Below are positions 1-25,746 of a stretch of 25,746 nt of DNA, in pieces. Source of the stretch: a virus (taxonomy: Duplodnaviria; Caudoviricetes); the IMG/VR virus record IMGVR_UViG_3300042300_000117, positions 1 to 25,746 of that record. One strand, written 5' to 3'. The notes beneath the pieces are model-generated. The model saw only the letters and a program-made list of their open reading frames with translations. It was not told the origin of the DNA and searched no databases. Numbering within the stretch: the first letter of the stretch is position 1; the number at the start of each line of letters is the position of its first letter. The position numbers and the translations under genes were made by a program.

Positions 1-59
1 ATTAGTTTGTCGATTAACTTGCCGCCAATGCCTAGCAGCGCGTCCAGTCCAAATGGCAT
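1..59 (-). CDS. Holin, 3TM gene-transfer-release type (partial; only the N-terminus is in the window)
   Basis: Not in the ORF track. ATG at 59 with GGAGG SD upstream; translates MPFGLDALLGIGGKLIDKL, which resembles the typical N-terminus of phage 3TM holins (xxLL.IGGKLIDKLIPDP). Runs off the left edge. Confidence 0.65.
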   Translation of the reverse strand, partial: MPFGLDALLGIGGKLIDKL

Positions 60-60
60 C

Positions 61-678
61 TTAGCCTCCTTGTTGAATCATCCAGCGCATAAAAAAAACA
101 AAACCAACGCACAAACAAAAAATCACAATGCCAGCCAAAACCATTTGCACCATTTCAACTCGCTTGGCAATGGCACGACGCTTCTTCATCGCAGCGGCTT
201 TCTCTTGCAGCCGCTTCTCTGTTTCGGCACGGCGTTTGGCCTCTGCCTTGGCCTCTCTATCAGAGCGCAGCTTACCCATCCGCTGCCAGAACTCATCCCA
301 CATTCCTGCTTCTTTGAAGTGGTAGATGAATATATGCTTGATGTCATCGTAGTATTGCTTGATCTGCCGGTCGATTGCCATTAACTCCATGACATATTCG
401 GCATCGGACATATGATCTGCTACGCTTTCACCGCGCTCTGCCGCTTCTTCCTGTGCTGCCTTTGCTTCTTCTAATTGCGCTCTGTTTGTTTCGTACTTCC
501 CTGCCGCTGAGAAAAACTTTTTCACCGGAGAAAGTGATTCGGCTAAGTTTCTCCCTGACTCAACACATTCATTGATGCTATCGAATGCTTCCTTGGCTTC
601 GTCAGCAGCGGCTTTAATGCCGTTGACCACTAACTTTACGCCTTGTATTGCCAGCCCAATAGTTACAGGGTCAATCAT
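61..678 (-). CDS. Hypothetical membrane-anchored coiled-coil protein next to the lysis genes
   Basis: 205 aa; MIDPVTIG N-terminus, long charged helical region and a C-terminal hydrophobic helix (MVLAGIVIFCLCVGFVFFM); AAGGA SD. Confidence 0.7.
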   Translation of the reverse strand: MIDPVTIGLAIQGVKLVVNGIKAAADEAKEAFDSINECVESGRNLAESLSPVKKFFSAAGKYETNRAQLEEAKAAQEEAAERGESVADHMSDAEYVMELMAIDRQIKQYYDDIKHIFIYHFKEAGMWDEFWQRMGKLRSDREAKAEAKRRAETEKRLQEKAAAMKKRRAIAKRVEMVQMVLAGIVIFCLCVGFVFFMRWMIQQGG

Positions 679-702
679 TTCCTTCTTCCTATTAAACTAT
701 AC

Positions 703-1056
703 TTACAGCCCCTCTCCCGGCGTAATGTAAACCTCTGGTGTACCTGATTCAGCGATAAAAGTGCAGTACACATTTGAAAATTGGCTGACTTGTGGCCCTG
801 TAAATACAGTAACGCTATCAGGAGGAATAACCATTGCATACTGCGGAGTGCCGTTTCCCGGAAGTGCCACATTAGCCGTTGCGCTTGTCGAGATACGAAC
901 ATAAACAGGTTGACCACCAACACCTGTCGCTTCATGGCTAACAATCATGTATTGATTAACGGGGCTATCAGCAGTAATCTGAAATTGCTGAACTGACGTA
1001 GTGGCATTTGCTTTATACGTCTTTCCCATCGGTTGAAAGGCAATATTATTAGCCAT
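703..1056 (-). CDS. Putative small beta-rich virion protein, paralog of 11905..12234
   Basis: 117 aa; shares AF..G.T, NQY.I and the terminal SG...VYI.PG.GL with the 109 aa protein; TAATG overlap with the upstream gene. Confidence 0.7.
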   Translation of the reverse strand: MANNIAFQPMGKTYKANATTSVQQFQITADSPVNQYMIVSHEATGVGGQPVYVRISTSATANVALPGNGTPQYAMVIPPDSVTVFTGPQVSQFSNVYCTFIAESGTPEVYITPGEGL

Positions 1057-1292
1057 TAAACAATATCCTTTCCTCCGGCATTACCGGGCTTGGATGTGGG
1101 CGACTTCTTCTGGTCAGGTGATCCGGAGAAGCATTGCATGCTCATAAAGCCCATAGGATTTGTGCGAGTGGGCTTGCCACGACCATAAGTGTCAGCAACG
1201 GATGCGCAACGATAAGCCTCGCCTGCGCTGCCTTTGTGATTGTTGTTGTTCATCATCACGGTTGTGCTGCTCTTGCTGATGTTAATTTTCAT
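1056..1292 (-). CDS. Small basic hypothetical protein
   Basis: 78 aa, rich in K/S/G/M; overlaps both neighbours; AAGGA SD upstream. Confidence 0.65.
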   Translation of the reverse strand: MKINISKSSTTVMMNNNNHKGSAGEAYRCASVADTYGRGKPTRTNPMGFMSMQCFSGSPDQKKSPTSKPGNAGGKDIV

Positions 1293-1497
1293 GTGATTTC
1301 CTTTCCACGATCATGCACGGTAAATAAATAAAAATAGCAAAGAATGCAGCCATTGCCATTCTTTCCCATGTTGGCATAATCATCGTCCAGCAAGCCAACA
1401 CAAAGCTAAAAAGCAATGCAACAAATGTCAGTACCTTATGTGACAACACATCCATTGCAATGTTAATAATTCTTAACGCAGCCCCGTCCACCATCAC
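1282..1497 (-). CDS. Small two-TM membrane protein
   Basis: 71 aa with two hydrophobic helices (VLTFVALLFSFVLACWTMI; MAMAAFFAIFIYLPCMIV); GTGA-type overlap with the upstream stop. Confidence 0.65.
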   Translation of the reverse strand: MMVDGAALRIINIAMDVLSHKVLTFVALLFSFVLACWTMIMPTWERMAMAAFFAIFIYLPCMIVERKSHEN

Positions 1498-1703
1498 TCA
1501 TCTCCTTCATCGTCAGGATTAAAAAACCCTTTGCCCCATTCGTCATCACTAATCTTTTGCTTGATTTGTTCTAGCTTTAAAACCCGGTCAAGCACCTTGG
1601 TCTTGTCCGTTAGTGATGCCGTTGAATCATTCATCGTTTGCTTTAGCAGGTCATAAATAGCTTGCTCAAGCTCTGGATTAAGCCCCTTTTGTCTTTTGCT
1701 CAT
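1494..1703 (-). CDS. Hypothetical protein
   Basis: 69 aa helical protein with an acidic tail; GGAG SD and ATGA overlap. Confidence 0.7.
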   Translation of the reverse strand: MSKRQKGLNPELEQAIYDLLKQTMNDSTASLTDKTKVLDRVLKLEQIKQKISDDEWGKGFFNPDDEGDE

Positions 1704-1873
1704 CTCTCCATTTTCCTGTTGTCACGCTTCTGACGCATCATAGTCATGCGGTTTCCAATCAACATACTGGAGCCGCGCTTGTCTGCTTGTTGCTTCGCAG
1801 TTTCTTTCATCTTTCGCAATTCCTCTACACCGGAATTCATTTTATCCATGTCGCTGCCGTTGTCGTAGTTCAT
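1700..1873 (-). CDS. Small basic Met-rich hypothetical protein (57 aa, absent from the ORF track)
   Basis: Translated by hand: MNYDNGSDMDKMNSGVEELRKMKETAKQQADKRGSSMLIGNRMTMMRQKRDNRKMER. ATGA overlaps at both ends fill the gap exactly. Confidence 0.7.
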   Translation of the reverse strand: MNYDNGSDMDKMNSGVEELRKMKETAKQQADKRGSSMLIGNRMTMMRQKRDNRKMER

Positions 1874-2061
1874 CGCTTGCTCCCCCGTTTCATGCGAGAT
1901 TTACCCGCTTTTGAATAAGCAATAGCCACCGCTTGTTTGACCGCCTTGCGAGTGTTGGCAGGGCGGCTAGTGCCAATCTTGCCTGATTCTTTGAAGCCAC
2001 GCACCATTTCACTAATATTCTTGCTCATGGTCTTCTGGCTCTTACCTTTACTGAGGGGCAT
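1870..2061 (-). CDS. Small basic phage protein (MPL.KGKS...KQAVAIA.S.A type, DUF6496-like)
   Basis: 63 aa, very K/R-rich; the MPLSKGKSQKTMSKNISE and KQAVAIAYSKAG motifs recur in phage late regions. Confidence 0.7.
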   Translation of the reverse strand: MPLSKGKSQKTMSKNISEMVRGFKESGKIGTSRPANTRKAVKQAVAIAYSKAGKSRMKRGSKR

Positions 2062-4408
2062 TTTGAGTCCTTTCTGGCGTTTCTGCGCCTAACTGTGTAC
2101 CCACCGTTTGCCTTATCATTCTGGCAAGAACACCCTGCCGTTTGTCTGGTGGAGACTTCAAAACTTCTTTGAGCTTAACCGGGTCAGTCACGATGTCGCT
2201 GACAGCCGCACGGATATTGGCAGTGTATTGACGATAGCGGTCAATGGCAAATGCACCACCCATTGCACCAGCCGCAGCCGTTGTGCCGCCAACCTCTACC
2301 GGCAATCCAAATCTAGCAGACAGCGCAGCCAAGCCAGCCGTGTATAAGCCAGCAATAGCGCCGCCCTTCTTAACTTGTGACATCTCATTGTTGATTAAGC
2401 GAGTCAACTCTTGCGCTGATGATTCCGTGCCGGGAGTGCGTCCAATGTTTTGAGATGCACGACTAATCGCTGTTTGTATGCTGACAACATCGGCAATCGC
2501 ATCGTCAACGAACCGAAGCTCATCTGGCGTGTACAGGCCGCTTGCTTGCATGGACGGCTTAATACGGTCACGATAGCTACGCTCAATACTTCCCGGCGGC
2601 AAGGTGCCAATCAAGTCACGGACGCTGGATTTAAATGCGGCAGCACCTTCCGGCGTTCTACCAAGCACTTTGGCGGCAGAAGCCACATCACGGGATGAGC
2701 CAGTACCCATCATCAGGTTTTTAAAGTTTTCTGCTTGCTGAGTCTGTGTGCCGCCCATCTCAAACATCTTGGCACGTTGCTCAGTCAACTTCTCCGTCTG
2801 CTTAGTAACGCGAGTGGTTTGTTCTTGTTTCCTAGCAAAGTCAGCAAAGTCTTTTTTTAGCTGCGGGAAGCGCGATAGCCATTCGCTATTGGTTCTCAGC
2901 CAGCTATTGATTTGCGCTGGCGTTTTATTTGCCAACTCTGTGCTGGCATAGTTACGCGCCAGCACCTCAACTCTGGTTTTGTCTCCACCCGCCAAAGCAA
3001 TCAAGTTGTCGATATTTTCTGGCTTACTAAATATTTTCCCCGGCAAAGTTGATGCAAGAGTTGCAAGCTCTCCGCGCACAGCAGTGCTTGGGGCAGTCAA
3101 AGCTCGGCCTACCTCAGATTCAAACTGATTGATAGGCTCACTCATTGCTTTGTAATCTGCAATGTATTTGTCGAACTTTTTGCCGGTAAACTCCGACATG
3201 ACGCTCTCAACCATTTCCTTTAGCTTCTTGGCATCTTTCTGACCAATAGCGTCATAACCTGTCTCTGGCAATCCAGAAGCGCGATCACCCAGTTGGCGAC
3301 GAAGACGCTCTAATCTTTCAAAACCCACCTTTGTTTTCTTTGTCTCACCAGTCAGCGGGTCAAAGCTCACGCCGGTTAGTTCACGACGCACCTTGTCAAA
3401 TTGCGCTTTTGTATCGCTAGTAAGCAATTCGCGCTTGGTTTGTGGGTCACGCGCAAACGCCTTGAGTTGCACCTCGGCATTCTTAAATGCCTGAGTATTC
3501 TCAACGCCTTGACCTGCCAACTCTTTGGTACGAGCCTCGTTTAGCATTGCCTCTTTATTGACATTCGTTGCAGTCTCACGATCAGCCTTTAGCTTTTCTA
3601 AGCGAGACATTGCAAGGCTACGCAAATCGCCGCCAACTTGCTCCATTGTGCGAGGCTGGCTAATAGCGGCTAACCGTTGTTCAGTGCCAGTTTGCAGTTG
3701 ACGCGACAACTGTTCACCACGCTGCCTACCAGCAACCGATTCAATGTTTAGCAGTCTTGCAACTTCAGTCGCATCTAGTGGCTGATCGTATGGTTTGCCA
3801 CGCAGACGTTCTTGCGCTTGACGTACTAATGCCAGCTTGGATTCAACGGTTTGTGGCAATGCAGCGACTTGTTCCGGTGTCATTTGACGAACAACACGTT
3901 CCGCAGCGCGTTCAGTACCACCGGGCGTGATAGGGCGAAACCCTCTTGCAGCAGAACGAAGACTAGAAGCCAAACCCTCAGTAGCTAAACCTGCGCCAGT
4001 TTCGACTAAGAATCTAGGAAAGGCTCCGGTATTTTCAGGCAGCATATTACTAGCGCCTTGCGCCGCAGAGCCACCCAAAAAGGCCAATGCACCTTGCCGA
4101 GTAAGTTCGCCACCAGTGCGGGGAATAAACATTTCTGCCGCACGGGACGCGTAAGGCGCAACCCTAGAGCCGCGAGATGCAAGTTGAGCCGCTTTGGACA
4201 CGCCACCAAGCACGGGAATGGCACCCATAGCTTGCAAACCAGATTCAATTATTGATGGAGACTCAACCCTACCAAATCGTTCTGCCGCACTACGAGCAGC
4301 CGCAGATTCTTCAGGCGAAGGGCCGGGTATTTGCTCAACCAGACTACCGCCAAAGCGATCAGTCTGGCCTTCATCTACACTTTCACCACCAAAACGGTCT
4401 TTAGCCAT
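2048..4408 (-). CDS. Large internal virion (ejection / DNA transfer) protein
   Basis: 786 aa, helical, with Gly/Ala-rich hydrophobic segments near both ends and no Cys; last of four large genes after the tail module, as in T7/P22-type podoviruses; GAGG SD. Confidence 0.6.
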   Translation of the reverse strand: MAKDRFGGESVDEGQTDRFGGSLVEQIPGPSPEESAAARSAAERFGRVESPSIIESGLQAMGAIPVLGGVSKAAQLASRGSRVAPYASRAAEMFIPRTGGELTRQGALAFLGGSAAQGASNMLPENTGAFPRFLVETGAGLATEGLASSLRSAARGFRPITPGGTERAAERVVRQMTPEQVAALPQTVESKLALVRQAQERLRGKPYDQPLDATEVARLLNIESVAGRQRGEQLSRQLQTGTEQRLAAISQPRTMEQVGGDLRSLAMSRLEKLKADRETATNVNKEAMLNEARTKELAGQGVENTQAFKNAEVQLKAFARDPQTKRELLTSDTKAQFDKVRRELTGVSFDPLTGETKKTKVGFERLERLRRQLGDRASGLPETGYDAIGQKDAKKLKEMVESVMSEFTGKKFDKYIADYKAMSEPINQFESEVGRALTAPSTAVRGELATLASTLPGKIFSKPENIDNLIALAGGDKTRVEVLARNYASTELANKTPAQINSWLRTNSEWLSRFPQLKKDFADFARKQEQTTRVTKQTEKLTEQRAKMFEMGGTQTQQAENFKNLMMGTGSSRDVASAAKVLGRTPEGAAAFKSSVRDLIGTLPPGSIERSYRDRIKPSMQASGLYTPDELRFVDDAIADVVSIQTAISRASQNIGRTPGTESSAQELTRLINNEMSQVKKGGAIAGLYTAGLAALSARFGLPVEVGGTTAAAGAMGGAFAIDRYRQYTANIRAAVSDIVTDPVKLKEVLKSPPDKRQGVLARMIRQTVGTQLGAETPERTQNAPQ

Positions 4409-4410
4409 AG

Positions 4411-5832
4411 TTACCTCGCTGCGGGTTTTCTACCGCGCTTACCAGTTTGAGTATCAATATATTCAGCATTGGGCGGCAAAGCATCGTACTCCGCCTTAGT
4501 GCTAATTTTTTTGGGTTGTGCAGCAGGTGCGGGCGTTTGATCTTGAGGCGCTTCATCTTCAGGCAAATCAAGGTAAGCACTTATTGTTTCATCGCTGACA
4601 CCACGCGCACTTGCTTTGCGGCGCTCTCTTGCAATTCCATCATTAACAATTTTTTGTTGATTCTTAAAATACATATCAGCAACTTCTGGTGACGTTGCTG
4701 GAGTAATCGTAAATTTTAAAAAACTTGCTTGTTCATTATTTGTCAGTGTTGCACCAAACAATTTGTTTCTAACAACAGCAAGAAATGCGTCATAGTCTTT
4801 CCACCAAGCCACAGTTTCTCTCGTTACTTTTGGCGCTTTAGAACCTAACGAGGCCATAATGTCCCCTGTTGGCAATCCTTTTTCAACACCGCTAATAATT
4901 AAATTGGCAACCTCTGCATTAGGTGCAATACCAAAATATTGCGGCTTTCTTGTGGAATTAGCGCGATTCAATGCAATCCCTGCTTCCGCAGCGTTATCCA
5001 TTTTTTTCTCAAGCGCCGCAGGTATTTGCTCAATCTTGCGCTTACCTGTGCCGCTTCCACCGCCACCCATCTTTCCGCCGCTTGGAGTCATCTTCAAGGC
5101 TTTCTTTTCCTCAAAGATTGTTCGTTGCTTCTCAAGTTCTATGTCAGCTTTATCGGAAGATTCAATCGCCTTATTAAATAAATCATAGGCTTTTTGATAA
5201 TTTCCCTTGCGAAGCTGTGCGGAAATTAAACCATTGCCAGTTTGACTTTCAATTAACTTGGCTTCAACCATTGCTGCATTGCGATCTTTAGACAATAAAT
5301 TCAACATGCGTTCAAAACGATCTTTGAGCATTTGATTATGGTCTTTTCGAGCGCGGTCAGCCTCATCAAACTTGAGCTTGGCAGAAGCAAACCGTTCTCT
5401 TTGTCCACGGTCTTCAGCATCCTGCATTTCACGGATTGCCATTAACTGTGATTTGCCTGATGCGCCACCAATCCCGCCAATAACTAAAGCAGACAACAAA
5501 CGCATACCGGCGCTCTTTGCATAATCTGACGCTTTAATTTCGGGCGCTGCAAATTCCTCATAGGGCTTGATGCCAGCTTCCATTTCAGTAGTGGCTTGAC
5601 GCGACTGCGTTGCCAAAGCGCCCTCTGCTTCGGCTTCTTTTTTGATTTGCCCTTGTTGAATGCCGAATTGAGTTCTTGCCGCATCTTCTTCGGCTTTAGC
5701 TGCTTCCTTAAAGGCTTCCGGTAGCTTTGTGCGGGAATAGTCAGCGCGTTCTTTTAATCCAGACTTCTCGCTAAGTCCTCGAATCAAAGATGGCGAAGTG
5801 CCTAGCGCATCATTCAATACTTGAGTTGCCAT
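4411..5832 (-). CDS. Internal virion (ejection) protein
   Basis: 473 aa, coiled-coil, with a short Gly-rich hydrophobic segment (LLSALVIGGIGGASG) and C-terminal AEYDALPPNAEYID..TGK motif; AGGAG SD; position in the ejection cluster. Confidence 0.6.
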   Translation of the reverse strand: MATQVLNDALGTSPSLIRGLSEKSGLKERADYSRTKLPEAFKEAAKAEEDAARTQFGIQQGQIKKEAEAEGALATQSRQATTEMEAGIKPYEEFAAPEIKASDYAKSAGMRLLSALVIGGIGGASGKSQLMAIREMQDAEDRGQRERFASAKLKFDEADRARKDHNQMLKDRFERMLNLLSKDRNAAMVEAKLIESQTGNGLISAQLRKGNYQKAYDLFNKAIESSDKADIELEKQRTIFEEKKALKMTPSGGKMGGGGSGTGKRKIEQIPAALEKKMDNAAEAGIALNRANSTRKPQYFGIAPNAEVANLIISGVEKGLPTGDIMASLGSKAPKVTRETVAWWKDYDAFLAVVRNKLFGATLTNNEQASFLKFTITPATSPEVADMYFKNQQKIVNDGIARERRKASARGVSDETISAYLDLPEDEAPQDQTPAPAAQPKKISTKAEYDALPPNAEYIDTQTGKRGRKPAAR

Positions 5833-5840
5833 AATGACTC

Positions 5841-7115
5841 CTATGATTGCTGAGTAGTCGTAGTAGTAGCGGGCGCGTTTGTGCGCTGCGCTTGCTGTAC
5901 CTCACGACCAACAATGCCCGCAAACAACTGGCCTAACTGCTGATCACGCTGCAATTCCATTTCTAGTGCGCGACGATCATACTGGTCAGCAATGTTGGCA
6001 AGACGTAACGCCTCTTGGAATCCTTCTTGACGAGCCAGACTGCGCGCACGGCGCTGCTGTGCTGCAAGAACGCCGGATGCTGCACTACCTGTTTGCAATC
6101 CGCGCTCACCTAAACCCTGACGCGCACGGGCTTGAGCGATCTCAAGGTCTTGCTCTTGCTCTGGAGTCAAACCAGCGCCAGTTGCACGGCCCATTGCCTC
6201 TGCTTGTGCAGCGCGGAATGGTTCAGCAGCACGACGGGTTTCCTCAATGTCACGCTTCATGGCGCGATTAGCGCGATTGAATAACAATGCTTGCGCCAAT
6301 ATGCCAGCGCCAGCCGTACCAGCACGGGTAAGGCGAGGATATTGATTCAATACATCTTCAAGTTCTTTTAATCCCCCTTCTGCTTGGTCAGCAAAGCCGC
6401 CATCACCCCCTCCGCGTCCAACATCAACATCCATTCTGTTTAAGGTAAAGTCCTCCAATGGACTAAGCTCTCCAAGCGATCTGTTTCCGTAAGGTGCAGT
6501 AAAGGGTTGATTGTTAAAATAAGTGTCTGCTGAACGGTTAAAAAGCGCTTGAGAATAAGGGTCTTCAGAAGTAAATCTATTGCCCGTTGCCGCATCATAG
6601 ACACGGGGTATTGGAGATGATTGCATTAAATCATCTGGTCTATTTAAGGAGCCAGTGCGCGCTCCCGTCAACCTTTCATAAACACTTCGCCGCGTTTCTG
6701 GAATAGAAGGGTCTTGTTGAAAATTTCGATCTAATGGGAAATCTCTAATTGTTTGGACTTCTTGGCGAGCTTGGCGAGGTTGACTGTAATCCTGCTTAAA
6801 AATATCTTTCTTAGGGTCAAAATCTTGGTATGTATCAACTGGCGGCGGATTTCTCAAGCGATCAAACCTTAGCTCAGTAACAAAATCGCCTATATCTAAC
6901 GGCTCAAAATTGTCATAGTCGCTATAAAACTCTGGCAAGCCAGTATCAGGATTCGATGTACCTGCACCACCCAAGTCAGCTAGCAACTCAGCTTCTTCTG
7001 GCGTAATGTGAGCTAACATCGTATCGCCATTGCGACCCATGCGACGCAGCATCTCAGCCATCTCTTTAGCGCCGCCCATGCCAGTACCACCCGCCATCAT
7101 TTGAATAGTCTTCAT
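5841..7115 (-). CDS. Internal virion (ejection) protein
   Basis: 424 aa; N-terminal GRNGDTMLAHITPEEAELL...GGAGT.NPDTGLPEF motif that I recognise from uncultured podophage internal proteins; Q/A/R-rich coiled-coil C-terminus. Confidence 0.6.
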   Translation of the reverse strand: MKTIQMMAGGTGMGGAKEMAEMLRRMGRNGDTMLAHITPEEAELLADLGGAGTSNPDTGLPEFYSDYDNFEPLDIGDFVTELRFDRLRNPPPVDTYQDFDPKKDIFKQDYSQPRQARQEVQTIRDFPLDRNFQQDPSIPETRRSVYERLTGARTGSLNRPDDLMQSSPIPRVYDAATGNRFTSEDPYSQALFNRSADTYFNNQPFTAPYGNRSLGELSPLEDFTLNRMDVDVGRGGGDGGFADQAEGGLKELEDVLNQYPRLTRAGTAGAGILAQALLFNRANRAMKRDIEETRRAAEPFRAAQAEAMGRATGAGLTPEQEQDLEIAQARARQGLGERGLQTGSAASGVLAAQQRRARSLARQEGFQEALRLANIADQYDRRALEMELQRDQQLGQLFAGIVGREVQQAQRTNAPATTTTTQQS

Positions 7116-8843
7116 TTAGATTCCCAATGCCTTTCTAAGACGTAAAGAACGGGTGTTCCACGCCTCACTTTGTACGCCTTCATCGCCACCAAAAATGGGT
7201 TCTTTATTACCAACAATCGCTGCCGTTGGGCTTGAGCCAACAGCCCGTGCGCTAATAGAACTTTGATACGGCGTACCACGACGGCTACCACCTGCGGTTC
7301 TTGCATCCAATGGTCGGAACTCACCAGTATCATCAGGAGGAACTAATGGCGTTTCTTCAACGTCAAAGTCCATTGAGTCTTCCAACAATGCCAACAGTTC
7401 TTCATCTGTCATTGCCTCAAGATCAGCCGGTTGTTCTGCCAATCCCTCTCCACCGCCGCCACCTTCACCAGCACCTTCACCACCTTCTCTTGGTGCGCCG
7501 CCTTCCTCGCCAGCCATCGCATCACCAAGCAGTTCGTTGCCAGTCATATCCTCAACGGGGCGAGTACCACCTGCCATCTCGCGCTCACCATCGCCAACCA
7601 TTTCACCTTCACCTCTGCCACCCGCCGCAGTGCCACCTGTTTCTGGGCCAGTAGGGAGTGTTGGTGCGGTAGATTCTCCACCTGCGGGTGCGGTAGATTC
7701 TCTGCCGCCGGTCGCTGCTTTTGCAATATCAGTTACTCGACCTGTACGAACGTCAGGGCTAGGCGCTGTTGTGCCAGCAGGTTTTGTTGCAGCCGGTGCT
7801 GCTTCTCCACCGGGGCGAGTTTTAGAAACGCTAACTTCTAAACCGCCTGTCGATCCAGTCTGACCAGCAGAAACAAACTCATAATCAACCGTATCCGTTT
7901 GCGGATCATAAACAATGGTGTAACCTGTTTTTTCACCACTTGGCAATGTTGAGGTTACATCCTTGCGATAAGTAACAATGCCATCACGGTCTGTGTACTT
8001 AATAACAATATCGCCTTCCTCACCGGGGCGAGTAGCAAACTCAGGACGAGTGGCAATAGAAGTTGGCGCGGCAATTCCTGTTTCGCCCATCCCCGCCATT
8101 TGCTCGCCAACTTGAGAGCCAAAAGGAGCCGGGGCAGGTTTTGTTGCTGCCGTTTTTGTTGGCGTAGTTATATCGTCAAGCGCTCTTTGACCTTCACCAA
8201 TAAGCGTACCAACGCCAGCACCTATAAGTTCACCGGCTATATCACCTGTTACAGCGCCACGCCCTAATGCCTCACCAACGTCTGCGGTATAGCCAGCAGC
8301 TTTGCCAGTTTGATCTGCGCCTAAACCAGCAGCGCCAGAACGTGCCAACGATGCGCCAGCAGAACCAGCAGCACCTAACAATGCTGCCTCACCAACATCA
8401 GCACCGACCGCCGCAGCACCCGCAGCAGAACCAACAGCGCCACCCACGGCATTTGCCAAAGCAACTTGTGCCGCTGAGCCTGTACCAATCGCGCTACCTG
8501 TTGCAGCAGCCACGGGGCGAGCAATAGTTGGGGCAATGTAAGCGCCTAATGCTGCCTTACCAATGTCTTCAAGATCACCGCCTTGAGATGCGCTAATAAC
8601 AGCCGCAGTAATTGGTTGTGTTACCAATGAAATTGTTGCCGCAGAAGCGCCTACGGCAGCGCCAGCAGCAGCTATGGCATAGGGCGCGGCAATCGCTATA
8701 ACAATAATCTCGGGGTTTTCGGCAACGTATTTGACGGTATCAACAATAACCTCACCGACCTTCTCAACGGCATCGCCAACTGCCTCAACCACATTGCCAA
8801 TGGCATCGCCAACATCTTCAACAAACTCGACAACAGCGCTCAT
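7116..8843 (-). CDS. Internal virion (ejection / pilot) protein with amphipathic N-terminus and Gly/Ala-rich hydrophobic domain
   Basis: 575 aa; VGDAIGNVVEA/VGDAVEKVGEV repeats, about 170 aa of Ala/Gly hydrophobic helices, then a disordered acidic G/E/T/P-rich half; first gene of the ejection cluster; GGAGG SD, ATGA overlap. Confidence 0.6.
   Translation of the reverse strand: MSAVVEFVEDVGDAIGNVVEAVGDAVEKVGEVIVDTVKYVAENPEIIVIAIAAPYAIAAAGAAVGASAATISLVTQPITAAVISASQGGDLEDIGKAALGAYIAPTIARPVAAATGSAIGTGSAAQVALANAVGGAVGSAAGAAAVGADVGEAALLGAAGSAGASLARSGAAGLGADQTGKAAGYTADVGEALGRGAVTGDIAGELIGAGVGTLIGEGQRALDDITTPTKTAATKPAPAPFGSQVGEQMAGMGETGIAAPTSIATRPEFATRPGEEGDIVIKYTDRDGIVTYRKDVTSTLPSGEKTGYTIVYDPQTDTVDYEFVSAGQTGSTGGLEVSVSKTRPGGEAAPAATKPAGTTAPSPDVRTGRVTDIAKAATGGRESTAPAGGESTAPTLPTGPETGGTAAGGRGEGEMVGDGEREMAGGTRPVEDMTGNELLGDAMAGEEGGAPREGGEGAGEGGGGGEGLAEQPADLEAMTDEELLALLEDSMDFDVEETPLVPPDDTGEFRPLDARTAGGSRRGTPYQSSISARAVGSSPTAAIVGNKEPIFGGDEGVQSEAWNTRSLRLRKALGI
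7663..7702. repeat. 16-bp direct repeat with 24-bp period inside a CDS
   Basis: GGTGCGGTAGATTCTC at 7663-7678 and 7687-7702; encodes ESTAP twice (ESTAPAGGESTAPT). Confidence 0.85.
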
Positions 8844-9292
8844 GCTTCACCTCCGCGAGATGGCCCCGTTTTTACAGTCGCCATAAACGAACCATCATCC
8901 ATTTCTTCGAGTTCGTATCCCATTTCAGGATTAGGCGGGTTATTTGAGATGTAGCGGAAAACAGCAATAATTGCCGGATCGTTGAAAGTAGAAGCTACCG
9001 TATCAAAGCCCATTTTGTAAGCAGCCTTGATAAACTCAATACCGTTTTGCAAGAAGTTTGCAGCAGTGTCAGCATTCAAAGCGCGGAACCAACCGATTCT
9101 TGGTGCCGACTTGTGAAGAATAAAAAGCGTGTTGCCTTGACGGATGAATAAGGTATCATCCATTTTGAGTTCGGCATTGATCATCTGAATCGCTTTACTG
9201 CGATCAACGCCAGCGTCAGTGTTCATGGCTGCAATGGCAACAATGTCCTCTGCACTTAACTCTTGCTCTCGGCTGTCCACCATCTTCGCCAT
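8840..9292 (-). CDS. Hypothetical protein, possible GNAT-like acyltransferase
   Basis: 150 aa; inferred helix-helix-strand-strand-strand(GWFRALNAD)-helix(AANFLQNGIEFIKAAYKMGF)-strand(DTVASTF)-helix order fits the GNAT fold; sits directly before the ejection genes, where many podoviruses carry a GNAT-like gene; no Q/RxxGxG motif. The CDS is secure, the function is an inference. Confidence 0.45.
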   Translation of the reverse strand: MAKMVDSREQELSAEDIVAIAAMNTDAGVDRSKAIQMINAELKMDDTLFIRQGNTLFILHKSAPRIGWFRALNADTAANFLQNGIEFIKAAYKMGFDTVASTFNDPAIIAVFRYISNNPPNPEMGYELEEMDDGSFMATVKTGPSRGGEA

Positions 9293-9294
9293 TT

Positions 9295-10419
9295 TTACCT
9301 CACGGGATCAAAGATCGCAGCGGTATAAACATTGCCCATACCTGCCGCGAGACTCATTATTAAACCATCGGGTACCTCACAATCCTGCGACAGAAAAACA
9401 TCGTCCTTTTCCGTGCGGTTAGGAATAGCAGGTACAACACCATAAACTAGATTGTCAAGCAAAAGTAGCGTTTCAAGCAAGCCCGAAGCGCCCATTGTGT
9501 GACCTATTTTTGGTTTAAATGATGTTGCTATAAAGTTATTTAATGTCTTGTAAAGCGCCATTGCCTCTGACTCATTGTTTGACTCGGTGCCAGTGCCATG
9601 TGTTTTTACTATGGAAATATCGTCAGCATGGACATCGCCGTACAGCATGGCACCTTCAATGGCTTTAATGTAGCCTTGACCGTCTTCTCGCTGACCAATG
9701 GCATTCGTATGCTTTTCGGCGGCATGGTAGGCGCTGACCAGTCTAGCTTTAGGCTTTAGGTTGTAGAAGTTCACCTCGCCTTCAGATTGCAAGACGGCAA
9801 AAGCAGCGCCTTGCCCGACGTAAAACCCCCCATTTTTACGATCAAACGCACTGGGCAGCACGTTTCCGTCGCCTTCTTCCTTCAGTGTCAGGCTGGCTCC
9901 AGAATCGCCAAAGAACTCTAATACGGAGTTAGAGACGGCATCCTCAACGGTTAGGATAATAAAACGGGTATAGCCAAAGGCTTCCAGCATGATGCAGTCC
10001 ATAAGCGTTTTTAAGCTGGACGCACAAGCGGTAGCGTCGGTAGCAATGTAATCTGGCTCACATATCTGGTTTGCTAGTCTGCCAGCCATTACTTGCGTTA
10101 AGGAAAAAGGCAAAAACTTGTAGATGTAGTGCAGTTGCGTATTCGTTTGATTGTCTTTTGGATTGATGCCAGCAAAGTGACTGTTGCCAGAAGCCAAGAT
10201 AAATGCAGTTTTGCCCAGTGCCGGGTTTTGTCGCAACCACTCCAACGTGGCGGGTGCCAAGACCATGTTGGCAAGGTTATGCGGTGCGTATTTGTAGCCA
10301 TGCTTGGTGCCTTGATAGCTTTCAGGAATGAAGTGCGTCCGTTGTGGATGCACAATGTCTTCCATCAAGGTCGTTTGAGTTGTAGATACAGTATGACCAA
10401 AGGTAAGAAACAGACTCAT
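9295..10419 (-). CDS. Beta-ketoacyl-ACP synthase (FabB/FabF-type ketosynthase), divergent
   Basis: 374 aa; DATACASS (Cys132), KTHGTGT (His274), FKPKIGHTMGASG (Lys302, His307); SAFDRKNGGFYVGQGAAFAVL matches the PFD..RDGFV.GEGA motif; SLAAGMGN matches the SNSFGFGG motif. Confidence 0.93.
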   Translation of the reverse strand: MSLFLTFGHTVSTTQTTLMEDIVHPQRTHFIPESYQGTKHGYKYAPHNLANMVLAPATLEWLRQNPALGKTAFILASGNSHFAGINPKDNQTNTQLHYIYKFLPFSLTQVMAGRLANQICEPDYIATDATACASSLKTLMDCIMLEAFGYTRFIILTVEDAVSNSVLEFFGDSGASLTLKEEGDGNVLPSAFDRKNGGFYVGQGAAFAVLQSEGEVNFYNLKPKARLVSAYHAAEKHTNAIGQREDGQGYIKAIEGAMLYGDVHADDISIVKTHGTGTESNNESEAMALYKTLNNFIATSFKPKIGHTMGASGLLETLLLLDNLVYGVVPAIPNRTEKDDVFLSQDCEVPDGLIMSLAAGMGNVYTAAIFDPVR

Positions 10420-10709
10420 TTCATCACCTCAATGGCTTTTTCTATATCAATTTCACTAACTCTTGCGTGTTTTACTAGAAAATCTCGCATGTCGCCTACC
10501 GTTTCAGGCTTCATGTCTTTTCCTTCGGCCTCAGACACGGCAAAAGCATCGCAAAGATACATGCCCATAATCAAGCCATCCAGACTATCTATCTCAATGT
10601 TCTCAAACCGATCTTCCATGCTAGTAGCTGGAATTGCTGGTTTTCCATAAGGCTTGGCAGCAACCGCAGCCGCATTAAATAAACGGTAAAAATCCTCATC
10701 AGAAATCAT
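10416..10709 (-). CDS. Acyl carrier protein, divergent
   Basis: 97 aa, acidic; EIDSLD phosphopantetheine attachment motif (Ser42), then M.L.DAF.V and ETVGD..DF as in ACP helices II and IV; ATGA-coupled to the ketosynthase. Confidence 0.88.
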   Translation of the reverse strand: MISDEDFYRLFNAAAVAAKPYGKPAIPATSMEDRFENIEIDSLDGLIMGMYLCDAFAVSEAEGKDMKPETVGDMRDFLVKHARVSEIDIEKAIEVMK

Positions 10710-11053
10710 GTCACCCCCAGTGTACGTGCTATCTGCTCATGAATTAACAAATGACTATTTACCCAATCGTAAAAGTCATCCTCTTGGTTGAAGTCCAAGT
10801 CTAGCAGATTAAAGGGGTCATTGAGATTAAGAATAGTGGCGTAGCGTTGGTGTTCTTGTTGATGGATGAGTAGCCAGTCATCCAAGTCTTGCGGGTCAGC
10901 ATCAATAATTGGATACCGTGGCACATAAAACCCAGCGTCAGTCAACCTTTCCCAAAAGACTTGATGCTGTATGCCATTTTCAAAAAGAAAGTCACGGAGG
11001 CTATCTGGCTCCCCAAATATCGGGGTTGCCAGCGCATCCATATTCAGGCTCAT
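10706..11053 (-). CDS. Acidic hypothetical protein with three His-containing helical repeats
   Basis: 115 aa; D[FW]xxx[NH]xxxH[QE] occurs three times at 37-38 aa spacing; ATGA overlaps on both sides. Confidence 0.75.
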   Translation of the reverse strand: MSLNMDALATPIFGEPDSLRDFLFENGIQHQVFWERLTDAGFYVPRYPIIDADPQDLDDWLLIHQQEHQRYATILNLNDPFNLLDLDFNQEDDFYDWVNSHLLIHEQIARTLGVT

Positions 11054-11271
11054 CTGTCGGCCTTAGTCTCTAAGCGATCAAAAATTTTGCCCAACATGCC
11101 TTTGATGTCGTGGATGTCTTCCCGGTAATCCTCACGGTTGACGTACATCATCGGCATCTCCGCAATCCTGTCCTCTATCCGAATGATTGAGCGAGAAATA
11201 CTGTTTAGTATCCACCCAAAAGCGGCTCCTGCGGCAGCAAAAAGAATGTTGATGAGGAATTGCGGTTCCAC
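11050..11271 (-). CDS. Small single-TM plus coiled-coil protein
   Basis: 73 aa, GTG start with GGAG SD; hydrophobic FLINILFAAAGAAFGWIL followed by a heptad region (YV.REDY..DI..IK.ML.KIFDRLE.KAD), a common phage small-protein type. Confidence 0.7.
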   Translation of the reverse strand: MEPQFLINILFAAAGAAFGWILNSISRSIIRIEDRIAEMPMMYVNREDYREDIHDIKGMLGKIFDRLETKADR

Positions 11272-11273
11272 TT

Positions 11274-11894
11274 TTAGACTCCGTAGTAGGGGATTTTCTT
11301 GGTTGCTCCATTGATGCTGACCTCTATATAACCTTCAGGGGCCAACATCATACTCGGATCAAGCATTGCAGCTACGTTGCTTGAAGCAAGATTGGCATAC
11401 AAATTTGACGTTACTGTCACATTAGCAAAGACACCACTGCCACCCGTAATAGCTACGGCATTGGCATTTTGTGTTGCCATTGTTCCAAGACCAGTAACAT
11501 TAGCTGCGGGAATATTGGCAACAGTAATCGTTACATTGCCTGTTAGTGCGCCGCCACCCGTTGCCAAACCTGTTGTCAAAATATTGACCGTATTAGCTGC
11601 CGCACCCACATTTGCTGCATTTAATACAACAACACCTGTTTGACCATTAACGCTAACAACAAGGTCAGTGTTGTCTATCTTTTCCCAAACAGAGCCATTA
11701 AATACCGCCCAATCGTTAATTTGCCAATCAGTAACGCCATTAAGGTTAGTTGTACCGGCAAAAGACACAACATAATAATCACCTTTAAAACCGACACTGG
11801 AGACAAGGGTTGGCGTATTGGTCGAAGCATTCCATGTCCCCTTATAATTAAGAGCGCCAATAATGTTGGCAAACGAGGATGCGGTCTTTAACAT
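11274..11894 (-). CDS. Short tail or head fibre-like virion protein
   Basis: 206 aa; YKGTWNASTNTPTL...GDYYVVS..G...DW..FNGSVWEK domain, VVSVNGQTGVVVL and GLGTMATQNA fibre repeats, and C-terminal KKIPYY. Confidence 0.7.
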   Translation of the reverse strand: MLKTASSFANIIGALNYKGTWNASTNTPTLVSSVGFKGDYYVVSFAGTTNLNGVTDWQINDWAVFNGSVWEKIDNTDLVVSVNGQTGVVVLNAANVGAAANTVNILTTGLATGGGALTGNVTITVANIPAANVTGLGTMATQNANAVAITGGSGVFANVTVTSNLYANLASSNVAAMLDPSMMLAPEGYIEVSINGATKKIPYYGV

Positions 11895-11904
11895 AGCTTA
11901 GTCC

Positions 11905-12234
11905 TCATAACCCATCTCCCGGACTAATGTAAACCTGTGCGCTGCCACTGGCTGTAATGCCAGTAAAGTAAGCATTTGGCACAAACGTCAGGATTTCATC
12001 CGTACCGGGCAGTAACGGTATTGACGCACCAGTTGTTGTAACTACTGTCGTATTGTTGGATGCGTCAGAAGCCGTTGCACCATAGCCCAAAAACACGGTG
12101 ACAGAGCCAGCGTTGATGATCCGGTACTGATTGCCACCCAAGGTCGTAGAAACAGCCTGTACGGGCGTAGGCGCTGCGACATTGGCAGTAAAGGCAACCG
12201 TATTACCTAGCTTCGTAAAGGCTTGTGTTCCCAT
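11905..12234 (-). CDS. Putative small beta-rich virion protein, paralog of 703..1056
   Basis: 109 aa, rich in T/A/V/G; AGGAG SD; ends SGSAQVYISPGDGL. Confidence 0.7.
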   Translation of the reverse strand: MGTQAFTKLGNTVAFTANVAAPTPVQAVSTTLGGNQYRIINAGSVTVFLGYGATASDASNNTTVVTTTGASIPLLPGTDEILTFVPNAYFTGITASGSAQVYISPGDGL

Positions 12235-12247
12235 GTCTTACTCCTAA

Positions 12248-12535
12248 TTACCAAGGCAGACCGGATGCTGTCTTCGGCGCTTTCAATACAGCAATCTGAC
12301 CAGCAAGATTGGCTTCCATCTCAGCCGTATCCAGTTGCTCCTTGACCCAAGCAATAACTTGCGCCTCGGTCAGCTCATCAAATGGCGTAAAGCTATCGCC
12401 ACGGGTAAAGCCGACAGAGCCGTAAGCACCGGCAGTGTGTTCGCCATCTACGGCAGACACGCGCCAGTGTGCGGTGACTACGAGGTTGTCAGATGTTTGA
12501 CGATCCATGTTGTCAATAGACCAAGTTATGTTCAT
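12248..12535 (-). CDS. Tail-fibre-associated protein (DUF7936-like)
   Basis: Start moved to the ATG at 12535 (MNITWSI) because of the GGAAGG SD and loss of overlap; ITW.I..MDR...VVTAHW...F.PFDELTEAQVIAWVK...GLPW is typical of genes following tail fibres in aquatic phages. Confidence 0.7.
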   Translation of the reverse strand: MNITWSIDNMDRQTSDNLVVTAHWRVSAVDGEHTAGAYGSVGFTRGDSFTPFDELTEAQVIAWVKEQLDTAEMEANLAGQIAVLKAPKTASGLPW

Positions 12536-12537
12536 AG

Positions 12538-12918
12538 TTAATTTCCTTCCCACCAACGGGTAATGTATTGAGGATCAAGATACTGCTCTTCGGTTTGCGC
12601 TTGTTGAACCATTAAAGGTCGCACATCTTCTTCATTGTCCAACACGATTGCGTCAATGTGTGTGTAGCCGTTTACTACCGCAAATTGAATTCTGCCGCCA
12701 GAAGCCGTGAACCGATACTTATCACCATCAGCCAGCACGATAATCGGATTCTTTAACCCTTGCGAGGCGATGCTGGTTGCGACCTGAAGATGCCGTGGAA
12801 ATACAGCCCAGTTGTTTGCAACATCAACCACCGACTGTTTTTCATCAGTCATAATGTCAGCCAACGCAATAGTCTGCTTGGTATAACCAAAATCGTTTTC
12901 AGCGGTCAGCGCTTTCAT
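12538..12918 (-). CDS. ParB/sulfiredoxin-like N-terminal domain protein, degenerate
   Basis: 126 aa; SIASQGLKNPIIV....KYRFTASGGRIQFAVVNGYTHIDAIV follows the SI...GL..PI.V...Y..i.G..R..A....G...I.A.V pattern; ATGA-coupled to the tail fibre. Confidence 0.6.
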   Translation of the reverse strand: MKALTAENDFGYTKQTIALADIMTDEKQSVVDVANNWAVFPRHLQVATSIASQGLKNPIIVLADGDKYRFTASGGRIQFAVVNGYTHIDAIVLDNEEDVRPLMVQQAQTEEQYLDPQYITRWWEGN

Positions 12919-14522
12919 TTTGCCTCCAGTACGGCAATACGAGCCTGAAGGGCTTCAATCTTAGCAATCGCCTCTTGAAGTGCCGCAGTCAGGATTGGCG
13001 TCAGTTTGCCGTAGTCCACACCCTGCATTTCTTCACCATCTTTTTCTCCCGATACTGCGTCAGGTACGACTGCTTGGAGTTCATGGGCAATGAAGCCTTC
13101 GCCGTTGCTGTCGTCAGCGTTCCACTTATATGTGCAGGGTTTGAGTAGTGCGACCCTTGCCAATGCGCCGGTTATTGGGGCGATGTCGTGCTTTAGGCGG
13201 TAGTCAGAAGATGTTACGTATGAAGTGGCAGACAGAGTTGTTTGAACAGACCCAACAAGTGATGCGTTACGGTAAAACAAAATTGAGTAGTCAGTAGCAG
13301 CACTTGATCGGCTATTGCTAACCGTCATTGGATTTGCTGTTGTTGTATCTGCCTCAACAACAAATTTTGCGCTACCAAGACCAGTTGTACGGTTCACCAA
13401 CACGTTACCGCTGGAGTCGATACGCATCCTCTCAGTCGGTGTAGCAGAACCATCAGCAGATGTGCTGAATACCAAGCGACCGGGCATGTCGGCAGAAGCA
13501 CCGGGAGTACCGTCTACAAGTCCTTGGATAGAAGCGGCATCGCTATATCCAGTTCCGTTTGCGCCAGAGAAAACAATAGCGCCCAATGCGTCACCAGATG
13601 CAACGATTGTGTTTGTTCCAAGCGTTGCGCTCTTAGAACGGCCAAAGTAAAAAGCTGGATTGCTCGCCGCACTAGAGCTATAACGTACAAGACTTGCAAA
13701 AGCGTCTGATGTACCTTCGACTTGCAGCTTCCCGCCAAATGCGCTATTAGTTGAGGTCAACCCCACCAGCAACCGCCCGGAGGAGTCGATACGGGCGCGT
13801 TCAATAACATTGCCGCCACCTCTTGTTCCAAAAGCTAACGCACCATTGCTAGCCGAGGTGTAAACAGTGCTTATGGCCGCCGCTGCGTCAGTGCTAGTTC
13901 CGTTTACGCCCATATATAAAGTGGTCGCCGTACTGTCTGTGACCGACGAGTTATATAAAAACGCGGTGATGCCCGCCGCAGACATATCGGAAGAACTATA
14001 AGCAACTGCGCTGGAAAACTGAACATGAAGCGGATAACTTGGCGAACTCGTACCAATCCCCACGCTTCCTGCGGCATCAACTACAAACGGCGAACTGTCT
14101 GGGTTTGAACTATCCTCAACTAGCAGCGCATTGCCACTTCCTACCTGCGTGATACGGAGTGCGTTGCCACTGGTATTAACTGAGATGACCGCTGAGTTAG
14201 AAGCCGTCACATCTGTCGTATTTGCCGTCGTAATCGTTGCTACATTGGCAGTTACCGCCGCATTGGTCAGCGTTGCATTGCCATTAACCGTCAGATTGGT
14301 AATCGTGACATTCGATAGCGTTTCAACATCAACCGATACATTGTCTAATACAACATTAGCAATCTTGCCGCCAGTCACTTGAACATTAGCCAGCGTAAAT
14401 GCGCCATTGCCAATGCTGTTGACTGCCACCGCCACCGTTGAAAAGTTGTTATCAAGCTGAGATAGCGGAATCGTTGCAGTAGCGTTTGCAAACGTATTGG
14501 GTATCGTAATAGGTAATGGCAT
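12915..14522 (-). CDS. Tail fibre with C-terminal intramolecular chaperone (peptidase S74)
   Basis: 535 aa; N-terminal anchor (IPLSQLDNNF), G.VGIGT.SP and ER.RIDSSG..LV fibre repeats, TSSDYRLKHDI autocleavage motif, GFIAHELQAVVPDAV, VDYGKL, and a terminal coiled coil. Confidence 0.9.
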   Translation of the reverse strand: MPLPITIPNTFANATATIPLSQLDNNFSTVAVAVNSIGNGAFTLANVQVTGGKIANVVLDNVSVDVETLSNVTITNLTVNGNATLTNAAVTANVATITTANTTDVTASNSAVISVNTSGNALRITQVGSGNALLVEDSSNPDSSPFVVDAAGSVGIGTSSPSYPLHVQFSSAVAYSSSDMSAAGITAFLYNSSVTDSTATTLYMGVNGTSTDAAAAISTVYTSASNGALAFGTRGGGNVIERARIDSSGRLLVGLTSTNSAFGGKLQVEGTSDAFASLVRYSSSAASNPAFYFGRSKSATLGTNTIVASGDALGAIVFSGANGTGYSDAASIQGLVDGTPGASADMPGRLVFSTSADGSATPTERMRIDSSGNVLVNRTTGLGSAKFVVEADTTTANPMTVSNSRSSAATDYSILFYRNASLVGSVQTTLSATSYVTSSDYRLKHDIAPITGALARVALLKPCTYKWNADDSNGEGFIAHELQAVVPDAVSGEKDGEEMQGVDYGKLTPILTAALQEAIAKIEALQARIAVLEAK

Positions 14523-16253
14523 TTAGAACCTCGCTCTCAATTCATGCTCAAACTCAAAACCGTTAATCGTAAATGGCGTTACGCTGCCCTCCAACGTAAT
14601 GCCTAAATATTTACCAAACATCTTGGCATCTCTCTTGTACAGGTAATAACCACTGCCAGCACTGTTTGCCGCCGCCCATCCAATAGTCAAACTGACATTG
14701 TTGCTCCAAGAAATCGGAGCGCCTAAGTTATTTAACCAAATAATTGCATTGGAGAACTCAATGGCTGGCGATTGTTGCGACTCTGAATCGACATACGCAT
14801 CAAAGATAATCGGCTCAGACCCTAGCGTTGCTTCAATGCCAATCTTCAATGCTTGCTTGTCACGGATAGGATCACCCATTGGCAACAAAGCAGTTTGCAA
14901 AATCATGTCAACCGGATTTAACGCATCTTCATAGAACTGATACAAGTTTTTACCGCTGGTGCCATACAGATTGATAAAGCCATCTTTAAATGCTGGAACA
15001 ACATAGTAGCAATCAGCCAACTGATTCGTAAAGAACCACTTGCGCTCAAAGAATGCCGCTTGCAACCAACGCTCTGTGCCACCGTCATTAAATTTAAAGT
15101 TAAAGACAGCGCAAAGAATGTTATTGATTAGGCACTGACCACCACTAATTTCCAAGTCAAAATTAACCCGTGGGAAAATACCATCTAACGGGTCACTAAT
15201 TTTAGTGGTTGTTGCACCTACCAGCGCGTACACACCGTATTCGTTCATAAACAATACCGAACGGAAATATGGGAAGATGGCGTGCTTTAACGACGAACCA
15301 ACGGATGCCGATACGTTTGTGTTGGTAAACAGTGATGTGCCAGTAGTTGAGTCAATCCGCACATCCGAAAAAACATTGATACTGTCTTCGCCAAACACAT
15401 ACAAGAAGTTGTTGGCAGACAAAATACGGGTAATTACCGTTCTTAACGTAGCATCACTTAAAGTAATAAAGCCAGCCGTTAAATTGATAAAATCGTTATA
15501 AGTGTCTGCTGCCGTGTAGTACACCGTCCGGTCTTGGGCAATCCAAGTGCGGCCTGAAAAAGTGGCAATATCTGATCCGCTTTGATTCAGAATTGTGCAA
15601 GTCACATTGGCGTTGGTTCCCGCACCGGCAATGGTGACTGTGGGTGGTGAGGTATAACCTGTGCCGGGTTCCGTTACAATCACTTCAGATACGGCATTGG
15701 CAACAACTGTAACTGTGCCTGTTGCCTGTACGCCATTAGCCTCATTAGGCGCACCAAAAGTTACCGTCGTATTTGATGTTAAGTAACCGCTGCCAGCATT
15801 ATTGATCGTAATGGTATTGATACTGCCAATAGACAACAGATTTACGCCATCCCAAGTCTTATAGCCTTTGACTGGATCAATAATCAGGGCGCGTTCATTG
15901 CGCCACTGGGTAATCATTACATCGGAATTAGAAAACGTATTGGCTCCAGCTATGTTGCCTTGAGCGCCAGTGGTAATGTTGACGTATTGTGCAGAGCCAT
16001 TATCTTGAAAGCCAAGCACATACTCGTTGTTGTTAATGTTGACCGAACCCATAAAGCTGACATTGGCAGCAAATGCAACATTGGCAAGTTGTTGATTGCC
16101 GGGAACGATCTTTAGATTGCCAAAGCCAACGGGCTGGATGTTTTCTAGCCAGCTAAACTCACCATTATCAATGACTGTGCGGTTGTTTTTGGTATTCAAC
16201 CCTTTGAAGTCTTTGACTACGGCATATTGTTTCTTTTGCTCTGCCGCAGCCAT
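14523..16253 (-). CDS. Tail nozzle / DNA stabilization protein (P22 gp10 / T7 gp12 positional equivalent)
   Basis: 576 aa, beta-rich; N-terminal DFKGLN...ENI motif and propeller-like repeats; lies between adaptor and fibre. Confidence 0.7.
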   Translation of the reverse strand: MAAAEQKKQYAVVKDFKGLNTKNNRTVIDNGEFSWLENIQPVGFGNLKIVPGNQQLANVAFAANVSFMGSVNINNNEYVLGFQDNGSAQYVNITTGAQGNIAGANTFSNSDVMITQWRNERALIIDPVKGYKTWDGVNLLSIGSINTITINNAGSGYLTSNTTVTFGAPNEANGVQATGTVTVVANAVSEVIVTEPGTGYTSPPTVTIAGAGTNANVTCTILNQSGSDIATFSGRTWIAQDRTVYYTAADTYNDFINLTAGFITLSDATLRTVITRILSANNFLYVFGEDSINVFSDVRIDSTTGTSLFTNTNVSASVGSSLKHAIFPYFRSVLFMNEYGVYALVGATTTKISDPLDGIFPRVNFDLEISGGQCLINNILCAVFNFKFNDGGTERWLQAAFFERKWFFTNQLADCYYVVPAFKDGFINLYGTSGKNLYQFYEDALNPVDMILQTALLPMGDPIRDKQALKIGIEATLGSEPIIFDAYVDSESQQSPAIEFSNAIIWLNNLGAPISWSNNVSLTIGWAAANSAGSGYYLYKRDAKMFGKYLGITLEGSVTPFTINGFEFEHELRARF

Positions 16254-16254
16254 A

Positions 16255-16893
16255 TCAATACCCCGCTACGTAAGGTGTTGTCAGTCTGCGTGTAAAGGTA
16301 GTATTCAGAGCCTCCATCACATGCTTGCTGTATTCTTGTTTGAATATCTCAGCCTCGCCGTAGGATTGCTCTTGATATTTTGCTATGTAGGCAGCATAAA
16401 ACGGCACTGCCTCAGTAAATGGGTTGGGTAATACCTCAACGTCAGCACCATTGGTCATTGGATCAACCAAAACCACGGTATCAAACTCCATTTGATATGC
16501 TTGGTCTGGTTTTGGGCCAATAAAAATCTTCTTCGGCCCATACATGGAAAACGCTACCGGGCGACCAGTAAAGTTTTGCCAGTATCGCAACTGTGCGTTG
16601 AAGTTTGTCCAAGGAAAATAGCTCAAAGGAATGCGTGAGTCACCCCAATACAGAATGACGTTTAGCACATCAACGGTATTGTTTCCTTCAGGCAGGTCAG
16701 AAAAGTCGATTGTCTCGACGTTATAGGGTGCGGTATGGTTTTGCAAAACGCGGTTGCACCCAGTGTCTCTGACAAGGGTGTTTCGCCCATCGTTTATGTA
16801 ATCCGTTAGCTCTGCATCTGTCCAGAAGTTCGCATTAACGTCATGCAATAAACGTCGGGTCTGCGTAATGTACCCAGACAACGTATCTGCCAT
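16255..16893 (-). CDS. Head-to-tail adaptor (P22 gp4 / T7 gp11 positional equivalent)
   Basis: 212 aa; TL..YI...RRLL.D....FWTDAELTDYINDG N-terminus, G.P..F and I.P.PD motifs, helical C-terminus. Confidence 0.75.
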   Translation of the reverse strand: MADTLSGYITQTRRLLHDVNANFWTDAELTDYINDGRNTLVRDTGCNRVLQNHTAPYNVETIDFSDLPEGNNTVDVLNVILYWGDSRIPLSYFPWTNFNAQLRYWQNFTGRPVAFSMYGPKKIFIGPKPDQAYQMEFDTVVLVDPMTNGADVEVLPNPFTEAVPFYAAYIAKYQEQSYGEAEIFKQEYSKHVMEALNTTFTRRLTTPYVAGY

Positions 16894-16895
16894 GA

Positions 16896-17258
16896 TTAAC
16901 CATTAAGATTTGCAACTTTCGCCGCACCCTTTGCTTTAGGCATTGGGGCGGCTACTCGCTCCACCACTGGGGCTGACAAGTGGACTGTCTTAGCTGGCTC
17001 TTGTTTGGGTAAAGATGATTCCTTAGAAAAGGAAAATGTACCCAGTCTTTCCATTGCCATGTTGAACTGGTTACTCATCTTCATCCAACCAAGCCGAACT
17101 AAATAAGGCTCTTTATTGTCATCGCCATAACCAAAGATATGCTTTGCTGCAATCTCAGGAATCTCTACCTCTTTCCCCGGCTCGAAGTTATACATAATGC
17201 CATCAAGACCGTCGGAAAAAGGATCAGAACCATTGTTGCGAACAAAGATCGTAGTCAT
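16896..17258 (-). CDS. Hypothetical protein of the head-completion region
   Basis: Start moved to the ATG at 17258 (MTTIFVRNNG), which gives an ATGA overlap with the upstream stop; 120 aa with a low-complexity K/A/P tail. Confidence 0.7.
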   Translation of the reverse strand: MTTIFVRNNGSDPFSDGLDGIMYNFEPGKEVEIPEIAAKHIFGYGDDNKEPYLVRLGWMKMSNQFNMAMERLGTFSFSKESSLPKQEPAKTVHLSAPVVERVAAPMPKAKGAAKVANLNG

Positions 17259-17656
17259 AGCGAGACAATATCTCCATAAAGGGCAACGTCGCAAGTGACT
17301 GCGGCATTGACCGAACAATTAACATAAAGCACGCGGGCAGTTTGAACGTCAGTGTTTGCTGCTGATGCAAGCGTCAGATCATCAAACTTGGTTGTGCCAG
17401 TTGCAGCACTCAAAGCCTGATCCGCAGCAATGGTAGTGCCTCCACCGCTTGCGGCGGTGAAGACACCCACATTAGCACCACTTGCATTACCACTGAAGTT
17501 GGACAGAACTATCCGACGCACAATGTACTTCGTTGCGGCTTGAGCAACCAGCGTAGTAATGTCGCCTGTGGCATTCAGACTAACCGCTGTCTGAACGGCA
17601 AGACGAACATTACCAAAAGCATCTGGGTACTCATGACCGACTGCATTTGCGTCCAT
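17255..17656 (-). CDS. Putative capsid cement/decoration protein
   Basis: 133 aa, beta-sandwich-like composition rich in A/T/V; second gene after the capsid gene; GGGGA SD. Confidence 0.55.
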   Translation of the reverse strand: MDANAVGHEYPDAFGNVRLAVQTAVSLNATGDITTLVAQAATKYIVRRIVLSNFSGNASGANVGVFTAASGGGTTIAADQALSAATGTTKFDDLTLASAANTDVQTARVLYVNCSVNAAVTCDVALYGDIVSL

Positions 17657-17668
17657 AGTCTTTCCCCC

Positions 17669-17992
17669 TTATGCGTAGGTTTCGCCAGCAGCCTGACCGC
17701 CGTTGATCTCAAGTAGCGTCACCGTTGCAGTGCCAGCAGAATCTTTGGCATACACGTTGATACCATCCGAGAACACCACGCCACCTGTGTTTGCAGCCAT
17801 AACAGTTGCGTTAGACGAACCGTTATAAGCCAGCACAGAGACGTTTGCCGACGGGAACATAACAAACAGGCCAGCCGGAATTACCGTACCGTTGCCAGTG
17901 TTGACAGCACTAATGGTAACAGTCTGGAAGTAGGCACCCGGAGTGTTGCTCTGAGCGCCAGCCAGCAGGATTTTATTGGTAGCTAAAGACAT
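17669..17992 (-). CDS. Putative capsid cement/decoration protein
   Basis: 107 aa, beta-rich; immediately downstream of the capsid gene; GAGGA SD. Confidence 0.55.
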   Translation of the reverse strand: MSLATNKILLAGAQSNTPGAYFQTVTISAVNTGNGTVIPAGLFVMFPSANVSVLAYNGSSNATVMAANTGGVVFSDGINVYAKDSAGTATVTLLEINGGQAAGETYA

Positions 17993-18001
17993 GATTCCTC
18001 C

Positions 18002-19012
18002 TTACAGGCTCAAAGAGTTGTAGCCCGTAATCTTCGTCATGGCTTTCGGCTTGGTGTTTACCAGTTCTGCAATCATCAGAACTGCACCAACGTAGCCAAT
18101 CTGGAAGTTCGGAAGGGTGGACTCAAAGCCGGTGAAAGCGAACGACGCTTGCTCATGGATATAGAGCGAGAGATAGTTCGTGTTCAGCAGGTAGAGTGTA
18201 CCTTCTGGGCAATACGGGTCGGGATAAATAGGCACACCGGCGACCATCAGGGCGCGGAAAGCGGCTTGTGGGCCGTTTGCATCGCCATCAAAGCCAGAGC
18301 CGGGAGTAATCATGTAGCTCTCTTGGCCTACATAATCTTGTGCCAGCAGCGTCCAAGTACCAAAACCGCACACACCGAAGGTTGGCACTTCTGCGCCATT
18401 CTTCACCGTGCCGGAAATGTATTGCAGGACGTTCTGACGGGTCGGGTTGACCGAGCCAGCGGCGTACTGCTTGGACTTCCACCAAGTGTTTGAGCTACGG
18501 TTGATGTTACCGTAAGTCGCTGTACCAGTACCATCATCGACTGCGGCTGGCAGACCGATGAATTGCTGGTTGTTGCTGGTGTTGTTGTACAGCGCAGTTG
18601 CCATCGAATCCATCATGACGTTGGTCGCATCGTTCATGCGAGCCTCAATCAGAGGAATGATTGCATAGTCTTGCTGCACTGCACCTTCCATACCGAGGAA
18701 CGGTACGGGAGAAACCAGCAGTTTCAGGTTAAATTCAGCTTGGTAAGCACCTTGCTGAACGGAAGGCTGCGCGAACGAACCGGAATAGTCCGACCACTGA
18801 GCATTCACGAACTGAGAACCCTGAACAGGCACCGACACAGAAGACACACCGCCAGAAGCAGTTTGACTGTTTGCGATCAGCGCCGCCATGAGGGGCGTAG
18901 AGTTGTAGATTTGTACGACCAACTTCGGGATAAATGCCCGACGAGTGACGTAGGTCAACTCGTTGTACTGATTAGTACCCGAAGCCGGAAGAATGCCGCC
19001 ACCAATAGGCAT
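18002..19012 (-). CDS. Major capsid protein (HK97 fold expected)
   Basis: 336 aa after the scaffold; ELTYVTRRAFIPKLVVQIYNSTPL, FIGL.AAVDDG....YGNINR, GVPIYPDPYCPEGTLYLLNT.YL; strong GGAGG SD. Confidence 0.88.
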   Translation of the reverse strand: MPIGGGILPASGTNQYNELTYVTRRAFIPKLVVQIYNSTPLMAALIANSQTASGGVSSVSVPVQGSQFVNAQWSDYSGSFAQPSVQQGAYQAEFNLKLLVSPVPFLGMEGAVQQDYAIIPLIEARMNDATNVMMDSMATALYNNTSNNQQFIGLPAAVDDGTGTATYGNINRSSNTWWKSKQYAAGSVNPTRQNVLQYISGTVKNGAEVPTFGVCGFGTWTLLAQDYVGQESYMITPGSGFDGDANGPQAAFRALMVAGVPIYPDPYCPEGTLYLLNTNYLSLYIHEQASFAFTGFESTLPNFQIGYVGAVLMIAELVNTKPKAMTKITGYNSLSL

Positions 19013-19042
19013 AATTTACCTCCGAAGTTTAAAAATAGCCCC

Positions 19043-19570
19043 TTACAAACCGATTGGCTTTGGATTCTTGCGAAGTTCAGCCAAAGCTAAGTGTGCGTTT
19101 TCACGCGCAGCACCTACCGGATTTTTCATATAGCCCTTGATGTCCATGCGAGACATCACTGGCTGTGGATAACCGGGTGTTGGCACGGCTGACTGCTTCA
19201 TGTGCCGCCAGTAATCCGCAGCGGTTTCATGATTAGCAATGCCTTTTTCGGTCATCAATTTTTCAATTTCAAGGATTTCATCATCAGACTGAGCCAACCC
19301 TTGCTCTTTCAAACGACTGCGACGCTTGTTTAGTTCCTCGCGTATTTCACGGGCGCGAAGTTGTTTCTCAAGGTCTTCCACACGCTTTTCTGCCGCCGAA
19401 GCACGTTCGTTGACAATCGCTTCCATCTCTAGTTCCGGCACAGAAAGGTCAGGCGTGACTTCTTGTGCTAAACCAAGAAACCGTTTGCGTGTTTTTGGAT
19501 TAGAGTTTAAACGCTCAGAAAGCGCAGCAAGCTCTGCAATCGCTTCGGGAGAATAGTTTTCCAGACTCAT
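19043..19570 (-). CDS. Capsid scaffolding protein (putative)
   Basis: 175 aa charged coiled-coil directly upstream of the capsid gene. Confidence 0.65.
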   Translation of the reverse strand: MSLENYSPEAIAELAALSERLNSNPKTRKRFLGLAQEVTPDLSVPELEMEAIVNERASAAEKRVEDLEKQLRAREIREELNKRRSRLKEQGLAQSDDEILEIEKLMTEKGIANHETAADYWRHMKQSAVPTPGYPQPVMSRMDIKGYMKNPVGAARENAHLALAELRKNPKPIGL

Positions 19571-19588
19571 GATTAGCCCCTTGTCTTA

Positions 19589-19774
19589 TTAGTAAATCTT
19601 TTTGGTGTCGCCCGGCTTGCTCATGGTCATGGCGTTACGCTTACCAGTTTTGCTGGCATTCGAGAGGCCACCCATTTCCGAGAAGCGTGGGGTGTTATAG
19701 ATTTGACCATTCATTTGCGAATTATCGGTAGGACGGCGAACCGACATTGCGCCTTTGGGTTTAAAAAGTTCCAT
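19589..19774 (-). CDS. Small basic hypothetical protein
   Basis: 61 aa; AAGGAG SD; likely disordered. Confidence 0.7.
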   Translation of the reverse strand: MELFKPKGAMSVRRPTDNSQMNGQIYNTPRFSEMGGLSNASKTGKRNAMTMSKPGDTKKIY

Positions 19775-19783
19775 GATTACTCC

Positions 19784-20215
19784 TTACATTGGCAAAGGTG
19801 GTGCGGTTGTTCCCGCGATAGGCGCTGACATTGCTTCTCTTTGCCCCGGCGTAGCGCCACCGGCTTGAGGCAAAGATTGAATCATCTGGATAATTTCGGA
19901 AGGCATCAGGCGGCGTGTATCGGCCTCGCGCTCACCAAAACGACGAGTGATTTCAGCAATGACCTTCTCAATAGTTTTGGTTTCTGACGAATCCATAGGG
20001 AATGCGCCCATTGCCTGTTGCAGCATATCGAGCGCCATCATCACATTTAAGCGGGCAGATTCTTCTTCGCCACGCTTAGGTTCCGGCGTACTCATAGGGC
20101 TTGCCATAGGCGCAGTTGTCTCCTCCTGCTCAAAAGCCGGGGGCGTTGCTGGTTCGCTACCAACACCTTGATCTGCCTTCAACAGGCTCATCATGTCTTC
20201 TGTTTTTACGGCCAT
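19784..20215 (-). CDS. Hypothetical head-module protein
   Basis: 143 aa, P/M/A-rich ends around a helical core; AGGAG SD at 20222-20226. Confidence 0.75.
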   Translation of the reverse strand: MAVKTEDMMSLLKADQGVGSEPATPPAFEQEETTAPMASPMSTPEPKRGEEESARLNVMMALDMLQQAMGAFPMDSSETKTIEKVIAEITRRFGEREADTRRLMPSEIIQMIQSLPQAGGATPGQREAMSAPIAGTTAPPLPM

Positions 20216-20237
20216 TTAGCACTCCTATGCTGCGCGA

Positions 20238-20267
20238 ACGATAGATATAAAATAGCTATCGCGTCAA
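20238..20267 (-). promoter_or_regulatory. Putative sigma70-type promoter for the capsid/tail operon, with a dyad in the spacer
   Basis: Minus strand TTGACG (20267-20262), 18-nt spacer, TATCGT (20243-20238); lies in the largest non-coding gap of the window, just after a terminator. Confidence 0.55.
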
Positions 20268-20269
20268 CT

Positions 20270-20295
20270 AAAAAAAGGGGCAAAATATGCCCTTT
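20270..20295 (-). terminator. Rho-independent terminator after the terminase-portal unit
   Basis: Minus strand AAAGGGCA-TATTT-TGCCC-C-TTTTTTT: short GC stem followed by a U7 tract. Confidence 0.7.
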
Positions 20296-20304
20296 ATAGT
20301 TTTA

Positions 20305-20478
20305 CTATCTTCCAGTTGTACGAGTGGGCTGATTTCTTGTTGCCCCTCGGAAAGCATTTCTATTGAAGCTCATGGATGGTGGTTGGCGTGTCGATTGAAT
20401 GTCGCGTTGCGTCATTCTTGGTTGATCACCTGATTTCACCATTGACTGCGAGTTCATTGCGCCAGAGTTTTGTTCCAT
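20305..20478 (-). CDS. Small basic hypothetical protein (57 aa, absent from the ORF track)
   Basis: Translated by hand: MEQNSGAMNSQSMVKSGDQPRMTQRDIQSTRQPPSMSFNRNAFRGATRNQPTRTTGR; TAATG overlap with the portal stop; ends just before the terminator. Confidence 0.65.
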   Translation of the reverse strand: MEQNSGAMNSQSMVKSGDQPRMTQRDIQSTRQPPSMSFNRNAFRGATRNQPTRTTGR

Positions 20479-22133
20479 TACACTGCCCTCAACTGTGGTT
20501 GTTCGGCCTCTCCAGCGGCAGGTTCGGCGGCTGGTTGTTGCGTTTGTTGCGGTTGCGCTGCTTGTTGCGCCGCAGCGTTGGCTTCCATGACTTTGACTTC
20601 TTCAATCAAACGATCCTTCATGGGTGGCTCAACCATCTCAAGCAAGCTAGAACGGCTGATTGCGCCAGCATTGTACAGGCTAAAGGCCAAGTCTCTTGCG
20701 TCTTCCATGAAGATTGGGCTGTTGGAATGAGCATCGACCTTGACCACAAAGTCGCTGGTGAACTGGGCGGCAATAAACTCATTGCCATCGGTATCACGGT
20801 AGCGGGTATCGTCATAAGCCATCATCATCTTGAGATACTGCGTTGCAATCTTCTCAAGACTGTCCTCAATAGTCAGCGCACGTTTTTTGGCGCGGGAAGA
20901 ACCAAGGCGGGCAAGCTGCGACGCATGGCCTTGACTTCTAACGCCGGTTTCTCCGCGACCTGAGAGAACGCTGGTAATGCCAGAGGCTTCAGCAAACATG
21001 GCATCAATCTCGGCAATTTCGCGGAATAGGTCATTTGGAATATTGGGCGTAAATTCTTCTACCTTGGCGTTTGGCATGTCAGAGGCCACCATGCCGCCAG
21101 CACGATTAAGCGCAAACATCTTTTCATCCAAGATACCTTGGAAGCCGATAAACGCTTTGGGTGGGGTAACTTGCTTGTCAAGCAATTCGAGAATCTGTCC
21201 GGTGCGTTTATTACGCATCTCTTGCAGGAACACAAGACGCTGCACTTCAGACTGACCATAGTAGTAATCATATTGCGGTGATGGGCAGATTTGTGTAAAT
21301 GGCTGCTCACCCTCCAAGAACAAGCTCTTAGAGGCGCGGTCATAAATCACAATATCAGGATCAGCAATGGTGACGCAAACGTAGTCGTTGACTTTATCGT
21401 CATAAATCCACAGCTCACGCATCTTGACGGTCGGCTCTGCAATCTGCGGCGTGTAGTTCATGCTGCCAGCCAAGTTCATCTGCACGTTGCCGTAGATGGT
21501 TGGATCAATGGCAGAAGTCACCAAACGCTCAACGCCTTCGGGATACTTTTTGGTTTGCTGTTCTGCTAAAGCAATGCGGGAAAGAATCTCATCACGCTTC
21601 TCATGCGAGTAGAGGCGCGAGTAGAGTTCTGATTTTGTCATGTAGAACTCTTGCACCATCGCTTCTTGGCGGTCTGTGTAAGGCGTGTCTTCACGAAGTA
21701 CGCCAAACACGCCGGGTTCCACCATGTAAGGATGAATACCATTGCGCCATATCAATTTAAGAAACGTAGAGTTGTAGCAGAACGCCCAGTTTAGTGCGGC
21801 ACCAAAGACTTGATCTGCGTTACTGGCAGTCCAGTAGTCATGCAATGCTTGGGTTAGCGCAGGAATTTTTTTCTTAAAAGACTCCGGCACAGATGCGCCC
21901 ATCTTAATGGAGAAGCGCGTTGTATCTGCCGAATACATAAAGGCAGATAGCTGATCAATGTGCGGATAGATTTTATTGAAATGCGCTGGCGCAGAGTTTT
22001 GATCTGCACCAAAAAGGTAGTAAGAGCGCAGTGAGGAATACTGTGCTTGACGTTCACCTTGAGACACCAGACACTTGTTCATGATGTCAACATAGAACGC
22101 TTGTCTTTCGACGGGTGTCTCAGGTATTCTCAT
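20478..22133 (-). CDS. Portal protein
   Basis: 551 aa between terminase and scaffold/capsid; YYYGQSEV..L..LQ..RN, F.E.SGI..V.SG.G..GVRS..HA..L motifs and a Q/A-rich tail, typical of podovirus portals. Confidence 0.85.
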   Translation of the reverse strand: MRIPETPVERQAFYVDIMNKCLVSQGERQAQYSSLRSYYLFGADQNSAPAHFNKIYPHIDQLSAFMYSADTTRFSIKMGASVPESFKKKIPALTQALHDYWTASNADQVFGAALNWAFCYNSTFLKLIWRNGIHPYMVEPGVFGVLREDTPYTDRQEAMVQEFYMTKSELYSRLYSHEKRDEILSRIALAEQQTKKYPEGVERLVTSAIDPTIYGNVQMNLAGSMNYTPQIAEPTVKMRELWIYDDKVNDYVCVTIADPDIVIYDRASKSLFLEGEQPFTQICPSPQYDYYYGQSEVQRLVFLQEMRNKRTGQILELLDKQVTPPKAFIGFQGILDEKMFALNRAGGMVASDMPNAKVEEFTPNIPNDLFREIAEIDAMFAEASGITSVLSGRGETGVRSQGHASQLARLGSSRAKKRALTIEDSLEKIATQYLKMMMAYDDTRYRDTDGNEFIAAQFTSDFVVKVDAHSNSPIFMEDARDLAFSLYNAGAISRSSLLEMVEPPMKDRLIEEVKVMEANAAAQQAAQPQQTQQPAAEPAAGEAEQPQLRAV

Positions 22134-22546
22134 TTCTGTATCGTCAAGTTTTCATGGTCAGGAATATATGAACCAACCTTGGGGCCAGTTAAATTAGCGC
22201 CAGATTGTTTGACCGCTTGCATTCCTGATACTGATTCACCAGCAATCGAATTTAAGTTGTAGCCACCCACTTCCGTAGGCGAACCCCAACGTGGAGCAAA
22301 CGGATTATTCGGTGTTGCATGGCGTGGCGGCTGCGCCTCACCCTCTCTAGTGGATTTAATATCGCTCATCTTAAAATCTAGCGCAAGTTGTTTTAGCGTT
22401 TTGTCATTATGCTTGGTGCTATCACTTTGCATACCAACGGGTTGCAAGAAAACTAATTGTACATCTGTGCAGCCGGACGGACAAACTGCCTCAAAGCTCT
22501 CAAAGTATCCATGCACCGGACATTTATAGTCGTGTAATACAGCCAT
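22130..22546 (-). CDS. Zinc-ribbon protein (FmdB-like N-terminus)
   Basis: 138 aa; HDYKCPVHGYFE...CPSGC (CxxH...CxxxC) at the N-terminus. Confidence 0.6.
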   Translation of the reverse strand: MAVLHDYKCPVHGYFESFEAVCPSGCTDVQLVFLQPVGMQSDSTKHNDKTLKQLALDFKMSDIKSTREGEAQPPRHATPNNPFAPRWGSPTEVGGYNLNSIAGESVSGMQAVKQSGANLTGPKVGSYIPDHENLTIQK

Positions 22547-22554
22547 TTAGCCCC

Positions 22555-22947
22555 TCATTTCTTTAACAAGTGTGGTTTTGTATAGTCGTACTTATTAACT
22601 GGTTTGACAGACAGTGAGATTTTACCGTTACTCATTTCCAAAGTGTAGCCACGGCGCATGGTTTTGCCAAAATCTTTGGGTGGGTGGTAGTCCAGCACCA
22701 TGCGACCGGCAATATCCATTCGCATTCCGGCCTCGCCGTTCTCCATTGCTAGCAAAGCCTTGGATATTCGGCGCTGAGTAGTGCCTGAAACGGGCATTTT
22801 TAGCTCAAAAAACGCCTTTTTCATGTTCCGATAGTCCACACCAGCCAGTTTAGCGAAGGCCGCCATAGAGTAGCCTCTGCGCCTGTTTTCGCGCATATTG
22901 TGCAGTCTTTGCTTAATTTCGACGATGGAAAGTACGGAAATCATCAA
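22555..22947 (-). CDS. Putative helix-turn-helix DNA-binding protein
   Basis: 130 aa, basic; GYSMAAFAKLAGVDYRNMKKAF....S..TQRRISKAL resembles an XRE/Cro HTH. Confidence 0.55.
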   Translation of the reverse strand: MMISVLSIVEIKQRLHNMRENRRRGYSMAAFAKLAGVDYRNMKKAFFELKMPVSGTTQRRISKALLAMENGEAGMRMDIAGRMVLDYHPPKDFGKTMRRGYTLEMSNGKISLSVKPVNKYDYTKPHLLKK

Positions 22948-24701
22948 AAACCCAGTGCTTTTAGGTAGCTAGACACCTGTTTTTGCACCTGAACCTGCCC
23001 TCCAGCCTCATTTTCAGCGTCTTTTACCTCTTTTTTGTCTCTTGTGACGCGATTTGCGATCAATCTAGGCTGTAATTGCTCTGCATAAGCAGCAGCAGCT
23101 AGGGCGCAAGCGATCACACGGTCATCTTTTGACCTGCCAGCGGCGGCAATGGTGCCGTTATCGCGCACAATCCCCTTCATTTCGTCGATGCACTCCTCTG
23201 AATACACCTTCAACATGCCACGCTCGAAGTAATCCTTCAAGTAATTGAGCATTCTTTCCTTGCTGGAGTGGGTTGTCACCCATCCAATGCTGTTGGAAAT
23301 GCCAAAACTATCGTTCCTGCGCCACAAATAGTGCTGCATGTTGCCCAAAACGTCTTGCAAGTGACGGGCTTCAGCCGTTGGCAGGGTATTGGCTTGCCGT
23401 TTTAGGTTCCGCATCTCGTTGATTACGGCTTGACCGGGGCCATTTACCTCCAAATTTAGTAGGGAATTGCCATAAGCGCCAGCCAAATAGCAAACAATCC
23501 ACGCAAATTGATAGGTATTTAGTTCAGCAGACGCAAATTCTGCCACCTGATCCATGCCATCGGCATAGCAACGGAAGACCTGAATGCAGAATCTATCTGC
23601 CCAGTCGGACGATCCATAAGCCGGGTCAGCGCCAATGACGTAGTAGGCGTTGGCAACGGGTTCTTCCCATATCTTCAAGGTTGCCAGACGCTCATTGCTT
23701 TGAATCAAACTGGTATCTTGAAAGTTGGCTCCCATGCTAAATCGGTAAGAGACAAAGGGTGTACGCTTGGCCTCCTTCATGGAGTCGGTACAACGGGCGG
23801 TAGAGAAGAAGGATGTACCCGTCATGACGAAGGCATAGTCTTCTGTTGGCGGAAACTCCTGATACATTAGGCCATCGTCCTTTAAGCCTTCATGTAGCTT
23901 CCAGCGCCACCATGCGATCTGCCGGGAGTTGATCTCATAGTTGTACATCTTGCGAATATCTTTCGTCCATTCCTTTTCCTCGGGTGACAATTTGCCATCC
24001 CAGTAGGTTTTGTAGATGTTGGACTTGTGATCGACGGTGTAGAGCTGATTGCGCCACCAGCCGCAAAAGATTGCCCTTTGGGTTTTGGCTCGCTTGGCTG
24101 TTGTCCACATATCGTGGAACATATTAAAGCCACGGGCGGTGGACTCAAACATGTAGTAGCGCAGCGGGTTATTCTCAGCCAGAGAAGCCAAGAGAGATGC
24201 CAGACCTTCTTCGTCGCCCCATGAAGACGTTTCCGTGCCATGCAAGAAGGTAATGCCCTTGCCTCGACCCAATCCACCTTTAGCGCGAGTGCCAGCGACT
24301 TGATAGAACATGCGGCTACGGTTTTGTAGAACCAACTGATTGCGGTTGTGGCTCATCAGCGGAATCTTGTATTGCTTGGGCAGACCGTCCATGTACATCG
24401 AGAGGGTGCTTCTGAACTGCTCCCGGTTTTCTTCCGTATCCGTCGTTAGCGTGCCTTGCATGCCGGGGTGGATAAAGTGCCAGTACAGGTCAAGCGCAAG
24501 CGAGATGGTGGTAATACCAAGCTGTCGGCCTTTCAATACCACGAAGAAGTGGATGTCTTCTTTTAGGCCACGGGCAACCTCATCCATGACATAGGTTTGG
24601 GTGCCAAGTAGCTGGTCGCCCAGTGTGATCATGCCGAGTTCTTTGGATTCAATCCTTAGTTGTCGGCAGAAGCGGTAGAAGTTCTTGCGATCAAACTGCA
24701 T
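22944..24701 (-). CDS. terL: Terminase large subunit
   Basis: Walker A VVLKGRQLGITT, Walker B-like FLHGTE, coupling motif FESTARG, nuclease motifs YVIGADPAYG, EVNGPG and KDDRVIA. Start placed at the ATG at 24701 (MQFDRK) rather than 24752. Confidence 0.93.
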   Translation of the reverse strand: MQFDRKNFYRFCRQLRIESKELGMITLGDQLLGTQTYVMDEVARGLKEDIHFFVVLKGRQLGITTISLALDLYWHFIHPGMQGTLTTDTEENREQFRSTLSMYMDGLPKQYKIPLMSHNRNQLVLQNRSRMFYQVAGTRAKGGLGRGKGITFLHGTETSSWGDEEGLASLLASLAENNPLRYYMFESTARGFNMFHDMWTTAKRAKTQRAIFCGWWRNQLYTVDHKSNIYKTYWDGKLSPEEKEWTKDIRKMYNYEINSRQIAWWRWKLHEGLKDDGLMYQEFPPTEDYAFVMTGTSFFSTARCTDSMKEAKRTPFVSYRFSMGANFQDTSLIQSNERLATLKIWEEPVANAYYVIGADPAYGSSDWADRFCIQVFRCYADGMDQVAEFASAELNTYQFAWIVCYLAGAYGNSLLNLEVNGPGQAVINEMRNLKRQANTLPTAEARHLQDVLGNMQHYLWRRNDSFGISNSIGWVTTHSSKERMLNYLKDYFERGMLKVYSEECIDEMKGIVRDNGTIAAAGRSKDDRVIACALAAAAYAEQLQPRLIANRVTRDKKEVKDAENEAGGQVQVQKQVSSYLKALGF

Positions 24702-25491
24702 GGATGGTGTACCCGTAGTGCCGTGCAAACAGGTCGTAGGCCACATTCTCACCCATGATTTGAGATTGCTGTTCCTTAGTCAATTTCCAAAGCATCTCGC
24801 CGTTAGAGAGCAGTTGTCTAAATCGGCTGTGGTGTCCAAATATCTTGGCTATATCCATGCCTTCATGGGGCTGACCAAAGTGTTCAAAGGCAAAGGTTTT
24901 GGCAAGCTCATCTGGCGCATACTTTATGCCAATCTTTTCCATAGCAGGTCGCAAGAAGCAGGTGAGTTGTACGTCTTCATTCATCAACATAGGATCAGGC
25001 ATTTGGCGGCGCATGATGCCGTACTTGGAGGGCGCTTCCAAGAAGGCTTTAGAGCGCAGGGAGAAGCCACCGTTTTGCACTACCAGTGCGTCGCCCTTCT
25101 CTACCCAGTTGTACATGGTATGAAACTCGCCATTGGGCAGCAAAGCGGCATGGGTTGGGCCACCAACGTAATCGTAGTTGAACCAGTCATCGTTCCAGTT
25201 CTCACCATTTAGCGCCCATCCATCGTGTTGCACGATAAGCGCGTATTTGGTGTCAATGTAGTTATGCAGGGAATACATAACAAACTCGCTATACCCGTGG
25301 TAGTCCAAGGGGGCTGAAAGAATCATTTGCGGGATGCCGCTGATGTCTAGCTCCACGTTGGTAATTAAAAGGGTACGAGCGCCGGGGAGGGCTTCCAACG
25401 TCTTTTTAATAGCAGGTACGGCAACTCTGCCGCGTCCATCGCCGTAGATGGCAACAATAGTAATGTCTTCAAACTTTGTAGAAGCGTACAT
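24691..25491 (-). CDS. DUF5672 family, glycosyltransferase-like protein
   Basis: 266 aa; YS.F....L..YIDT.YALIVQHDGW......W...W..YDYVG.P, NGGFSLRSK.FL, NEDV, AP..LA..FAFE and FG.H match this family as I know it. Confidence 0.75.
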   Translation of the reverse strand: MYASTKFEDITIVAIYGDGRGRVAVPAIKKTLEALPGARTLLITNVELDISGIPQMILSAPLDYHGYSEFVMYSLHNYIDTKYALIVQHDGWALNGENWNDDWFNYDYVGGPTHAALLPNGEFHTMYNWVEKGDALVVQNGGFSLRSKAFLEAPSKYGIMRRQMPDPMLMNEDVQLTCFLRPAMEKIGIKYAPDELAKTFAFEHFGQPHEGMDIAKIFGHHSRFRQLLSNGEMLWKLTKEQQSQIMGENVAYDLFARHYGYTIHAV

Positions 25492-25675
25492 AGTCTTGTC
25501 CTAGTGGTGTTTTATAGAGTTCTTTTAATGCGGTCTTATAGATGGCATAGTTCTTGTCATCAGGGGGCAAAGACTCCCACAGCCGCATACAAGCGCGGCA
25601 GTAAATATCACCCCCATCCGTTGCAAACTTCGCCAATTCTTTCCCAAGTTTCTTGACATCGAGGTTAGGACTCAT
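25469..25675 (-). CDS. Hypothetical protein
   Basis: 68 aa with CxxC; ATGA overlap with the upstream partial gene. Confidence 0.6.
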   Translation of the reverse strand: MSPNLDVKKLGKELAKFATDGGDIYCRACMRLWESLPPDDKNYAIYKTALKELYKTPLGQDYVRFYKV

Positions 25676-25746
25676 TTGCCATCATCTTGATCGGCGCTAT
25701 TTAATCGTTCAATCTCGGCTTGCAGTTCCATAATCATTCTTGCTGA
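25672..25746 (-). CDS. C-terminal end of a hypothetical protein (partial)
   Basis: Open frame from the right edge, SARMIMELQAEIERLNSADQDDGK*, with the TGA overlapping the next ATG. Confidence 0.55.
   Translation of the reverse strand, partial: SARMIMELQAEIERLNSADQDDGK

What the first reader, a model, noticed from the sequence alone, without database searches (positions are those of the whole stretch)
7116..10709. ACP + ketosynthase + possible acyltransferase embedded in the virion operon: candidate system for lipidating a phage ejection protein
Seen: an ACP (Ser42 in IDSLD) and a ketosynthase with intact Cys132/His274/His307 lie between the tail-fibre genes and the internal virion genes. They are chained by ATGA overlaps or a 2-nt gap (ACP > KS > 150 aa protein > 575 aa protein), so they appear to be integral late genes rather than a separate metabolic island. 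Known: KS and ACP build or shuttle acyl chains; ACP-dependent GNAT-fold enzymes such as HlyC/CyaC acylate RTX toxins and enable membrane insertion; podovirus ejection proteins must cross the host envelope. Inference: the phage loads its own ACP with a tailored acyl chain and transfers it onto the neighbouring ejection protein to help it engage membranes during DNA delivery. No PPTase, FabD, FabG, FabZ or FabI is in the window, which argues against bulk fatty-acid synthesis and implies reliance on the host. I know of no described system of this kind but cannot check the literature.
Basis: partly seen in the sequence, partly recalled or inferred. Interest (0 to 1): 0.95.

Follow-up and report, generated by a model that had tools for sequence, protein, structure and literature searches.

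The report
Phage ACP-ketosynthase pair beside ejection acyltransferase
A widespread group of uncultured tailed phages carries its own acyl carrier protein and fatty-acid-type condensing enzyme, usually just ahead of a predicted acyltransferase-fold gene and the likely DNA-ejection genes; the pair can move or be lost, so it is likely an optional supplier of a special acyl chain, which the acyltransferase would attach to an injected protein.

Summary
Observation confirmed. ACP (Ser42), KS (Cys132/His274/His307) and the chained gene order are real; the 150-aa protein models confidently as a GNAT fold (50 of 50 top structural matches) and lacks the CoA P-loop motif (0 of 183 relatives). The KS forms a long-stemmed clade, about 600-700 IMG/VR stretches, and always had the ACP upstream where there was room. 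But 'integral' is overstated: in a sample less biased to this window, 18 of 68 KS genes sit with their ACP in a replication module instead (the two longest such records tested keep the GNAT elsewhere); a complete close relative (capsid 99% identical) has lost the ACP and keeps only a decayed KS remnant while its GNAT and 575-aa partner persist; two bacterial contigs carry ACP-KS alone. Another complete relative with a different gene in the ejection slot lacks all three. Best reading: GNAT plus first ejection protein is the core (like T7 gp13/P22 gp14 by position), and ACP-KS is an accessory NodF/NodE-like acyl supplier. Acylation itself is untested. Literature searches found no description. 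This scan noted the cassette before on at least eight other genomes.

The parts
10416..10709 (-). Divergent acyl carrier protein, 97 aa, phosphopantetheine site Ser42 (DSLD)
9295..10419 (-). KAS I/II-type ketosynthase, 374 aa; C132, H274, K302, H307 present in 172 of 172 distinct family members; Met361 where FabF has its gatekeeper Phe (position recalled)
8840..9292 (-). GNAT-fold protein, 150 aa, no [RQ]xxGx[GA] CoA P-loop; positional analogue of T7 gp13 and P22 gp14
7116..8843 (-). 575-aa likely first ejection protein; begins M-[S/G/A] then an amphipathic Val/Asp/Gly-rich stretch; candidate acyl acceptor (inferred)
   Evidence: no family hit; weak Atlas look-alikes
2048..7115 (-). Three further large genes (424, 473, 786 aa), likely the rest of the ejection operon; relatives end this run with an SLT transglycosylase gene
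10706..11053 (-). 115-aa conserved gene of unknown function, upstream boundary of the cassette; kept in relatives with and without ACP-KS

Best explanation
The phage encodes a paired ACP and ketosynthase next to a predicted GNAT-fold protein, and the pair likely acts as an optional private acyl supplier (like rhizobial NodF/NodE) whose product the GNAT would transfer onto the likely first ejection protein. Inferred steps: a host PPTase primes Ser42; the KS takes an acyl chain from host acyl-ACP or acyl-CoA on Cys132 and condenses it with malonyl on the phage ACP (malonyl loaded by host FabD), giving an extended or 3-oxo chain, perhaps further processed by host FAS; the GNAT, which lacks the CoA P-loop, takes the carrier-bound acyl group and puts it on the free alpha-amine of the 575-aa protein (Ser, Gly or Ala after Met removal, or Gly after a leader is cut), anchoring its amphipathic N-terminal helix in the host envelope during DNA delivery. 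GNAT plus ejection protein is the core; without ACP-KS the GNAT would use a host donor. Shown: the genes, folds, catalytic residues, pairing, mobility and loss. Not shown: any acyl transfer, its donor or its acceptor.
For: GNAT fold: model pLDDT 90.7, 50 of 50 top rows GNAT-fold, best Z 10.9, rmsd 3.0, 130 aligned. No [RQ]xxGx[GA] in 183 of 183 GNATs; an altered P-loop is described as a trait of carrier-dependent GNATs SbzI and FeeM (PMC11685415, passages). ACP upstream of KS in 172 of 172 and 67 of 67 cases with room; GNAT directly downstream in 164 of 168 (window-biased) and 50 of 68 (less biased). Records with relocated ACP-KS keep the GNAT elsewhere in G003, G826 (91% complete) and G827; the relocated KS of G003 is closest to the KS of its GNAT's sister phages. 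A complete relative (G422) with an unrelated gene in the ejection slot lacks ACP, KS and GNAT together. Residue 2 of the ejection protein is S, G or A in 152 of 159 KS-adjacent rows (no background control run). In one KS-less lineage the GNAT changed at 11 of 35 conserved columns, four to residues unseen in 162 KS-adjacent GNATs, and the ejection N-terminus has the highest charge (+5) and hydrophobic moment values of 0.65 and 0.77.
Against: G421 (100% complete by CheckV, capsid 99.4% identical) has no ACP and only a stop-ridden KS remnant, yet its GNAT type departs at 1 of 35 conserved columns and its ejection N-terminus is of the usual type. 18 of 68 KS lie in a replication module. Two bacterial contigs carry intact ACP-KS without GNAT, one with host-like GC of 0.62. 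T7 gp13 also lacks the P-loop motif and T7 is recalled to carry no ACP, so the missing motif is not specific; it could also mean a non-catalytic assembly factor. The top fold matches are mostly CoA-using GNATs. KS-adjacent ejection proteins reach +4 charge, so the cationic N-terminus is not exclusive to the KS-less lineage, which is one lineage. Small residues at position 2 are common in bacterial proteins (recalled).
Confidence: 0.45

Rival explanations
1. ACP-KS is a host-directed accessory module that alters the host's acyl pool or envelope lipids (chain length, lipid A or membrane remodelling, exclusion of other phages); the GNAT is an unrelated T7 gp13-like assembly factor or acetylase, and adjacency reflects an old insertion point.
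For: Relocation beside an SNF2-type helicase in a whole lineage and to the early region of L083; loss without GNAT change in G421; retention on bacterial contigs without GNAT; GNATs sit beside internal virion genes in phages not reported to carry ACP-KS (PMC6775973, passages).
Against: A bulk-metabolism gene could use host ACP, yet this KS always travels with a private, divergent ACP; no FabD or PPTase family in 5 of 5 near-complete genomes; the trio is adjacent across phages of about 37 to 65 kb; G422 lacks all three genes together.
Confidence: 0.3
2. ACP-KS does feed the GNAT, but the acceptor is something else: another ejection or tail protein, an internal Lys, a host protein or a small amine.
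For: Nothing here identifies the acceptor; carrier-dependent GNATs act on small molecules and peptides alike (PMC11685415, PMC8842026, passages).
Against: The GNAT was followed by a 575-aa-type gene in nearly all loci read (72 of 77 by profile; lists), and both vanish together in G422.
Confidence: 0.15
3. The KS works as a non-elongating transacylase or amide-forming transferase that moves a host acyl chain onto the phage ACP or straight onto a protein.
For: No reductases or FabD in the phage; distinctive conserved N-terminal motifs and Met361; top NCBIfam row is the cispentacin acyltransferase subunit AmcF, tied with FabF and far below cut-off (85 vs 325 bits).
Against: Both histidines and the Lys used for decarboxylative condensation are kept in 172 of 172 (one of the scans selected on two of these motifs); fold is closest to condensing KAS/type II PKS enzymes.
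Confidence: 0.1

Closest known systems
Rhizobial NodF (ACP) + NodE (KS) + NodA (N-acyltransferase)
   Same: Minimal private ACP-KS pair relying on host FAS, feeding an N-acyltransferase; NodFE is an optional specificity module (PMC3557214, passages; NodA as GNAT-fold is recalled).
   Different: Acceptor there is a chito-oligosaccharide; no sequence tie to NodE was tested or seen; here the host is a phage late or replication region.
Carrier-dependent GNATs: GdvG (goadvionin), SbzI, FeeM
   Same: GNAT fold with altered P-loop; GdvG puts a fatty acyl chain on a peptide N-terminus (PMC11685415, PMC8842026, passages).
   Different: Those have demonstrated activity within large biosynthetic clusters; identity to fold matches here is 4-14% and activity is untested.
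T7 gp13 (PF11090) and P22 gp14 (PF11039, DUF2824)
   Same: Small gene directly ahead of the first ejection gene; DUF2824 is the nearest named Atlas cluster (0.93, 139 shared features); gp13 is described as GNAT-like (PMC6775973, passage).
   Different: No profile similarity to either sequence (hhalign probability 0.2% and 0.06%); no PF11090 or PF11039 hit; no ACP-KS beside those genes.
FabF/FabB with AcpP
   Same: Fold and Cys-His-His triad.
   Different: 30% identity or less; 82 bits against a TIGR03150 cut-off of 494; stem of 1.86 changes per column from 24 cellular KS; not in the fabG-acpP-fabF order reported in roseobacter prophages (PMC8224337, passages).
HlyC/CyaC RTX acyltransferases (recalled)
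   Same: Concept of ACP-dependent acylation of a membrane-entering protein by a GNAT-like fold.
   Different: No Pfam or NCBIfam hit; they are recalled to use the host ACP and acylate internal Lys.

Membership tests
Acyl carrier protein | DSL motif with phosphopantetheine Ser and ACP-like sequence | tested here: met
   D41-S42-D44 invariant in 91 of 91; profile returns ACPs
Acyl carrier protein | Is phosphopantetheinylated | not testable with these tools
   needs mass spectrometry
KAS I/II condensing enzymes | Thiolase-type KS fold with Cys-His-His | tested here: met
FabF equivalog (TIGR03150) | Score above curated cut-off | tested here: not met
   82.5 bits vs 493.75
Recent host fabF/fabB capture | Nests among cellular KS | tested here: not met
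   50 family rows form one side of a branch against 24 cellular KS; best other genome among 400 scored 96.7 bits vs 663; samples only
GNAT superfamily | GNAT fold | tested here: met
CoA-using GNAT | [RQ]xxGx[GA] pyrophosphate loop after strand 4 | tested here: not met
   0 of 183
Carrier-dependent GNAT (GdvG/SbzI/FeeM type) | Altered P-loop | tested here: met
   trait from PMC11685415; not specific, T7 gp13 also lacks the motif
Carrier-dependent GNAT (GdvG/SbzI/FeeM type) | Binds and uses acyl-ACP | not tested
DUF2824 / T7 gp13 | Sequence membership (PF11039, PF11090) | tested here: not met
DUF2824 / T7 gp13 | Position directly before the first ejection gene | tested here: inconclusive
   position matches but the 575-aa protein is an ejection protein by inference only
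NodF/NodE/NodA-type module | ACP+KS pair without reductases or FabD, with an N-acyltransferase in the same replicon | tested here: met
   architecture only; FabG/FabZ/FabI checked only in the window
HlyC/CyaC (TAAT) | Family match or fold match | tested here: inconclusive
   no Pfam/NCBIfam hit; not among the 50 fold rows shown

The most novel reading that the evidence does not exclude
Tailed phages lipidate their own injection protein: the T7 gp13/P22 gp14-like GNAT gene is an N-terminal acyltransferase for the first ejection protein, and this large phage group adds a private ACP-KS pair to tailor the chain to its host's envelope, a bacteriophage counterpart of myristoylated penetration proteins of animal viruses.
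Probability: 0.35. Interest if true: 0.93.

Novelty: new variant of a known kind. Interest (0 to 1): 0.72.

Why it matters
How podovirus ejection proteins enter the host envelope, and what the small GNAT-like gene ahead of them does (T7 gp13 is only 'suggested to play a role in morphogenesis', PMC6775973), are open questions. A four-gene, co-expressible cassette with natural with/without variants (window vs G421; relocated in G003/G826) makes protein lipidation directly testable. It also warns that these KS genes, labelled 3-oxoacyl-ACP synthase in databases, should not be counted as ordinary fatty-acid metabolic genes, and offers a divergent KS-ACP pair of unknown product.

Tried and rejected
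Recent capture of host fabF: rejected. Obligate four-gene unit: rejected; my first synteny counts (78 of 81, 164 of 168) were inflated by ranking on similarity to the window or to L088. Strict switch to a cationic ejection N-terminus on KS loss: rejected as a rule (KS-adjacent rows reach +4; 10 of 12 KS-non-adjacent rows are not strongly cationic). Sequence membership in T7 gp13 or DUF2824: not found; GNAT profile against PDB sequences gave nothing under E 0.1 and PHROGs nothing consistent. Own promoter for the cassette: 3 sites found vs 4.4 expected, none on the coding strand; 132 of 155 ACPs start within 20 nt of an upstream ORF (rough ORF calls). Isolated phages: only one metagenomic record among 50,697 carries the full KS. 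Literature: searches returned no paper; some searches returned listings with no description of this cassette (only PMC8224337, PMC6775973 and PMC6918029 of these were opened, as passages; supplements not read; subscription journals not covered).
Full report
Observation. The window is the late region of a podovirus-like phage, read on the minus strand: terminase, portal, major head, adaptor, tail genes, then 73-aa and 115-aa genes, ACP (10416-10709), KS (9295-10419), a 150-aa gene (8840-9292) and four large genes of 575, 424, 473 and 786 aa. GC is level through the cassette, 0.44-0.48. The KS matches FabF-type structures by sequence (E 1.6e-17) and by fold (Z 40.9) but scores far below the FabF cut-off. 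The ACP is weak alone and clear as a family.

The 150-aa protein. It has no Pfam, PHROG or NCBIfam hit. The Atlas placed it nearest to viral hypothetical clusters, with DUF2824 as the nearest named family and a GNAT as a structural neighbour. An AlphaFold2 model from 46 sequences (pLDDT 90.7) matched GNAT-fold proteins in all 50 rows shown (best Z 10.9, rmsd 3.0, 130 aligned). Strand 4 runs into a short N-A-D-T turn and a helix; none of 183 relatives has [RQ]xxGx[GA] there. An altered P-loop is reported for carrier-dependent GNATs (PMC11685415, passages), but T7 gp13 lacks the motif too, and P22 gp14 has only part of it. T7 gp13 and P22 gp14 occupy the same slot ahead of the first ejection gene (PMC6775973, passage) yet show no profile similarity to this family. 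So it resembles them in position and broad fold; membership is not shown.

Spread and ancestry of the KS. One record among 50,697 annotated phages carries it in full, a spring-water metagenomic genome with the same order ending in an SLT gene. A pattern scan of 185,579 species genomes gave 6 close matches among 45 loci, all in metagenome bins; four of these look like phage contigs with the GNAT, two (L086, L087) have ACP-KS among cellular-type genes and nest inside the phage clade. Fifty family sequences form one group on a stem of 1.86 against 24 cellular KS (FastTree); in 400 genomes of the class of G011 the best other match scored 96.7 bits (one genome not scored). About 30 full-length intermediate relatives exist whose hosts I could not see, so 'phage-only' holds for the core clade, not proven for the wider family. 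C132, H274, K302 and H307 are present in 172 of 172 distinct sequences (partly selected by scan motifs).

Synteny. ACP lay directly upstream of KS in 172 of 172 distinct sequences and GNAT directly downstream in 164 of 168 with room, but these loci were ranked by likeness to the window or L088. Ranking by an outgroup gave 68 distinct KS (56 new): ACP in 67 of 67 with room, GNAT in 50 of 68; the other 18 are followed by a conserved gene of about 100 aa and, where seen, preceded by an SNF2-type helicase. Of six such records searched for the GNAT, G003, G826 (91% complete) and G827 carry it elsewhere; the three without are 20-58% complete. From the GNAT side, 168 of 190 distinct GNATs had KS adjacent, 16 did not and 6 had no room; the non-adjacent ones arise at least four times inside the tree (quick tree, 110 rows).

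Loss. G421 (35,552 bases, 100% by CheckV, linear; capsid 99.4%, portal 94% identical to the window) has no ACP, a 50-codon KS remnant with three stops, and intact GNAT and 575-aa homologue. The 130-155 nt spacers in L148, L159, L162 and L335 are 81-87% identical to the 3' part of KS genes, so this is deletion, not ancestral absence. In the G421-type lineage the GNAT departs at 1 of 35 conserved columns; in the L159/L162 lineage (G002, 87% complete, no KS or ACP found) at 11 of 35, on a branch of 0.4, and the ejection protein starts with a Trp/Phe- and Lys-rich helix. G422 (37,132 bases, 100%; capsid 97%) has an unrelated gene after the 115-aa gene and lacks ACP, KS and GNAT; L493 and L495 also show a different gene there (incomplete records). 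No PPTase or FabD family was found in 5 of 5 near-complete KS-bearing genomes, with controls ringing in 10 of 14.

The candidate acceptor. The 575-aa protein has no family hit; its assignment rests on position and on SLT domains at the end of this gene run in L007, L080 and L083. Its first 225 residues resemble only viral hypotheticals and, below the naming bar, CDI pre-toxin regions. Residue 2 is S, G or A in 152 of 159 KS-adjacent rows; a few rows carry a leader ending before a Gly (L068, L168, L358), as P22 gp7 is annotated with a 20-residue leader cut by OpdA. Either route would expose a small N-terminal residue, which fits N-terminal acylation; this is inference, without a background control.

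Reading. ACP-KS is the indivisible unit, GNAT plus first ejection gene is the core, and the two are usually but not always adjacent. The closest working analogy is NodF/NodE feeding NodA (PMC3557214, passages) or GdvG acylating a peptide N-terminus from an ACP (PMC8842026, passages). I put 0.45 on the pair supplying a tailored chain that the GNAT puts on the ejection protein, 0.30 on a host-directed lipid function with an unrelated GNAT, 0.15 on another acceptor and 0.10 on a transferase-type KS. No step of the chemistry was tested, and no complex model could be run.

Novelty. Nine paper searches were answered; searches found no paper and none that describes this cassette (three of their papers opened as passages; supplements and subscription journals not seen). 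The scan's own index lists the cassette on at least eight other genomes; those notes are unchecked and not counted as support.

Noticed in passing
window about 9440-9480, minus strand (KS codons about 318-330); L148:3040-3135, L159:5915-5970: The piece of KS that survives in the deletion spacers contains TTGACA about 50-60 nt ahead of the GNAT start; possibly an internal promoter for the ejection genes (T7 has phi13 in this slot), but no good -10 box was seen.
   Followed up: partly
L405:2330-2500: Between the upstream gene and the GNAT lies a short stretch that reads like the start of the ACP and the end of the KS, a likely separate in-place deletion (weak match, E 0.016).
   Followed up: partly
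L086:7714-9125; L087:441-1843: Intact ACP-KS on Rhodocyclaceae and Nitrosomonadaceae bin contigs among cellular-type genes; hints at Burkholderiales hosts and phage-to-host transfer.
   Followed up: partly
L267:7579-7887; L497:4643-4960: A conserved 98-105 aa gene of no Pfam family is chained to the KS by an overlap in the replication-module arrangement.
   Followed up: no
L470:16511-18112; L493:14269-15449; L495:20849-21008: Close capsid relatives carry a different, unrelated gene in the ejection slot, showing that the whole ejection module is swapped within this phage group.
   Followed up: partly
L406:1229-1459: T7 gp14, the gene after gp13, begins Met-Cys; a different possible N-terminal acylation site worth checking by MS.
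   Followed up: no
window 24691-25491, minus strand: DUF5672 protein (E 1.2e-15) just upstream of the terminase; a relative also carries methyltransferase- and glycosyltransferase-like ORFs in its early region (L269, by eye).
   Followed up: no
window 10706-11053, minus strand: 115-aa His/Asp-rich protein of no family, 97-98% identical in close relatives with or without ACP-KS.
   Followed up: no
L166, L170, L174: KS and GNAT trees disagree for some rows (L166 GNAT groups with the window, its KS does not), suggesting recombination at the KS/GNAT junction.
   Followed up: no
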